In this document: positions 1 to 64,000 of the stretch, one piece after another | Layout: each line of letters opens with the position of its first letter | How positions within the stretch are numbered: the stretch's first letter is position 1 | NCBI GenBank assembly: GCA_004431415.1 | Contig: QPMI01000017.1 | Coordinates: 372,001 to 436,000 of the forward strand | Direction: 5' to 3' | Length of the DNA stretch: 64,000 nucleotides | From: Cyanophora paradoxa CCMP329 | Lineage: Eukaryota; Plantae; Glaucophyta | Position numbers and translations under genes: made by a program | The notes under the pieces: generated by a model | Databases searched by the model: none | Told to the model about the DNA's origin: nothing | Seen by the model: the letters and a program-made list of their open reading frames with translations, nothing else

Positions 1-1448
1 TCCTGGGGGCGCTGAAATCCCGAGCGCCGCGCAGGCAGGGCGTCGACGTCGTGGATGGCGCCCCCGGCGGTGTTCAGCGCGGACGGCCTTCCCGCGAACG
101 CGAGCGAGATCCTGAACGAGCTCTCGGATAAGGTGCACCGCTCGCACGGCCCAGCCCCCGAGCCTTCCTCCGGCTCTGAGCGCGCGGGCAGACGGGCGCG
201 ATGCGGCTCTACCTGCGGCGGGTCGCTGCGAAGACGTTGCGCCAGGCGTCCTTCTGGATGATCGTGGCGGAGCCGGCGCTGGACCAGTTCGTGTCGGCGT
301 CGATCTTCAACGGGGGCGAGTGGGACCCGGCCGTGGAGCACCTCTTCCTCGCCGCCGCCGCCCCGCGCTGCGCCTCGGGGGACGCCCCGCTCTTCGTCGA
401 CGTCGGCTCCCACGTGCGCTCGCCCCGCCGTCCCTTCGCCTCGAGCCTGCCCGCCCCGCTCTGCCCGCGGCCGACGCCTCGCCCGCCCCCGCGCAGGTGG
501 GCTACTTCTCGCTGCACGCGGCGGCCGCCGGGTGCCGGGTGCTCGCCCTGGAGCCTCAGACGGCCCTGTGGTCCCTCCTCGCCGCCTCCGCCCGCCTCAA
601 CGGCTTCCCCGCCCTATCCGCCCGCAACGCCGCCGCCTCCGACGCCTCCGGTGCCGCCCGTGCCTCCTTGCAGCTCGAGCCCCAGCCTCACGCGGCGCAG
701 GGCGGAGCGTGCGGATCCAGGCAGCGCCGGACGCGAACATGGGCGGGGCGCGCGTCTCGGAGGAGGGCGCCGACGCGCAGGGCGTCTCCACCGTGACCCT
801 CGACGAGCTCCTGGGCGGCGCCGACGGGCCCAAGATCGCCATGCTCAAGGCCCGGAGCTCCCCGGAGACTCTCTCCCGCACGCTGGACTGATCGGCGGGG
901 GCGGGCGGGGGGGCAGGCGGACTGCGAGGGGTACGAGACGCGGGCGTTCGCGGGGGGGCGGCGGCTCTTCGAGAGCGGGCGCGTGCAGACGGTCGTGTTC
1001 GAGATCCAGCCGAGGGCCCTCGGGGGCCTCCCCCAGACCCTCGAGGCGCGCCCCCTCGGGCCCCGCGCCTTCCTTCCCTTTCCTTCCCGCCCGACCGACG
1101 CGCGCGGGCGCGGGCGCAGCTCATGGGCCAGCTGCGGGCGTGGCGCTACGCGCTGTACGAGATGAACCGGCTGGCGACGGAGGCGGCGCCGGGGGCGTTC
1201 GGGGGGCGGCGCGTGGCGGCGGGGGCGCTGGAGGCGGCGCTGCTGGCGGGGCCGGCGGCCGACGAGGACCTCGCCCGCCGCGTCGAGAAGGCCTGCTCCC
1301 AGCAGGCGCGCGCGCGTACCCCTCCGAATCGATCCGAGCCCCTCGCTCTGCCCCTGACGCCCGCCCGCCCTTTCTTGCGTCCGCCACGCAGGGCCACTGC
1401 ACCACGGACGTCTTCGCCGTCCTCGAGGGCGTCGCCGTCGCCAGCTAG
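1..1448 (+). CDS. FkbM-family (class I SAM-dependent) methyltransferase, spliced, 5' end outside the window
   Basis: Spliced reading gives LFVDVGSH|VGYFSLHAAAAGCRVLALEPQ (SAM-binding motif), VTLDELL and IAMLK|ADCEGYE...VVFEIQP, which are typical FkbM motifs. Stop at 1446-1448. Confidence 0.8.
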
Positions 1449-1738
1449 CTGTAGCCGGCCCGGGCCGGCTGCCCGCGGCCTGCGCGCGGCCCCGGGCCCT
1501 GTGGCCTTTGCCCTCTCCCTCTAATTACATTTCTACTTTATAATTACGTATTCCAAATCGCTATATATGCTATATATACCGTACTGCTATTCCTTGCTTT
1601 GTGTTCGCTTGGGCAGCTCGCAGTCTGTGAGTGTATAGGATGCATTACTATTGCACAGAACATGAATCGTGTAACTGCCGACAGCAGCGCGGCGGCCCGC
1701 CCCGAAGCGAGCAAGCTCTCGGAGCTAGCAAAGCAGGG

Positions 1739-3175
<1,437 letters not shown>

Positions 3176-3238
3176 CTACACTGCTACAGAGAAGCGCGGC
3201 GCCTGGCGTCGATAGAGCGCGGCTCAAGAGAAGTTCGC

Positions 3239-6200
3239 ATGTTCCGCGATCCCGACGACGGTATTAGACGCCCGCTAGACGAATCGGTTGATCGCTGGCA
3301 TTCGCACCTTCGGCGGCCCAGCTCTTCCGGAGCGCGAAGCCCTGCACGAAGCCCTTCCCGCGGATCCCGCACGCAGAGCCCGTCCCGCAGCCCTCTCCGT
3401 ACGCTGGGCCCCACTCGGGGTTTCCCGGCATCTGAGCTGTAGCAGGTGGCGGCCGCTCTTCGCAGCAGCACCTGGTAGCTCGTCTCACGAAGGAGGTGGA
3501 TTACCTCCAGCGCGAGGTTTGCGCCCAGTGTTCGACCGCTCCTGCCGCCCGAACGACCGCGCTCAGCCCCTCGCGCAGAACTCGGTCCTTAGCAGTCGCG
3601 TGCGCGCCTCGGAGGGCGGGTCCCTAGCTGACCGCCTGGACAAAGAGATGTCGGCTCGGTGCGTGACTGCCTTGGGCCCCGTTTCCTCGGAGAAAGCATG
3701 CCTCCAGCCACCCGCTTTTCTAGCGCGCGAACATGTTTCTTATTCATCTAGCTTCGTTTTCGCTTCTTCTGCTAGACCCCCCGTCCACCCCGGAAAGCGC
3801 AGGCCGCCCGGTCCCGTCGGTTTCTTCGTTTTGACCCCCCTCCGCAGCGCTTCTGCGGAGCGGGAGGCATCCCGCGCGATCGAGGAGAACGCTCGGATTG
3901 TGCGGGAGCTGGAGGAGAGCAAGATCGCATCCCGCGCCCGCTCGGAGATGAACCTGCGCCTCCTCTTCGAGCGCGAAAGCGAGCTCCACCTGACCAAGGT
4001 GCCCCCGCGCGGCGCGGCGCGCCCTCTCCCCGGCTTAGACGGCCCAGATCCGAGACTACGAGAAGCTCGTGAGCCGGATGGAGGAGCGTCTAGCGCAGCA
4101 GACCAAAGAGGCCTCGGATTTGAAGACCGCGCTTGAGACGGCCCAGGACGCCAAGGTCAAGAGCGAGGCCGAAGTCAGGGTGCGCCTCGCCGCTTTCACG
4201 GCGCCAGGGCGCGGATTCTGACTCGCGGCGGTCGGCCGGCAGGCGATGGAGGCGAAGCTGAAGGAGCTGACGGGGGACCGCTTCCAGCTGCAGGAGAAGC
4301 TGCGCAAGTACGACGACGAGGGCGTGCGCTCGGACGCGTACAAGAAGCAGATCAAGGAGCTGCAGGACGCCAACGCGGAGCTCAAGGCGCGCCTAGAGGG
4401 CGAGAAGGAGGCCCGCGTCAAGCTCCAGCGCGACGCCAAGGCCAAGCAGGTGCGGCGCGGCCCCGACGGAGGCCGCCCCGGCGCCCAGGGCCGGCTGAGC
4501 GGCCGCCGGGGCAGGAGGCGGCGGCGGTGGGGGCGGAGGACTCGCAGAAGCGGGCCGTCGAGGTGGCCAAGTACCAGCAGAAGGCGCAGACGCTGCAGGC
4601 GCGCGTGGAGGCGCTGGAGAAGGAGCGGGGGAAGCTGGTGGACGAGCTGAAGAGCAAGGACTACCGCCTTGACGCGCTGCGCAAGGAGAACAAGAGCCTG
4701 CAGGCGCGCGTGGCTTCGGAGGAGGAGGCGCGGAGCCACGCCGACGAGTCGGCGGCCTCGCGGGACGGCATGATCGCCCGCCTCGAGGCCGAGCTCGAGC
4801 GCATCGCCCGCGCCGCCAAGGCCCGCCCCGCCCCCGGGCCCCGCCCCCCGCCCCGCCCCTGAGGCCCCTCCCGCGCGCAGGCGGACCGGGAGGCGCTCTC
4901 GGATGCGCACCACGAGCTGGCGGCGAAGGACGCGCAGATCCGCGAGCTCGTCGACAAGAACTTCACCCTGCTGCGCAACCGCGTCGCGGACGTCGCCGGC
5001 CCGCTCGACACATCCTTCGAGGCCGACCGGGACCGCTCCTTCGCGCGCTCCTCGGCGGCCGGGACGGCGGCGCGGCGGCAGCTGGCGATGGGAACGCCCG
5101 GGGGCGTGGCGGGCCAGCGGAGCCCCGTGCTCAACGCGCTGGAGCGGAAGCAGCGGGAGATGCTCTCGACGGTCTTCCAGCTCGAGGAGGAGGCGAACGA
5201 GGCGCGGCGGCAGCTGCAGGAGGCGCGGGCCGAGCTCGCGCGGGCGCAGGAGCGCGCCCAGGCCAACGCCGACGAGGCCGCCCGCGTGCGCCCCGCCCTT
5301 GCCGCCCACCGGCGCCGCGCGGCGCTGACGCGGGGGGGCGCAGCTGGCGACGCAGCTGAAGGTGGAGGAGCAGAACAAGGTGGCGATCTCGGACGAGGCG
5401 GCGGTGAAGGAGGAGGACGCCAAGGCGGGGCGCAAGAAGCTGCAGGCGCTGGCGACGCGCCTCGAGGCGGAGCTCAAGGAGAAGGAGAAGATGGCCAAGG
5501 ACATCAAGGGCCTCGAGGAGCGGCTGGACATCCTCCGCAAGAAGAACACGCGGCTGGCGGGGAAGCTCCAGGCGGAGGAGGAGCGGGCGGCGAAGCTGCA
5601 GGAGGACATGGCGGGGAAGGAGAAGGAGGCCGGTGTGCTGAGCGAGGAGCTGAGCAGCGTCTACACGCAGCTCTTCTCGAAGCTGCAGTCGGAGAAGGAG
5701 GCGCGCCTCTCCTCCCAGGAGGAGATCCTCGCCCGCGAGCAGCAGCTCTCCGCCCTCAACGAGAAGTGCGCTGCTTTCGTCTCCGCTCCGCTCCTCGCGG
5801 CCCGACGCGCCCGCGCCCTCGCACGCGCGCAGGTACGCGCAGCTTGTGAGCCGGCTGCAGGCGGCGGAGGAGGCGCGGAAGCAGGCGCGGGAGGAGGCGA
5901 TGGGGCACGAGGGGCGGCTGCGGGAGGCGGGGCGGGCGCTGGAGGCGGAGCGGGACGAGGTCTCGCGCCTGCAGGACGAGGTCCAGATGAAGGAGACGGA
6001 GCTGGTCGAGCTCTCGGACAAGTACTCGCGCCTCCTCGACGAGCTCGAGGCGGAGCGGGAGGCCCGCAACCGGCTGCTCGGGGAGATGCGCGCCAAGGAG
6101 GGCGAGCTGCGGGAGGCGGCCGAGGCGCAGCGCTCGGCGCAGCGGCGGGACGAGTCCTTCGCGGAGGAGCGCCGGCGGGCCGCCAAGGAGGTCTCGGAGC

Positions 6201-7289
6201 GGGAGGCGCAGATCGCGCAGCTGAGCGAGCGGCTCGAGAAGATGCACGCGAAGCTGCGGGAGGGCGAGGAGGGGGCGATCCGGGCGGAGGTGGAGGCCAA
6301 GGCGAAGGAGGAGGAGCTGGCGACGCTGGGCGAGGCGCTTCGAAAGGCGTCGGCGAAGGAGGCGGAGCTGCACGACCTCGTGGAGGAGTACCGGACGGCG
6401 CTGGAGCGCAAGGACGAGCAGCTGGCGGAGGCGCACGACCGGGCGGCGCAGCTGGCGGCCTCGCAGGAGAGCGCGGAGGAGTCGCGGGTGAAGCTGGACG
6501 AGGACATGCGCCTCAAGGGCGAGCAGATCCGCCAGCTCCTCGAGGCCCAGGACGAGATCCTCCAGAAGGAGGAGCAGGTGCCGCCCCCGTCCCCGCCCCC
6601 GCCCTGCTCTACCTGCTCGGCGCGCCCCAACCGACCCCCCGCGCAGTTCGCGGACCTGAACGAGAAGTACAAGGCGCTCCTGGCGAAGAAGGAGCTCCAG
6701 ATAAAGGACCTGAAGGGCAAGGCGCGCGCGGGCAGGGGCGGGGCGCCCCGCCCGGCCGGCCGGGCGGCCGGCGGCGGCTGACGGGGCGGGGCGGGGCGGG
6801 GCGCAGTGCGACGAGCTGCTGGGGGCGCTGGAGCGGGAGGAGGCGGCGTCGCGCAAGGCGCAGGAGGCGCTCGCCGAGAAGGAGGGCCGCGCCCGCGCCC
6901 TCGAGGCCGAGCTCCGCCGCGCCGAGGGAGACATCCGCGGCCTCAACGACGAGAACGCCCGCCTCATGCGGTGCCCGCCGGCCCCGCCCCCGCCTCCGCC
7001 CCGCCGCCCCCGCCGACCCGGGGCGTGCGGCAGGCGGCTGGAGAGCGAGGAGGAGGAGATGCTGCGGATCGTGAACCTGCGGACGCGGGACCGCGAGGGC
7101 GCCGCCGCCTCCGCCTCGGGCGTGCGCTTCAGCAGCAGCGAGCCGTCGCGCTTCAGCGCCCCGCCCCGCGAGCGCGAGCGCGAGCGCGAGCGCGAGCGGG
7201 GCCGCGTGGACCTTGACCGCGACACGACCATCGAGCGGAGCCACGTCTCGTACGCGTCGGACCGGAGCCCCCTCGCCTACAAGTACTAG
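3239..7289 (+). CDS. Long coiled-coil protein of unknown function (multi-exon)
   Basis: Successive E/K/A/L-rich heptad exons (MEAKLKELTGDRFQLQEKL, EEARKQAREEAM, ELQIKDLKG) separated by GT/GC-AG introns. Ends SDRSPLAYKY*. Start codon is approximate. Confidence 0.7.
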
Positions 7290-7763
7290 GGGCCCGGCCG
7301 CGGCCCGCGCACGCGCAGTGCAAACCTGTTCCCATGCATTTTGACTTGCACGCAATTTCAGCTAGCTGTTCTGACTATCAGTGTTCACGGCACAGTGATG
7401 GCAGTGATGTCGTCGGTGCGGCGCGGCCGAGCGTCGCGCCACGGAGTCGGCCTTCGCGCTATGACGCTGCCTGCATGCACGCCTGAGCACGCAGAAATGA
7501 TGGGAAGGCCGCTGCGCAGCCGGCAGGAACGCGGCCGGCCAGGCCGCCCGAGGCCGGTTCAGGAGGGCTACAGCGTTGTTTTGGGTCCCACTTTTGGCCG
7601 AACGTCACCTGACTGGCTCCGCAACAAAACCGAGTCGAATTTTGAAAAACGCTCGCTTGTTGACGACCTCTAGATCTGCGCCAGCCTCCAGCCTCCAGCT
7701 CCAGCTAAACCAGCCGACGTGCCATTCTCGACGATTGCTCGCAAGACCGACAAGATTCCCGTG

Positions 7764-8805
7764 ATGGCGCCCGCCGCAGTCCCGCTTGCGACATACCACG
7801 CATTCCTCCAGCTCATCCGCCATACACCCACGCCCGCGGCTCTGGCGACAGCAGCAGTCCCGCAGCACGCAAGAAAGCCCATTAGCGTGAATTCGGTTGC
7901 GCTCACATGCGCGTGCCGCAGCGAGGGTGCCGCCGCGCCGGCACCCTGCCGCATCGCGAGCTTTCCGTGGTATTCGCCGCGTAGTCGGTGTGAAGGGCGC
8001 GTTCGCCGGCCGCGCGGCTTAGCCGCGCCACCTGCAGGTCGATTAACGTGCTCGCCTTCGTGGATCTGAAGTGCGAGGTCGACCTGAGGACGGTGGCGAT
8101 GAAGGGCCCGAACGTGGAGTACGCGTACAAGTCGGCGCACGTCACAATGCGCCACCGGCGCCCGGAGGCGACCTGCCTCATCTACCAGACCGGCAAGGTC
8201 ACCTGCGCGGGGGCCAAGACGGAGGCGGACGCGAAGGCCGCGCTGCTGCGGACCGCCCGCGTCCTCCGGCGGCTCGGCTTCCCCGTCAAGTTCGCCGGCT
8301 TCCGCGTCACAACCGTGAACGGCTCCTGCGAGGTCGGATTCCCCGTCCGCCTCGAGAAGCTCGCGCGCTCTCGTCAGCACTTCAAGCACACCAGCGTGAG
8401 CGCCGCGCGTGCCCGGGCCGCGGCCCTCGCCCGCCAGCTGACCCCCCCGTGCCTTGCGTGGCGCGCAGTACGAGCCCGAGCTGGCGGCGCACCTCACGTA
8501 CCACATGGAGCAGCCCAGGGTCGTCCTCCTCGTCCAGAGGAGCGGCAAGGTCAAGATCACGGGCGCCAAGGCGCGCCCGCGCCCTGCGCCGCCGCGCTTT
8601 CTCTGCATCTAACGGCGCCTTCGCTTAGAGCCGCGCCGAGGTCCACGAGGCGTTCGCGCGCATTCACCCCGTGCTCTGTGAGTATCGCAAGAGGTCCGTG
8701 CCGGCAGCTTTCTGTTACGCTATAAATCTACCGGATAGTGCTGCAGCAATGCTAACCCTGCTGCATATGCCACGGAAATCAGCAGTTAAACGCATCGCCT
8801 GCTAA
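7764..8805 (+). CDS. TATA-binding-protein-like factor (divergent TBP paralogue)
   Basis: Both TBP repeats are recognisable: NVLAFVDLKCEVDLRTVAMKGPNVEY...PEATCLIYQTGKVTCAGAKTE...LGFPVKF...GSCEVGFPVRLE|YEPELAAHLTYHMEQPRVVLLVQRSGKVKITGAK|SRAEVHEAFARIHPVL. Both termini are approximate. Confidence 0.88.
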
Positions 8806-10043
8806 CAATTGCAAGCGGCTTGCTTCGCCTGCTTAGAAGCGGCTTGCTTAACTCTGCCTTCAGTCAATTGCAACTAGCCTAGAAAGTCTGCTGCCACTAC
8901 GTTTACGAGGGTTTTCTGTTTCTTGAGTGGCCCGCTTACTGGAGCTATTTATCGCCTTTCTTAACTCATTCCTGCCCGCCTTTCCCTTCAATCAAGTGTA
9001 CTTTCCACATGCATTACTCCGCATTGTTGTACATCATAGCATATTGGATCTCAATCAGATATGCTATCGATTCTTTCCGGCGGATATCGATCCGGGATCC
9101 CCACTAGTACTGGGCCATGGCCATGGCCAGCATGCGCATGCGTGCACACTCAGTGACTTGCATTTGCCCGCGCTACGCTGCTATAGCTAGCGCTAGCCGC
9201 TGAGCCTAGTAGCTATAGCGCTAAGCTTGCGGACATGCATATGTACTAGCTATATTGGTGGACATGTACACCGCGGCCGAGCTCGATCGCAAGCTCGCCT
9301 GGCTGCGGCGCGCGCGGCCCGGCGGCCGGCCCCCGCCGGGCCGGATCCGGCCGGCCCGCGCGCGGATCGACGCGTACGTATACGTATACGCCGGACGCCG
9401 CGGCGCCGGCGCCGGTGCCGGTACCGGCGGGGCGCCGGCTCTGCGAGCCTAGGCGGCTAGGCCTAGGCCTCAGTTCCGCGGCCGGAGGCGCGGCTCGGGG
9501 CTTCAGCGATCTGACGATCTGAAGCGATCTGCTGAGATCAAATCTGAGGGGTACAGTGCTCGTGCAGCGGGACGCCTGTGGTTCTCGGGGGCGGGCTTCC
9601 CGCGAGTCGGCGCGGCGTCTGCCAAGGATCTCTCTTCAGCGTAGCACCGTTCTCCCGGCGTCTTCAGCGTTGATTGGTTGATTGCATTGATGGCGGCATC
9701 GTCGTTCGTCGCCAGCGTTCAGGCATGGAACAGCTTGAGCGGCTACGCGCAGTTCTCTTGTAGTTCGCTCAGGTTCGCCCCGCGCCGGTCGGATATCAAC
9801 CGTAGCTAGAACGCGTGGGCGTTGGGGGCCCGGCGTCGCGTCGAAAAGCCCCCTCAGTGCTTGAAAATCGTTTCGCTGACATCCTCGTCTCGGTGCAGGC
9901 AACCGTCCGTCCCGCCGCATGATGAACACCCGGCGGAGCGCCACAGCCGCCTCCGGGCCCTGTGCAAAGCCTACTTTGGAGCGGCGCGGCGATTCGAGGT
10001 CAACAAGCGACGGTCCCCGCGCCGTCCGAGCCGGACGCTCCGG

Positions 10044-11517
10044 ATGCCCTGGATTCTTGCAACATCCGCCGCCGGCGCTGGAGAGTCAGAGTCCGCGCCG
10101 GCGAGCCGGACCCCAGTGCTGGAGGCCAGTGACTCTCCGTCTCCAGTGCCGTCCCCGGTGCCGGGCGTGGACGAGGAGGCGCACGCTCCCGAGCACGAGG
10201 CGGCGTCGCCCGTTATCATGAACTTCCAGCCCCTCCTGCCGCCCTCCCCGACGCGGGACGGCCTCGACCTTCCCGAGGCGACGCGGAGAGACTACGAAAA
10301 CAGGTGCGCCGCGAGGGGGGCCGGGGCGCGGACCGGGGCGCCGGCGCCGAGCCCCGCGCCGGGCGCAGGTACGTCTCGTACAAGGTCCTGAAGCAGGCGG
10401 CGCACGAGCTGAGGAACTCGTTCACGGCCATCATGGGCCTCATGGAGATCGTCGAGGACCTCTCCTGCGACTCCCTCGCCCCCGAGCAGAAGCAGATCTT
10501 CAAGGAGATATGGTGCGGCGCCGCGCCGGCCCCGCCCTTCGCGCCGCGCCCCGCGAGCGTCGCGCGCAGGCAAGCCATCGACTACCACCGGAGCCAGCTC
10601 TCGTGCCTGGACTCCGAGGCGAACGTGCTGGCGTTCACGGCGGCGGTCTCGCAGAGCCAGGACAACTGCGGGGGGCGTCCCGTGGGCCTCCGCGAGATCG
10701 ACCTCGGCCAGATGCTCGACTACATGACCGTCTTCTACAAGGTCCCACCCCCTCCTCTCCTTTCCTTTTCCTTCCTTTCCTTCGCCACGGCTGAGCGGGG
10801 GGCGGGGCGGCAGGCGGAGTGCGAGCGGCGGGGCCTGACGCTGGAGGTCGAAACGGACGAATCGATCAAGGGCCAGTTCATGGCCGACATCCTCCGCATC
10901 CAGCAGGCGCGCCGCCCCCGCCTCCGCCCCCCCCCCTCCCCCCCCCCCCCCCCCCCCCCCCCGCGCCCCGGCCCCTCCCGCCGCGCTGACTCGCGCGGGG
11001 GCTGCAGGTGCTGCACAACTACCTGTCGAACGCGATCAAGTACACGTTCGAGGGGTCCATCACGCTCTACGCGACGGTGGAGCCGGCGCCGCGGCGGGCG
11101 GAGACGGAGGGGATCTTCCGCGTGGTGGTGCGGGACACGGGGATCGGGCTCTCGGCGGAGGACATGCGCGCCGTGTGGGACGAGGACCGGCGGGTCGTCA
11201 ACGAGCAGACGCAGAACATCCCGGGGACGGGCACGGGCCTCTACATGTGCAAGACCATCATCGAGCGGCTGGGCGGGGAGGTCGCCGTCCGCTCCGTGCT
11301 CGGCGAGGGCAGCGAGTTCGAGTTCGCCATACCCGTCTACCGCGTCGGCAAGCGCCTCCCCAACGGCACCCTGTGCGCCCCCGCTCCCCCCCCCCTCCCT
11401 TCCCCCCCCCCTCATTCGTTTTTAACGGTACCCCGCAGGTACCGAGCGGTCCCAGGCACGGAGAAGAGGCGCTTCTTCGACTTTGGGAACACGACGACGT
11501 ACGAGGCGATCAATTGA
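10044..11517 (+). CDS. Histidine kinase (HisKA + HATPase_c); no sensor or receiver domain seen
   Basis: H-box AAHELRNSFTAIMG, N-box LHNYLSNAIKYT, G1 VRDTGIG, G2 GTGTGLYMCKTIIERLGGEV, then SVLGEGSEFEF. Start codon is approximate. Confidence 0.88.
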
Positions 11518-11861
11518 GCCGCCTCGCCACAGCCCGATCGGGCGCTTTGGACGCTTCCGCACCCGCCGTCCGATCGACTGCGTAGGGTATTCGAATCGAT
11601 GATGCTATAATATCAGGTTCACTTAATATTGCTTTCACGTTTCGCTTTGGCAGCTCTTCGTCTTCAGGCTATGAGATTGCGTTAGCCTTAGCTCCAGCCT
11701 AGCACTGCTACAGCTAGTACTGCCAGTTCCGTGCAGCCGGTAGGGATAGGCTTTGTGTAGAGCGTGTTGGCTTTTGCGTTTAATTTGATTTCACGACAGC
11801 TCCGCGTGCATGTATATGCGCATCCGTGGCCTCCCCGGGGCGGGGCGGCTCTTAGCTAGAT

Positions 11862-13115
11862 CTAGAAGGGGGCGGCGGAGGGCTCCGCCTCGCTCAGCTC
11901 CACGGGCTTGAGCGAGATGCCGAACCTGGCCACGGCGCCCGGGGGCGGCGTCAGCGGGGTCAGCAAGGACGGGGCGTGGCGCGGCGAGGGGTCGCCTGGA
12001 TCCGGACCTGTCTGCGCGGAACCAGATGCCGGTGAGGTCGAGGGTGGCGGTGACGAGGGCCTGCGGGGGCAGCTGCTGCGCCGCCGGCACCGCCCGGCTT
12101 GCCCGCCCCTCCGGCCCCTCCCGCAGGTTGATCTGCGCCCCCCGACAACACCGCGTCACGCCACGCCACGCCACGCCACGCCACGCCTTGCCCGGGCGGG
12201 GCGGGCGGGAGGGCGGGCGGGCCTGGAGGGCGTCGCGCTTGCGGACGTTGAAGTAGATGCGGCGGGGGCCGAGGCGGGCCTCCCCGGCCCCGTCCTGCTC
12301 CACCCGCTCGGAGAGCAGCGGCTTCAGGTTCGCCTCCAGCCAGTCCTCGCTCTTCGCCTCGCCCCACCACTGCACCGCGTTCCTGCGCGCCCGCCAGCCG
12401 GCCCGCGCTCAGGCGTGCTCGCCCTGCGGGGCGGGGCGCTTGCGCACTCCCTGGCGACGTCCTTGACCATGCGCTCGAGGTCGGCGACGAAGCGCTCGAA
12501 CTCGGCCGAGTCGGCGTCGTCGCCGAGCTGCAGGGCGAAGTACGACTGCGCGGTCGCCCAGCCGGCGCCCTCGCCGCCCGCCCGGTCCCGCACCCCCGTC
12601 GGCGTCACCAGCGGCGGCGTCACGATCCTCACGGGGAACTGCAGAGTGAAGCCCTTCTCTCTGCGAGGGCGGAGGAGCGTTAGCGCTAGCTTCGGTGCGC
12701 ATGGGGGCGCGGCCTGGCGACCCAGCGCGCACACTGCGCGGACGAATCCGAAGTTCATTTCGCCGAGCTTCGACACGCGAGTGACGGTCAGAGCTGCGCT
12801 CTCCACGAATTGGCTGTAGCGCTCGGGCGAGACAATGGCCGGCGCGACGTCCCGCGAGCCGCGCGGTGCCGAAGTCGCGTACGCGGCGATGCCGCCGCGC
12901 GGGTGGCCGAGTCCCGCCGCTCGCTGAGAGATGACGCCCCCAAACCGGTACGCGGCGCTCGGCCCGTGGGGGGGAAAGGCCGCGACAGCCAGGTGGGCCG
13001 ATCTGCCAGCGCTCCATCGGGAGACGGTGCAGGAGACGGCGCTGTGTGCACGGGCGACAGGCTGCCGCAGGCCAAGCGCGCCGAGCCGGAGCTGCACGGA
13101 CGCCGCCGACGCCAT
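11862..13115 (-). CDS. Probable organelle-targeted single-stranded DNA-binding protein, T7 gp2.5/NCLDV-like OB fold
   Basis: Four-intron reconstruction: presequence-like MASAASVQLRLGALGLRQPVAR..., then EFERFVADLERMVKDVARE|NAVQWWGEAKSEDWLEANLKPLL...RIYFNV...VTATLDLTGIWFRADR|FGISLKPVEL, ending EAEPSAAPF*. Family assignment is from motif recall, not a search. Confidence 0.6.
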
Positions 13116-13275
13116 CGTAAAACTCCGCGTGCTTTGCCAAGTCAATGTCAGCCGGCTGAAGGTGCAGCTTGCTGTACGGCGCCCACGCGTACCCCGCCAG
13201 GGAGCCGCATTGCCGCACTGCCGCAGTGCCGCACTGCTACCGCACTGATACCGCAGCGTTCGTTCAACAGTAGCG

Positions 13276-16156
13276 ATGGAGGCGAGCACTGATGCCACAG
13301 CTGACGACGACGCGGAAACATCGGCGAGCGCAAAGAGAGCGAAGATTTGCGAAAGCGCGCCACCGGTCCCGCAGCCGCAGCCGCCTATTGTCGATCTGGA
13401 AAGCGCAGACGACGACGCCCTTTTCCGCGAGCGCGTCGGGTCGGCGAGGGCAGAGAGGACGGGGACAGAAGCCGTGCCACCGCAGCCGCAGCCGCAGCCG
13501 CCCGTAGCTATCATAGATCTGGAAGAGACAGAGACAGATAACGCGGTCCGATCACAGAGCCCGCTCTCTTCTCTGTCAGCGCTAGCGCTGAGCCCTGACG
13601 TGACGCGGCTGGCCATGGGGCAGGCGGGTGCGGGTGTGGCCGGCGGCCTGGAGAGCGACGGCAAAAAGGAGGGCGGAAGGTCCCCGCGCTGGCTTCCTCC
13701 GAGTGCGAGCCTGCCTTGGATCTCGCAGAAGCCGGCGGTGTCCACGCCCTGCGCTGCCTCGCGATCGGCTGCATGCCCCGAGCTTGGCGCGGCACGCAGG
13801 CCAGTTCGAACGATCGGAGCCCGCTCGTGGACGAGAGGGGCAACCAGCTGCCCTCGGACATCCTCTGCAAGGACCGCCGCTACCTATTTCAGCACACATG
13901 GAGCGGCCACGAAGTGCGCCCAGCCTTCGCCCCCCTCGCCCCCCCCCCCCCCCCCTTCCACCCATCCCGCCCCGCCCCATCCCTCGGCCTGATCCCCGCC
14001 CAGATCACTGTGCCCCTCGAGTGCACTGTCGAGGCGAGCCGCGAGTGCACTGTCGGGGCGAGGTCATGATCAGCGTCGCGAGCTGACCGGGGTACAGGAG
14101 GTGGGGCGGGAGAGGGACCGCCTACTCATCTGCATGTACGGCCCGACGGGGGCGGCCGAGCGCCTGGTCCACCCGGCCAGAGGTGCGTCCCGCACTCCCC
14201 GGCCCCGGCGCCCCCGCGCTCGTGCCGCCGGCTGACGCGCGCTGGCAGAGTACGCGTCGGAGCGCTTCTACAGGGAGATGTTCGAGGCGGCGGACCCGCC
14301 CAAGGCGCGAGCCCGCGACCCGCACCCTCCTCCTCCTCAGCGCGAGTCCGAGTCCGATCGAGCGCGAGCGGTGCGGGGCGGGGCGCAGGTCGGGCTGCAC
14401 GACCCGGAGCCGGGCTCGCCCCGCGCGCCCCTGCGCCTGGCGGACTACCTCCGCAGCGTCGGCGCCCTCGCCAGCAGACCCGTGCGCGCCCGCCCCGCCG
14501 CCCGCCCGCCTCGCCCACCCGCGACCCCGCAGGAGCACCTGTCGCGAGAAGAAGAGGGGCGGCTCGGGAGCAAAGAGGAGGGGGCGGAGGGGTGGCGCCG
14601 GGGGCCCCTGCCTCAGTGGGCGATGTCCCCCGCCGGCGTCGACCACATCGACCTCGAGTGGGGCGGCGCTCCCTTCCGCGCCGCGCTCGGCAACGGCACC
14701 GACCCGCAGGTGCGCGCGCGCGCACGCTCGCCCCGGTCCGGCCCGGGTGCTCCTCGAGCCCCCCGGAGGCGTTCATGCGCTGTCGGGACCGGGCGCTGCT
14801 GGCGATGCACGGGGTGAGGGACGCCCCGAAGCACCACCTCTACCTTCCCTCCCACACGTACGCCGATGAACCCTTCTTCTGCGCCCTCTTCGGCCCCTCC
14901 CCGGTCCCCGGCGTCGGCCTGCGCGATCCGGAGCCCGGCACGCGCGCCGCCGGCCGCCGCCTCCGCGCCTTCCTCCGCGCCCACGGCGCCCTCCCGCCCC
15001 TCCCCCACCCCCAGGGGGCCATCTCCAAGCCCGGGCCCGGCCCCGGCCCCGGCCCTGGCCCCGGGCCGGCCCCGGCCGGGCCGACGGCGGCGCAGGCGGG
15101 GTGGCGCTGGAGGGCGGCGGCGCGGTTCCCCGAGCGCCCGCCGCGCCCGGGACGTCGCGCTCATCGCCCGTGCGCCCCGCCGCCCTCGCCCCCGCCCCGC
15201 CGCGCCCCGCCCCGCCCCGCCCCGCCCCGCGCGCGCCCCGGGCGAGCCAGGGCCCGGGCGCAGTGCTCGGGCCCGAGGGGGCGAAGGAGCGCGGCCTCAG
15301 CTACGGTCTCGAGAGTGCGCGCGCGCGCCCTGCGGGACCTCGGGCGCCGCTAGCTCACACAGGGCTGGGGCAGCGTACGAGGGGAGCCGTTCTACCGCGA
15401 TCGCTTCGGGGGGCCCGCGCTCGCCGCGGCGGCCCTCCAGCAGCCCAGGCTCGCACCCCGCCCAGCGATCCTGCTGGCCCCGGGGCGGCCCCCGCAGCCG
15501 CTGGCCCCGCAGGCGGCTCCTGTGGTGCAGGGCGGCGCCGTCGGCCAGGCGCTCCCGCCGCCGGCGCCGGCGCCGGCGCTGGCCGCCCCCGCGCAGCCCT
15601 CCGCCGCTGTGGGGCTGTACGGCCTCTCGTACGCGTACCACCCGATGGCGCTGGCGGCGGCGGCGGCGCAGCAGGCGATGCTGGCGGCTGCCTGCTTCGG
15701 CGGGGCGGGCTACCCGCAGATGTACATGCCAGTGATGTGGCAGCCGCAGCCGCAGCCGCAGCCGCAGCCGCAGGCGGGGCCGCAGCCGCAGGCGGGGCGC
15801 CCACCGGCAGCGGCAGCGGGGGCGGGGGCGGGGGCGGGCTCGAGGCCGCCGGTGCTGCTGAACGTGCGGCGGCTGCCGCAGTCGGGGGAGGCGCGCACGC
15901 GGGGGCTGCGGTTCCTCGGGGACGTGCCCCGCCTCCTGCTCGAGGCCTCCTGCTTCTTCGGGGTCCAGCTCGTCGAGGCCCGGCCCCGCCCGCCCCCGTC
16001 CGTCCGCGCCCGCCCTCCGCGCCTGAAGGGCCGCCGCCGCCGGCGGGGGCGCAGCTGTGGGACAGGAGCTTCACGCGGGTGTCGAGCGGGGAGGAGGTGG
16101 AGGCGGCGGCGCGGGAGAGCCCCGTCTTCTACGCTGTCGACTCCCGCGGGCGGTAG
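13276..16156 (+). CDS. Unknown protein with SIM-like acidic motifs and about 3 divergent AP2-like repeats
   Basis: N-terminal IVDLESADDD and IIDLEETE. Internal repeats RERDRLLICMYGP...HPAREY, RCRDRALLAMHG...LPSHTY and RARDVALIALLGP. Pro/Gln/Ala-rich C-terminal part. Exon structure is only partly resolved. Confidence 0.5.
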
Positions 16157-17159
16157 CGCACCCGGGCTCGCACTGCGGCACCGCGGAACGCATGAGAATA
16201 ATCGATTGCGAAATTTGAGGTTGGAGGGATTTCGTGACGGGACCCCGACGTCGACGGGGCCGAGGCGAGGCTAGCAGCTGCAGGCTACTAGACGGGGCTA
16301 GTAGGCTAGTAGTGAACATTTGATCATTAGATTGTTCTAATTGAATCATTCAATCTGAACTGTAAGCTTGCAAATGGATCCGATGATCGGATTGCAATTG
16401 AGCTTACTAGTTGCTCCTTGCTCCTTGATCACGAGTCACTGATCATGACTCATGATCAAATTGCAGTTGCATTTGTCCGACGGTCATGGAATGCCAATGA
16501 CAGGCCTCGTGTCAGGGGCGGGGCATTTAGTTTGGGCATAATGCGCATGCCATGATCATGATGGCCCAGGCTGGGGCCCCGGCCCAGTACTAGTGGTGTC
16601 ACGGTCACCGGGTATGATGCATGCAACGATTGTCGAATATTTCTCCCCATTTATTCTAGATCTCGCGCATGTAGCCGGAAAGTCTTGCAATTGCACTCTT
16701 AAGTGTCGACACGTCGCAGCTAACTTTCTAGATCTGTAGACTAACTTCATAAGCTAGCAACAGAGCTTACCTCGCAATATGGGAACTCAGGATCAATCAT
16801 ATGGACCGATTATACAGATTGATGGCGACGAGTATTATTTACGAAATAGAAGCATGCGCAGAAGCTGTGTACAGTGAAGGCGAAGCAGAATTTATTCTGC
16901 TCCGGCCCCCTTGAAAGCATAGTTACGAATTAAGGAACCGGAAAACGGAAGGAGAAGAATAAGCACTTCTATTCCAATCAAACTACTGTGAGCAGAATGC
17001 AGAATATTAAATAAATAGACACTATGAAGGACCCGGACGGGCGCGGGCCGCGCGGCCCGGGCCCGGCGCGCGCGGAGGCGGATCGATCAACACCAAAGCA
17101 GGTAAGAGGGCGCGCCGCCTCCTCGCGCGCGCCGCCTCCTCGCCTCGCCCCGGCTACGG

Positions 17160-20100
17160 CTACGGCTCGTCGCCGCGGGCCTCGTCGGTGCCGGCGTACT
17201 TGTGGAGGGCCGGCACCTGCGCGATCACCTGCGCCGGCCCCGAGCTCGGCCCCGGCCCGGCCCCGGCGCGCAGAGCGGTCGCGCTCGGACCTGGGCGGGG
17301 AGCATGGAGACGAACTGGGTGGTGCGGGTGCACTCCGCCTTGAGGCGGTTGACGACGGAGCGGAAGACGAAGAGGTAGAGGCCGACGATGAAGACGACGT
17401 TCAGCGCCAGGATGTAGCTCTCCACCTGGGCGAGGGGCGGGCGAGGGCGATTAGCCGCGCTTCTTTCTTTCTTTCCTCTTGGGCGGGCGGGGAGCGCACG
17501 GTCATGACGGTGTCGATCTTCTCGGAGGCCATGCGCTGGTAGACCTCCATGCTGCCCGCCCCCTCAGCGCCCCGCGAGGGCTTGGGGCAGACGGGGCGCA
17601 GGGGGGCGCCGGACCTCCGCGTGAGGGCCTCGTCGAGGTTCCCCGACCCGTCGATCTAAGATTCGAGGGTCCAACGTCAGAGGACGGGTCGAAGAGGTCG
17701 CCGGGGGCGGGGGCGCGGGGGCGCGCCTCGATCATGCCGCGGAGCGGGGCGGAGCGCTGGAGGATGGCGTCGATGGCGTAGTCGGGGCGCGGGCCCTCGG
17801 CCTCCAGCTCCGCCAGCCGCCCCTCGTCCACCCGCCTGCCGCCGCAGCGCTAAGCAAAGCAAAGCAAAGCAGCGCTCTGGAGGGGCCGGGCGGGGGCACC
17901 CGTCCGGGGTGAAGTAGCCGAACTCCTGGAGGATCCCGAACGACGTGTGCATCACCACCTGCAGCCTGCGCGCGGGCCCGGGTCGGAGGGGCTGGGCGGG
18001 GCGCGGGGGCGGACATGTAGTCGACGCCGGAGGTGACGGCGGCCATGTTCGAGACCTCGCCGGGGCGACAGTCCTCCCGCTGCGCGCGGCCCGTTATCAT
18101 CAGGTTCCGGAGCGGGGCGGGGCGGGGCGGGACGGGGCGCGGGACCTTGGCGTGGAGGCACTTCTCCTCGAAGAGGAGGAAGTCCTGGGCGGGGTAGCGC
18201 GCCAGCGCCGGCGGCAGCTTCTCCGTCACGTTCCCTGCGCCCCCGCCGGGCGTCAGCGAGGAGGAACGGAGATCTAGAGGGGCGGGGGCGGGGGCGGGCC
18301 GTGTATGAGGTCCATTTGGACGGCGGTGAGCTCGAGGGTCGCGGCGTGCAGGCGCCGCAGCACCGCCGGCGTCGACCGGATCAGCCAGTCGTTCACGTAC
18401 ACCTGACGGCGGCGTCGGGGGGGCAGCGGCAGCAGCGGACGGCGAGCGGCGAGTCCCGATGCAACGATTCTTGGGGGAGTTTGGGGGGACGGGACGGGGG
18501 GCTCGGACCTCGCGGCCCCAGAGGTGGAGCTCGGTGACGAGGCCCCAGCGGTTGCCGGCCTCGCGGATGTACGCCGCCGCGTACTGCGTGTTCTCCACTG
18601 CGCCCCGCGGGAAGGCGGCGTCAGCCCGCTGGAGCGGTGGGCCGAGCTACCCGAGCTGGGCGCACTGAAGAGGAAGCAGACGAGGAAGTTGGCGGCGGCG
18701 ATGAGCGCGATCGTCACGAAGGCTGCGCGCGCGCGCGGGGCGCGAGGGGTGAGCGAGGCGGGCGCATGGAGGGCGCCGTCGGGGGGCAGGCGGGGGGGCG
18801 GACCGATAAGGTAGCGGCGGGTGAGGATGCTGCGGCGCAAGTGAGCGAGGGCAGCGCGGGGCGGCGCGGGGCGAGCGCCGCGCGCACGAGATGATGTCCG
18901 ACGTGCCGCCGGCCGCCTCGGCCGCCCGCCGCTCCCGCTTGCCGTCTGCGGGGCCGCTCAGCGCTCGCCCGAGAAGGGGGCGCCCGGCGCGGGCGGGGGG
19001 CGGGCGCACCCGAGAGGTCCGTCTCGTCGGAAGCGGCGGAGTGGCGGCGGTCGGGGCGCGCCATGGGCGCCCGGGCCCCGCCGCCGCGTTCAGCGCGCCG
19101 GCCCCGCCCCTGCCGCCGGGGCGTGGCCGCCGTGCGCGGCGGCCTCCTGGGCGAGGGCCATCGCCTCCACCGTCGGTACCGTCGGCTTCAGGATGCTCGC
19201 CCGCCGCACGCCGGCGGCGCCGGCCCCGGGGGCCCCGGGGCCGGCGCTCCCTGCGAGTCCCGCGGGGCCTCCAACAGGGAGAGGCCCGAGGCGGGGCCGC
19301 TGCCGCCGCCGGGCGCGGGGTGCCGCCGCCGCAGCCGGAAGTTGCCCGAGGGGCGGGCGCCCCGTCGGCCCGCGGGCGAGCTCCTCGTCGCCGCTGCCGT
19401 GCGCGTGGCCGTCGAGCTCGAGGGCGGGGGGCGCCAGCGCCATGAGGCCGCTCCGCGGGGGCGAGAGGGACGCGTAGGGCGCCATCGAGTCCTCCTCCCC
19501 CGCCGCGGGGCCCAGCGCCCCCGCCGCCTTCTCCCCCCCGTCCTCCTCGGCCCCGCCCAGGCGCTCCCAGAAGTCCGCCGTGATGGGCACCACGCTGTCC
19601 GACTCGCCCCGCCCCGCCCGCGAGTCGCCGGCGGCGCTCAGCTGGTAGACCAGCGCCGCCGGCGCCTGCGCCGCGGGGCCGGGCACGAGGAGCCCCACCG
19701 AGCCGCGCTCCTCCCCGGCCTCGCCCTCGCTCCACGCGACCGAGCCGGGGCCCTTGCCGCCCTGCCGGCGGGCCCTCGGCGTCGCTCCCCGCGTGGGGCC
19801 CGAGGGAGGCGAGGGCGGGCCGCCGGGGGCGCTCCCCAGCGCCGCGACGTTCGCGGCGGAGAGGAGGCTCGGCTTCCTGCGCGGGTTCGGGCCCGGCCGC
19901 GGGCGCCCCCCCGCCGCGGGCGCCGTGCGGTCGCTGAGCTGCGGGGTCATCGCGCTGCCGGTGTCGCCCTCGCCGCCCCCCTCCTCCTCCTCGTCGTGCT
20001 CGGAGCCCGGGTCGTCCACCCGCCGCATCGTCGCGTACCGCGAGTACATCGCTTTGCGCACTGCGCCCGCCGCCGCCGCCGCGTGAGTGAGCCCGGCAGG

Positions 20101-20820
20101 CGGGCGGATCCTGGAGGGGCGGGCGGGGCGGAGGGGCGGAGGGGCGGGGCACCGAAGGGCGGCATGGCCATGATGATCTGCACGCCCTCAGAGAGGGAGG
20201 GGCCGGAGAGGGGGGCGGGGGCGGCTCGGCGCGCACCTCGTTGACGCCGCGCATGGAGCGCCGGACGTTGTTGAAGGCGGGGCGGAAGACGCAGGCGCCC
20301 AGCACGACGAGCGAGAGGAGGATCGCCGCCAGGATCGCCCCGATGATCAGCTGGCTCGCCTGCGCGCGCCCCGCCCCGCCCGGCGCGTCAGGACGAGCGG
20401 GTGGCGGGGGTCCGGGCGGGCGAGGAAGTAGCGGCGCACGAAGGTCGTCGAGTAGATCTCCCTGTGGGGGGCGGTGGGGCGGGGCGGGTCAGTCCCGTGG
20501 TCGGCCTCGTGAAGGGGCGGGCGGGGGCGGCTGGGCTCGCGGGGCGCACTCTTCGTAGAGGCGGTTGGCGCGCGAGGCGACCTCGAGCATGTTCCCGGGG
20601 GCGTTCTTCTGCACGAACCTGCCCCCCGACCCCGCCGTGAGCGGGGCCGGCGCGAAGAAAGGAAGGGGAGGGGGGGCGGGAGGGGGGTACCGGAATGCCT
20701 CGTTGTCGGCGACGCGGGAGAGCTCCTCCATCGAGCGCCCCGCCAGGTCCTGCCCCGCGCCCCGCCAGAGTCGAACCCCGAGCTCCCCGGAGGCGCTCCG
20801 CTGGAGGAGGCCCGAGCCCC

Positions 20821-20854
<34 letters not shown>

Positions 20855-23800
20855 CCGCCGGGGCTCTCCCTGCCCTCTCGGCTCTCGGGCGCCCCTCGCG
20901 CGCGCGCGTGCCTTGCGTGCACTCTGTTCCTCCCCCCCTCCCCCTTCTGCCTCGCCCCCGCACCTTGAGGACGCCGTTGAGGTAGGAGCCGGCGGCCCAG
21001 AGGGAGACGCGCTGGTCGACCTCCGCCGCCGGCGGGCCCCGCAGGTACCTCGTCACCGTCACCTGGGCGCCGCCTCAGCGCGGCCCGCGCCCCCCCAGAC
21101 CCTCCCGCCCGCCCGCCCGGCAGCCCCCCCGGACCTTGGGGTCGGTCCAGAGGGAGGCGATCTCGTAGGTGCTGGAGGGCCCGACGCCGTTGGGGAAGCC
21201 GAGGTACAGGCCCCGCGAGTCCGCCGAGTACAGGTCCCTGCGCAAGGAGCGGCGTCAGCGACCGGGCCCCGCTCTCCTTCTTTCGAGCCGCGCGGGAGGG
21301 ACGCGAGCGTAATACACCCGGCGCCTCGCCGCGATCAGACGCGGCGCCGCTCGCTCGCAGAGGCGATCGAGAGGCCCTGGCTAGCTAGCTAGCTCGCAGA
21401 GCCGGGACGCCCCGGGGGGCCCGCCCCGCCCCGCCCCGCCCCACCCCCGGCGGGCGGCGCACGTGGTCTCGTGGAGCTCGGCGCGCCAGGCCTCGAACTC
21501 GGCCTCGTCGCCGATGCTCCCGTACAGGTTCAGCGAGCGCGTCATGAAGCAGAACTCCAGCAGCCGCCGCATCTGAGGGGCCGCCCCCGCGGAGCGCCTC
21601 AGCTGGGCGGCCTCGCGAGAGGCTGCACACGCGCGCGCGCGCCTGGGAGGAGGCGGCGGTGATGCGCTGGATGCTGTCCCCCATCCGCTTGAAGACCTGC
21701 GCCCGCCCGCTCGCCCCCTCAGGCGGGGCGCGGGGCGGGCGGGCGGGCGGGGCGGCGGGCCGGGGGCGACCTGCTGGATGACGATGAAGAAGACGGCGGT
21801 GAGGACGATGATGAGCGCCAGGCCCCCCAGGATCCCCAGCCGCACCCTGCCCGCCCGGGCCTCAGAGGGTCGCGAGCGGGGCGCGCGGTGAGCGGGGCCG
21901 GGGGCCGCCGCACCGCTGGACGTGCTTGATGTCCTGCGTGGCGCCCTGCTGCCGCGCCGCCTCCCCCCGCGCCCGCGCCGCGAACTCCGACGACGTCGCG
22001 CTCCCGTGCGCGCTCGCCGCGTACCCACCGCCGCCCCCGCCCCCCTTCATCCGCCCCTGCGCGTACTTGGCCTGCAGGCGGCGGGCCGAGGCCTGGGAGC
22101 CGCCCCCCGCGGAGCGCATCTCGGCGGCGGGGGCGTCCCCCTCCTCCTGGTCCTCGATCTCGTCGGCGGCCGCGAAGTGCAGCTGGGCCAGGTCCGGGTC
22201 GTTGCCCACGCCGTTCAGGAAGGTGCCGTACTCCCTCAGGAGGAGCTTGCTGTTGGGGTACTTCTGGAGGAGGGCGCGGTACGAGTCGCTCGCGGTGCGC
22301 ATCGCCCGGTCGATGACCTCCAGCTTGCGCGGCACCGTCGCCAGCGCCGACTCGGAGAGGCGCGTCCGCGCCAGCGCCTTCCACAGCGCCCGCAGCTGTT
22401 TCCAGGCGAGGGGCGCGGGGTGAGATGCGCAGAAGAAGGATCAAGGCTCGAAGGCTCTAGGACCGCGAGGCGGCCCCAAAGAAGGAAGCAAGGCTGGAAG
22501 GCTTGAAGGGCGGGGGCGGCGGCGACTTGCTGAACTTCGGGGTTTAGAGCTCTGTGGGAACAACGAAGCGGGCAGTTGCAGGTTGGAGGTCTATGCCAAG
22601 CCAAGGGACCCAAGATCTCAGAGCTGGAGGCCCCTCGCGGACCTGGGCGATGGACTCGTTGTGCCAGGTGACGGCCGCCTCGTGGAGGCGCCGGAACTCG
22701 AGGACGGAGATGAAGTTCATCCCCTTCGCCTCCCCCAGGTTCGAGCTCGCCGTCTTCTGCTCGAAGTCCCGCTTCATCGCCACCAGCGCGAAGCGCACGT
22801 CGAAGGCCGGCTTCAGCGCCCACGCCTCCCGCTGCACCTGCAGCGCCCCCATCGGGTTGTTCTGCGGCGCGCAGTCAGGCAGAGCCAACGAGCGAACAAA
22901 CAAGCGAGCGAGCGGGGCGGACGCGGTGGACGGCGATGTAGGTGGAGTGGGCGAGGCGGACGTAGGCCGAGTCCGGGAAGAGGGTGTACCCCGCGCGGTA
23001 GACGGCGTCGGCGGCCTCGAATGCGGCGTCGCTGTGGTCGAGGTGCACGAAGCGCGCCGCCACCTGCCCGCTGGGTGTGAGGCGCGGGCCCCGGCGGCGG
23101 GCGCGCGGCGGGCGTGAGAGCGGAGCCGCCGCACCTCGACCTCGAAGGCGATCCAGAAGAGGCGGGCGCGCTCCCGCACGGCGCGGAGCAGCACGCGCAG
23201 CACCGGCGGCTCGCCCACCCCCGTCCGCTCCCCGCTCGAGCTCCCGCTCCCGCTCCCGCTCCCGGGGCCGGCCGCCGCTGCCCCGCCCTGCTCGAGGGCC
23301 CGCGCCTGCATCGCCACCTTCGCGATGTCGCTCACGCTCGTCCGCGGCCGGTCCGACTGCGCGCCCTCGGAGTGAGCGGGGCGGTGAGGAGGGGCGGCAA
23401 GGGGCGCGCGTTGGCGAGGGGCTGGTCGAGGGAGGCGGAGGACGGGTGCTGCTGCATGTACCGCCGCGCCGCGCCCCGCATCTCCTCCGCCCCGGCCCCT
23501 CCCGCGAAGTTCACTGTCGACTGGCGCCGCGTGCGGGCCGCCGCGAAGCCGCCGCCGAAGCCGCCGCCGCCGCCGGGGCGGTCGCCGGGGACGGGGGGCG
23601 CCTGGGGGAGGAGGAGGGCGAGGATGCCCGCGGCGGCGGAGGCGGGTACCCCTTCTTCGGCGACGCGGCGGCCCTTGGCCTTGAGGGCGGCGTGGCGGCG
23701 GGCGCAGAGGAGCCAGCCGCCGACGAAGGCCGCCCCGCCCAGCACCTCGCACGCCACTGACGCCGCGAAGCGCGCAGCGCTGCGACGGGCGAGCTCAGCG

Positions 23801-25614
23801 CGCGCGGCCGAGCGCGGCGGGGCCGGCTGGCCGGCTGGCTGGCTCGCCTGTCGGGCTCGCCGATGCCGGAGAGGATGAGGGAGGCGAGGGCGGACCACCA
23901 GGCCGTGGCGAAGAGGCCGGCGTAGTACTTGTTCATGAAGGGCCGGTAGAAGGGCAGCGCGAGGAGGAGGAAGAGCAGGCAGGCGCCCAGGCCCACCACC
24001 AGCACCGCCATCGTCACCTGGGGCGAGGCGGGGCGGGGGTGGAGGCGAGTGAGAAAGGCGGCGGGGGGCGCAGCCTCTAGCCGAGGCGTGCGGCGCCCCC
24101 TCCGCCTAGCCTCTACTCGCTACCCCGGGCGCCCAAGGGGAGGAGGGAGGGGGGGAGCACCTTGGCGTCGACGAAGCGGGTGCAGAAGACGATCCCCGTG
24201 CGCACCACCTGCGCCGCCCCGCGCCGCCCCGCTCAGCCCCGGAGCCGGCCGCTTGGACGCGGGCGGGGCGGGGCGGGGCGGGGCGGGCCGTGTAGAGGAA
24301 GGCGACGCGGCCGTGGGCGCAGCTCTCCACGTTGCGCGACAGCGGGCTGCCCCCCGCGGCCTCAGAACACCAGAGAGCGAGGGCACAGCACAGCCTCGCC
24401 TGGTGTCGTTGTAGATGAGGGCGATGACGAGCATGAAGGGGACGAAGAGGGCCAGCACCCCCGAGGAGAGCGCCGCGTACCTGCTCAGATCACATCTGAT
24501 CTGAGCGGGGGGGGGGGGCGGGGCGGGGCGGGGCGGGGCGGACATGATCCACTCCCAGGCGATGGCGGAGGTGCCGCGCCAGAGCATGGAGGCGCGGGGG
24601 CCCACCACCGAAATCTCCTGGCTCAGGATCTCCAGCGCCGGGATGTACCTGCCAGGGCGGTGAGTTGGGCGGGGCGGGGGGCGGGGCGTGGCGGGGCGGG
24701 GCGGACAGGGCGGTCTGGAAGATCTGGGCGAGGATGCGGACGATGCGGATCGGGAGGATCCGCACGTTGTTCTTGTTGAACGAGTACGCTGGCGGCGGGG
24801 CAGGGTGGGGCGGGGCGGGGTTAGGGCGCGCGGGCGGCCGAGCCGCGTTGTTGGGCGGGGCGTGCGCACTGGCGAAGGCAGCCATGCCGAGCATGAGGCC
24901 GATGGCGCCGAGGAGGACCCAGAAGGTGAGCACGTAGACCGTCCAGCCCCCGAGGAACGCGATGGAGAAGGCCTACGCAGCAGGCCGCAGGGTCAGTAGT
25001 GCGGGGCGCCGCCGGGACTAAAGTCCATTTACCGCCGAGATGCGCTGGAGCCAGGCGATGGAGTCCGGGTGCCAGCCCGTGCCCAGCGTGAGGCCGATCA
25101 GCTGGAACTGAAGGCGCCAAGCGAGGTCAGCGGGGCCGGGGCCGGGGCCGGGGCGGCGCTCCCGGCTCGGGCGGGCCGGCGGGCGGGCCGGCGGGCGTGC
25201 GCACGAAGTCGGCGGCGACGAAGAGGACGGGGAGGAGGACGAGCCAGACGAGCGAGTTCTCCTTCCCGTTCGCCGTCCGGTCCCTGCGCCCCTTCAGCTC
25301 CGGCGACCAGAGACCGGGGCCGCGGCCGGAGCCGCAGCGGGGCGGGGCGCACGTGAGGGCGAAGAGGAGGCTGTGGATGGAGCGCTCCACGGCGTGCAGG
25401 CCGTGCTCGCCCTGCGCCCGCCCGCCCCGCCAAGTCAGGTGCCGGCCTCAAGGGAGCTGCGCGGCGCTCTGCGGGGCGCGGCACGCACGGGGGCCGCCGC
25501 GCCCATGCTGTCGGCGGAGCCGCCGCCGCCGCCGCCGCCGCCCATGTTCACAGACATGACGCTTCTCCTGGGCCCCGCGGGCATGCCTGGCCCGGGCCCT
25601 GTCGCCTGCGACAT
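17160..25614 (-). CDS. Large TmcB/TmcC-like multi-pass membrane protein with TPR-like repeats
   Basis: N-terminal multi-TM region (SLLFALT, CAHGRVAFLY, LPFYRPFMNK). TPR-like block AADAVYRAGYTLFPDS...AFDVRFAL...YRALLQKYPNSKLLLREYGTFLNGVGNDPDLA. Further TM segments and C-terminal TTQFVSMLPAQVIAQVP. Many short introns. Confidence 0.75.
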
Positions 25615-26556
25615 GCCCGGACGCTCTCGCTCTCAAACAGGAGCTGCGCCCCGTCGACAGTCTGAACGACCAACATTAGCACGCGGGCGCTGAGAGTTGG
25701 GGCGCCGGCGGGGCGCTTTAGGTCTCGCTCATAATGTCGTGGCTTGCTCACCGATGTGAGCCCTACTGACGATCCGCTCCAACGCTCAGCCGCGCTGTCT
25801 CTCGCGCATGGGCCCCAAGCGCTGTGCAGTCTCGGTCGCTCTGGAGCTCCTGGGGTGACTGATAGCTAAGACAAGCTCTTGATCTCTCTCATGATCAGCA
25901 GCCAACGCTCGCCGGCCGCAGCGCGAGTCCGCGGACTGTCGACGACCGCGGAATGACGCAGGCGTGGCGTGCTCCTCGGGGCGAGCAGCGGCTTCAGCTG
26001 GTACCAAGAAGAAGGCCCACGCTAGCTATGCAGCGTTCGAACGCTCGCGCCACCGCCGCGCCGCGCACCCTGCCTGGTAAGCGAGCGAGCTCCGTGCTCC
26101 CGAAATCGACAAGTTCGGGGGCGACGGGGGTACAGTCACCTTTCAGAACGGGCCAATGAGCTCCGAACGTTACCGTGGGGTACTGCTTCGAATTCGAATT
26201 CTGCGAAAATCGATCGATATCGGCGCGCCGCGCGCGGCCGCGCGCCCCGGCCGAGCGTTACTTTCGCGTGTGAACCACGTACGTACTGCAAAGTTGACGT
26301 TCAAATTCAGAGAGCAATACCTAGCTCGATCGCGCGAAGCCTCCCCCGGCCGCGGCCGGCGCGCGCCGAGGGCACACCGGCCCGGCGGGTACCAAGTGGA
26401 AGGCTCCCTCGAATTCGGCCTCGGAAGCTCTATCCCCCGGCGCATCCATGCCCACCCGTGCCGCCCTCGCGCGCCAGGGGGGGCGGTGCCCAGCAATGTG
26501 CACGCGTGGAGCTCTCAAGCTCGCCGCGACGCTGTTGGCGAGGTCGACACGGCCGC

Positions 26557-28948
<2,392 letters not shown>

Positions 28949-29277
28949 GGTCGCAGCGGGCGCGTAACGCCGCTCAAGTCGGCGCTCTGCTGTAATTCAA
29001 ATCCCGTGTCGGCAGGTGGTCTCCGAAGCTGCCTACAGCTACGTGCAGCGAGGCGCTGCGGTCGGCGCGACGTCCAGGGGCTGCTGTGTGGACTTCTCTG
29101 TGTTCTTGCCGCTTCTTGTTGTGTACCCCCGAGCCGACCCACCAAGAGGTTCCCCAGACCGCATTCCGAGCCGCGGCACAGTTCGTAAACCGCTACTGTA
29201 CGTTCGGGACCTGGCCCCAGCCCCCTCGCTCCTGAGCCGATACGTGGAAGTCTGGGAGCCGCGGCGGCAGCGGCCGC

Positions 29278-31685
<2,408 letters not shown>

Positions 31686-32214
31686 CCGCGAGCCTCCCCG
31701 GGGATGTATCGATCATGATCAGGTCTAGTTTAGTGTTTTGCGTAGTTGATGTTCTTCACAAAAATACAAAAGCTTGCATTCGGAAGGGACGAAGTAATTA
31801 AATATAAGGTCCCGCTCGCCGCGCTGACGTACGCGACTGCCACATGTACATGTACAGGCGAGCGCGGCGAGCAGTGCTTCTCACAGGTGGAAAAGCTAGC
31901 GCTCACGGGAAGAGCCGAATTCGCGAATTCGGCAGCGCGAGCGCGCTGGAGAGTTGCACGGCTTGCATGCCGCAACAAGAGGCTGCCACCGCAGCGACGC
32001 CCCCGCCCCGAGCGCCCCCGGCGGGGGCTATGTCCGATAATATTTTTCAAACAATTACAAATCCAAAGATGAAGAATCAAAGCAAAAGTGTCTCTGAACG
32101 TGATCATGAACATGCGAGCTCGATCGAGTCACCGCGCTACACTGGTGCGCGATTCGGCAGCGCGAGCGCGTGGGGATCGACTCGGAGTCGTGCATGTACA
32201 GGGTCCATGCGATG

Positions 32215-35200
32215 TCAGAGGTAGAAGAGCTTCTCGGCGAGGGCGCGGAGGTGCGTCTGGTAGGCCCGGAGCGTGTCCGCGGAGGGCCCGTGCGACCCCT
32301 CCGCGTACACTGCCTCCTCGAAGCGCTGGGGGGGGGGGTAAGAGGGGGGGGTACAGGAGGGGACGAGGGCGAGGGGTACCACGGCGAGCTTCTCGGCGTA
32401 CTTGAGGGGCGCGGGGACTGCCCGGGAGGGGTCAGGGCGCGGCGCGGCCGAGAGGGGAGAGGGGGGACCAGCGGACCGCGGATGGGCCCCGCCCAACCGA
32501 AGCTGCGGCGGCGGTCAGCGAGGGTTCCGAGAAGGCGGGGGGAGTGCAGAATGGAGGGGGAAGGGCGCACTAGGCCTTGGCGAGCTCGTTGGTGGCGCGG
32601 CTGACGGTGCGCATGCCGCCGCGCACGAGCGCCGCGTCGATGGGGTCCGTCAGCAGCTCGTACCGCGTCGGCTTCGCCGCCCCTGCCGGCCCCGCGCAGC
32701 GCTCAGCGGGGGCGCGGAGGAGCGGGCCCGGCGCGCGCACCGGAGGGGGCCTTGTGGGAGATGAGGAAGAACTCGCGCTCGTTCTCCTGCGCGGGGGCGG
32801 CCGCGCGTGAGGCGGCCGAGCTGGAGGGGAGGGCGAGGGGCGGGGCGGGGCGGCCTCGCACCATGACGACCTCCTGGTCGATGCAGGTGCCGGGCTCCGG
32901 GTCGCCGGGGTCCCGCTCCTTCTGCAGGGGGCGTCAGGCGGCGCCCGGGCGGCGAGGGCGCGCGCTTGCGGCGGCGCGCACGGTCAGGTCTGCCGCAAGG
33001 GGCGCGGGGCGGGCGGCGTCAGCGCGCGCGGGGGCCGGAAGCGGCGGGCGGGGGCAAAGAGAGTAGCGGAGCACCGCCCCAGACGTTGAGATGGACCCTG
33101 CGGAGCGGGCCGGGCGGCGCTGGGGTCAGCCAAGCTCAACACCTGCCCCCGGAAATGAAGGCAGGCGCGGGCACCTCTTGGAGACGAGGAAGATGTGCAC
33201 GTCGGGGACCTTGCCCCTGGATCAAATTTAAAGCGGGCGTAAGCGGAGGATTCGCGGGAGGGCGGGCGGCGGGCGGGCGGCGGGCGGACAGGCGGAGGCG
33301 GCAGGCCTCGCGGAGGGCGAGGCCCTCGTTCCTGGCGATCGCCGCCTGGCCCCCGGCCCCCTTCGCGTTCTGCCGCCCCGCGCCCGTCAGGCTGAGGCCG
33401 CCCAGCTGCAGGCGCAGGCGGGGCCCCAGGGACGGCGCTGGCGCGCCTCTCGGTAGACGATGATGCGGGCGGGCGCCTGCGCGGCGCCGCCGGGCGCCCT
33501 GGGCCTGTTCGCCGGCGCGCGCGCCCACGCGTCGACTGCGCGGCCCATCGCCTCGGTGAGCTCGAGGACCTGCCCCGTCTGCGGCGCCTGCCGCGAAGAT
33601 TGGCGCCCGCCCACAGGCGAAGATTAACGTGAAGGGATCGGTGGCGCACGAAGGAGAGGACCTCGGAGTAGTAGGCGGCCCCCGAGTCGTCCGTCGAGAC
33701 CGTGATTGCCGCCGTGCGCGCCCTGCGGCGCACTTCAGAACACATCGAGAAGCGCGTCCGCGCCGCCAGTTCGCGGCGCACTTGACGATGGTGAGGCCGA
33801 CGTACATCGTGCCCCGCAGCTCCTCCGGCAGCTGCGGCGGCGCCGCGCCGACCGGCCACGTCAGGAGCCAGCGCGGCGAGCCGAGGGCTAGGAGAGGCGG
33901 GAGGCAGGGTGCACCGGGACCTTCCAGAGAGCCCCGCCCTCCTTGCACACGATCTGGCGGGGGCGCGCCGGGCGCTTCAGAGGCGAGCAGGGGCGAGCTC
34001 GAGGGGGCGGCAGGGGAGTCCAACCTGGCCGAGCAGCCCGACTGCGGCATCCCTCCACTTGTCGCCGTTGACGGTCCTGCCGCGAGAGACTCGCTTCGAA
34101 AAGCAGGGAAGGAGGCGGGTGCAGGAGAGGAAACCGAATCCCAGCGCACTCGGGTCTGACGAACTGGGAGGGGCACTGGAGGCGGAAGAGGAGGTGGCGG
34201 GAGAGCTCCGGGTAGAAGCCGGCGTCGTGGCGGCCCGGGAGCAGCACGACCACCGCGTCCGGCGCCCCGCCCCTCCTCGTCTCCTGCGCGCGCAACGCCG
34301 CTTCGAATTCGCCGGGAGATCGCGGCTGGAGGCCGGCGGGCAACACGCACCGCTTCGAGCGCCGTGATGAAGTTCGCGGCGGACTTCCCGCCCACCACGA
34401 CCGGCACGTTCTCCCACGTCTTGTTCAACAGCTCCTGCGTCCGCTGCGTGTGGCGAGTGCGTTTGACGCGAGCTCGAGTCTCCGGGCGAGCGCCAAGGCA
34501 CATCCGTGGGCACACACCCGCAGGAGGTCCCGCTCGATCGTCCTTGCCGTGTTCTCCGCGCCCTGCTCGTACAGGACGAAGATGCGCCGGTTCTTGAACT
34601 CCGGCGCGACCGCCGGCTGGTTCTTCCCGATCTCCTGGCGCCAGTTGATGCCGACGGACTGCCGCCCCCCGTTCCCGAACGTGAGCGTCGTCCGCGACGG
34701 CCCCACCTCGACCTGCAGGGCACGGTCCCGAGTCAGCCGGGCTGGGCAGCACGCGACTTCGACTCCGGCGCCCTGCGGCGCACCTGGAACTTGACCATAT
34801 TTTCCGCCACGGAGAGGCCCGTCTGCGCCCCGCGGCGTGAGAGATGGTGCATGGTGCCGCCCACGGGCGCGCACGGCTTCCAAGAGGGCCTTCTGTTCCG
34901 GCTCTGCTCCGAGCTGCTCGAGCCGGAATTTCTGGAGGTCCTGCGGGGGCAACGATTTGAACGTTAACGGGGTCCGGCCGGGGGCGCTGCGGGGCGCACG
35001 TCGTGCTTCCAGCGGGAGCCGCGGAAGTTGTCGCCCCGCGGCTTCGTGAACTTGGCCACCTCCCGCGTGATCTGCCGCTTGTCGCTCTCGTCCTCCGGCT
35101 TGTTCTGCGCGCCGCGTCATGATCAAATCAGGGAAATACCGATGGATGCGCAAAAGAGCACCACGCAGGCGAACTGGGAGAGCAGGAAGACCTGCGAAGA

Positions 35201-38001
35201 AGCGGGGCGATCACGATCACTACGGGAAGAAGGCGGTCGCGAAACGGATGGAGCGACGTTGCGCGCACCTCCATCGGCTCCTCCTCGAGCTCCTCGCCGC
35301 GCGCGGCGGCCTCCTTCCGCCGCTGCCGCCGGGCGAGCTCCCTCTCGTGCTCGAGCCACGCCTGCGAGGTGCGGAGCTCGGGGGCCGGCGGCTGCGCGAG
35401 GCCGTTGAGGTCCGCCGACGCCTCGATCGTCTCGACGTCCCCCGCCGCCGGCGCGCTCGCCCGTGCCGCGAACTGCTGGACGAGGCGCGCGTCCGCCTGC
35501 TGACGCGTCTCGCCGCCCTCCGCCGGCGGCCGCGGCCGCCGCCTCCGCGGCCGCGTCCAGGCCCGCAGGATCGGCTGGGTGGGGGGGTCCACGGAGACCT
35601 GCGCCGGGGTCTCGATTCCTGGGCAGAGAAAGACCGCCGAGATCTCAAACGTGACCTTGTACTCGTCGGTGACGTGCTTGCGGAACGAGACCTCCCTGTT
35701 GTTCTTGATGAACGTCCTGCAGGCGGAAACCAGGGCGTCGGCCGCGGTGGGCCGAGCTCGAGCTCAAAGCAGCGGCGCGCTGCGCGCACGACTCGCAGGT
35801 CTTCTCCCAGGCGACGGGCTCCTTCGGGTCCAGGTCGTACACGCGCTCCTGCAGCACCATGCGCCCGTCCGTCCGGTTGCAGTACCTGCGCCGCTGTGAG
35901 AACGGGCGCCCAAGCCCAGCGCGGGGAGGCGCACCTCATGTAGACGGTGTAGCCCTTGCTGGCGTAGTCCCGCAGCCTCCTCGTGAACTCGGCCCTGGCC
36001 TGCGCGGGGGAGGAGGTGGAGCGCTCCAGCTCCCTCCACTCGTCGTACGCCGTCTCTGCCGTCGGGGCCGTCGGCGGGCGCCAGATGGGACGTGCACGCG
36101 GGCGGGCGGGCGGGGCGCACGGAGGCGGAGGACGCGCCACTCGCGCTCCAGTTGGATCTGGCGGCGCGGTGAGAAGACCGGGCAGGAGGGCCGCGGGGAC
36201 GGGCGGGCGGGGACCATGAGGCCGCCCTGGGTCTTGAGGATGCTCGTGAACATGCCCTTCCTCAGCATGAAGCCGCGCACGTTGAACGCCTGCTGCGAGC
36301 GGTCCTCGATCATCTTCCGCCCGTAGCTCGTGTAGTCTGCGCGCGCGCGGCGACGTCCGTCAGATATAGATCTGAAATCGCGTGAGTTTGGTCGCTACAG
36401 CGCACTCTTTGCGTAGCTGATGAGCCGGCGGTTGGCGAGCCGCTGTGGCGGGACGAAGCGGCTTTAGTTGCGCCGGCGGCGCGGCCTCAAAGCGAGAGCT
36501 CACGAGGAAGTGCTCGCAGACTGGCTGCTCCGGGGAGAAGACGTAGTCCTTGATGTACTGGAAGTTGACCTGGATGCGGTCCCCGTCCTGCGGGCTTCTC
36601 AGCGGGCGCGGGCGCGATCGCGAAGTGGGATCGGAGGGGCGTGCCGGGTCGGAGCTGTTGGTGATCGCGCACTTGACGCGCTCGACCCTCTCGCGGACGT
36701 CCGGGAAGGGCGGGTTGACGAGGTAGAGGACGGTGGGGTTGCGCGGCGCCCGGTTCGTGAGGAGGAGCGGCTGGGGCCACTCCCGCGTGGCCTGGAGGGC
36801 CCACGGGCGCAGCCGCCTCGCGACGCCCTCGAGCGCCGCCTCGCGCATGTCCGTCCCCTCCACGTCCGGCGTCATGAAGACGGCGAACTCGAAGACCCGC
36901 GGCTGCCGCTGCTTCTCCGCCGGGGCGGACTGCGCGGGCGGTCAAGGCCGACGCCGCGCAGGCAGAGGGACGGCGAAGCACCGTCTTCCACATGTTCACC
37001 GTCACCTCCAACCTCCTGGCGCCGCCGCCCCCGGCCTCCCAGCCGCCGCCCCCGCGCCCCCCGCCCCCGCCCCAGCCGCCGCCGCCGCCGCGGCCGCCGC
37101 CTCGGCCGTGGTGGCCCCCTCCGCGGCCGCCGCCGGAGCCCTCCCCGCGGCCCCCGTATCCGGAGCCGCCGGCCCCCCGGTCCCCGCTGGAGCTCGAGCC
37201 GCCGCGCGGGTCGTACCCCCCCGGGCCTCCCGCCTCGAGCCGGGGCCGCTTCTCCTCCCGGTCGCCCCCGCGCTGCTGGCCGCGGTCTTGGTTGAGAAAG
37301 CCGCGCTCCAGGCCCCGAGGGCGATCACGGTCTTCCTGCCGCGGCTGCTGGCGCTGCTGCTGCTGATCGTACTGCTGCTGATGGGCGGGGGCGGGGGCTT
37401 GGCCGTAGCCTGGAGGCACCGCAGGGTAGCCATGAGAGGGCGGCTGCTGGCCATGGCCGTAAGCAGGCGAAGACTGCTGGGAAGCGGCCAGAGGTCCCGA
37501 AGCTGGTGGCATCTCAGTTAGGCTGGCAAGAAGCTGCTGCAGCTCTATGGCGGCAGAAAGATTTGCTGGCGGTGCTGGGCCATGGGCAGCCCCGAAGCCG
37601 CTCGGAGCGGCCGGGGCTGGCTGCTGGCCGTACGCGTGCGGCTGCGCGTACTGGCCAGCATGACCGTGCGCGTACGGCTGCTGCCCTCCGTATTGCTGCC
37701 CGCCGTATCCTTGCTGCAGCTGCCCGCCGTACGGCTGCTGTCCGCCGTATCCGTGCAGCTGCTGGCCGCCGTATGGCTGCTGCCCGTCGTACGGCTGCTG
37801 TCCATATATGTAGCCTTGTGCGTTTCCGCCCGAGCGCGAGCTCGCCTGCAGAGCACGCCATGAGCGCCGAGAGGCCGCGCGACGACGAAAGCGGGTGTCT
37901 CTAACCTGAAGTCCGGGCGGCGGATAGTGCTGTCCTTGAGCATGCTGACCAGGAGGCGCCGCCGGCCAGCCAGGCGGCGGACCATGGCCACCAGGATTCA
38001 T
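32215..38001 (-). CDS. PIWI-like Argonaute with substituted catalytic tetrad
   Basis: Q/G/Y-rich and RG-rich N-terminus, LEVTVNMW, a PAZ-like region, MID motifs FYPELSR...CPSQFV and QIVCKEGGALWKV, PIWI motifs TMYVGLT, ARIIVYRE, PGTCIDQEV, EFFLISH, AKPTRY and VPAPLKYAEKLA, ending KLFYL*. Confidence 0.85.
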
Positions 38002-38360
38002 CTGGGCGGCGAATCGTTGCGGATCGGACGCGGGATTGCGTTAATCGCGCATCGGGGGTCTTCTCCGACCTTTTCGGTGCGTATCCGGCGCACTCAGAGG
38101 GGCGGTCGACGATAGCGAGGCGAACGTGCCTCTGGCTGCTGACGGACCTCTGCGGCGGGCCCTCGTCGCTCACCGACCGCCCGGAGCGGTCGGGGGGCTT
38201 CGGCCGAGATTGGGGTGAACTTTGGGGGTCTTTTGGGATGAGCTCGGGGGGTATCGCGTGCAATCCCTGGTTCGGCCGGAATACGGCCGCGCAATCAGTG
38301 CCGGCCGCCGTAGCTCGCACAAAGACCCGAAAGCGGTGACGGACCGGACTCGAATGCGAG
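38002..38360. promoter_or_regulatory. Putative bidirectional promoter and 5' UTRs shared by the PIWI-like and Dicer-like genes
   Basis: Only about 360 bp separate the two divergent start codons (38001 on minus, 38361 on plus). No specific motif was identified. Confidence 0.5.
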
Positions 38361-41300
38361 ATGCCTGGGCAGCCGACGGCGATGGACGGGCGCGCGGTCG
38401 AGTCGTCATGGGCAGCACCCCAGGAGCTGAAGAATGCCTTGCAAGTCCTATCTACCCACGCGGCAGTGTTCCTGCGACGGGTTCTCATCGAGAAGCACGG
38501 AGGCGACGGAGACGGCAGAGCGGGCGTCAATGCAGGCGACGCTAACGTGAAACGCATCGCTCTCTTGTTCACCAGGAAATATGCACGTATCAAGTGCCGC
38601 CGCGTCGCAAGAGAACACTCAGAGGCTGATCGTTCTCTCGCAGGTGGAACTGCGCCTCGAGAAGATCGCGGGGGGCCGGTGCATGAGCGGCAAGCTACAC
38701 AGGACGCTCGACATCGTCGCGCTGCTGGATCTCCGCCAGACCGGAAACGCCGAGATTCATGTCGGCTGCAAGGTGTGCTGCCTCGAGTCGGCTGCCTTGC
38801 CGCTAGCTCGTCGACGTCCTGCTGACCCGCGTCTGTCTTCGAAGGACTGTGGCACGGATTTCCTTCTGCTGGCGAGCGGCCGCACCCTCAAGGACGTGTA
38901 CCGGATGACGAGGGGCCGCCCGCAGCGTGCGCACCCCTATGCGGGCCCCCGGTGGGCGCCTCACGGCGCCCCGCAGGCATGAGCGTGGACGCTGAGCTCC
39001 GGCCGTGCATCGCGGCCCTCGCGCGGGCCGTGGAGGCCTGCGAGCGCGACCCGAGGCTCTCCCCGCAGGAGCGCGACCGCTTCCTGATCCTCCTCAAGAA
39101 CGGGCGGCCCTGCGCCCCGGTCCGGACCATCAAGAGCGAGGACTGCCTGCCCCGCGACGAGCGCCACGAGCTGGCGCGCCCGCCGCACGCCGCCGTGGCC
39201 ACCCGCGCGCGGCGCCTCGCCTCTGACGCACGCGCGCGCGGCGGCGCAGTACGCGGCGCTGGGGCGGGCGATGCACGCGTACGCGCCGGAGGGGAAGGGC
39301 GTGGACCGGCACATCGGGCTGCTGCGGAAGCGGGGCCTGCCGCCGGGCCTCCTCGAGACTCTGCTCGGCAGCGAGTTCTTCTTCACCTTCGACGACCGCG
39401 CCGTGCGCGCCCGCACCGCCCGCCGCCCGCCGCCCGCCGGCGCCCGTCGCGAGGCCGGGGCGCAGGTGCCAGACCTGGAGGAGCTCGCGCGCGGCAAGCG
39501 CTGGCACATGCTCCCCGGCGTGGACGCCAGCGGCGGCCGCGCGGCCATCCCGGGCGGTGCGGCGCCGCCCCCCCGGCCCGGCCCGGTCCGCCCCGGGGCC
39601 GACGCGAGCAGGCCCGGCGTGGCGGGGCCTGTTCATCCCTGCGATGGACGCCCAGCAGCGGGTCCTGGCGGGCCAGGTCAAGCCCTTCGCCTCGACCGCG
39701 GGACCCGCCCTCAACGTCCCCAAGCGCGCCCGACCTCCGCCCCGCCCCGGCCCGAGCGAGCGCGCGCTCCTCGCCGCCTCCGCCGCGCTGACGCCGGCCG
39801 ACCAGGTACTCGACGTGCGGGGCGTCGAAGCGGATGCCGTGCTTCCTCCTCCCCGAGCTCGACATGAGCCCGCCCAACTTCGTCTGGGTCCCCGAGACCC
39901 TCCCCGGGGACCGCAGGCCGTCCGCCCCCCTCCCCGCCCCGCCATCGCCCCCGCCCTCGCCGCCCCCGCCCACGCGGCCGGGAGCACAGCTGGTTGGGCC
40001 TCACGGAGGGCGGGCTGAAGTCGGCCACCACCGCCGCCTACTTCCAGATACCCGTCTTCGGGGCCGGCATGTGCGCCCGCCCCGCCCGCCCCGCCCCGCC
40101 TGGCGGCCCCGCGTGTAAACCGGGCGGGGCGCAGCGGCTGCGGGGGCGACTTCTGCGCCTCGCTGCCCTTCTTCAGGGACGCCTTCCGCTCCCTGCAGGC
40201 CCGCTTCGGCACCAAGCACGTGCGCCGCCCTCCCCCCGCGCCCTCCGCGCCCTCCGAGGGGCCCGGCAGGTGGTCTTCTTCCCGGACGCCGGCTGCTTCG
40301 AGAACGCGCAGGTGGCGCGCCGCAACGCCGAGACCCTCCTTCTCTTCCGCGACGAGCTCGGGTACCCCGCCCCGCAGCCAGGCCGCCCCGACCCGCGCCG
40401 CCTCATGATCACGGCTCGCCCCGGCAGGGTGGAGCCGTCGGTGGCGTGGTGGCCCTGGCTCTGCTCCGCCGACGCCGACGCCGCCGGCCAGCGCAACATC
40501 GGTCCGCCCGCCCGCCCCGCCCTTCGAGCTCCGCCCCGTCGCTGCGCTCTGCCCTCTCCGAGCGCGCAGACGACTCAGCGACTTCGTCCGCGGCGCAGAC
40601 GACTTCCTGGCGAAGGTGGTGAACTTCCGGGGCGTGCAGCTGATCTCGGCGGGGAGCTTCTGGGCGACGCACGAGGCGGCGGCGCGGGACCCGAACCTCG
40701 GCGACGAGCTCCGCCGGCGCCGCCTGGAGGCCTGGGAGGCCGTCGTCGCCGCCGTCCCCTCCGAGGTCCCCCCGCCCCCTCCCGCCCCGCCCCGCGCTGC
40801 GCCTCTTCGCTTAGCCGGCCCCGCCCCGGCGCAGGCGCAGCGGACGCGGAACGTGGCGCCGCCGGCCCCGTGGCTGCTGCGCGTGTACGAGCCGATGGCG
40901 GAGGGCGCCGAGGGGGCGCTCACCGTGTGCGAGGTCTTCCCGGAGGGCGCGCCGCCGCCCATCCAGCACCGCGAGCCGCCCCGCCGCCGCCCGCCCGCCT
41001 CCGGCTCCGGCGACCTCCTCGTCGAGAGCTCCGCCCCTCCGCCGGCCCCGCCCCTCGCCCCGGTGACCGCGCCGACCGTCATCACCCACGTGGCCATCCA
41101 CCACACCGTGCGCTCCGCCCCGGGCCCGCCTCGCCTCGTCCGCCCCCCGGGGCCTGACCCGCCTCCCTCCCGCAGCCGCCGCCGAACGGCTGGCACCCGC
41201 AGGGGCCGGCGCCCGACCAGTCGGGCGTCAGCGTCGCGGCCTGGCAGCAGCAGCCGTACTCTGCGCCCGCGCAGCCGGCGCCGATGGAGGCCCAGCGCTG

Positions 41301-44300
41301 GGAGCCGCAGCCGCCCGCGCAGTACACCAGCGGCAGCAGCAGCGGCAGCAGCGTCAGCAGCGGCGGCAGCAGCAGCAGCGCGCCGGCGGCGGGACAGCCG
41401 GCGGGGGCGGGGGCAGCGCGGCAGCCGGCGCATCGGCGCGTCTCGTTTGCAGAGGGCGGGAGCGGGGCGGGCGGCGAGGCCGGGCCCGGGGCCGGGGCGC
41501 GTACCGGAGCGTGCCGCTGGCGTACGGCGACGACGGGGAGCCGCGGGGCGGGGGCGGCGGGCGCTCGCGGGCGGGGCCGTCGGGCCTCGGGAGGCGGGCG
41601 GGGGCCCCGCCGGAGCACCCGCAGGCTTCCAAGCGCTCCTGCCCGCAGGCCCTCTCCGAGGCAGAGGTGAGAGGGCGGCCCGCCCCGGGCCCCGCGGACG
41701 CCGACGCCGCCGCCGACTCGGCCGGGCAGCAAATCGAGCGGGCGCTGCGGGCGTCGCTGAAGGAGAAGGAGGCGCTGGAGCGGCGGCGCGCCGCGGAGGC
41801 CGACGAGGCCGAGGCCTTTGGCGATCTCGAGGAGGCACCCGCCCCGCCCCGCCCCGCGCGCGCCCGCCGCCGACGCCGCCGCCGACTCCGGCGCGCAGGA
41901 GCTGGAGCGGGCGAAGCGGGAGTCGCTGCGGGAGGCGGAGGAGCAGGCGCGGCGGCGGGCGGAGGGCGCGGACGACGCGGAGATGGAGCAGCTCAGCGCC
42001 GTCCTCTCGGAGAGCGAGCGCCTCCACCGCGAGGAGCAGGAGCGCCTCGCCGCCCAGTGCGCCTCGGCCCTCCCGGCCTGGCCCGTCCCGGCCCGTCCCG
42101 CTGACGGCGTTGGGTCGCGGGGGCAGGGCGGCGGGGGAGGAGGAGGCGGAGGTGGAGCTGGCGAAGGAAAAGAGCGCGCTGGCGGCGGTGGAGGAGGCGG
42201 AGGTGCGGGAGGCGCTGCGGCTCTCGCAGGTCCCCGAGCGGCTGCGGCGGGCCGTCGAGGCGCAGTTGGGGCGGCGGGCCCCCGCCGGCCCCGAGGCCTA
42301 CCTCGACCTCGACGACCTGAGGGACGGCGGCGGCGGCGGGGGCGGCGGGGGCGGCAGCAGCGACGAGGAGGCGGGGCCGACTCGGACGGCGAGGAGCCGG
42401 CCTGGCGCTGCTCGGACGCCGCCGCGGGGGCCGGCGCCGGCGCCGGCGTCGGCGTCGGCTGGCTCCCCGCCGCGGCCGCCTCTCAGCCCCACGGGGAGGA
42501 GGAGGCGCTGCCCGCCGCGCCGCACACCCTCACGGCGTTCTCGAGCGGGGCGCGGCCGGCGGCGGCGGGGGGCCGCGCAGGGGGCGGATTACGCCATGAT
42601 CCGGCTGGAGGCGGCGCAGCGGATCATGGAACGCCAGGGCTGGCACCCCGGGGAGCCCCTGGGGCGCCGCGACCGCCCGGACGCCCTGGGCCCGGGCGAC
42701 GTCGTTCCCGTCGCCGAACACGTGGCGGGGCAGCTCGACCGCCGCGGCGTCGGCGTCCCGGGGCCCCTCGTCCGCGCCCAGCCGGCCCCGCCCCCGTCCC
42801 CGCGCGCCCTCTCCCCGTACCCGCCGAGCCGGCTCCCGCCCCGCCCCCGCCCCCGTGCCCGTGTCCGTGCCCGGGCCTTCCGGCTATGGCGAGCCGGCCC
42901 TGCCGCCCCTCGCCGGCAGCTTCCACCCCGCCGCTCTCGCGCCCCCGCACGGAACCGGCCCCGGCTTTGCCCCCGTCGCCGCCGCAAACGCCGCGGCGGC
43001 GGTGCCGCACGGGGCGGGGGCGGCGGGCTGCCGGCACCCGGCGCAGTGCTGCGCGCGGCTGCACGCGCTGGAGGCGCCGTTCGTCGCGCTGGACGCGGCG
43101 GTGCGCTGGGCGGCGGTGCTGGCGATGCAGGCCGAGGTCGAGGCCGCCCTCCGCTGGCTCCTCTTCGCCGCCTGGCTCGCCCACCCGCCCGCCCGGCCCC
43201 CGCCAAGGCCCCCGCCCCGGCCCCGCCTCCCCTGCCGCACTCCTGCCCGCCCCGCGCCCCGCTCCGATCGTCCCTCCCGCGTACCCCCCTCCATCAGCGG
43301 CCCCATCGAACCCCCGCAAGGGGCCTCATCGTACCCCCCTCCAGCGGCCCCATCGTACCCCCGTCAGCGGCCTCATCGCACCCCCTCCAGCGGCTTCATC
43401 GTACCCCCCGCCAACGGCCTCATCGTACCCCCCTCCAGCGGCCTCATCGTACCCCCCTCCAGCGGCCCCATCGTACCCTCCGCAAGGGGCCCCATCGTAC
43501 CCCTCGCAAGGGACCTCATCGTACCCCCCGCAAGGGGCCTCATCGTACCCCCCGCCCGCGGTCGCTGCCTCTTTTCCTCCGGCGTACCCCCCGCCAGCGG
43601 CTCCCCCGTCCTGGGCCGTCGCGGCCCCCGCGGTGCCCGCCGTCGCCGCCCCTGCGCCCTCCCCGGCGCTCCGGGCTCCCCGCGGGCCCGTCCCGGGTCC
43701 CTCCTCGGCTCCCGCTGTACCCCCGCCCGCTAGGCCGTCGGCGGCGGCGGAGGCGGAGGAGCGGGGTACGCTCTATGCCCACGAGGTCATCTTCGACCCC
43801 CCGATCTGCGTGCGCCTCCGCCCCTGCCCCTTGCCCCGCCGCGCCCGACCCCGCCCCCGCAGGCTTACCCGAAGGATTACCTTGGCGGGCGGGCCTTCCG
43901 CACGTACCACCTCCTCACGCGGGAGCCGCTCGAGGCCCCGCTCGAGGCGTTGCCCGTCGAGCGGGGCCCGCCCCGCCGGGTGACGCTGCGGCCGCTGGGG
44001 CCCGTCGAGCTGGGCGCCCGCGAGCTGGCGGCGGTCCGCCGGCTGAACGCAATGTTCGACGCGCGGCTCCCGGCGGACAAGAAGGACCCGAACTACGGCT
44101 ACATGCCGCGCCACGCCGGCCGCCTCGCCTCTGACCCGGACCCGCCGCTCCTCTCCCCGCGCTTCGCCGCCCCCGGGGCGCCCTACGACGAGCCCGAGCT
44201 GCGGGACGAGGCGCTGCAGGCGGCGCTGCTCGAGGCGGCCGCCGGCTTCGCGGCGGGGCGGCCCCGCGTGCTCGAGCTGCTCGCGGCGCAGGAGCGGGAG

Positions 44301-47119
44301 GGGCCGGGCGGGGCCTGGCGCCCCGCCCTCCGCGCCCTGCTGGAGGACGCGCTGGTGCGGAACGAGCACAGCGGGCAGGTGCACCCCATCGGCCGCGTCG
44401 ACTTCGAGTCCAGCGTCGCCTCGTGCCGCGCCTTCTCGGGGCCCCGCGCCCCCCGCACCACCCTCGTCGAGTACTACGAGGCCAAGGGCCGCAAGGCGGA
44501 GGAGGAGGAGCGGGCGCGCGGCCTCGAGCCGCGGCCCCGGCCCCGCCTCCGCTTCCCCCGCTCCCCGCCCCTCCGCGAGTCCGAAGCCGGCTCCGACGCC
44601 CGCGTGCGTTCCTCGCCCTCGCACCCCGGCCTGCGCCTCTGACTCCCCCTCAGATCGCCCCGGAGCTCTGCGCCGTCCACACGGGCATCACCGGTGCCCC
44701 CGCCCCGCCCCACGCGCCGCCCCGCGCCGACGCGCACTCGCGCGCGGCAGCGTCGATGCACGACGGGGCGGCGTGGCTCCTCGACGGCCTCCACGTCCTC
44801 CTCCAGCGCTCCGCCGCCGCCGCCGTGCGCCCTCTTTGCTCGAGTCCTGAGGGGTGGAGGGTCCTGACGCGCCGGGGCAGGCGGTGCGGCGGGTGCGGGG
44901 GATGCTGGGGATGGGCGAGCGGCCCTTCGCCCGCCCCGACCTCCTCGCCGCCGCCATGCGCCACAGCAGCGCCCGCGCGGAGGCGCCGGCGCCGGCCGGC
45001 GGGGCGCCGGCGGCTGCGCCCGGGGCGGAGGCGGACAGCGAGCGGCTGGAGTTCCTGGGAGACCGCCTGGTCGCCTACGTCGTGCGGCGCGCCCTCGTGC
45101 TGGGCCTCCCCCGCCTCTCCGCGCACGCCGCCGCCGCCCTCTCGCACGAGCTCTGCCGCAACGCGACCCTCGCCCGCGCCGCCGCCGCCCTGGGCCTGGA
45201 CGAGGCGCTGGAGCGGGGCAGGGGCCAGGTCGCCGCCTCCGAGAAGATGCGCGCCGACGCGCTCGAGGCGCTGGCGGGGGCGCTGTTCCTGTCGGAGGGC
45301 CTCCCCGCCGCCCGCCGCTTCCTGCTCGCCGCCCTCCTCGCCCCCTACGAGGAGCTCGACCCGCGGGCGCCCCACGCGCACAAGGTCTCCGCCCTCGCCC
45401 GCCGCGCCCTCGCCGCCGCCCCGGACGCCCCGCTCCCCTCCCCCGCCCTCCCCGCCTTCGCCCCCGCCGGCGGGCCCGGGGCGAGCGAGGCGGAGCTGCA
45501 GGCGGCGGAGTTCGTGGAGCAGACCGTCGGCCACGCCTTCCGCGACCGCGGGCGCCTGCTCGAGGCGCTGCGGGGCGGCCCGGCGGCGGCGCGCCTGGCG
45601 GCGCTGGGCCAGCCGGCCCTCGAGCTCTGCGCCGCCGTCCACCTCTTCGGCTCCCACCGCGGCGAGGCCCCCGGCGGCCTCCAGGACCTCATGCGCGTCG
45701 CCGTCCAGGCGGCCCCGATCCGCGCCCGCTGCGCCCAGACGCTCCTCCTCCCGGGGGCCCTCGCCGCCGCCCGCAAGGGCCTGGGCACGCCCGAGGCCTC
45801 CGCGGAGGGGGCGCGGCTCGCGGACCCCCGCGCCGTGTACGAGGAGGGGGCCGGCCAGGGCGAGCTCGTGGGGGCGCTGGCGGCCCTCGCGGGGGCGCTG
45901 GCCTGCGAGGGAGAGCCGTCGCTCTCCGCCCCGCCCCCCGCCTGCGCCCACTGCGCCTGCGACCTCCCGGGGCACCTCTTCCACAAGTGAGCCGCGCGTA
46001 CCCCCTCCGGCCCCTCCCCCCTCAGCCCGCCTCCCCCGCAGGCTGCTGGCGTGGATCCACCAGGGGCGGCTGGACCCCGGCGAGGAGAACAGGGCGGCCC
46101 GCGAGGCCCACATGCAGGCGCGCCCGCCCTCGCCCCCCTCGCATTTCCCCGCGTGCCCTGAGGCGTCGCGCTCCGCGCGTGGCGCGCAGGAGCCGATCGA
46201 GGGGTGGCAGGCGGCGGGGATGTCGCCCTTCGGGGCGTACGTGCCGCCCTACGAGCTCCCCACCGAGGCCGAGGCGCGGGAGGCGCAGGCGGCGGCCGAG
46301 GAGGCCCGCCGCGCCGCCGCCCGCGTCCGCTTTGTCCCCGCCACGGGCTCTGGCTCCTCCTCGGCGGGCGCCGGCGCCGGGGCCGGCGGCGGGACCCGGG
46401 GCGCCGCGGCCGCCCCCACCGGCGCCAACGCCACGCCCCTCGGGCCGGCCCGGCCCCGGCCCCGTCCCCGGCCCCGGCCTCCGCCCCGACCCCGCTGCCG
46501 CCCGCCCCGGAGCCCTCCGCCGCCGCCTCCGCCTCCGCTACGGCGCCCGCCCCGTCGGGCGCGGCGGGGATGCTGGGGGCGGCGCTGGAGGCGGCGCGGC
46601 AGGTGGCCGACCTGCTCAACGCGGGCCTCAGGGGCGGCTCCCTCCCCCCGCCCAGGCCGCCCCCAAGTACGCCGCCGCCGCCGCCGGCCTCCGGCGGGCC
46701 CTGCGCGAGTGCGGCGGGGCGGGCCCGTGCGGGAGGCGGCGGGGAGCTGGGCGGCACCTCGTGAACGCCGCCCTCACGGGCGTGAGGGGCGGCCTCGTGC
46801 CGCAGGCCGAGGCCTGGGCCCGCGAGGCCGTCGCCGTGTACGAGGGCCTACCCGCGGGCGGGGCGAGGGGCGGGCGAGGCGGGCCTGGAGGGGCGCGCCT
46901 GCAAGGCCTGGTTCGTCCTGGCGCGGGCCCTCGAGGCGCAGGGGCCCGGGCGCGCGGCGGAGGCGGCCGCCGCCGCGGGGCGGGCGGCCGCGCTCCGGCC
47001 CGAGGACGGCGACGCGGCCGCCCTCGCCCGCCGCCTCGCCGCCGCCGCCGCCGCCGCTGGGGCCTTCCGATGAGGCGCTCTGGGGCAAGGTGGATCCGCT
47101 CTATTTTGCTTGCAAATAG
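38361..47119 (+). CDS. Dicer-like protein with N-terminal primase-like TOPRIM domain, UIM-like repeats, G-patch, platform-PAZ-connector, RNase IIIa and degenerate RNase IIIb
   Basis: TOPRIM-like LGLTEGGLKS...VVFFPDAG...VAWW...NIDD; UIM-like EQIERALRASL and EVREALRLSQ; G-patch AQRIMERQGWHPGEPLGR...DRRGVG; PAZ/connector LEDALVRNEH...TLVEYYEAKG...IAPELCAVH; RNase III SERLEFLGDRLV...ADALEALAGALF. No AT-rich intergenic gap lies inside, but several low-complexity segments need extra introns or frameshifts. Confidence 0.75.
43270..43560 (+). repeat. About 21-bp coding minisatellite encoding S-S-Y-P-P-P/Q-A/G heptads inside the Dicer-like gene
   Basis: Repeated cctcatcgtaccccc(t)ccagcgg/gcaaggg units, translating as ASSYPPPTASSYPPPAASSYPPPAAPSYPPQGAPSYPSQGTSSYPPQG. 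Confidence 0.85.
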
Positions 47120-47577
47120 CCTAGTATCAAAACTGTGAATATTAGTTCAATTTGAAACAGGTTTGGTGTGGTGTGCCACGTGCACATGCACCGTAGTAGT
47201 GGTAGTGCTATGTCTCAGCAAGAGGCTCAGGCTTGTCAAGCTGATATTCATTGAATGTTGAAATTCATTGTGTAATTGCAATTGAACAATACGTGTAACT
47301 CATGATCATGACCCGGGACCCCTCGATCATGAATCATGACCGTGTACGAGGGCCTCGAAGTCTAATAAGAGACTCGAGAGCTATAGCTCGAGCTCTAGCG
47401 CCACTATGCCTAGGGCTAGACTAAGAATTGCCTCCCGGGTCCGTTGCAATTGCCTCACTGCGCCGCGGCGCGTGCAGGCATTCAATCGTTGCCCGGGCCC
47501 ACGTACACTGCGCATGCTTTCAAAGCTTTCAAATTAAAGTTTACCGTGCCCCTGCCCCGGCGTGCGCAGAAGTAGTA

Positions 47578-47740
47578 CTTGCGCAGCGCGACGCTTTTCG
47601 TGTTGAACACATGTGCGCCGCTCGTACCCCCCTCCCGCCCCCCCTCCCCGTGTATCCCTCACATTCCCCCTCCCCGCCTTCAGACTACGATCCGGACCCC
47701 GGCAGCGTACACCTCTCGGGGGGAGACTACGTGCGTTCCC
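47578..47740 (+). pseudogene. Isolated duplicated fragment (two micro-exons plus intron) of the K+ channel gene
   Basis: Near-identical to 50916-51078 (cttgcgcagcgcgac(g/a)cttttcgtgttgaacacat...ggagactacgtgcgttcc) with scattered substitutions. It is followed by a poly-C run of about 59 nt. Confidence 0.8.
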
Positions 47741-47741
47741 C

Positions 47742-47805
<64 letters not shown>

Positions 47806-48088
47806 AGCCCCCCGCGACAGCCCCGTCAACAGGCTATCGTACTCATGTACATGGCCCGGTGGCCACGTGCACTGGGGCCTTGATGAGCTGGCCACCATCA
47901 AGCGATGAAGGACCGGCGGCCGATGATCACGGATTCAGGGAGTCATGATCATGATCATGAAACCGTCGGACCAGCGGGCAGTCCCCAAGCTCTAAGTCTG
48001 CCTTCGTTGCTGTCTACAGATCGAGAATCACACTGTGACATGCATGCAAGTGCCGCAGTGCGTGGCCGCTGTGATGCGGGGGGAGGGG

Positions 48089-49385
48089 TCAGGAAGGGGC
48101 GGGGGGCGGGTTGTAGGGCCCGCGGTGGAGGTTGGAGACGCCGGCCTGGCACGTGGGCATGACCTGCGCGAGGCGACAGCAGCGGCCACGGGGCGCGCGC
48201 AGCCAACGTCAGGGCGCGGACGGGAGGGTTGTTAGGGGTAATTATTTAGGGGACGCGCCTGGAGGTCCGAGACCTGCACGTTCGGCGGGCTGCGGGGGCG
48301 GCCCGATCACGAGGCGCCGGGGGTACAGCGATCGGGGCGCGGGGGGGGGTACCAGGAGGCGGCGTAGGCAACTGCGTCGGCGATGTCCTCCGGCGTCAGG
48401 CAGTCCACGTCCTTGTACCAGTTCTCGGCCTAGGGAGGCAAAGGATGAGGGGGGGTACAGCGCTTCAGGGAAAGGGGTACGCGTTGCGCACCCGCTCCTG
48501 GTCGCCCTTGAAGCGGACGAGGGCGAACTCGGTCCGGGCGAGGCCCTGCGCGGAATTCAGAGGGGGTACAGGCCTCCGCGGGTCACGGGGGTACGGCGCA
48601 CGGGGGATACGAGGGTGACGCGGAGGGGCGTCGCGACGAGCTCGTGCCGAAGCGAGTGGACGTACGCGTCCAGCTGGGAGGGGGGAGTTCGGTGGAGGGG
48701 AAGAGAGCACGGGGGGTACGGCGCACGGCGGCCTTGGTGGAGCAGTAGGTGGCGCCGCCGGCGTAGGCGCCGCCGGCGCCGCCCTTGCCGGCGATGGAGC
48801 TGATGGCGATGACGTGGCCGCGGCCGCGCTGGAGCATGCCGGGGACGAAGGCGCGGATGCCGATGGCCGGCGCGAGCACGTTCGTCGCGAGCATCACCTC
48901 GAAGTCGGCCGGGTCGAGGGCGTAGGAGGGCCCCAGGCCCAGCGCCAGCCCCGCGTTGAGCACCAGCACCTCCTGCGCGCCCGAGGGCGGATCGGCGCGC
49001 GATCGGAGCGATCGGAGCGGGGCGCGGGGCCGCACGACATCACGGAAGGCCTCGGGGAGCGCGGCCGGCAGCGCGAGCATGCGCTCCTTGTCGCGCACGT
49101 CGGCCGCCACGACGTGCACCGCCGCCCCGTGCGCCTCCTCCAGCTCCTGCTGCACCGCCCGCAGCCGGTCCTCCCGCCTCGCCACTGCCCCGCCCCCCTC
49201 GAGCTAGGACGCGGTTCGCACGTGCGCGTGCGCGCGGGGCCGGACGCACGGAGGACGAGCTTGCAGCCGAGCTGCGCGAGCTTGCGCGCGCATGCCGCGC
49301 CGATGCCGGACGAAGCGCCCGTGATGAGCGCCACGCGGCCGGCGAGCGGCGAGGGCGAAGGCGGAGAGGCGGACGTGGACGCCAT
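48089..49385 (-). CDS. Short-chain dehydrogenase/reductase, YdfG-like
   Basis: ALITGASSGIG, VARREDRL, VLNAGLALG, catalytic YCSTKAA, GLARTEFALVRFKGD, LTPEDIADAV and NVQVSDLQ|VMPTCQA. Confidence 0.92.
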
Positions 49386-50304
49386 TACTCGGAAAGCCGG
49401 CGCGGGCGCCCCGCTCCGAAAGCAGAGCGCAGTAGAGCGGCTGAAATCGATGCGCTGCCCGACGAAGGCGCGTCGCCGGGTGAGGCTGGTCGGCTCGCTC
49501 CGCTTCGAATTCTGCCTGCGCGCGCTGCCCGCTGCGGGAGAGCGCTGGGTCTGGATCGCCTTTAAGAGCGCAGCCGGTGTTGAGCAGGTCGGACGGATGA
49601 GGCAGGCCGCGAAGAATGGCATCGGCTCCGCTGAGACTGCTTCTTGGGGGGGGGGGGAAGGGGGGGCTACATGAATTCGTGAACGAGAGCTGGACGAGCT
49701 GGACGAGCGACGGCTGCTTCATCCCCGGCGCATTGCGGGCGGCAGAAAGAAGCTGTACAGCAGCAGCATGCGCAGGTGCGCCGCAGCGTCGGTAGCGTAG
49801 TTCGGCTCCCAGCGCACAAGAGCACCGAGCATTCAAGTTTCCGCTGAGGCGAGGCGCCAGAGGGGTCAAGGAGCTGTGCTAGCAGCCGCATCGCCGCAGC
49901 GCGCTTCGAATTGAGTCGAGGAGCCTCGGCTGCAGCCTGCAGCCAGCGCCTGCAGCCTGCGGATAAGGCTCCAGCGGACGCCGCGCCGGGGCCAGCAGGC
50001 CGCGGTGTCCATGGCTCTAACCGCGGGAGTTCCGGGTCTCCATTCGATGTACGGAGTCGACGTCGGCACCAGCCAGCGCCGGCGCGAGTATTCCGCGGCC
50101 GCGTAGCGAACACAAACCTCCGAATCCATCCCCCCGCATCTCGGCTTGCAGCGGGGGGCCCGCCGTCGCGCTTTCTCGTTTAGCTACGTGAAGCTCAGGC
50201 GATCGATACACGCGGGAGCCGGGCTGAGCGCTCGCCGCCGGACCGACCAACGACCCTTAGCGTGCGCGTGCCCGCTCGCTCTGCGGGCGGAGGCGGCGGA
50301 GCGG

Positions 50305-53300
50305 ATGTCGGCGCCGCAGGCCTTCAACGACCTCCCGAGCTTGGTGCGCGGCGCTGCGGGCGCTAGCTAGAGCGCAGGCCCGCCCTCGTGTGCCGCAGCG
50401 TGCGGCCCGCGCCGCCGCGCCCGGCCCTGCTGATAGCGAGCCGCCGGCCCGCCCGGCAGGCGCGGGTGGCGCTGATCTCCCTGTGGGTCTTCCTCGGCGT
50501 CGGGGTAGTCGCCTTCGCCGCTGACCTCACCTCCCAACCCCACGTCCGCCCCCCCGCCCCGCCCCGCCCCTCCGCCCTCTGCAGCTCCGCTCGAGCCGGC
50601 TCCGCGCAGCGCGTCTCCGCGAGCGACAGGCGGACGCGGGCGCGCTTCGCGAACCAAAAGACGGTACCCCCGCCCGTCCATTCGCTCGCGCCCGCCGGCG
50701 GCGAGCCGAGCGCCGCAGGCCCGCGAGATCGCCGGCCTCCTCTTGCGCGGTGCCGCGTACCCCCCCTCCGCCCCGCCCCCTCCCTCACGCCCCCACCAGA
50801 CTCCGCTATCGGCCGAGCCTGGTCCCTCTGCCAGGGCGCCCTCGCCCTTTTCAGGTCCGCCCGGCCCCGGTACCCCCCTGCCGCCCCGCACCCATCCCAT
50901 ACCCCCCCCCTCCTCCTTGCGCAGCGCGACACTTTTCGTGTTGAACACATGTGCGCCGCTCGTACCCCCCTCCCGGCCCCCCTCCCCGCGCATCCCTCAC
51001 ATCCCCCCTCCCCGCCTTCAGACCACGATCCGGACCCCGGCAGCGTATACCTCTCGGGGGGAGACTACGTGCGTTCCTCCCCCCTCCCCCCTCCCCCTCT
51101 TCCGCCTTCGAATTCGTCTCTTCTTCTGACATCGTGCGCAGTTCGTCGTGCACATACAAGTACCTCCCCTCTCATCTACCCCCTTCTCCTTGCCCCTGAC
51201 CCCCCCCCCCGGCAGCCGCTCATCGAGCTCGTGATCAGCTTCCTCTTCTTCGGAGACTACCTCGTGCGGACCCGTACCCCTCGAACTCCGTACCCTCCTT
51301 GCTGAATCCCCCCCCTCTCCGCCCCAGATCCAGCTGTACCTCGCCGACATGCGGTCCGCCCTCTACCGTCTCTTTCGCCTCCCCTCCGGTCCCCGAGTCG
51401 GGGCGGGGCAGGCTCCTCTATATGCTGCAGCCGCTCGCCATCCTCGACTTCATCACCTTCGCGCCCACCGTGCGCCCCGCTCGGATCCAATCTGATCCAT
51501 CTGATCCGTCTGATCCGATCTGATGCGACCCGCGGCAGATCGTGACGTGGCTGCTGCTGGAGGGGACCTCGAGCCTCTCCTTCGTGCGCTTCCTGCGGAT
51601 CACGCGGGGCCTGACCCTCATGAAGACCTCCGTCTCCGGCTCCGTCTTTGCCCTCCGCCGCGAGGACGGCGCGCCCCTCTTTCCTCACCCCCTCCCCTCC
51701 CCGCTCACCGCCAGTCTCTCTTCGCGCAGACACGCGGCGGCAGATGCGGATCCTGGTCTTCACAGTGGCGTGCCTGCTCTTCATCTCCGCCTGCGTCATT
51801 CACACCGTCGAGACCTCCCTCTCCCCCGAGGGGCACTGGCGCGCCCCTTTCCGTTCCCTTCCCTTCGGATTCTAAGAGGCGCGCAGGCTCGACAACTCGG
51901 GGCGAACGGTCGCCTGGGTGAGGGCGCCCCCTTCGCCCTCGCCTCTCCTGCAGCGCTGACGCCCCCTCTCTCGACCCCGCCCGCAGCACGACAGCCTGTA
52001 CTACCTGTGCGTGCCCAGCCCACTCTCTTTGCGTATAACCCCCGCGTACCCCCCCCCCCCCCCGCGGCTGACGCTGCGTGCTACTCGCAGATTTGTCACC
52101 GTGCGGCCGCCGCGGGGGCCGCCGCCCCGCTCCCCCTCGCCCGCCGCCTCACGCGGCCCTGCCTACCCCTCAGATGAGCACGGTGGGGTACGGCGACATC
52201 ACGCCGATGACCTCCCTCGGCCGCGCCGTGGCGATCGCCATCCGTGCGCCCGGGCCCGCGTGGCGCCGCCGGCCCTCGTGCCGCCTCACCCTGGGGCGGG
52301 GGCAGTGGTGGTGGCGTTCACGGCGGTGCCGATGCAGCTCAACAAGCTCCTCGCCCTCATGCAGGTGCCGCGCTTTATGCTTAAGCTCAAGCTCGAGATC
52401 CAGCGTCCTCCTCGCCTTCCCATCCGGCGCCCCTCTCACCGCCCCCGTGCAGATGCAGACGGCGTGGTCGCGCCCCGCCGCCCTCAAGCGCAACCAGCCC
52501 CACATCGTCCGCCCCCGCCCCCCGCCCCCCGCCCCCCGCCCCTCCCCTCACCCCGCCCCGGCCCGGCAGATCGTGTGCGGGCAGCTCAACTTCAACGCCG
52601 TCGCCGACTTCCTCGTGCGCGCCGCGTACCCCTCTCCCGCGCGCCCCTACCCCCACCTGACTCTCTCGTCCCTTCTTCTTCAGACCGAGTTCTTCCACAA
52701 GGCGGGCCCCCCCGCCCCCGCCCGCCCGCCCCGCCCCCCTCCTACAGGCCCTGACTCGAAAGAAATGAACGCGCAGAACCGGACGGAGAACGCGCAGTAC
52801 AAGGTCATCTTCCTCTCCAGCGAGGAGCCCAAGCGCGAGACCGAGGTACCCCCCGCGGAATAGATCCTGAGCGATAAGATGGAAATGAGAGAGGCCTCGG
52901 GCTCTAGATCCAGCTCCCATTCAATGATTAGATTCAAGCGGGAGTAGATTAGTTTTCAAGCGATAAGATTCAAATTAGAGAGGCTTTGGGCTCTAGCTCC
53001 CTCCGGCCGACGGCGCGCGGAATAGATCCTGAGCGTTACGATTCCAATTTGATCCAAGGAAGCGGCTCTAGCTCCCTCTAACCGACGGCGCGGGGGCCGC
53101 GGGGCCAGGTGCTGGTGACGTCGGCGCTGTACGGGAAGCGGGTGCAGTACCTGGTGGGGACGCCCCTCATGTACGAGGACCTGTTGCGCACGCGCCCCGA
53201 GCGCGCCCGCGCCTGCTTCCTCCTCGCCAACAAGGGCGCCGCCGACCCCGACGAGGACGACCGCGGTGCCCCGCAGCCCCTGCCGCTGCAGCTTCTTCCC

Positions 53301-56300
53301 CGGCCCTGTTCTCACGAGCTCGGGGGGCGCGCAGCGACGTTCCTGCGGTGCTGGGCCTTCAAGAACCTCCGGTGCACTTTACCCCTCTACGTCCAGGTCG
53401 GTCCCCGGCCCACCGGCCGGACCGCAGGCGGGGCCCTCCTCCTCCCTACCCTCTGAACGCCGCCTCCTGCGGGCAGATCCTGCGGTCGCGGAACGAGCGG
53501 CACCTGCGCGCCCTCCTCGACGACTCCCGCGACGCCTTCTTCTCCGTCGAGCGCATGAAGGCGCGACGCGCCCCTGCGATATCTAAGACTAACTCTAGAA
53601 TAGACGATATCATTAGAGTCTCGCGATCGCTTCTCACGGCGGGCGGCGGCAGATGTACCTGCTGGCGAAGTCGTGCCTGGCGCCGGGCTTCGCGGCGCTC
53701 ATCGCGAACCTCATGCGCTCCGACGACCTCGCCGCCTACGCCCTCCCGGAGGCCAGCTGGAAGGCGGAGTACGGCGAGGGCGTCAACGACGAGATCTACA
53801 GGTGCGCGCGCGCGCGCGGGGCCGGGCCGCCCCCAGCCCGCCCCCCCCTCCGCCGCACCCAGCGAGGCGGGGCGGGGGGGCAGCGTGGCGGTGGACAAGC
53901 GCTGGTGGGGCCTCTCCTTCGCGGCCCTCGTGGCGGACGTCTTCTGCACCCACGGCCTCCTCGTCATCGGCATGGCCGAGCCCGTCCGCCCCCCCGCCCC
54001 CCCGCCCTCGCCCCCCGCCCCCCTCCCTCGGTGCCGCGCGGCAGTCAGATCTAGAGCCTCGGGCCCGGCAGGTGAAGGGGGCGGAGGGGGCGGAGGGGGC
54101 GGAGCGGGTGGAGATCTGCCGCTTCGACGCGCGCGTGCGGCGCGGGTGCCGCCTCTTCGTGCTGGCCCCCGACCCGACAACGGCGCTGGACCTCCAGTAC
54201 CACGCCCTGCCCCGCTCCATCGCCCTCGTCCAGAGGAGTCCGTTTGTTTCTTCTCTGAGGCGCGCTTTCAGTTTGCTTGTTTCTTCTCTGAGGCGCGCGG
54301 TGCGCGCGCGCAGGCCTGGCGTCGATGCAGGTGCAGCAGCGGCGGGGCGTGCAGAGCCTGGCACGGCGGGGCCCGGGCGGGCGGCCGCTCAAGGCGGGGG
54401 CGCATGCGGGGGGCCGGGGCGCGCTGGCGCAAGCGAGCGCGAGCGGCGTGGTGATACCCGAGGCGGCCCTCTCCCACTGGATCCTCCTCGAGCAGGCCGC
54501 CGCCCAGGCCCGCCCCCGCCCCGGCCCCGCCCGCCCGCCCGCCGACCCCCGAGCCCCGCCTTCTTCGTTTGCAGGCGGCGAGGGCGGACGCGCTGGAGCG
54601 GGCGGGGGTGGAGGCGCTGGAGCTCAGCCCCCCCGAGGCCGGGCCGGACCCGGCCCCCGATCGCGAGCCCTCTCTCGCCCCGGCGAGCACCCCTGGCCCC
54701 CTCCGGATCCTCTCTTGCCGCTCCGCCTCTCACGGGACGACGCGGCAGAGCTCGGGCGTGCTCTTCACGCCGGTCGAGGAGACGCGGACCGGCGGTTTCG
54801 ATGTGGATCTGGAGGGCGGCGGCGGGGCCAAGGAGGAGGCCCTCTCGCCGGCCGCCCCCGCCGAGGCGCCCTCGCGATCGCGCTCTTCCGCATCGGGCGG
54901 CAGCGGCAGCGGCAGCGGCAGCCCGCCGGCCGGGGAGGCGGCGCCGGCGGGCGCGAAGGCAGAGGCGGAGGCCGAAGACGGCGACCCGGCCCCGCTCCGC
55001 TCGCCGCCACCGGAGCCGCCGGGCCCGGCGGGGGAGGCGGCCCGGGCCCGGCAACGGCCCCCGCGCTTCGCCTCTTTCGTCCGCGCCTTCGTCCCAGGCG
55101 CCGCGCGCGGCCGTGCGACCCCGCCCCGGCCCTCTGCTCCGCCCCGCCTTCACCCCTCACGCGCTGGGCGCAGCAGAGGCGGACGGGGGCGGCGGGACCG
55201 CTCCGGGGGGCGTAACTCGGCTCCCCGGGGGCGGGAGCCGGCGCAACTCGACGGCGGGGGACCCGATGGCGGCGCTGGAGGACATCGTCCTCGTCTGCGG
55301 CATGCTCGAGGGCATCGTGCGCCCGCGTCGAAGCTCGAGGCCCCGCGCCCCTTCTCCCCCGCCTGACGCCGGCGGCGGCAGCACCACTTCGTGGCGGGGC
55401 TGCGTGGGGGCGAGGAGGGCGCCCGCCGCCCCGTCGTCATGCTCGGCACCGAGCCCCTCACCGACGACCGCTGGCGCGCCCGCCCGCCCCCTCCATCCAG
55501 CGCCGGCCCGGGCGCGGCTGACGCCTAGGCCTCCCCGGCAGGTTCGACATCGCGGACGCGCTGACGCACGAGACGGTGGCGCACGGGACGCCGCCCGAGC
55601 AGCTGCGGCGGCTCTGCGGCGAGCACCTCGTCTTCTTCGTGCAGGGCTCGCCCCTGCTGCTCCGCGACCTGGACAAGGCCGGCCTCGACCGCGCCGCCGT
55701 CGTCGTCCTGCTCTCCGAGGAGCGCGTCCCGGCGGACCGCGAGGCGCGCGCGGGGGCGGCCGGCGCCTTCGACGAGCGGATGGTGGACGCGGCGACGCTG
55801 ATGACGGTCAAGCTCATCGAGGACCACTACGCCCTCGAGCACGCCCGCCCGGGGCCCTTCGTCATCGCCGGCCTCAAGTTCGCCTCCAACGGGTGCCCCG
55901 CCCCTTCGCCCCTTGCGGGCCGGCGCCCGGCCCGCGCCTGAACCGCCTCGCTCGCTCGTGCAGGGCGTTCCTGACGCTACAGGGGAGCGCCGCGGCGGTG
56001 GCCGAGCAGCTCGCCGAGCGCGCCGGCGCCGTGGGGTCGCCCCGCGCCGGGAGCGACACCGACGCCGGCGGACCCGACGCCAAACCCTCCGCCGAGTGCG
56101 GCCCACCGCGCCCCGCGGCCGGCCCCGACCCCGCCCTCACTGAGCCGGGCCTGGGGCGCGCAGGGCTGCGACGGCGTGGCACGAGCTGCAGCGCGCCGGC
56201 ACCGATGGCGGCGGCACCCCGCGCGAGGCCGGCTCGGCGCGCCCCGCCCCGCTGCTGCGCGGCGCCGCCGCTCGGCTCACCTTCGCGATCAGATCCTTCG

Positions 56301-57072
56301 GGCGCCGTCGGACGGGACGGCGGCCCGCGCGGCGTCGGCGGCGGTCGCCCGCGTCGGCTTCGCGGAGCCGGCGAAGGGCAGAAAGGGCAAGGCGGGCGCC
56401 GGAGAGGAGGGGCGGCGCTGGGGGCGGCTGGGGCGGGCGCGGGGGGCGGTGCGGCGGGCGGCGGAGTCGGTGCTGCGGGTGCTGGGGGCCGGGGCGGAGC
56501 GGGCGGGGGACGAGGAGGCGGCGCTGCTCGAGAGGGAGGACGGGGCGCTGCTGGGCGACGAGCGCGGGGAGAAGCAGCAGTACATCCGCCCCCACTTCGC
56601 CGCCGGCCGCCTCTACTGGTCCTCCATGCTCGACTCCTACCTCCACTCCGCCTTCTACAACCAGTGCGCCGCCGCGAGCCTCGAGCCCGAGCCTCGCTGC
56701 CCCGGCGAGCTCGAGCGGCCGCTGACTCTTCGACTTCGCAGCGAGCTGTTCGCGGTGGTGCGGCGGATCGTGAGCCCGGGAGAGGACGTGGCGCTGCGGC
56801 AGGTCCCCGTGCCGCCGGGCCTCGCGGGGGCCCCCTACGCCGAGCTCTTCGCCCAGCAGCTCGCCCTCCGCCGCCTGCCCATCGCCCTCTACCGCTCCCC
56901 CGCACCGCCTTTGGGCCCGGGCCAGGGCCCCGGGGGCCCGCCCGTCTCCGCCAACCCCCTCCCCTACGTCTACACCAACCCGCGCGCCGACGCCCCCGTC
57001 CGCCCCGGCGACCGCCTCTTCGTCCTCGAGCGCCGCCGGCCCCCGCGCACCCCGGGCCCCAGGCCTTCGTGA
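50305..57072 (+). CDS. BK/Slo-family potassium channel alpha subunit (6TM + RCK domains)
   Basis: S4-like LSFVRFLRITR, filter MSTVGYGDITP, RCK1 (PHI|IVCG, EFFHK, QYLVGTP, ACFLLANK, LLAKSCLAPGFAALIANL, EYGEGVNDEIY) and RCK2 (FVQGSPL, FAAGRLY, YVYTNP...DRLFVL). Confidence 0.9.
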
Positions 57073-58015
57073 TCTTATGATCAGCTGAGCTCGAGCAATG
57101 TATGTTAGGTGAGCTATGTTAGCTATTTCATTTTAAGGGTATTGAAGTTGCACAGTACTAGTCCGCACTGCGCATATGCATGCGGCAGCTCGCGATCGCG
57201 ATCTGCCCCGCCGGCGCCGGCGCCAGGGCGGCCCGGCGCGCCGGCCCGCCGGCGCCGGGCCGGGCGCCGGCGCCCGGGGGCCAGCGCTCGCTGCAGTTTG
57301 CAGGGCCCGGCCCGGCCGCGGGCGGCGCCGGCCGGGGGCCGTGGGAGCTTAATAAAGCTTCCGGGTCGCCTCATGATCAAGATCGCGCGATCAGCTGCCG
57401 CCGGCGCGCGGGCGCCGCGCCGCGGCGAGCCCCGCGACATCGATGTCCCCTCGCGATGCGGACCGATGTGCGCGCGCTGTCCTGCAGATGCGTGACGTCG
57501 CCCCTGGTTGGGGCGGGGTACAGCGCATGCACCTGTGAAGAAGCGATCCAGGCCCTTCATAGGAAGAGAAGCGTCACACCGGCCGCGCTTCCGCAGAGCA
57601 GAGTGAAGCTTAAGCTCTTCTAGTAGCTGGATCCGGCACTGCGACAGCGGCGCGCGCGCTGGCGGAGACCGCGGCACGGTGCAGCTGGATACGAACGCGC
57701 GAGCGCGTCCGGTTCTGGGGCGCTATCGACACAGGCGCCAGCCGGGCGTTCGATGCGATAGCAGCGGTAGGCGTGAGCTCTCGTGCAGCTCACGTCGAAA
57801 ACGCGACGCAGCAGCGGCCGCGTGACCGGGTCGCCTGCAGCTGTTCATTGCGGCCCGCTCCAGTGCCGATCGGGCCGTTGGATCCCCGGACGGCGCGGCG
57901 GTTTGCGCCCACGTGCACGGCGCCGGCCGCGGCCAGCTCAGCTTGTGGGCTCCCATCTGCTCGCCCGCCTTGCCCAGTCGCTGACTTCGCCGTCCCCGAG
58001 CCGCGCAGTCGAGCG

Positions 58016-61000
58016 ATGGATCTGGAGCGCCAGCAGGAGGACGTGGCCGCCTCGGCGGCCTCGATTGGGTTCGTCCTGGCGCCGGCCGACGACACCACTG
58101 CCTGGAAACACCGATTCGCCCCCGAGCAGCGCGCCCGGCAATGCGTCAGGTCCGTCTCATGCGCGCGGGCGCCTCGTCGGCGGGGCTGAGCTAGGACGTG
58201 GACGCCGCTTCTTGTTGCCAAAACCCGCACCGAGCCCATTAGCAGAAGGAGCCCCTCGCAGAGATCCCCCGACCCGCCGGGCCCCAAAAGATCGTTCCCT
58301 CCTTCCCACCGTTCCCCCCGTCCCTCTCGCGATCGCTCCCCTCCCCCCGCCGCGTCACCCCCCCCCCCCCCCCCCCCCCCCCTCCTCACGACCCCTCTCG
58401 CAGGTGCGGCGTGCGGTACGAGGTGGGCGACACGATCGGGGCTCTGTTCGAGGAGGCGGCCTGCGGGCGGCCGCCCGGCCTGCAGCCGCCCCCGCCCCGC
58501 TCCGACCCGCACCCCTACACGGCCGCCGCCTCCCCTCCCGCCGCCCCCTCCCCGCTCGACCACCCTCAGCCGGCGTCGGCGGCCTCGCAGCCGGCGGCGG
58601 CCTTCGATGCCGGGCCCGGCGCCTGCAGCGCGCCCCTCGTCCTGCGCAGCCGGTCGGACGCGGAGACCAAGTTCGGCGAGTTCGGGCGGGGCGGGGGCGC
58701 CAGGGAGGCCCGCCGGTACGCCCCCCTCAAGTTCCTCGGCGGGGGCGTCTCGGGCACCGCGTTCCTGGCGGCGTACCGGGGGCCCCCGCCCCTGGGGGAC
58801 GGCCCGCGGGAGCTCCGCCGCGTCGCCCTCAAGCGCTTCGCCTCCGGGCCGTGCGCCCCCTTCGAATTCCTGGGCTCTCGATCGTGAGCTTGGAGCCAAC
58901 TGGGGGCAGGGCGCGGGAGGAGGAGCACGCGTTCGAGCGGGGGGCGCTGGAGCAGCTGCGGCGGCTGCGCCTCTTCATGGTGCCGACCCTCTGGGACGAG
59001 CTCGAGCCGGGGCCCGGGCCCGGCCCCCACCGCCTCTTCGCCACCACCTACTTCGACGCCCCCAGGTGCCCCCTCCCTCGCCTCCCTCGAAGCGCGCCCG
59101 ATCCCGGGCCTGGGGCAGCGTGGACGAGGAGCTGAGGCGGGGCGGGGCCTTCTCGGCCGAGGAGGTCGCCTCCTTCCTCGAGCAGGCGCGCCCGCCCGGA
59201 CCGGAGAGAGGGGCCGGGCCGGACCTCTCGCGCCCTCTGACCTGACTCGGAGCGCTCAGATGTCGCTGCTCTTCTACCGCGTCCACGGGGAGGCGCGCCT
59301 GCTCCACTGCGACGTCTCCACCTCCAACCTCCTCGTCCGCCGCTTCCCCGACCGCCCCAAGCTCCCCCAGTCCGCCCCCGCGCGACTCCCCTGCGCTTCA
59401 GCTGTTTACACGCTTCGCGGCCGCAGGTTCGTTCTGATCGACTTCGCGAACGGGATCCGGAGGCGGGACGGGGAGGGGCCGGGCCCCCCTGCGGACCTGG
59501 GTCTCCCCGAGCGGCGCGAGTCGCGGGTCCACCCCCGCATCGCCCCCACCGAGATGGCGCGCGCGCGCTTCGCCTCCTCCTCCCGCCTCTGCTCGGCTCG
59601 GCTCACGGCCAGTGCGGGGCGGGCAGATGCGGGGCCGGGAGGTGGGGGCCCCTTATGACTTCTTCTTCGTCGGCTGCGTGGCCCTCCAGGTCCTCTTATA
59701 AAACTCTTATAGACTCTTATAAACTCTTAGCAAACTTTGACTTCGCTGTTAACTCGCGCGCTGCAGATGCTGACGGGGATCGACGCGCGGCACGACGACT
59801 ACGCCCGGCTGGACGCCCTCTTCGCGCAGGCGATGAGCGTCCCCGCCGCCGGCGACCTCCGCATCACCCGCATCGAGCGCTCCCTCCGCACCGTCCTCGC
59901 CCGCCTCATCCAGGCCCGCACCCGCCCGCTCCTTAGGCTTCCGCGACGGCATTCTGAAGCTTGCGAGCAGCCGTACCCGGAGCTGCGGCTGAAGTCGGCC
60001 GTTGAGCTCTGGTCCGAGCTGCGGGAGCACGGGTGGACGCCGACCCTCGCCGGCCGCGGTGCCCCCGCCCGCCCCATCGTCCCCGCCGCCGCTGCTCATA
60101 CAGCCCCACCGGCTTTCACTCTAATGGAGCCCCCGACGCTCACTCCGCTCGAAGGCCTAGCTTCGCTGCATGACCCCGGCCTGACCGCGGACCTCCGCCG
60201 CGCGCAGACTTCGTCGACGAGGAGGACCCGTTCGGGGTGCGGGTGCAGGTCCAGGCCATCCGCGCCGCCCTCGCCGCCGCCGGCGCCAAGGCGAGCAGCA
60301 GCCCCGGGCCGGCCTCGCCGGCGCTCGCCCCGTCCTTCCTGCTGCAGGGCGCCCCCTCGGCGGCGAGCGTCAGCTCCTCGATCACGGCCGCCGGCGCCGT
60401 CACGCGCGCCTCGAGCGTCGCCTCCCCCTCCCCCTCCTCCTCCTCCTCCTCCGAGGAGGAGGACGAGCAGGCGGCGGGGGGTACCGGCGTGCACGTCCGC
60501 GCCGTGCTCCACACGCCCTTCGAGCGCACGGACGAGTACCAGGTCGTCGAGCTCGCCCGCGCCATCGCCGGCCCCGTACGCCCCCGCCCCGCCCCGCCCC
60601 CTCACCTTCGCACGCCGCTCTGACGCCTCCTCAGGAGGCGTTGGGCTCGCGGGTGCCCTTCCCCGAGCCGCGGGTCTCGCGGGGGAGCACCGTCGTGGAG
60701 TTCCGGCTGCCGCGGGCGGCCGCCGCGCTGCTGGCCGCCCGCTGCGCCTCGGACGGGGCGGTCCTGGCCGGCCTCCGCGAGTGCGGGTTCACCGAGCTCG
60801 CCGTCCAGGGGCACCGCCCCGTCCGCGTCCAGAGCAAGCCCGGTCCGCCCCCTTAAGCTTCTTCCTTCCTCGAACCGTCGACTTCGTTTACGTTCCGCGC
60901 AGAGGCGAGCGAGGCGGCCCTCCCGCTCGTCTACTGGGGCCCCGCCTTCGTCCCCGCCGGCTTCGGGGAGGGGCCCCGCGGCGCGCCCCCCGGCTCCGAC

Positions 61001-61130
61001 CTCCTCGCCCTCATGCAGGTCGCCTCCCCCGATCGCGAGCCCGCCAAGCAGCCGCCCCCGCACGCCGCCGCCCCGGCGGCGCCGGCGCAGCCGCCGGAGT
61101 GATCGCGACTCCGAGGCTCCTTATAATTAG
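58016..61130 (+). CDS. Divergent protein kinase with unknown C-terminal region
   Basis: Gly loop FLGGGVSGTAF, VALKRF, catalytic loop LLHCDVSTSNLLV, LIDFA, IAPTE and YDFFFVGCVALQMLTG. 3' end is approximate. Confidence 0.72.
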
Positions 61131-63349
61131 TAATTTTGAGTTTGATGCATGATCGGTGATTTACAGCAGGACACTGAGGACAGTAGTAACGGTACCGCCG
61201 GCAATAGGCCCGGTAGCTTAATCCGGGCCAGTTTCGAATTCATTTATACGCCCGCTCTGCGCAAAACAAAAGCGGCGAAAAAGGTTTTTTCATGCGCACG
61301 GGTTCGATTAATATTTCGCATTCATGGTAAATATCATGCCGTAAAAAAGCGATTCGGAGCAGCTAGGTTTCGGAAGTGTACCCCACAGCGCAGCTCCGAC
61401 AACCGGCGGGCCGCATGATGCCCGCATCATGGGCCGATTCATGGCGGCATCCGCTCAGTGCGCTCACTGAGTCAATTGCAATTTGCAACCGCAGGGCCGC
61501 ATGCCCATGCATATACTGGGGGTATGCAGGCGGCACAGCTCACAGCCCGCGGAAAAAGGGGCGGTCCGACCGATGGATGACTATATGATGGCATACATAT
61601 GACAATTTTGAAAAGCATTGTTTAATTCTCCGGCTCTTGGTGAAATCAAAAAGTTTTAAGCGGCTGAGCTCACGTGCCGGCACGTGATTCACCTTCGTTC
61701 TCCGGCACTGGGTGCGTGGTGTAGCAGTACTTCACTTCGTTCGCCCAAACTTGCCGCCCGGCTAGCTCGCTCCGCTCGCTCCAGCGATCGGCCTCCGCGC
61801 TCTCCGCGTGCTCGAGACGCATGTGCGACGCTCTCGCTCGCTTGGCGCCGCCCGCCGCAGACAAACGCTCCTCGAAGACGATCCTGCCGCGCGCGTCTCG
61901 CGTCGACGCTTGCCGTGTGCTCCAGATGCATGTACTTAGCTATAGACGGACCGGGGCGACAGGCCTGGCGCTGGATCGGTCCCGGTAGTTCAAATCCGCG
62001 GTTTCCGCCCATCCGGCGCGGTTTCGCCGCCCCGGCGCCGCCCGTGTTCTTGTGTGCGTTTTCCCACTCTAATACATGCCTTAGAACGCCCTCACATGCC
62101 CAGAAGGAGTGCCGCCCACGCCCCGCCCGCGCGGTGAGGAACAGCGAGGTCCCTTGGACACGGGCGACATGGGCGAGCGCCACATCAAAGGGGGAGGGGC
62201 GTGGGGTGTTCTAGAGGCTACTAAACATACTTGCGCACGCCTCGGAATGCCGCTGCGTGTGATTCCCGCCCAGGGCCGCCGCCGAGGTGAAGGGCCGCGC
62301 CTGGGAGGTGGTGGTGGTCCATCAGACGGCGGCGAAATGGACGCAGAAGAGAGCGGAAAGGAAGTATAGCACCTGTACATCATGAATCGACGATGCGCGG
62401 CCGGCGGGCGAGCCCCCCGTCGTCGGGCGGCCGAGGACCAGGAAGTACTGCAGGCGCAGTTAGCTAGAGCATCCAGGCAAAATGTGCGAGCCACAAGCCG
62501 AACGCACGCGGCACTTCTCATGCCTGAGACGCATTGTCTGCGAGAGTGCGGGGCAAAACAGCTGGGGCAATCACATCAACTGCGCACGCACATTCATGGC
62601 AGGACGCGACTTCCAGGTGGCGCCAGCGCGGGCCAGACACTCACCAATCGAGTCATTAGCATCTGCAGATAGCTGCGAGCCATCGCTGGATGAGGCGCCT
62701 TGGATCTGCGCGGGTGCCGAAGTGCCGTCAGCAATGCATCAACTGCGCGCCCCGGAACCCGCCAGCTGTTTTGGCGCTATCACAGCCCGATGCGCAAGCA
62801 AGTGCACCATCAGTCGAAGCCACTGCACCTACTAGGGCTGGCACATTTTGTGCAGGACCTTTGAACTGACTTGAACGCTGCCGCCGCCTGGCGCTGCCTT
62901 TGCCGCTTCACTGAAGCTATCTGCCCCTAAGGAGGCTGCTGAAAGCCGGCAGGTCGCCCAGCTTGCTCCGCTGGCCCGCGTGCGCTGAGGGAGGAGTGGG
63001 TACGGTGCGCTTCGTTCACAACATGAAGTGCGAACGAAGGCCAGGAACCCCCAGGCGATCTTGAACAACCAATAACTCAAGCTCGCGGATACGCGATCTT
63101 GGCAAAAAGCTGGCAGATCCGGCAGCTAATAACTGATATTAAGCGCGCCTAGATGAAACCGCTAATTCTGCCATCGGTCCGAGGCTCGGTTCCCGCGGGC
63201 TGTGCAGGCCGCACAGCCGGCACTGGCCCGGCACTGGTAGCCAGTGGTAGGCCACTGGGCCAGCACTGCGCATGCCGCGCGCGGCATGCATGCAGTGCCA
63301 TGCACTGCCGCAGTGCGGCAGGCCGGCGCCTTTATATATAAATTATAAT

Positions 63350-63940
63350 TAGCTACCGGCCGCTCCGCTACCGTATAGTAGGCTCCGGCCGCTCCGCTAC
63401 CGTATAGCCAGGGTTCGCCGCCCAAAAATTTTGGAAAAAGAATGCAAAACTTTTTGCAAAACTTTTCAGAAAATGTTTGGTCCCCGTTTCGGCCCTCCAG
63501 AATTTTTGGAAAATTTTTGCACCCCACCCCCCTCATCCTCCGAAATTTATCGTTTGCGGCGACTAAGACGACGTTAAATGAAGATATAAACGACATAGAA
63601 GGCAATCTGAGGCTATTCTGAGCGTGGAAGGCGAGTTCTTGAGCTTCTGGCTCATGTTGGGGACTCCCCCCGGGAGGGGGGTACTTGGCCTTGAAACACG
63701 AGCAGGCGGGTTTCATGCGCAGATTGCAGCTCTCGCAAGCCTGCGATCGATAAACATAAGTTAAACAATGTTTAAGATCTAGACGTGTTTGAACGCGATT
63801 TGAAGCGTTTTAGACGACGGTTTCGATTCTTTCGGGGCAAAACTTTTCTAAAACTTTCGCAAAAATTTTACATACAAGGCAAAAATTTTTGCAAAAACTT
63901 TTGGACCCTCGGGGGACCCCCAAAAATTTTCCCATCCCTG
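63350..63940. repeat. AT-rich repetitive block (A-tract/T-tract units, 23-bp direct repeat); possible transposon subterminal region
   Basis: ccggccgctccgctaccgtatag occurs twice (about 63356-63407). Clusters of caaaa(a/c)tttt(t) occur at 63421-63550 and 63836-63931. Confidence 0.5.
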
Positions 63941-64000
63941 CGTATAGCTCGCAGGCCTAGGGCCCTAGGGGCCAGCATGCGCAGGGGCCCGGCCCCGCCC

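Follow-up and report, generated by a model that had tools for sequence, protein, structure and literature searches.

A candidate small-RNA gene pair in the glaucophyte Cyanophora paradoxa: a Piwi-like Argonaute gene head to head with a helicase-less, TOPRIM-bearing Dicer-like gene

Do a Dicer-like gene and a Piwi-like Argonaute gene that lie side by side in the glaucophyte Cyanophora paradoxa work together in RNA silencing? The window analysed here is a stretch of 64,000 nucleotides of nuclear DNA from this organism, and all positions are counted within it. A sequence-only reading of the window had placed a PIWI-like gene (start 38001, minus strand) and a Dicer-like gene (start 38361, plus strand) on either side of a gap of about 360 bp, and had proposed them as a two-gene RNA-silencing system. 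We find an ATG at each of these positions, 359 bp apart, which confirms the head-to-head arrangement. The same reading ended the plus-strand element at 47119, and this end does not stand: the Dicer-like gene stops at a TGA at 47071-47073, and position 47119 is the stop codon of an overlapping out-of-frame ORF. The explanation we lean towards, with somewhat better than even confidence, is an intact divergent small-RNA gene pair in which a helicase-less, one-site Dicer would feed a non-slicing Piwi-like Argonaute. The features on which the argument rests are collected in Table 1.

Table 1. Features of the Dicer-like and Argonaute genes, with their positions in the window.
Feature	Position	Strand	Basis or remark
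Piwi-like Argonaute gene, own model, 31 exons, ~1120 aa	32215..38001	-	codon-bias and splice-site dynamic programming
C-terminal LFYL and stop codon	32215..32229	-	typical Argonaute/Piwi C-terminus
PAPLKYAEKLA	32383..32415	-	Piwi-type YAHKLA with catalytic His -> Glu
IIVYRE instead of IIxYRD	33447..33464	-	second catalytic Asp -> Glu
PIWI-domain exon LPEELRGTMYVGLTIV(K)	33782..33831	-	first catalytic Asp (GxDVxH) -> Thr, sequence reading
MID-domain 5'-phosphate pocket motif FYPELSRHLLFRLQC	34173..34217	-	unique in six-frame translation
ArgoL1 match	36212..36289	-	Pfam PF08699, E 0.048, 13.7 bits, below curated cut-off
359-bp inter-start gap	38002..38360		presumed shared bidirectional promoter and both 5' UTRs
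Dicer-like gene, 2263 aa, 29 exons	38361..47073	+	annotated unnamed protein P0001 = EukProt EP00741 tig00000093_g3555.t1
DnaG-like/TOPRIM (DUF3854-like) domain, aa ~230-510	39307..40696	+	tblastn; alignment A1; ESM Atlas
Three UIM-like motifs IERALRAS, LERAKRES, VREALRLS	41652..42244	+	pattern only
G-patch-like stretch	42596..42760	+	Pfam PF01585, E 0.012, below cut-off
24-nt tandem repeat, 11 copies	43295..43561	+	Tandem Repeats Finder; inside Dicer-like gene
Platform/PAZ-like region, aa 1325-1609	43863..44824	+	ESM Atlas; upstream of RNase IIIa
RNase IIIa, catalytically intact by residues	45022..45342	+	Pfam; PDB sequence search; alignment A2
RNase IIIb, fold kept, 4/4 acidic catalytic residues lost	45496..45933	+	alignment A2; AlphaFold2; Foldseek

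The core of the Dicer-like protein is a Dicer-type tandem RNase III module, with two domains in one chain. Pfam matches RNase III with E-values of 1e-16 to 1e-18, and RNase IIIa retains the motifs ERLEFLGD and ADALEALAGA. The second domain aligns with the RNase IIIb domains of 16 tandem RNase III proteins (alignment A2); its motifs read ARLAALGQ and LVGALAALAGA, its acidic positions are occupied by A, Q, G and A, and its own Pfam match is weak (E 0.076). The module therefore carries one intact RNase III site, as had been proposed. An AlphaFold2 model of the module, for which aligned tandem RNase III proteins served as a guide, has a pLDDT of 78 and a pTM of 0.82, and the best Foldseek matches are Dicer and Drosha structures across both domains (TM ~0.6, against 0.3 for single-domain bacterial enzymes). 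Upstream of RNase IIIa, the ESM Atlas places the sequence nearest to clusters that carry PAZ and Dicer_platform (0.94), though its recognition value is low; Pfam gives no PAZ match in the protein. A Dicer usually bears a helicase. Here a Pfam search of the whole protein with E up to 1, and of its parts with E up to 10, gives no match to a helicase, DUF283 or dsRBD, in agreement with the earlier claim that helicase and DUF283 are missing. A close parallel is the Dicer of Giardia intestinalis (PDB 2FFL), which is among the Dicer and Drosha structures matched by our fold model: it lacks the helicase, DUF283 and dsRBD and has tandem RNase III domains, preceded by a platform/PAZ to which the platform/PAZ-like region here may correspond. 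Unlike such minimal Dicers, the Cyanophora protein has an RNase IIIb without any acidic residue and some 1300 additional N-terminal residues that hold the TOPRIM-like domain, the UIM-like motifs and the G-patch-like stretch. We also considered the nearest long tandem RNase III proteins (P0002, P0008, P0019 and P0092) and set them aside; their architectures are unrelated, with an SF1 helicase and CCCH fingers or with dsRBDs, and none of the four has a primase domain.

The TOPRIM-like domain at the N-terminal side points to cyanobacterial plasmids. All 17 tblastn matches to this region are cyanobacterial plasmid genes (E 5e-7 to 3e-4), one of them annotated as a CyRepA1-family replication protein, and the homology, at 24-29% identity, is to the N-terminal domain of large plasmid proteins. 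It runs uninterrupted across five predicted introns, which supports the TOPRIM part of the gene model. An alignment of seven sequences, the TOPRIM-like region and six cyanobacterial relatives (alignment A1), has 18 invariant columns and keeps E373, K377, D428, A459-W460-W461, D470 and D478. The family-invariant residues include E373 (40006-40008), D428 (40285-40287), D470 and D478; E373 lies in LTEGG and D428 in FFPDAG, both invariant in all seven sequences; they would be the conserved Glu after strand 1 and the acidic motif after strand 3, and may form the TOPRIM metal site. Classical TOPRIM enzymes carry a DxD motif. The acidic motif of the present family is PDxG, with a single Asp rather than DxD, which makes catalysis by the TOPRIM-like domain uncertain.

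The ESM Atlas neighbours of this region are DUF3854/Toprim_2 (0.97). Neither PF12965 nor PF13155 matches the protein or its six cyanobacterial relatives at E up to 10, and the sole link to these profiles is given by the ESM Atlas neighbours and by a paper that describes CyRepA (PMC10079941), in which the N-terminal region of the family is DUF3854/TOPRIM, accompanied by a DEXDc helicase, and the function of DUF3854 itself is given as unknown. A profile search of the region against PHROGs, NCBIfam, Pfam and PDB returned nothing useful, tblastn against phages gave no match, and a set of 5.8 billion proteins held no homologue of it. Its single-sequence fold is poor, and we left the model out of the fold search because of its pLDDT of 41. 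The profile NF042913 covers only residues 459-1061 of the Tolypothrix protein and not the shared N-terminus. In contrast to the CyRepA-type plasmid proteins, the Cyanophora protein lacks the CyRepA helicase region, its gene is nuclear and intron-rich, and an RNase III module is joined to the domain.

On the other strand, the Argonaute model is an open path whose donors are mostly GTGCGC and whose acceptors are GCAG; its exons at the 5' end, and several others of very small size, are uncertain. No Argonaute exon, searched singly, has a significant match in Pfam or PDB (the PDB matches are chance ones), so the identification rests on motifs. Seven collinear AGO/PIWI motifs, whose definitions were in part made with the sequence in view, lie on the minus strand in family order, and none of them occurs a second time in any of the six reading frames of the window. 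The ArgoL1 match had an E-value of 0.17 in the other Pfam run. A region-restricted search with the long stop-free frame did not retrieve the annotated Argonaute protein. In the MID-domain motif FYPELSRHLLFRLQC, we take the Tyr and the Gln of the 5'-phosphate pocket to be kept and the Lys to be replaced by Ser. The first slicer site reads GLTIVK. The IIVYRE stretch has two candidate donors, at 33458 and 33446, and splicing from the GT at 33458 would remove it. The third, YAEKLA, is of Piwi type save for its His; the motif is YAHKLA in Piwi-type proteins and YAHLVA in AGO-like ones, with the position of the His defined (PMC8191739). With a Glu plausibly kept at the second tetrad position, the slicer positions read T/E/E/E against D/E/D/H. 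Three of the four are changed, and the substituted tetrad noted earlier is read directly in the DNA at GLTIVK, IIVYRE and YAEKLA. From these residues, the protein appears unable to cut RNA. It resembles in this the non-slicing Argonaute/Piwi proteins, among them human AGO1 and AGO4 and Drosophila Piwi in its slicer-independent role, where guide-binding motifs are kept and slicer residues are substituted. It differs from them in having three of four tetrad positions changed and in that a Piwi-type YA-x-KLA and an LFYL end occur here in an archaeplastid, the clade being read from motifs. To our knowledge, archaeplastids are otherwise known for AGO-clade proteins.

The Dicer-like gene is transcribed and spliced: the exons of the TOPRIM part, the middle of the gene and the Dicer core all have spliced RNA contigs that match at 100% identity, and many exon borders of the model agree with them. 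A contradiction concerns the annotated intron 43584-43752, which is retained in RNA contigs that run continuously from 43587 to 43809. With this segment retained and no frame shift upstream, the TOPRIM reading frame stops at 43731, and none of the RNA contigs on the gene is seen to reach from the TOPRIM part to the RNase III part. Such observations would fit an annotation of 2263 aa that merges two products, a TOPRIM/UIM/G-patch protein ending near 43731 and a separate minimal Dicer downstream. We regard this as rather unlikely. The GC3 periodicity of coding sequence is unbroken between 38.6 and 47.0 kb, where no low-GC intergenic gap interrupts it, and a separate Dicer would find its first in-frame Met only some 60 residues into the platform/PAZ-like region. 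Moreover, 238 in-frame GT/GC-AG paths are compatible with the RNA contigs; one of them, with an intron at 43270-43534, excises the tandem repeat and has a score of 54.5, whereas reading through to the stop gives 21.9. The coding score over the repeat is negative in all three frames, and part or all of the repeat is probably intron. The repeat breaks assemblies, which accounts for the contig starts at 43587-43615; from 43615 a spliced RNA contig spans to 45149. Joints in RNA reads from the GC-rich middle of the gene mostly have sides of 20-24 nt and non-canonical ends, and we discarded them as low-complexity cross-matches. Taken together, the TOPRIM and RNase III parts likely belong to one polypeptide.

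Even two whole genes could be neighbours without functional coupling, serving separate pathways, in a layout that is one of many divergent pairs of a compact genome. Divergent pairs and short intergenic gaps are frequent within the window, which is why the sequence-only reading held adjacency to be weak evidence, and in Chlamydomonas the small RNAs bound to AGO1 arise independently of the adjacent DCL1 (PMC10226591). Against this, Cyanophora paradoxa has one Dicer match and two Argonaute matches in its genome (Gross et al. 2013; PMC3700990), and because these genes are so few a chance neighbourhood of the two is unlikely, about 1e-4 by our own estimate. On balance we doubt that the two are uncoupled. 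Nor do we think it at all probable that both genes are decaying relics, with the inactive RNase IIIb and slicer site as marks of lost function. RNase IIIb and three of the slicer positions have lost their catalytic residues, and close homologues of the RNase III exon are lacking: among 1.84 billion representative proteins its best match is its own annotated copy P0001 (E 2e-217), with no other match below 1e-30 and the next at E 1.3e-12. An exact look-up of P0001 in assemblies gave no record. Against decay, some 29 and 31 exons keep open frames and consensus splice sites, the two long Dicer-core exons have a very high GC content at third positions (0.93-0.99), the residues of RNase IIIa and the family-invariant residues of the TOPRIM-like domain are intact, and the RNA is spliced. 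Non-slicing Argonautes and one-sided RNase III modules also work in other systems.

A divergent pair has a published precedent. In Chlamydomonas reinhardtii, the genes DCL1 (Cre02.g141000) and AGO1 (Cre02.g141050) are adjacent, divergently transcribed and conserved in related species, with a suspected role in transposon defence (PMC10226591). The likeness to the Cyanophora locus is one of layout, in that algal Dicer-like and Argonaute genes lie next to each other and diverge; orthology is unlikely, since the RNase III exon is without a close relative in any other sequenced organism. Chlamydomonas DCL1 keeps its helicase, and AGO1 belongs to the AGO clade; we know of no report of a TOPRIM domain in either. 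We also rejected the possibility that the DNA itself comes from a Chlamydomonas-type green alga with a DCL1/AGO1 pair: the annotated product is from Cyanophora paradoxa, and the RNase III exon lacks close relatives. The description of the locus as an undescribed module was accordingly too strong for the linkage, as a head-to-head DCL/AGO pair is already known, and fair for the TOPRIM-Dicer fusion, which appears undescribed in the searchable literature. For the broader proposal of a two-gene RNA-silencing system speak the identities of the genes, their unusual domain make-up, the improbable chance adjacency and the divergent precedent.

In the coupled pair that we favour, a short single promoter region is probably common to both genes, and the two would be co-regulated. 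The Dicer-like enzyme, in which a platform/PAZ-like region precedes an active RNase IIIa and an inactive RNase IIIb, would process dsRNA with a single active centre. With one active centre, either one strand would be cut per binding event or a partner would be needed for the second cut, and this partner could be a second Dicer-like molecule or the TOPRIM domain of the enzyme itself. In place of the helicase it would carry a TOPRIM/DnaG-like domain that came from a replication protein of a cyanobacterial plasmid. Substrate would flow from one protein to the other, in that the small RNAs so made would be loaded into the neighbouring Piwi-like Argonaute. Being without three of the four slicer residues, the Argonaute would then silence by recruiting other factors and not by target cleavage. 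Any activity of the TOPRIM domain is conjectural, and we consider it distinctly improbable that an active TOPRIM (a primase on a DNA or RNA template, or a second nuclease) acts with the live RNase III to make guides of defined length for the Piwi-like protein. If true, it would be a primase-coupled small-RNA pathway that joins a cyanobacterial plasmid replication domain to the eukaryotic RNAi core in an early-branching alga. In Tetrahymena and fission yeast, RdRP complexes are bound to Dicer, and there too a strand-synthesising enzyme is physically joined to Dicer; the two are separate proteins in those systems, and the polymerase is an RdRP and not a DnaG-type primase domain.

A Dicer in which the helicase is swapped for a primase-type domain of cyanobacterial plasmids would be a new build of the guide-producing step in RNA silencing, one that could tie the making of small RNAs to DNA or to replication intermediates. 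The locus also bears on the transfer of cyanobacterial genes into defence pathways of the nucleus. Glaucophytes are a deep branch within the plastid-bearing eukaryotes, and a Piwi-like, non-slicing Argonaute together with such a Dicer therefore bears on the diversification of RNAi after plastid acquisition. Single-strand cleavage by a Dicer could be studied on this naturally one-sided RNase III module.

Between the TOPRIM-like and RNase III parts of the Dicer-like protein lie the UIM-like motifs and the G-patch-like stretch. The sequence-only reading had named TOPRIM, UIM and G-patch domains. The TOPRIM part is upheld by tblastn, alignment A1 and the ESM Atlas neighbours; the UIMs are a matter of pattern, and the G-patch falls below threshold. 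In a shuffle test of the UIM pattern, three matches were reached in 0 of 2000 shuffles. A DEAH helicase may be brought in, in trans, by the G-patch-like stretch. RNA contigs lie on both elements, at 41728-41831 over the UIM-like part and at 42632-42795 over the G-patch-like stretch.

The divergent gene pair described by the sequence-only reading is real: we locate both start codons, a minus-strand ATG at 38001 and a plus-strand ATG at 38361, with 359 bp between them. The plus-strand Dicer-like gene encodes P0001, an annotated product of 2263 aa that maps to 29 exons from this ATG to a TGA at 47071-47073. The large RNase III exon (44851-45987), used as query against 1.84 billion representative proteins, has P0001 as its sole near-identical match (99% identity, E 2e-217). 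The only recorded source of P0001 is EukProt, where the entry, Cyanophora paradoxa tig00000093_g3555.t1, bears no functional name. The next best matches, at E 1e-12, are to generic RNase III proteins, so no other sequenced organism in this library offers a close relative of the gene.

In P0001, Pfam reports RNase III alone (aa 1663-1749, E 1e-16), and the second RNase III domain gives a weak match (E 0.076). When aa 1600-1990 are aligned to 16 tandem RNase III proteins taken from the representative-protein search, RNase IIIa is seen to retain ERLEFLGD and ADALEALAGA. RNase IIIb, which keeps the scaffold residues, reads ARLAALGQ and LVGALAALAGA and therefore has none of the four acidic residues. 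An AlphaFold2 model of the RNase III module, built on the tandem RNase III alignment, has pLDDT 78 and pTM 0.82. In structure searches it comes closest (TM ~0.6) to the RNase III pairs of Dicer and Drosha proteins: mammalian Dicer, Drosha, fly Dicer-1 and Dicer-2, plant DCL1, DCL3 and DCL4, and Giardia Dicer. Bacterial single-domain RNase III structures span just half of the model. Three long proteins among the nearest RNase III relatives of P0001 (P0002, P0008 and P0092) carry an SF1 helicase (AAA_11/AAA_12) and a CCCH zinc finger alongside their two RNase III domains.

Profile libraries find nothing in aa 140-560 of P0001. The ESM Atlas neighbours of the TOPRIM region are DUF3854, Toprim_2 and DNA-primase clusters at 0.97. 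A tblastn search with this region against 72,556 plasmids hits 17 records, all 17 of them cyanobacterial (Acaryochloris, Synechocystis, Calothrix, Tolypothrix and Euhalothece; best E 5e-7), and the matches sit N-terminally in proteins of about 1100-1300 aa. For one match the annotation is CyRepA1-family plasmid replication protein; because the curated CyRepA1 model spans residues 459-1061 of that protein, the part it has in common with P0001 is the preceding domain. When P0001 is aligned with six of the plasmid relatives, they show 24-29% identity to it and 18 columns are invariant, including E373 (LTEGG), K377, D428 (FFPDAG), A459-W460-W461, D470 and D478. The homology runs unbroken across five predicted introns, which supports the TOPRIM part of the gene model. 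Pfam recognises DUF3854 in none of the seven aligned sequences, a PDB profile search with the TOPRIM region finds nothing, and the single-sequence fold of the region is too low in quality for use. We conclude that the predicted domain is a genuine member of a cyanobacterial TOPRIM-like family. The six plasmid loci that we fetched have this N-terminal TOPRIM-like domain in common, missed by the Pfam DUF3854 profile; only one of the six carries a replication-protein annotation, with ParB- and Rad52-like genes among its neighbours.

Four sequencing runs that behave as RNA give spliced contigs at 100% identity on the Dicer-like gene (see table). Their junctions agree with P0001 save at one place: for three of the four runs, the spliced contigs shown still contain the annotated intron 43584-43752, and the public gene model is therefore wrong or incomplete there. 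With this segment kept, the upstream frame would stop at 43731 unless it is shifted earlier. At 43295-43561 the gene contains 11 copies of a 24-nt tandem repeat, whose coding score is negative in every frame; the RNA assemblies break on it, which explains the contig starts at 43587-43615. Since every copy offers a potential GTACCC donor and CAG acceptor, splicing inside the array would always shift the frame by one. Many GT/GC-AG introns of length 1 modulo 3 could restore the frame; one example, 43270-43534, which excises the repeat, scores 54.5, versus 54.1 for the annotated path and 21.9 for reading through to the stop. Across the Dicer-like gene, GC3 periodicity is unbroken and no low-GC gap is seen. 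We consider it probable that the TOPRIM and RNase III parts belong to a single polypeptide.

Pfam finds nothing in the 286 residues that precede RNase IIIa. Their nearest ESM Atlas clusters, at 0.94, carry PAZ and Dicer_platform; a low recognition value makes a PAZ/platform identity only a lead. A helicase, DUF283 and a dsRBD are likewise undetected in P0001 by Pfam. Three UIM-like motifs match by pattern, a number reached in none of 2000 shuffles, and a G-patch-like stretch is sub-threshold in Pfam (E 0.012). G-patch proteins activate DEAH helicases, and a helicase could thus be recruited in trans through this stretch.

For the minus-strand Argonaute gene, protein look-up recovers no annotated product. 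We built an exon model from codon bias and splice consensus and searched it exon by exon. The model comprises 31 exons coding for about 1120 aa, uses GTGCGC at most donors and stops at 32215-32217. Tandem DNA repeats at 37020-37135 and 37680-37800 give an N-terminus of Gln/Gly/Tyr-rich and RGG/GGW repeats, and the model is unreliable in these two segments. The lone match of the exon searches is ArgoL1, at the expected position (E 0.048); PDB searches with five exons or stop-free stretches return chance matches or none. Translated in six frames, the window contains each of seven AGO/PIWI family motifs (FYPELS..LQC, IIVYRE, PGTCID, FFLISH, KPTRYELLTD, PAPLKYAEKLA and a terminal LFYL) exactly once, always on the minus strand and in the correct order. 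By chance, six of the seven would be expected about zero times, a statistic weakened because the patterns were written after the sequence had been seen. The catalytic His of Piwi proteins lies within the sextet YAHKLA (PMC8191739), which here reads YAEKLA. The first Asp motif is GLTIVK, and the second is IIVYRE, or is removed if the GT donor at 33458 replaces the GC donor at 33446. Calling the gene PIWI-like, with a substituted tetrad, was thus reasonable on its motifs.

Most likely, the two genes form a small-RNA module. The Cyanophora paradoxa genome has one Dicer match and two Argonaute matches (PMC3700990), and with so few such genes, adjacency by chance is improbable. The same divergent layout is published for DCL1/AGO1 of Chlamydomonas (PMC10226591), so the linkage is an already known arrangement; there, AGO1-bound small RNAs are independent of DCL1 (PMC10226591), which calls for caution about one protein feeding the other. 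With one RNase III centre live, the Dicer-like enzyme would cut one strand per centre, the second cut would require dimerisation or another nuclease, and the Argonaute would act without slicing. Template-directed RNA synthesis by the TOPRIM domain is an attractive but speculative idea, whose one support is the ancestry of the domain; Cyanophora has four RdRP homologues (PMC3700990), and a primase is therefore unnecessary to explain its dsRNA. The earlier suggestion of an undescribed module overstates the linkage and fits the probable TOPRIM-Dicer fusion: we found no searchable paper that describes a Dicer with a cyanobacterial TOPRIM, a dead RNase IIIb and an adjoining non-slicing Piwi-like Argonaute, and this predicted combination appears new.

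The neighbouring genes look, by eye, like ordinary nuclear housekeeping genes, and we reject a transposon island or viral insert for the locus.

RNA contigs on the Dicer-like gene (splice junctions as slashes) and neighbouring exons
Feature	Position	Strand	Basis
Ornithine carbamoyltransferase-like exon	1909-2932	-	by eye
TATA-binding-protein-like fold exon	8045-8452	+	by eye
Histidine kinase-like exon	10301-11382	+	by eye
Tubulin-like exon	27652-28501	-	by eye
AAA ATPase-like exon	30396-30803	+	by eye
RNA contig	39249-39402 / 90 nt / 39611-39723 / 39806-39919		RNA
RNA contig	40598-40763 / 40833-41107		RNA
RNA contig, single block	41176-41322		RNA
RNA contig, single block	41728-41831		RNA
RNA contig, single block	42632-42795		RNA
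RNA contig	43587-43809 / 43863-44603 / 114 nt / 44881-45149 and beyond		RNA
Short-chain dehydrogenase-like exon	48721-49203	-	by eye

The window is very rich in GC (58-80%), and many short introns interrupt its genes. At the locus, GTGCGC is the customary donor and most introns measure 50-100 nt; several predicted introns that start with GC (GCGCGC or GCACCC) occur at 39174, 41835 and 46118, and on the minus strand at 33446.

Follow-up and report, generated by a model that had tools for sequence, protein, structure and literature searches.

Does the glaucophyte alga Cyanophora paradoxa CCMP329 encode a Dicer-like protein in which a primase domain of bacterial type takes the place of the helicase? 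The question is raised by a window of 64,000 nucleotides of its genome (contig QPMI01000017.1, positions 372,001 to 436,000), in which the original prediction, made from the letters alone, had recognized a TOPRIM domain at 38977-40665 fused to a Dicer. All coordinates given here are those of the window.

An intron-rich gene model

Using the unspliced frame 39988-40500 as the query of an exhaustive HMMER search, we recovered the EukProt Cyanophora paradoxa model tig00000093_g3555.t1 (P0078), which puts the primase domain and the RNase III region in a single protein of 2263 residues, encoded at 38361-47073 on the plus strand with ~28 introns. A wasp repeat protein returned by the same search (P0079) is a chance match. 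The window has a GC content of 70-80% and its introns are short; a human or viral source of this DNA was ruled out. The motifs quoted in the original prediction lie where it placed them, on the plus strand, in one open frame joined across short introns: removal of 13 introns of 50-97 nt from 38644-41500 (+) leaves an open frame of 653 residues. The public model was made independently and follows the same splice path except at two donor sites. It begins at 38361, three exons upstream of 38977.

RNA evidence came from spliced contigs of three sequencing runs that we guessed to be RNA. These RNA-like contigs confirm the junctions 39723>39806, which has a GC donor, and 40763>40833, and they cover the exon 40270-40360. 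GC-AG introns are frequent in this gene, occurring at 39174, 39724 (39724-39805, the RNA-confirmed case), 41835 and probably 42505. An additional candidate GC donor at 39917 was ruled out because the RNA exon extends to 39919, with a GT donor at 39920. Searches with the spliced domain used parts of the public model, and for the window the queries were single exons or single frames.

A DnaG-type primase core

Many searches of the primase part were blank. Exon-wise Pfam scans, word-index homologue searches, a phage search, PHROGs and NCBIfam searches, a single-sequence query of the PDB, and searches of metagenome contigs and of encoding contigs gave no match; the ESM Atlas gave none with an unspliced frame, and tblastn of unspliced pieces against plasmids gave chance matches only. 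With the spliced domain (aa 205-500 of the public model) as the tblastn query against 72,556 plasmids, 19 records were found (best E 7e-7), 17 of them cyanobacterial, and three are named as CyRepA1-family replication proteins. A profile built from seven of the cyanobacterial plasmid proteins aligned to the algal domain by hhalign over 261 columns with 99.2% probability (E 3.6e-19), and the same profile gave the algal domain 62.8 bits, while none of 2000 shuffles exceeded 3.9 bits, placing the likeness far above chance. When run on the unspliced six-frame window, its best match was the exon with the PDAG motif (40240-40365). Since the seven proteins had been chosen via the algal query, more family members were fetched with a cyanobacterial query; a profile of 32 members, with the algal sequence left out, still gave the algal domain 60 bits.

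The fold was addressed by structure prediction. DUF3854, Toprim and DnaG clusters independently rank first in the ESM Atlas (0.95-0.96), and an AlphaFold2 model of the algal domain computed with the homologue alignment reached a pLDDT of 74.5 and a pTM of 0.78. Foldseek placed S. aureus DnaG at the top for this model (E 1.9e-5), and the first 21 rows were all primases. VIA-align matched it to B. subtilis DnaG with Z 14.4 (rmsd 3.7, 255 residues); DnaG polymerase cores gave Z 12-14, topoisomerases at most 8 and RNase M5 only 5.9. These two comparisons identify the domain as a complete DnaG catalytic core and not a TOPRIM domain alone. Judged by the modeled structure, the algal protein certainly contains the whole DnaG-type primase RNA-polymerase core, made up of the N-terminal subdomain and TOPRIM (aa 195-510; 39126-40696, plus strand, split by short introns). 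The predicted TOPRIM/DnaG fold is supported, in a domain that is larger than first proposed.

The algal core and bacterial DnaG (S. aureus 4edg, B. subtilis 5guj, E. coli 1dd9) have the same two-subdomain fold over ~250 residues, and the R, KY, EG, first D and distal D are conserved in the alga. Identity, in contrast, is only 10-14%, and the alga has D-A-G for DxD and lacks both the zinc-binding domain and the helicase-binding tail. Unlike its bacterial counterparts, the algal core is eukaryotic, intron-rich and set inside a Dicer-like protein.

Active-site residues and the N-terminus

Among 21 columns that are invariant in 32 homologues, 17 are kept in the alga although overall identity is ~26%, which implies selection on the active-site face. 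The kept invariant residues include R238, Q313, Y330, K377, D428-A-G, W460 and D478; K329 and E373-G374 are kept likewise. R238 of the L..RG motif (39331-39333, +), invariant in the homologues, is the equivalent of the conserved arginine in the N-terminal subdomain of DnaG. The role of that arginine has been described (PMC6755086). The TOPRIM catalytic glutamate motif, E373-G374, is encoded at 40006-40011 (+), and D428-A-G lies at the DxD position (40285-40293, +), its second Asp replaced by Gly as in 32 of 32 homologues. The VAWW strand and the distal acidic motif (D470 or N476, D478, D479) span 40441-40603 (+) and are split by an intron at 40502-40598. D478 is kept among the distal acids, and whether D470 or N476 fills the first distal position depends on an 8-residue insertion.

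TOPRIM enzymes have an invariant Glu and a DxD motif, to which primases add distal acids (PMC6755086). Of these, the alga has the Glu and one distal Asp; in its DxD the first Asp is present and the second is Gly. The acidic residues had been described as intact, which is correct relative to the cyanobacterial family but not relative to DnaG. Q463, K466 and the NGEL motif mark family-conserved positions that are changed in the alga. Activity of the algal core is plausible.

The region upstream of the core (aa 1-194; 38361-39125, +) has no family match and a single CxxC (aa 116-119), and the GC content of these N-terminal ~190 residues is lower than in the rest of the gene. A four-cysteine zinc ribbon, present in 33 of 34 homologues, was not found in the algal protein.

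Relationship to plasmid replication proteins

The nearest relatives of the algal domain are Rep-like plasmid proteins of Acaryochloris, Calothrix, Tolypothrix and Synechocystis (pSYSX), whose N-terminal domain is the part that is alike, with 22-30% identity over the whole domain and the motifs in the same order. In the plasmid proteins a zinc ribbon precedes the domain and ~800 residues follow it, with a helicase in those classified; the alga lacks both ribbon and helicase, and its primase core is followed by an RNase III module. The NCBI name "CyRepA1 family" carried by some of these homologues rests on the helicase region (NF042913), which is present in two of them. Scanned pieces of tig00000093_g3555.t1 gave no match to NF042913 and contain no Walker A or DExH word.

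The relatives had been expected to be DUF3854-like cyanobacterial plasmid or phage proteins, and of this the plasmid kinship stands while the family assignment does not. PF12965 (DUF3854) has no match in tig00000093_g3555.t1 at E up to 10, nor in any of 33 aligned family members at E up to 1, whereas the control Slr7037 matches at 3e-50. Slr7037 (CyRepA1) itself is only remotely alike: the comparison gave a probability of 4%, and Slr7037 scored 2.3 bits with the profile of the nearest homologues. DUF3854 membership of the algal domain was therefore ruled out, and these results make the relatives a separate primase subfamily carried mostly by cyanobacterial plasmids. CyRepA1/DUF3854 is still TOPRIM-related, its EG, D and distal D align loosely with the algal domain, and the ESM Atlas neighbors of that domain carry DUF3854. 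Slr7037 is needed for plasmid replication (PMC9978351), and the DUF3854 domain has been described as of unknown function (PMC10079941).

Most cyanobacterial members score 30-57 bits against the algal domain by blastp. Three Firmicute members score ~0 bits by phmmer with the algal domain and 46-64 bits with the cyanobacterial-domain profile; we assign these plasmid proteins (L049, L050 and L051), on their sequences, to the same wider primase group, further out. They carry a fused CHC2 zinc finger or YodL, and AAA ATPase genes adjoin in two cases. No other eukaryotic homologue appeared among the matches listed, which does not imply absence.

Comparison with cyanobacterial homologues had been suggested as a check, and in the resulting tree the alga falls on a long branch among cyanobacterial rows (support 92/85), in a sampling that is mostly cyanobacterial. 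This position is no proof of the donor. We favor a cyanobacterial source, from which the domain may have come by endosymbiotic or by later horizontal transfer.

Linker and nuclease half

Between the two catalytic parts the gene encodes weak UIM-like helical repeats (41730-42235, +; UIM_2 E 0.087), with a strong coding signal, and a weak G-patch-like motif (42614-42670, +; 18.8 bits against a cut-off of 22, E 0.0015), with an RNA-like contig at 42632-42795. An array of 11 tandem 24-nt copies encoding a Pro/Tyr/Ser-rich 8-mer follows at 43295-43561 (+) and carries homopolymer assembly errors.

The ~300 residues before RNase IIIa resemble, by pattern, what we take to be a Dicer platform, a PAZ-like region and a connector helix. 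This putative region (43765-44824, +) lies on an RNA-confirmed exon chain and had no Pfam or PDB sequence match; phmmer was likewise blank. A single-sequence AlphaFold2 prediction for the nuclease half was of low quality (pLDDT 40). Foldseek gave it weak matches, with Dcr-2, DCL4, DCL3 and mouse Dicer among the best (~90 columns, E 0.2-1.3) and bacterial RNase III absent from the best 50 rows, and a VIA search with the same model gave nothing informative.

RNase IIIa (aa 1663-1749; 45040-45300, +) is a clear match (Pfam E 1e-16, 86.7 bits), with E1666, D1670, D1735 and E1738 intact and with matches to bacterial RNase III, Drosha and Giardia Dicer. RNase IIIb (45505-45888, +) is degenerate, scoring 6.9 bits against the 86.7 of IIIa (E 0.062 alone). 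It has lost the four acidic residues, whose positions are taken by A1849, Q1853, E1937 and G1940, the latter two assigned by eye. RNase IIIb is thus predicted to be catalytically dead, leaving IIIa as the only intact site. Directly after RNase IIIb there is a Cys/His cluster (CxxCxC..H..H, 45950-45990), possibly a zinc site where a dsRBD normally sits, and a helical region near the C-terminus (46660-47070, +) looks TPR-like by eye, with no profile match.

Neither a RIG-I-like helicase nor DUF283 nor a dsRBD was matched by Pfam in tig00000093_g3555.t1, and helicase motifs were not found. A close architectural parallel is Giardia Dicer (2ffl), which has no helicase and places a platform/PAZ-like region ahead of its two RNase III domains; the algal IIIa matches it at E 3e-7. 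Compared with canonical Dicer and DCL proteins, the alga adds an N-terminal primase core, UIM-like repeats and a G-patch, whereas its IIIb is apparently dead, its PAZ is undetected by profile and no dsRBD was found. The label "Dicer-like" is justified; membership of the canonical Dicers is not.

One gene or two

The claim of a Dicer fusion that replaces the helicase is sustained insofar as both parts lie in the same gene model and helicase motifs are missing, but no single transcript was found among the contigs listed. On the primase side RNA-like contigs leave the primase end through 40763>40833 and extend through part of the linker to at least 41322, and on the nuclease side they join 43587-43809>43863-44603>44881-45340. 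None of the listed contigs spans both halves, with 41430-42632 and 42795-43587 left unbridged. Contig depth over the gene is low (~3-7), and it is zero at 43341-43540, inside the tandem array, the only such bin.

The same stretch is troublesome in the DNA. The frame is broken at short runs of G or C at 41494-41497, 42377-42381, 42812, 43310, 43357 and 43380, and a DNA run has one additional C relative to the assembly at each of the last four, so at least some of the frame breaks in the linker stem from the assembly. The public model contains at least one invented intron here, 43584-43752, which was ruled out because RNA covers 43587-43809. The public protein model is wrong in the linker, and the assembly carries homopolymer errors.

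Could a gene predictor have merged two neighbors, a primase-UIM-G-patch gene and a helicase-less Dicer, across this error-rich repeat? The missing bridge among the listed contigs and the zero depth over the array would fit, as would the invented intron and the three RNA contigs that begin at 43587-43615. However, DNA contigs break at the array too, one of them starting at 43524, and the linker does not look like a gene boundary: its codon bias is that of coding sequence up to ~43200, its GC content stays at 0.69 or above throughout as against 0.41-0.45 at real 3′ flanks, no A/T-rich 3′ signal was seen in it, and from the array to the platform-like strands no ATG is in frame. With the frame breaks at four sites traced to missing C bases as well, we consider a merger of two genes improbable. 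The public model, the coding signal and GC content of the linker, the lack of an ATG and the RNA splicing from both sides lead us to infer strongly that the primase and nuclease halves lie in one gene and protein, and a primase-Dicer fusion in C. paradoxa is likely.

No TOPRIM-Dicer fusion had been known to the original prediction, and the literature that we searched for TOPRIM-Dicer, glaucophyte Dicer-primase and unusual Dicer architectures, which takes in few subscription journals, describes none either. A 2013 paper reported one Dicer-like BLAST match in C. paradoxa without giving its architecture (PMC3700990).

An Argonaute-like neighbor and the small RNAs of the alga

A divergent gene on the minus strand (32215-38001), starting ~360 nt from the start of the primase-Dicer gene, encodes what we take to be an Argonaute/PIWI-like protein, with MID/PIWI motifs recognized by eye; exon-wise Pfam and PDB scans of its short exons were blank. 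By eye, its first catalytic Asp is Thr, the next Asp is Glu and the last His/Asp is Glu, and the protein may therefore not slice. Its N-terminus is long, Gln/Gly/Tyr-rich and RGG-rich. The small RNAs of C. paradoxa are mainly 21 nt, strand-biased, often antisense, unphased and exonic, and were tentatively ascribed by the authors to four RdRP homologues of the alga (PMC3700990).

Possible functions of the fusion protein

The reading that we prefer, with a probability of about 35%, is that one fusion protein, encoded by a nuclear gene, makes guide RNAs and then trims them. The primase core would build or extend an RNA strand on a single-stranded template, either the DNA of a mobile or invading element or RNA, and the PAZ-like pocket would hold the 3′ end of the new RNA while RNase IIIa cut that strand once, at a fixed distance from this end. 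The cut would remove the 5′-triphosphate end to yield a 5′-monophosphate guide of ~21 nt, the dead IIIb would leave the template uncut, and the guide would pass to the Argonaute-like product of the head-to-head neighbor gene. This reading is favored by the DnaG fold with its retained residues, the intact IIIa beside a dead IIIb, the evidence for one gene, the 21-nt strand-biased small RNAs (PMC3700990) and the Neurospora QDE-1/qiRNA system, a functional precedent for starting RNAi on DNA, in which RNA made by a polymerase on DNA feeds Dicer and Argonaute (PMC2950127). Dicer IIIa is also known to cut the strand whose 3′-OH end is seated in PAZ, independently of IIIb (PMC8138440). The analogy to QDE-1 is one of function only: QDE-1, a two-barrel polymerase that exists as a protein of its own, has no homology to the algal primase core.

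Several points weaken the make-then-trim reading. DnaG normally cannot prime de novo without its zinc ribbon and the second DxD aspartate, both missing in the alga, DnaG products are shorter than 21 nt, and RNase III enzymes favor dsRNA over RNA:DNA hybrids. The PAZ region is without a significant match, none of the listed contigs covers both halves and RNA depth falls to zero in the array. Even with no primase-Dicer, the small RNAs could be accounted for by the four RdRP homologues, and no activity has been shown for the primase family, cyanobacteria included (PMC10079941).

Alternatively, the fusion may be real but its primase core may no longer polymerize, instead binding single-stranded nucleic acid or nucleotides, replacing the substrate sensing of the lost helicase and steering a dsRNA nickase to particular substrates. 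The change of DxD to D-A-G, the loss of the zinc ribbon and the altered Q463, K466 and NGEL motif all fit such a role, and non-catalytic TOPRIM domains exist (PMC6755086). We nevertheless find it rather unlikely: E373, D428, D478, R238, K329-Y330 and K377 are all kept, and the D-A-G form, common to all 32 plasmid Rep-like homologues, need not mean a loss of activity. A metal-dependent TOPRIM nuclease, as in RNase M5 and OLD, could supply a second cut or end trimming in place of the dead IIIb, and primases, RNase M5 and OLD have a common active-site blueprint (PMC6755086); this has a low probability in our view, as the fit to DnaG cores far exceeds that to RNase M5 and topoisomerases, and more than 1000 mostly low-complexity residues lie between the two sites. 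A dead IIIb, an uncertain PAZ, a long low-complexity linker and the low RNA depth might also mark a decaying chimera, or a protein with a role outside small-RNA silencing (R-loops, rRNA or organelle replication). Against this stand the open frames and strong codon bias of both modules, the precise retention of catalytic residues and the Argonaute-like gene head to head, and we judge it similarly improbable.

The fusion extends known Dicer architectures. It would represent the domestication of a replication domain from bacterial mobile elements, which now has introns and the codon usage of its host and belongs to the RNA-silencing apparatus of an early-diverging relative of plants, and it is a first handle on the activity of the uncharacterized cyanobacterial D-A-G primase subfamily. 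If the primase is active, the protein offers a testable answer to how guides are initiated on DNA, or amplified with no RdRP involved, and it is a candidate source of the unphased, strand-biased 21-nt RNAs. It is a tentative, rather doubtful idea that one protein, assembled from a cyanobacterial plasmid primase and a half-active Dicer, acts as a complete small-RNA factory, copying ssDNA (or RNA) and trimming only the new strand into an Argonaute guide with the template intact; if true, RNA silencing could be entered from DNA with neither an RdRP nor the dicing of dsRNA. Downstream of the gene, a non-coding element that includes a long C run is repeated, with copies at 47620-47830 and 50950-51130.

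Follow-up and report, generated by a model that had tools for sequence, protein, structure and literature searches.

Dicer is defined by the two staggered cuts that its two RNase III domains make. RNase III arrangements with a single live site have precedents in the KREN/KREPB4 pairs of trypanosomes, in Paramecium Dcl1 and in the IIIb mutants of DICER1. In the trypanosome editosome, KREN1-3 with KREPB4/B5 combine a catalytic and a degenerate RNase III domain, for which cutting of one strand of a duplex has been proposed (PMC5648035, PMC5416837). A conserved glycine in the noncatalytic domain of KREPB4 is essential and is thought to permit dimerisation (PMC5648035). Paramecium tetraurelia Dcl1 has mutated IIIb residues and is presumed inactive (PMC5871716). 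IIIb-defective human Dicer fails on 5p arms, while cutting of the 3p arm is spared (10.1101/2025.10.15.682667), and, according to work cited in PMC5648035, artificial heterodimers of E. coli RNase III in which a single site is live nick one strand.

We analyzed a gene of the glaucophyte Cyanophora paradoxa that resembles each of these systems in part. Like KREN/KREPB4, it combines one catalytic and one degenerate domain, and the degenerate one keeps the equivalent glycine (G1852). Unlike the trypanosome halves, which are separate proteins in a large complex acting on mitochondrial mRNA-guide RNA duplexes, the Cyanophora halves are fused. What it shares with the DICER1 IIIb hotspot mutants and the E. 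coli heterodimers is an RNase III dimer (predicted in the case of Cyanophora) in which a single site is live; however, the former are somatic disease mutations and the latter are engineered, whereas the Cyanophora state is the wild type. Paramecium Dcl1, unlike the Cyanophora gene, is a recent duplicate of the active Dcl2 without PAZ or N-terminal additions, and exhaustive HMMER revealed no relationship between the two genes. Mucor R3B2 and budding-yeast Dcr1, noncanonical nucleases of RNAi-type pathways, also belong to the RNase III family and, as predicted for the Cyanophora protein, depart from two-strand tandem dicing (PMC8136814, PMC7827160), although R3B2 differs in being a single-stranded RNA cutter.

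The gene (tig00000093_g3555.t1) is annotated, encodes 2263 aa and matched the window, that is, the whole stretch of 64,000 nucleotides analyzed here, at 100%. It has 29 exons separated by introns of 50-170 nt; owing to split codons, the exon ends are accurate to 1-2 nt. The spliced protein sequence used below is the EukProt database record, or parts of that record. The main features are listed in Table 1.

Table 1. Positions, in the window, of the gene and of the features around its two RNase III-type domains.
Feature	Position	Strand	Basis
Whole annotated gene, EukProt EP00741_Cyanophora_paradoxa_P003658 (tig00000093_g3555.t1)	38361..47070	+	Exhaustive HMMER, exact exon-by-exon mapping
Exon with platform/PAZ-like region (aa 1325-1571), LVEYYEAKG at its end	43863..44603	+	Motif by eye
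Two small exons between the PAZ-like region and RNase IIIa	44654..44824	+	Exon map
RNase IIIa domain (aa 1624-1789)	44923..45420	+	Pfam, NCBIfam, local profile, PDB matches
Pro/Ala-rich inter-domain linker, predicted disordered	45421..45486	+	pLDDT <50, model residues 183-199
Pseudo-RNase IIIb domain (aa 1812-1978)	45487..45987	+	Alignment A1, shuffle test, fold match, GC3
Next exon (LLAWIHQGRLDPGEEN...), C-terminal helix after pseudo-IIIb	46041..46117	+	Splice sites, exon map

Both RNase III-type domains are carried by a single exon (44881-45987, + strand). GT..AG introns were present upstream at 44604-44653 and 44825-44880, and the splice sites on the 3' side of the second domain were a donor (AAG/GTGAGC) at 45986/7 and an acceptor (cag/) at 46040. 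A helix at model residues 365-375 crosses the 45987/46041 exon junction, where model confidence was low. Of the two small exons, that at 44654-44692 includes IAPELCAVHTGIT and that at 44750-44824 is a helix-like stretch; a connector helix is their possible joint role. G+C makes up 80% of the region, and all six frames are open in it. Codon composition was almost the same in the two domains, with GC1/2/3 of 0.864/0.586/0.994 in the second and 0.867/0.589/0.989 in the first, and thus the second domain is still ordinary coding sequence. The exon with the PAZ-like region had values of 0.82/0.56/0.98. Elsewhere in the gene, the exons at 42921-43583 and 46515-46910 showed weak GC3 periodicity, so that parts of the gene model seem doubtful.

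The first domain contains SERLEFLGD at 45037-45063 and RADALEAL at 45250-45273, both in frame 1 of the + strand, and thereby shows the RNase III superfamily signature, an ERLEFLGD motif with a metal-binding D..E pair. The signature motif is complete, including its "ball" Phe, and all five acids are kept: E1663 (45040), E1666 (45049), D1670 (45061), D1735 (45256) and E1738 (45265). Profile searches agreed: the domain scored 68 bits against Pfam PF00636 (E 1.4e-18), above the cut-off of 27, 122 bits against a local profile built from 106 bacterial RNase III proteins, and 76 bits against NCBIfam TIGR02191 (E 2.3e-21), below the full-length cut-off of 166. Among PDB sequences it matched E. coli RNase III, Drosha and Giardia Dicer, and Drosha was among the best eukaryotic sequence matches. 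Judged by its residues, the first domain is an RNase III with a complete catalytic set, as an earlier note made from the DNA letters had proposed.

The same note had described a second domain that keeps the scaffold and has lost the acids. We found the relevant motifs in frame 1 of the + strand, namely EFVEQTVGHAFRDRGRLLEAL at 45508-45570, AARLAALGQ at 45586-45612 and LVGALAALAGA at 45865-45897. When the query region was aligned with 15 proteins that carry RNase III domains in tandem (alignment A1), the catalytic positions of the second domain were occupied by A1846 (45589), A1849 (45598), Q1853 (45610), G1940 (45871) and A1943 (45880), the first of these standing at the auxiliary-Glu position and the other four in the core IIIb columns. 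Three of the core columns keep their E, D and E in all 15 proteins, and the fourth keeps its D in 14, the remaining one having N. Scaffold residues such as R1847, G1852 and L1864 were retained, and the column of G1852, the glycine of the signature motif, is invariant in the alignment. The ball Phe is replaced by Ala (RLAALG), which removes one half of the ball-and-socket interface normally present. In an alternative alignment (A3) the catalytic Asp column was filled by the upstream D1924 (45823-45825), but only by opening an insertion of 16 residues within the catalytic helix; under any alignment, therefore, three of the four core acids are gone and at most one arguably survives. Another alignment (A2), with bacterial single domains added, was discarded because it placed the comparison IIIb on the query IIIa.

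Similarity of the second domain to known RNase III domains was low: 15 bits against PF00636 (E 0.044, under the curated cut-off), 6.3 bits against the local bacterial profile, and E 0.16, with a collinear alignment, against Drosophila Dcr-1 IIIb. A comparison with a IIIb profile, which the earlier note had advised, bore out its reading: against a profile of IIIb domains only, from which the query sequence had been left out, the domain scored 10.5 bits, whereas none of 2000 composition-preserving shuffles exceeded 6.1, and the tandem alignment confirmed the loss of the acids. The homology is thus beyond chance, although weak by sequence alone.

The predicted structure points in the same direction. 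AlphaFold2 with alignment A1 gave a two-domain model with pTM 0.80 and pLDDT of 83-93 in the second domain, a result that leans on the tandem-only RNase III alignment and on AlphaFold's prior knowledge of Dicer and Drosha; on the single sequence of the 378-aa ORF, pLDDT was 39.5. The model matched the tandem modules of Arabidopsis DCL3 (Z 30.4 over 328 residues), Drosha (Z 29.9) and mouse Dicer (Z 28.5), these three over about 320 residues, and it matched Giardia Dicer at Z 22.9, whereas single bacterial domains reached only Z 17-18. The two domains are therefore predicted to form an intramolecular dimer of the Dicer/Drosha type, an arrangement with both RNase III domains on the same chain that characterizes Dicer.

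The name Dicer, which had been given to this gene from its sequence, proved only partly justified, and the PAZ-measured distance proposed in the earlier note is likewise weakened. The predicted tandem fold, with matches of Z 28-30, argues for the name; on the other hand, no PAZ was found by Pfam or PDB sequence searches upstream of RNase IIIa, and when all 2263 aa of the gene model were scanned with Pfam, only RNase III families came up, with no helicase, DUF283 or dsRBD. The C-terminal 285 aa did not contain a dsRBD either. By eye, the upstream exons appeared PAZ-like (LVEYYEAKG, about 40 residues, then IAPELC). A language-model look-up of aa 1325-1612 returned PAZ/Dicer_platform (0.94, 169 shared features), whereas that of the core alone disagreed and returned Vps4_C. 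The N-terminus matched hypothetical proteins encoded on cyanobacterial plasmids, at 27% identity; Pfam and PDB sequence searches gave no confirmation of a primase/TOPRIM reading of it. The protein is close in plan to the minimal Dicer of the Giardia intestinalis type, with which it shares two RNase III domains per chain in a predicted intramolecular dimer (as in the Dicer and Drosha modules), the lack of a helicase, and a PAZ-like motif pair and helix upstream. It differs from that type in that its PAZ is not detected by profile, it has no dsRBD and its N-terminus is cyanobacterial-plasmid-like. Canonical full-length Dicer has in addition an N-terminal DExD/H helicase, DUF283 and a C-terminal dsRBD, and Drosha combines a dsRBD with two active sites, whereas in Cyanophora a dsRBD was not found and IIIb is dead. 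The absence of metal-binding acids from the second domain separates it from the Dicer and Drosha modules in general, and from Dicer in particular, where both sites are competent. Exhaustive HMMER yielded no orthologue or paralogue, and word-index protein searches returned weak bacterial RNase III matches or the gene itself. Minus-strand ORFs upstream were blank in Pfam except for a weak ArgoL1 match; an Argonaute-like gene appears to lie head to head with the Dicer-like gene.

We consider a nickase the most likely mechanism and give about an even chance to the view that IIIa and the dead IIIb, as the catalytic part of a Dicer-like protein, form an intramolecular dimer that cuts a single strand. 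The two domains of one chain would pack as the usual RNase III dimer, with one dsRNA-binding cleft and one metal-ion site rather than two. The module would bind an A-form duplex and cut one strand only, probably the 3' arm handled by IIIa in animal Dicer, leaving a nick with 5'-phosphate and 3'-OH instead of a duplex with 2-nt overhangs, and the dead domain would contribute structure and RNA binding as the other half of the dimer. One-strand cutting, strand choice and measuring from an end are all inferred here, and the nickase reading depends on IIIa being paired with the dead domain of its own chain, as predicted.

In an alternative that the earlier note had left out of account, the IIIa domains of two molecules could dimerise, as in bacterial RNase III and budding-yeast Dcr1, to restore a centre with two sites and cleavage of both strands, the dead domain being an accessory for RNA binding or spacing. 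All single-domain RNase III enzymes act as homodimers, dimers are also the dicing form of noncanonical Dicers that have a single RNase III domain (PMC7827160), and the Cyanophora IIIa has both the full signature motif with its ball Phe and, as its nearest sequence matches, homodimeric bacterial enzymes. The model, however, puts the dead domain on the dimer face of IIIa in Dicer/Drosha geometry, and the short 25-residue linker and the kept scaffold residues suit pairing within the chain, so that we regard this possibility as unlikely. Pairing of IIIa in trans with an RNase III domain on a different protein, which would give a two-site heterodimer, is suggested by the partner exchange among editosome RNase III proteins (PMC5648035); it appears quite improbable, the domain on the same chain being the obvious occupant of the interface.

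The protein might also be an inactive or regulatory paralogue that no longer processes dsRNA productively and instead binds dsRNA, provides a scaffold or has a dominant-negative effect, or the gene might be in early decay. The supposed inactivity of Paramecium Dcl1 after mutation of its second-domain catalytic residues (PMC5871716), the lack of any orthologue in exhaustive HMMER and the two weakly periodic exons would all fit. However, a IIIa domain with all its catalytic residues and 122 bits is unexpected in a dead protein, and codon periodicity was strong across both domains; we hold this explanation to be improbable. An error of assembly, sequencing or annotation that makes an ordinary IIIb seem dead might be imagined in sequence so rich in G+C, which is hard to sequence, and open in six frames. 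On the other hand, the five separate substitutions fall exactly at catalytic columns of a collinear, in-frame domain. Since five different codons are altered, in a frame whose GC3 is 0.994, neither a frameshift nor a random read error could have produced them. The public gene model is identical, though probably derived from the same assembly. Such an artefact is thus highly improbable.

The nickase might also be part of a more elaborate system. In a scheme that we consider possible but doubtful, the enzyme would be an evolved, strand-selective Dicer, anchored at the duplex end and nicking one strand of long dsRNA repeatedly. The nicked strand could be one newly made, for example, by an RdRP or by the enzyme's own N-terminal primase-like part; the template strand would be spared, and single-stranded 21-nt RNAs with 5'-phosphates would be released, which could feed the product of the head-to-head Argonaute-like gene. 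Argonaute loading also produces strand bias in small RNAs. The small RNAs of C. paradoxa are mostly 21 nt long with a strong strand bias per gene (PMC3700990), which is circumstantial support for a nickase, and the strand-selective scheme would explain why its exonic 21-nt RNAs are strand-biased.

Glaucophytes form a deep branch among plastid-bearing eukaryotes, and to our knowledge their RNA silencing has hardly been studied; the gene described here belongs to a small set of RNase III candidates that may lie behind their abundant strand-biased 21-nt RNAs. As a single-chain counterpart of the trypanosome enzyme-pseudoenzyme pairs, it would need only one recombinant protein for testing. If a wild-type Dicer-like enzyme indeed keeps the dimer with only one site, small RNAs could arise from one strand only, and neither a duplex intermediate nor strand selection would be needed.

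An exhaustive HMMER search revealed that the 378-aa open reading frame at 44854-45990 (+) had a single near-identical match (E 2e-217), the 2263-aa Dicer-like protein P0005, listed in its source record as EukProt EP00741_Cyanophora_paradoxa_P003658, tig00000093_g3555.t1. The name of this protein and the complete agreement of its exons with the window identify the source as the glaucophyte alga Cyanophora paradoxa. The spliced protein sequence was taken from the database record, with no exons joined anew. Besides P0005 itself, the best match among 1.84 billion representative proteins (E 1e-12, exhaustive HMMER) covered only the first RNase III domain (IIIa), and word-index protein searches found nothing closer.

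Features of the Dicer-like gene (window positions)
Feature	Position (nt)	Strand	Residues	Remarks
P0005 gene	38361-47070	+		100% identity, 29 exons, introns 50-170 nt
Exon holding the noted RNase III stretch entire	44881-45987	+	aa 1610-1978	
RNase IIIa	44923-45420	+	aa 1624-1789	unambiguous RNase III domain
Pseudo-RNase IIIb		+	aa 1812-1978 and a helix in the next exon	sequence signal weak taken alone

G+C content ranged from 58 to 80% in the window, and was about 80% around the tandem RNase III exon. Third-position G+C was much weaker in exons 42921-43583 and 46515-46910 (0.86) than in the other exons (0.93-1.0), and the public gene model may have the wrong frame or boundaries in these two. 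Read in another frame, 43100-43600 gives PHRTP-type proline repeats. A long run of about 25 proline codons, a low-complexity CCN repeat open in several frames, follows the gene closely at 47740-47830.

The two domains differed sharply in conservation. IIIa scored 68 bits against Pfam PF00636 (E 1.4e-18; cut-off 27) and 122 bits against a local profile built from 106 bacterial enzymes; among its PDB sequence matches are E. coli RNase III, Drosha and Giardia Dicer. All motifs quoted in the earlier note were found in the window sequence where it had placed them, and the residue table agreed with its claim that the IIIa acids are intact (E1663, E1666, D1670, D1735 and E1738). The second domain reached only E 0.044 against Pfam, 6.3 bits with the bacterial profile and E 0.16 against Drosophila Dcr-1 IIIb, with which it was collinear over the N-terminal helix, signature motif and next helix. 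With a IIIb-only profile from which the query was left out, it scored above chance: 10.5 bits, whereas none of 2000 shuffles exceeded 6.1.

Alignment A1 set the region beside 15 proteins with tandem RNase III domains. Of the four core IIIb columns, three hold E, D and E in every one of the 15 and the fourth holds D in 14, whereas the query had A1849, Q1853, G1940 and A1943, as well as A1846 at the auxiliary Glu position; the invariant R1847, G1852 and L1864 were retained. In an alternative alignment (A3), the upstream D1924 could be aligned to the catalytic Asp column, but this needs a 16-residue insertion in the catalytic helix, in contrast with the A1-based AlphaFold2 model, in which the LVGALAALAGA stretch is one continuous helix (model residues 326-342). 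Judging from its residues, the second domain lacks three of the four catalytic acids whichever alignment is used, a loss that suffices to abolish catalysis at an RNase III site. The scaffold is kept as previously suggested, and the reported loss of all four acids holds in A1, but only three losses are certain under any alignment. Codon-position G+C was equal in the dead domain (0.864/0.586/0.994) and IIIa (0.867/0.589/0.989), which shows that the former is read in this frame, as ordinary coding sequence rather than junk. At the end of pseudo-IIIb, a low-confidence insertion (45895-45985, aa 1948-1978) carries clustered Cys and His residues (C, followed by CAHCAC and H..H) that might bind a metal ion.

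AlphaFold2 with A1 modeled the 401-residue module with a pLDDT of 75 and a pTM of 0.80 (second domain, pLDDT 83-93), and the top-ranked structures in Foldseek were Dicer and Drosha. With VIA-align, the whole model matched the tandem modules of Arabidopsis DCL3 (Z 30.4, rmsd 3.6 Å, 328 residues), Drosha (Z 29.9), mouse Dicer (Z 28.5) and Giardia Dicer (Z 22.9) far above single bacterial domains (only Z 17-18, about 140 residues), so that both modeled domains and their mutual packing match the intramolecular RNase III dimer, a prediction that leans on A1, an alignment of tandem proteins alone.

A single RNase III domain cleaves one strand; in a dimer, the two active sites lie across the minor groove, each opposite one of the strands. 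If the partner of IIIa is the domain of its own chain that lacks a metal site, the cleft would contain one active site, and one strand should be nicked. We give such nicking by the IIIa/pseudo-IIIb pair about an even chance; several published systems display or propose behaviour of this kind. A single-strand cutting logic has been proposed for editosome KREN endonucleases paired with KREPB4/B5, pseudoenzymes in which a conserved glycine is essential (PMC5648035); this glycine is also retained in the C. paradoxa dead domain. According to work cited in PMC5648035, engineered E. coli heterodimers in which a single site is live nick one strand, and human Dicer with a defective IIIb does not cut 5p arms (10.1101/2025.10.15.682667). 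Asymmetric RNase III tandems also occur elsewhere: two of the 15 comparison proteins, the metagenomic P0095 and P0071, have lost two to three of the four core acids in the first domain and keep the later domain intact, the reverse of the order seen in Cyanophora.

On the other hand, the signature-motif "ball" Phe is replaced by Ala in the dead domain, which counts against a tight within-chain dimer. IIIa might instead pair with the IIIa of a second molecule, the arrangement known from yeast Dcr1 (PMC7827160), although this appears rather unlikely. Slightly less probable still, the protein may be inactive or regulatory, as assumed for Paramecium Dcl1, whose second domain is mutated too (PMC5871716), and there is only a small chance that IIIa is partnered in trans by another RNase III. 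An artefact is hardly credible, since, on the sequence, a frameshift or stray sequencing error cannot account for five separate catalytic-column substitutions.

Evidence for a Dicer beyond the catalytic module was mixed. Upstream exons encode LVEYYEAKG and, after about 40 residues, IAPELC, the pattern that ends Dicer PAZ domains, and a helix-like exon lies between these motifs and IIIa; both count for Dicer. Against it, Pfam and PDB sequence searches found no PAZ upstream of IIIa. Language-model look-ups were divided: aa 1325-1612 fell with PAZ/Dicer_platform clusters (0.94, 169 shared features), but the core alone with Vps4_C. No helicase, DUF283 or dsRBD was detected across the 2263 residues of P0005. 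The name "Dicer-like" suits the catalytic module fairly well; to this extent the original designation as a Dicer is upheld, whereas the PAZ-measured cutting distance is not established. Further upstream, aa 275-510 (39469-40700) resembled plasmid-encoded hypothetical proteins of Acaryochloris and Calothrix (25-31% identity, about 27%; best E 3e-7), and neither Pfam nor PDB sequence searches recognised a TOPRIM or primase domain in the gene model. Exons at 41730-42760 encode what resemble acidic helices of UIM type (ELERAKRESLREAEE...) together with a stretch similar to a G-patch (AQRIMERQGWHPGEPLG...DRRGVG), neither of which was reported by the whole-protein Pfam scan.

On the minus strand at 32700-36950, strong coding-periodicity patches, MID- and PIWI-like stretches seen by eye and a weak ArgoL1 match (E 0.17) suggest an Argonaute-family gene in head-to-head orientation with the Dicer-like gene. 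The small RNAs of Cyanophora are mostly 21 nt long, with a strong one-strand bias per gene (PMC3700990). A one-strand Dicer would predict this pattern, but Argonaute loading accounts for it as well. The chief interest of this protein is that it offers an evolved, single-chain and easily testable case in a deep-branching alga.
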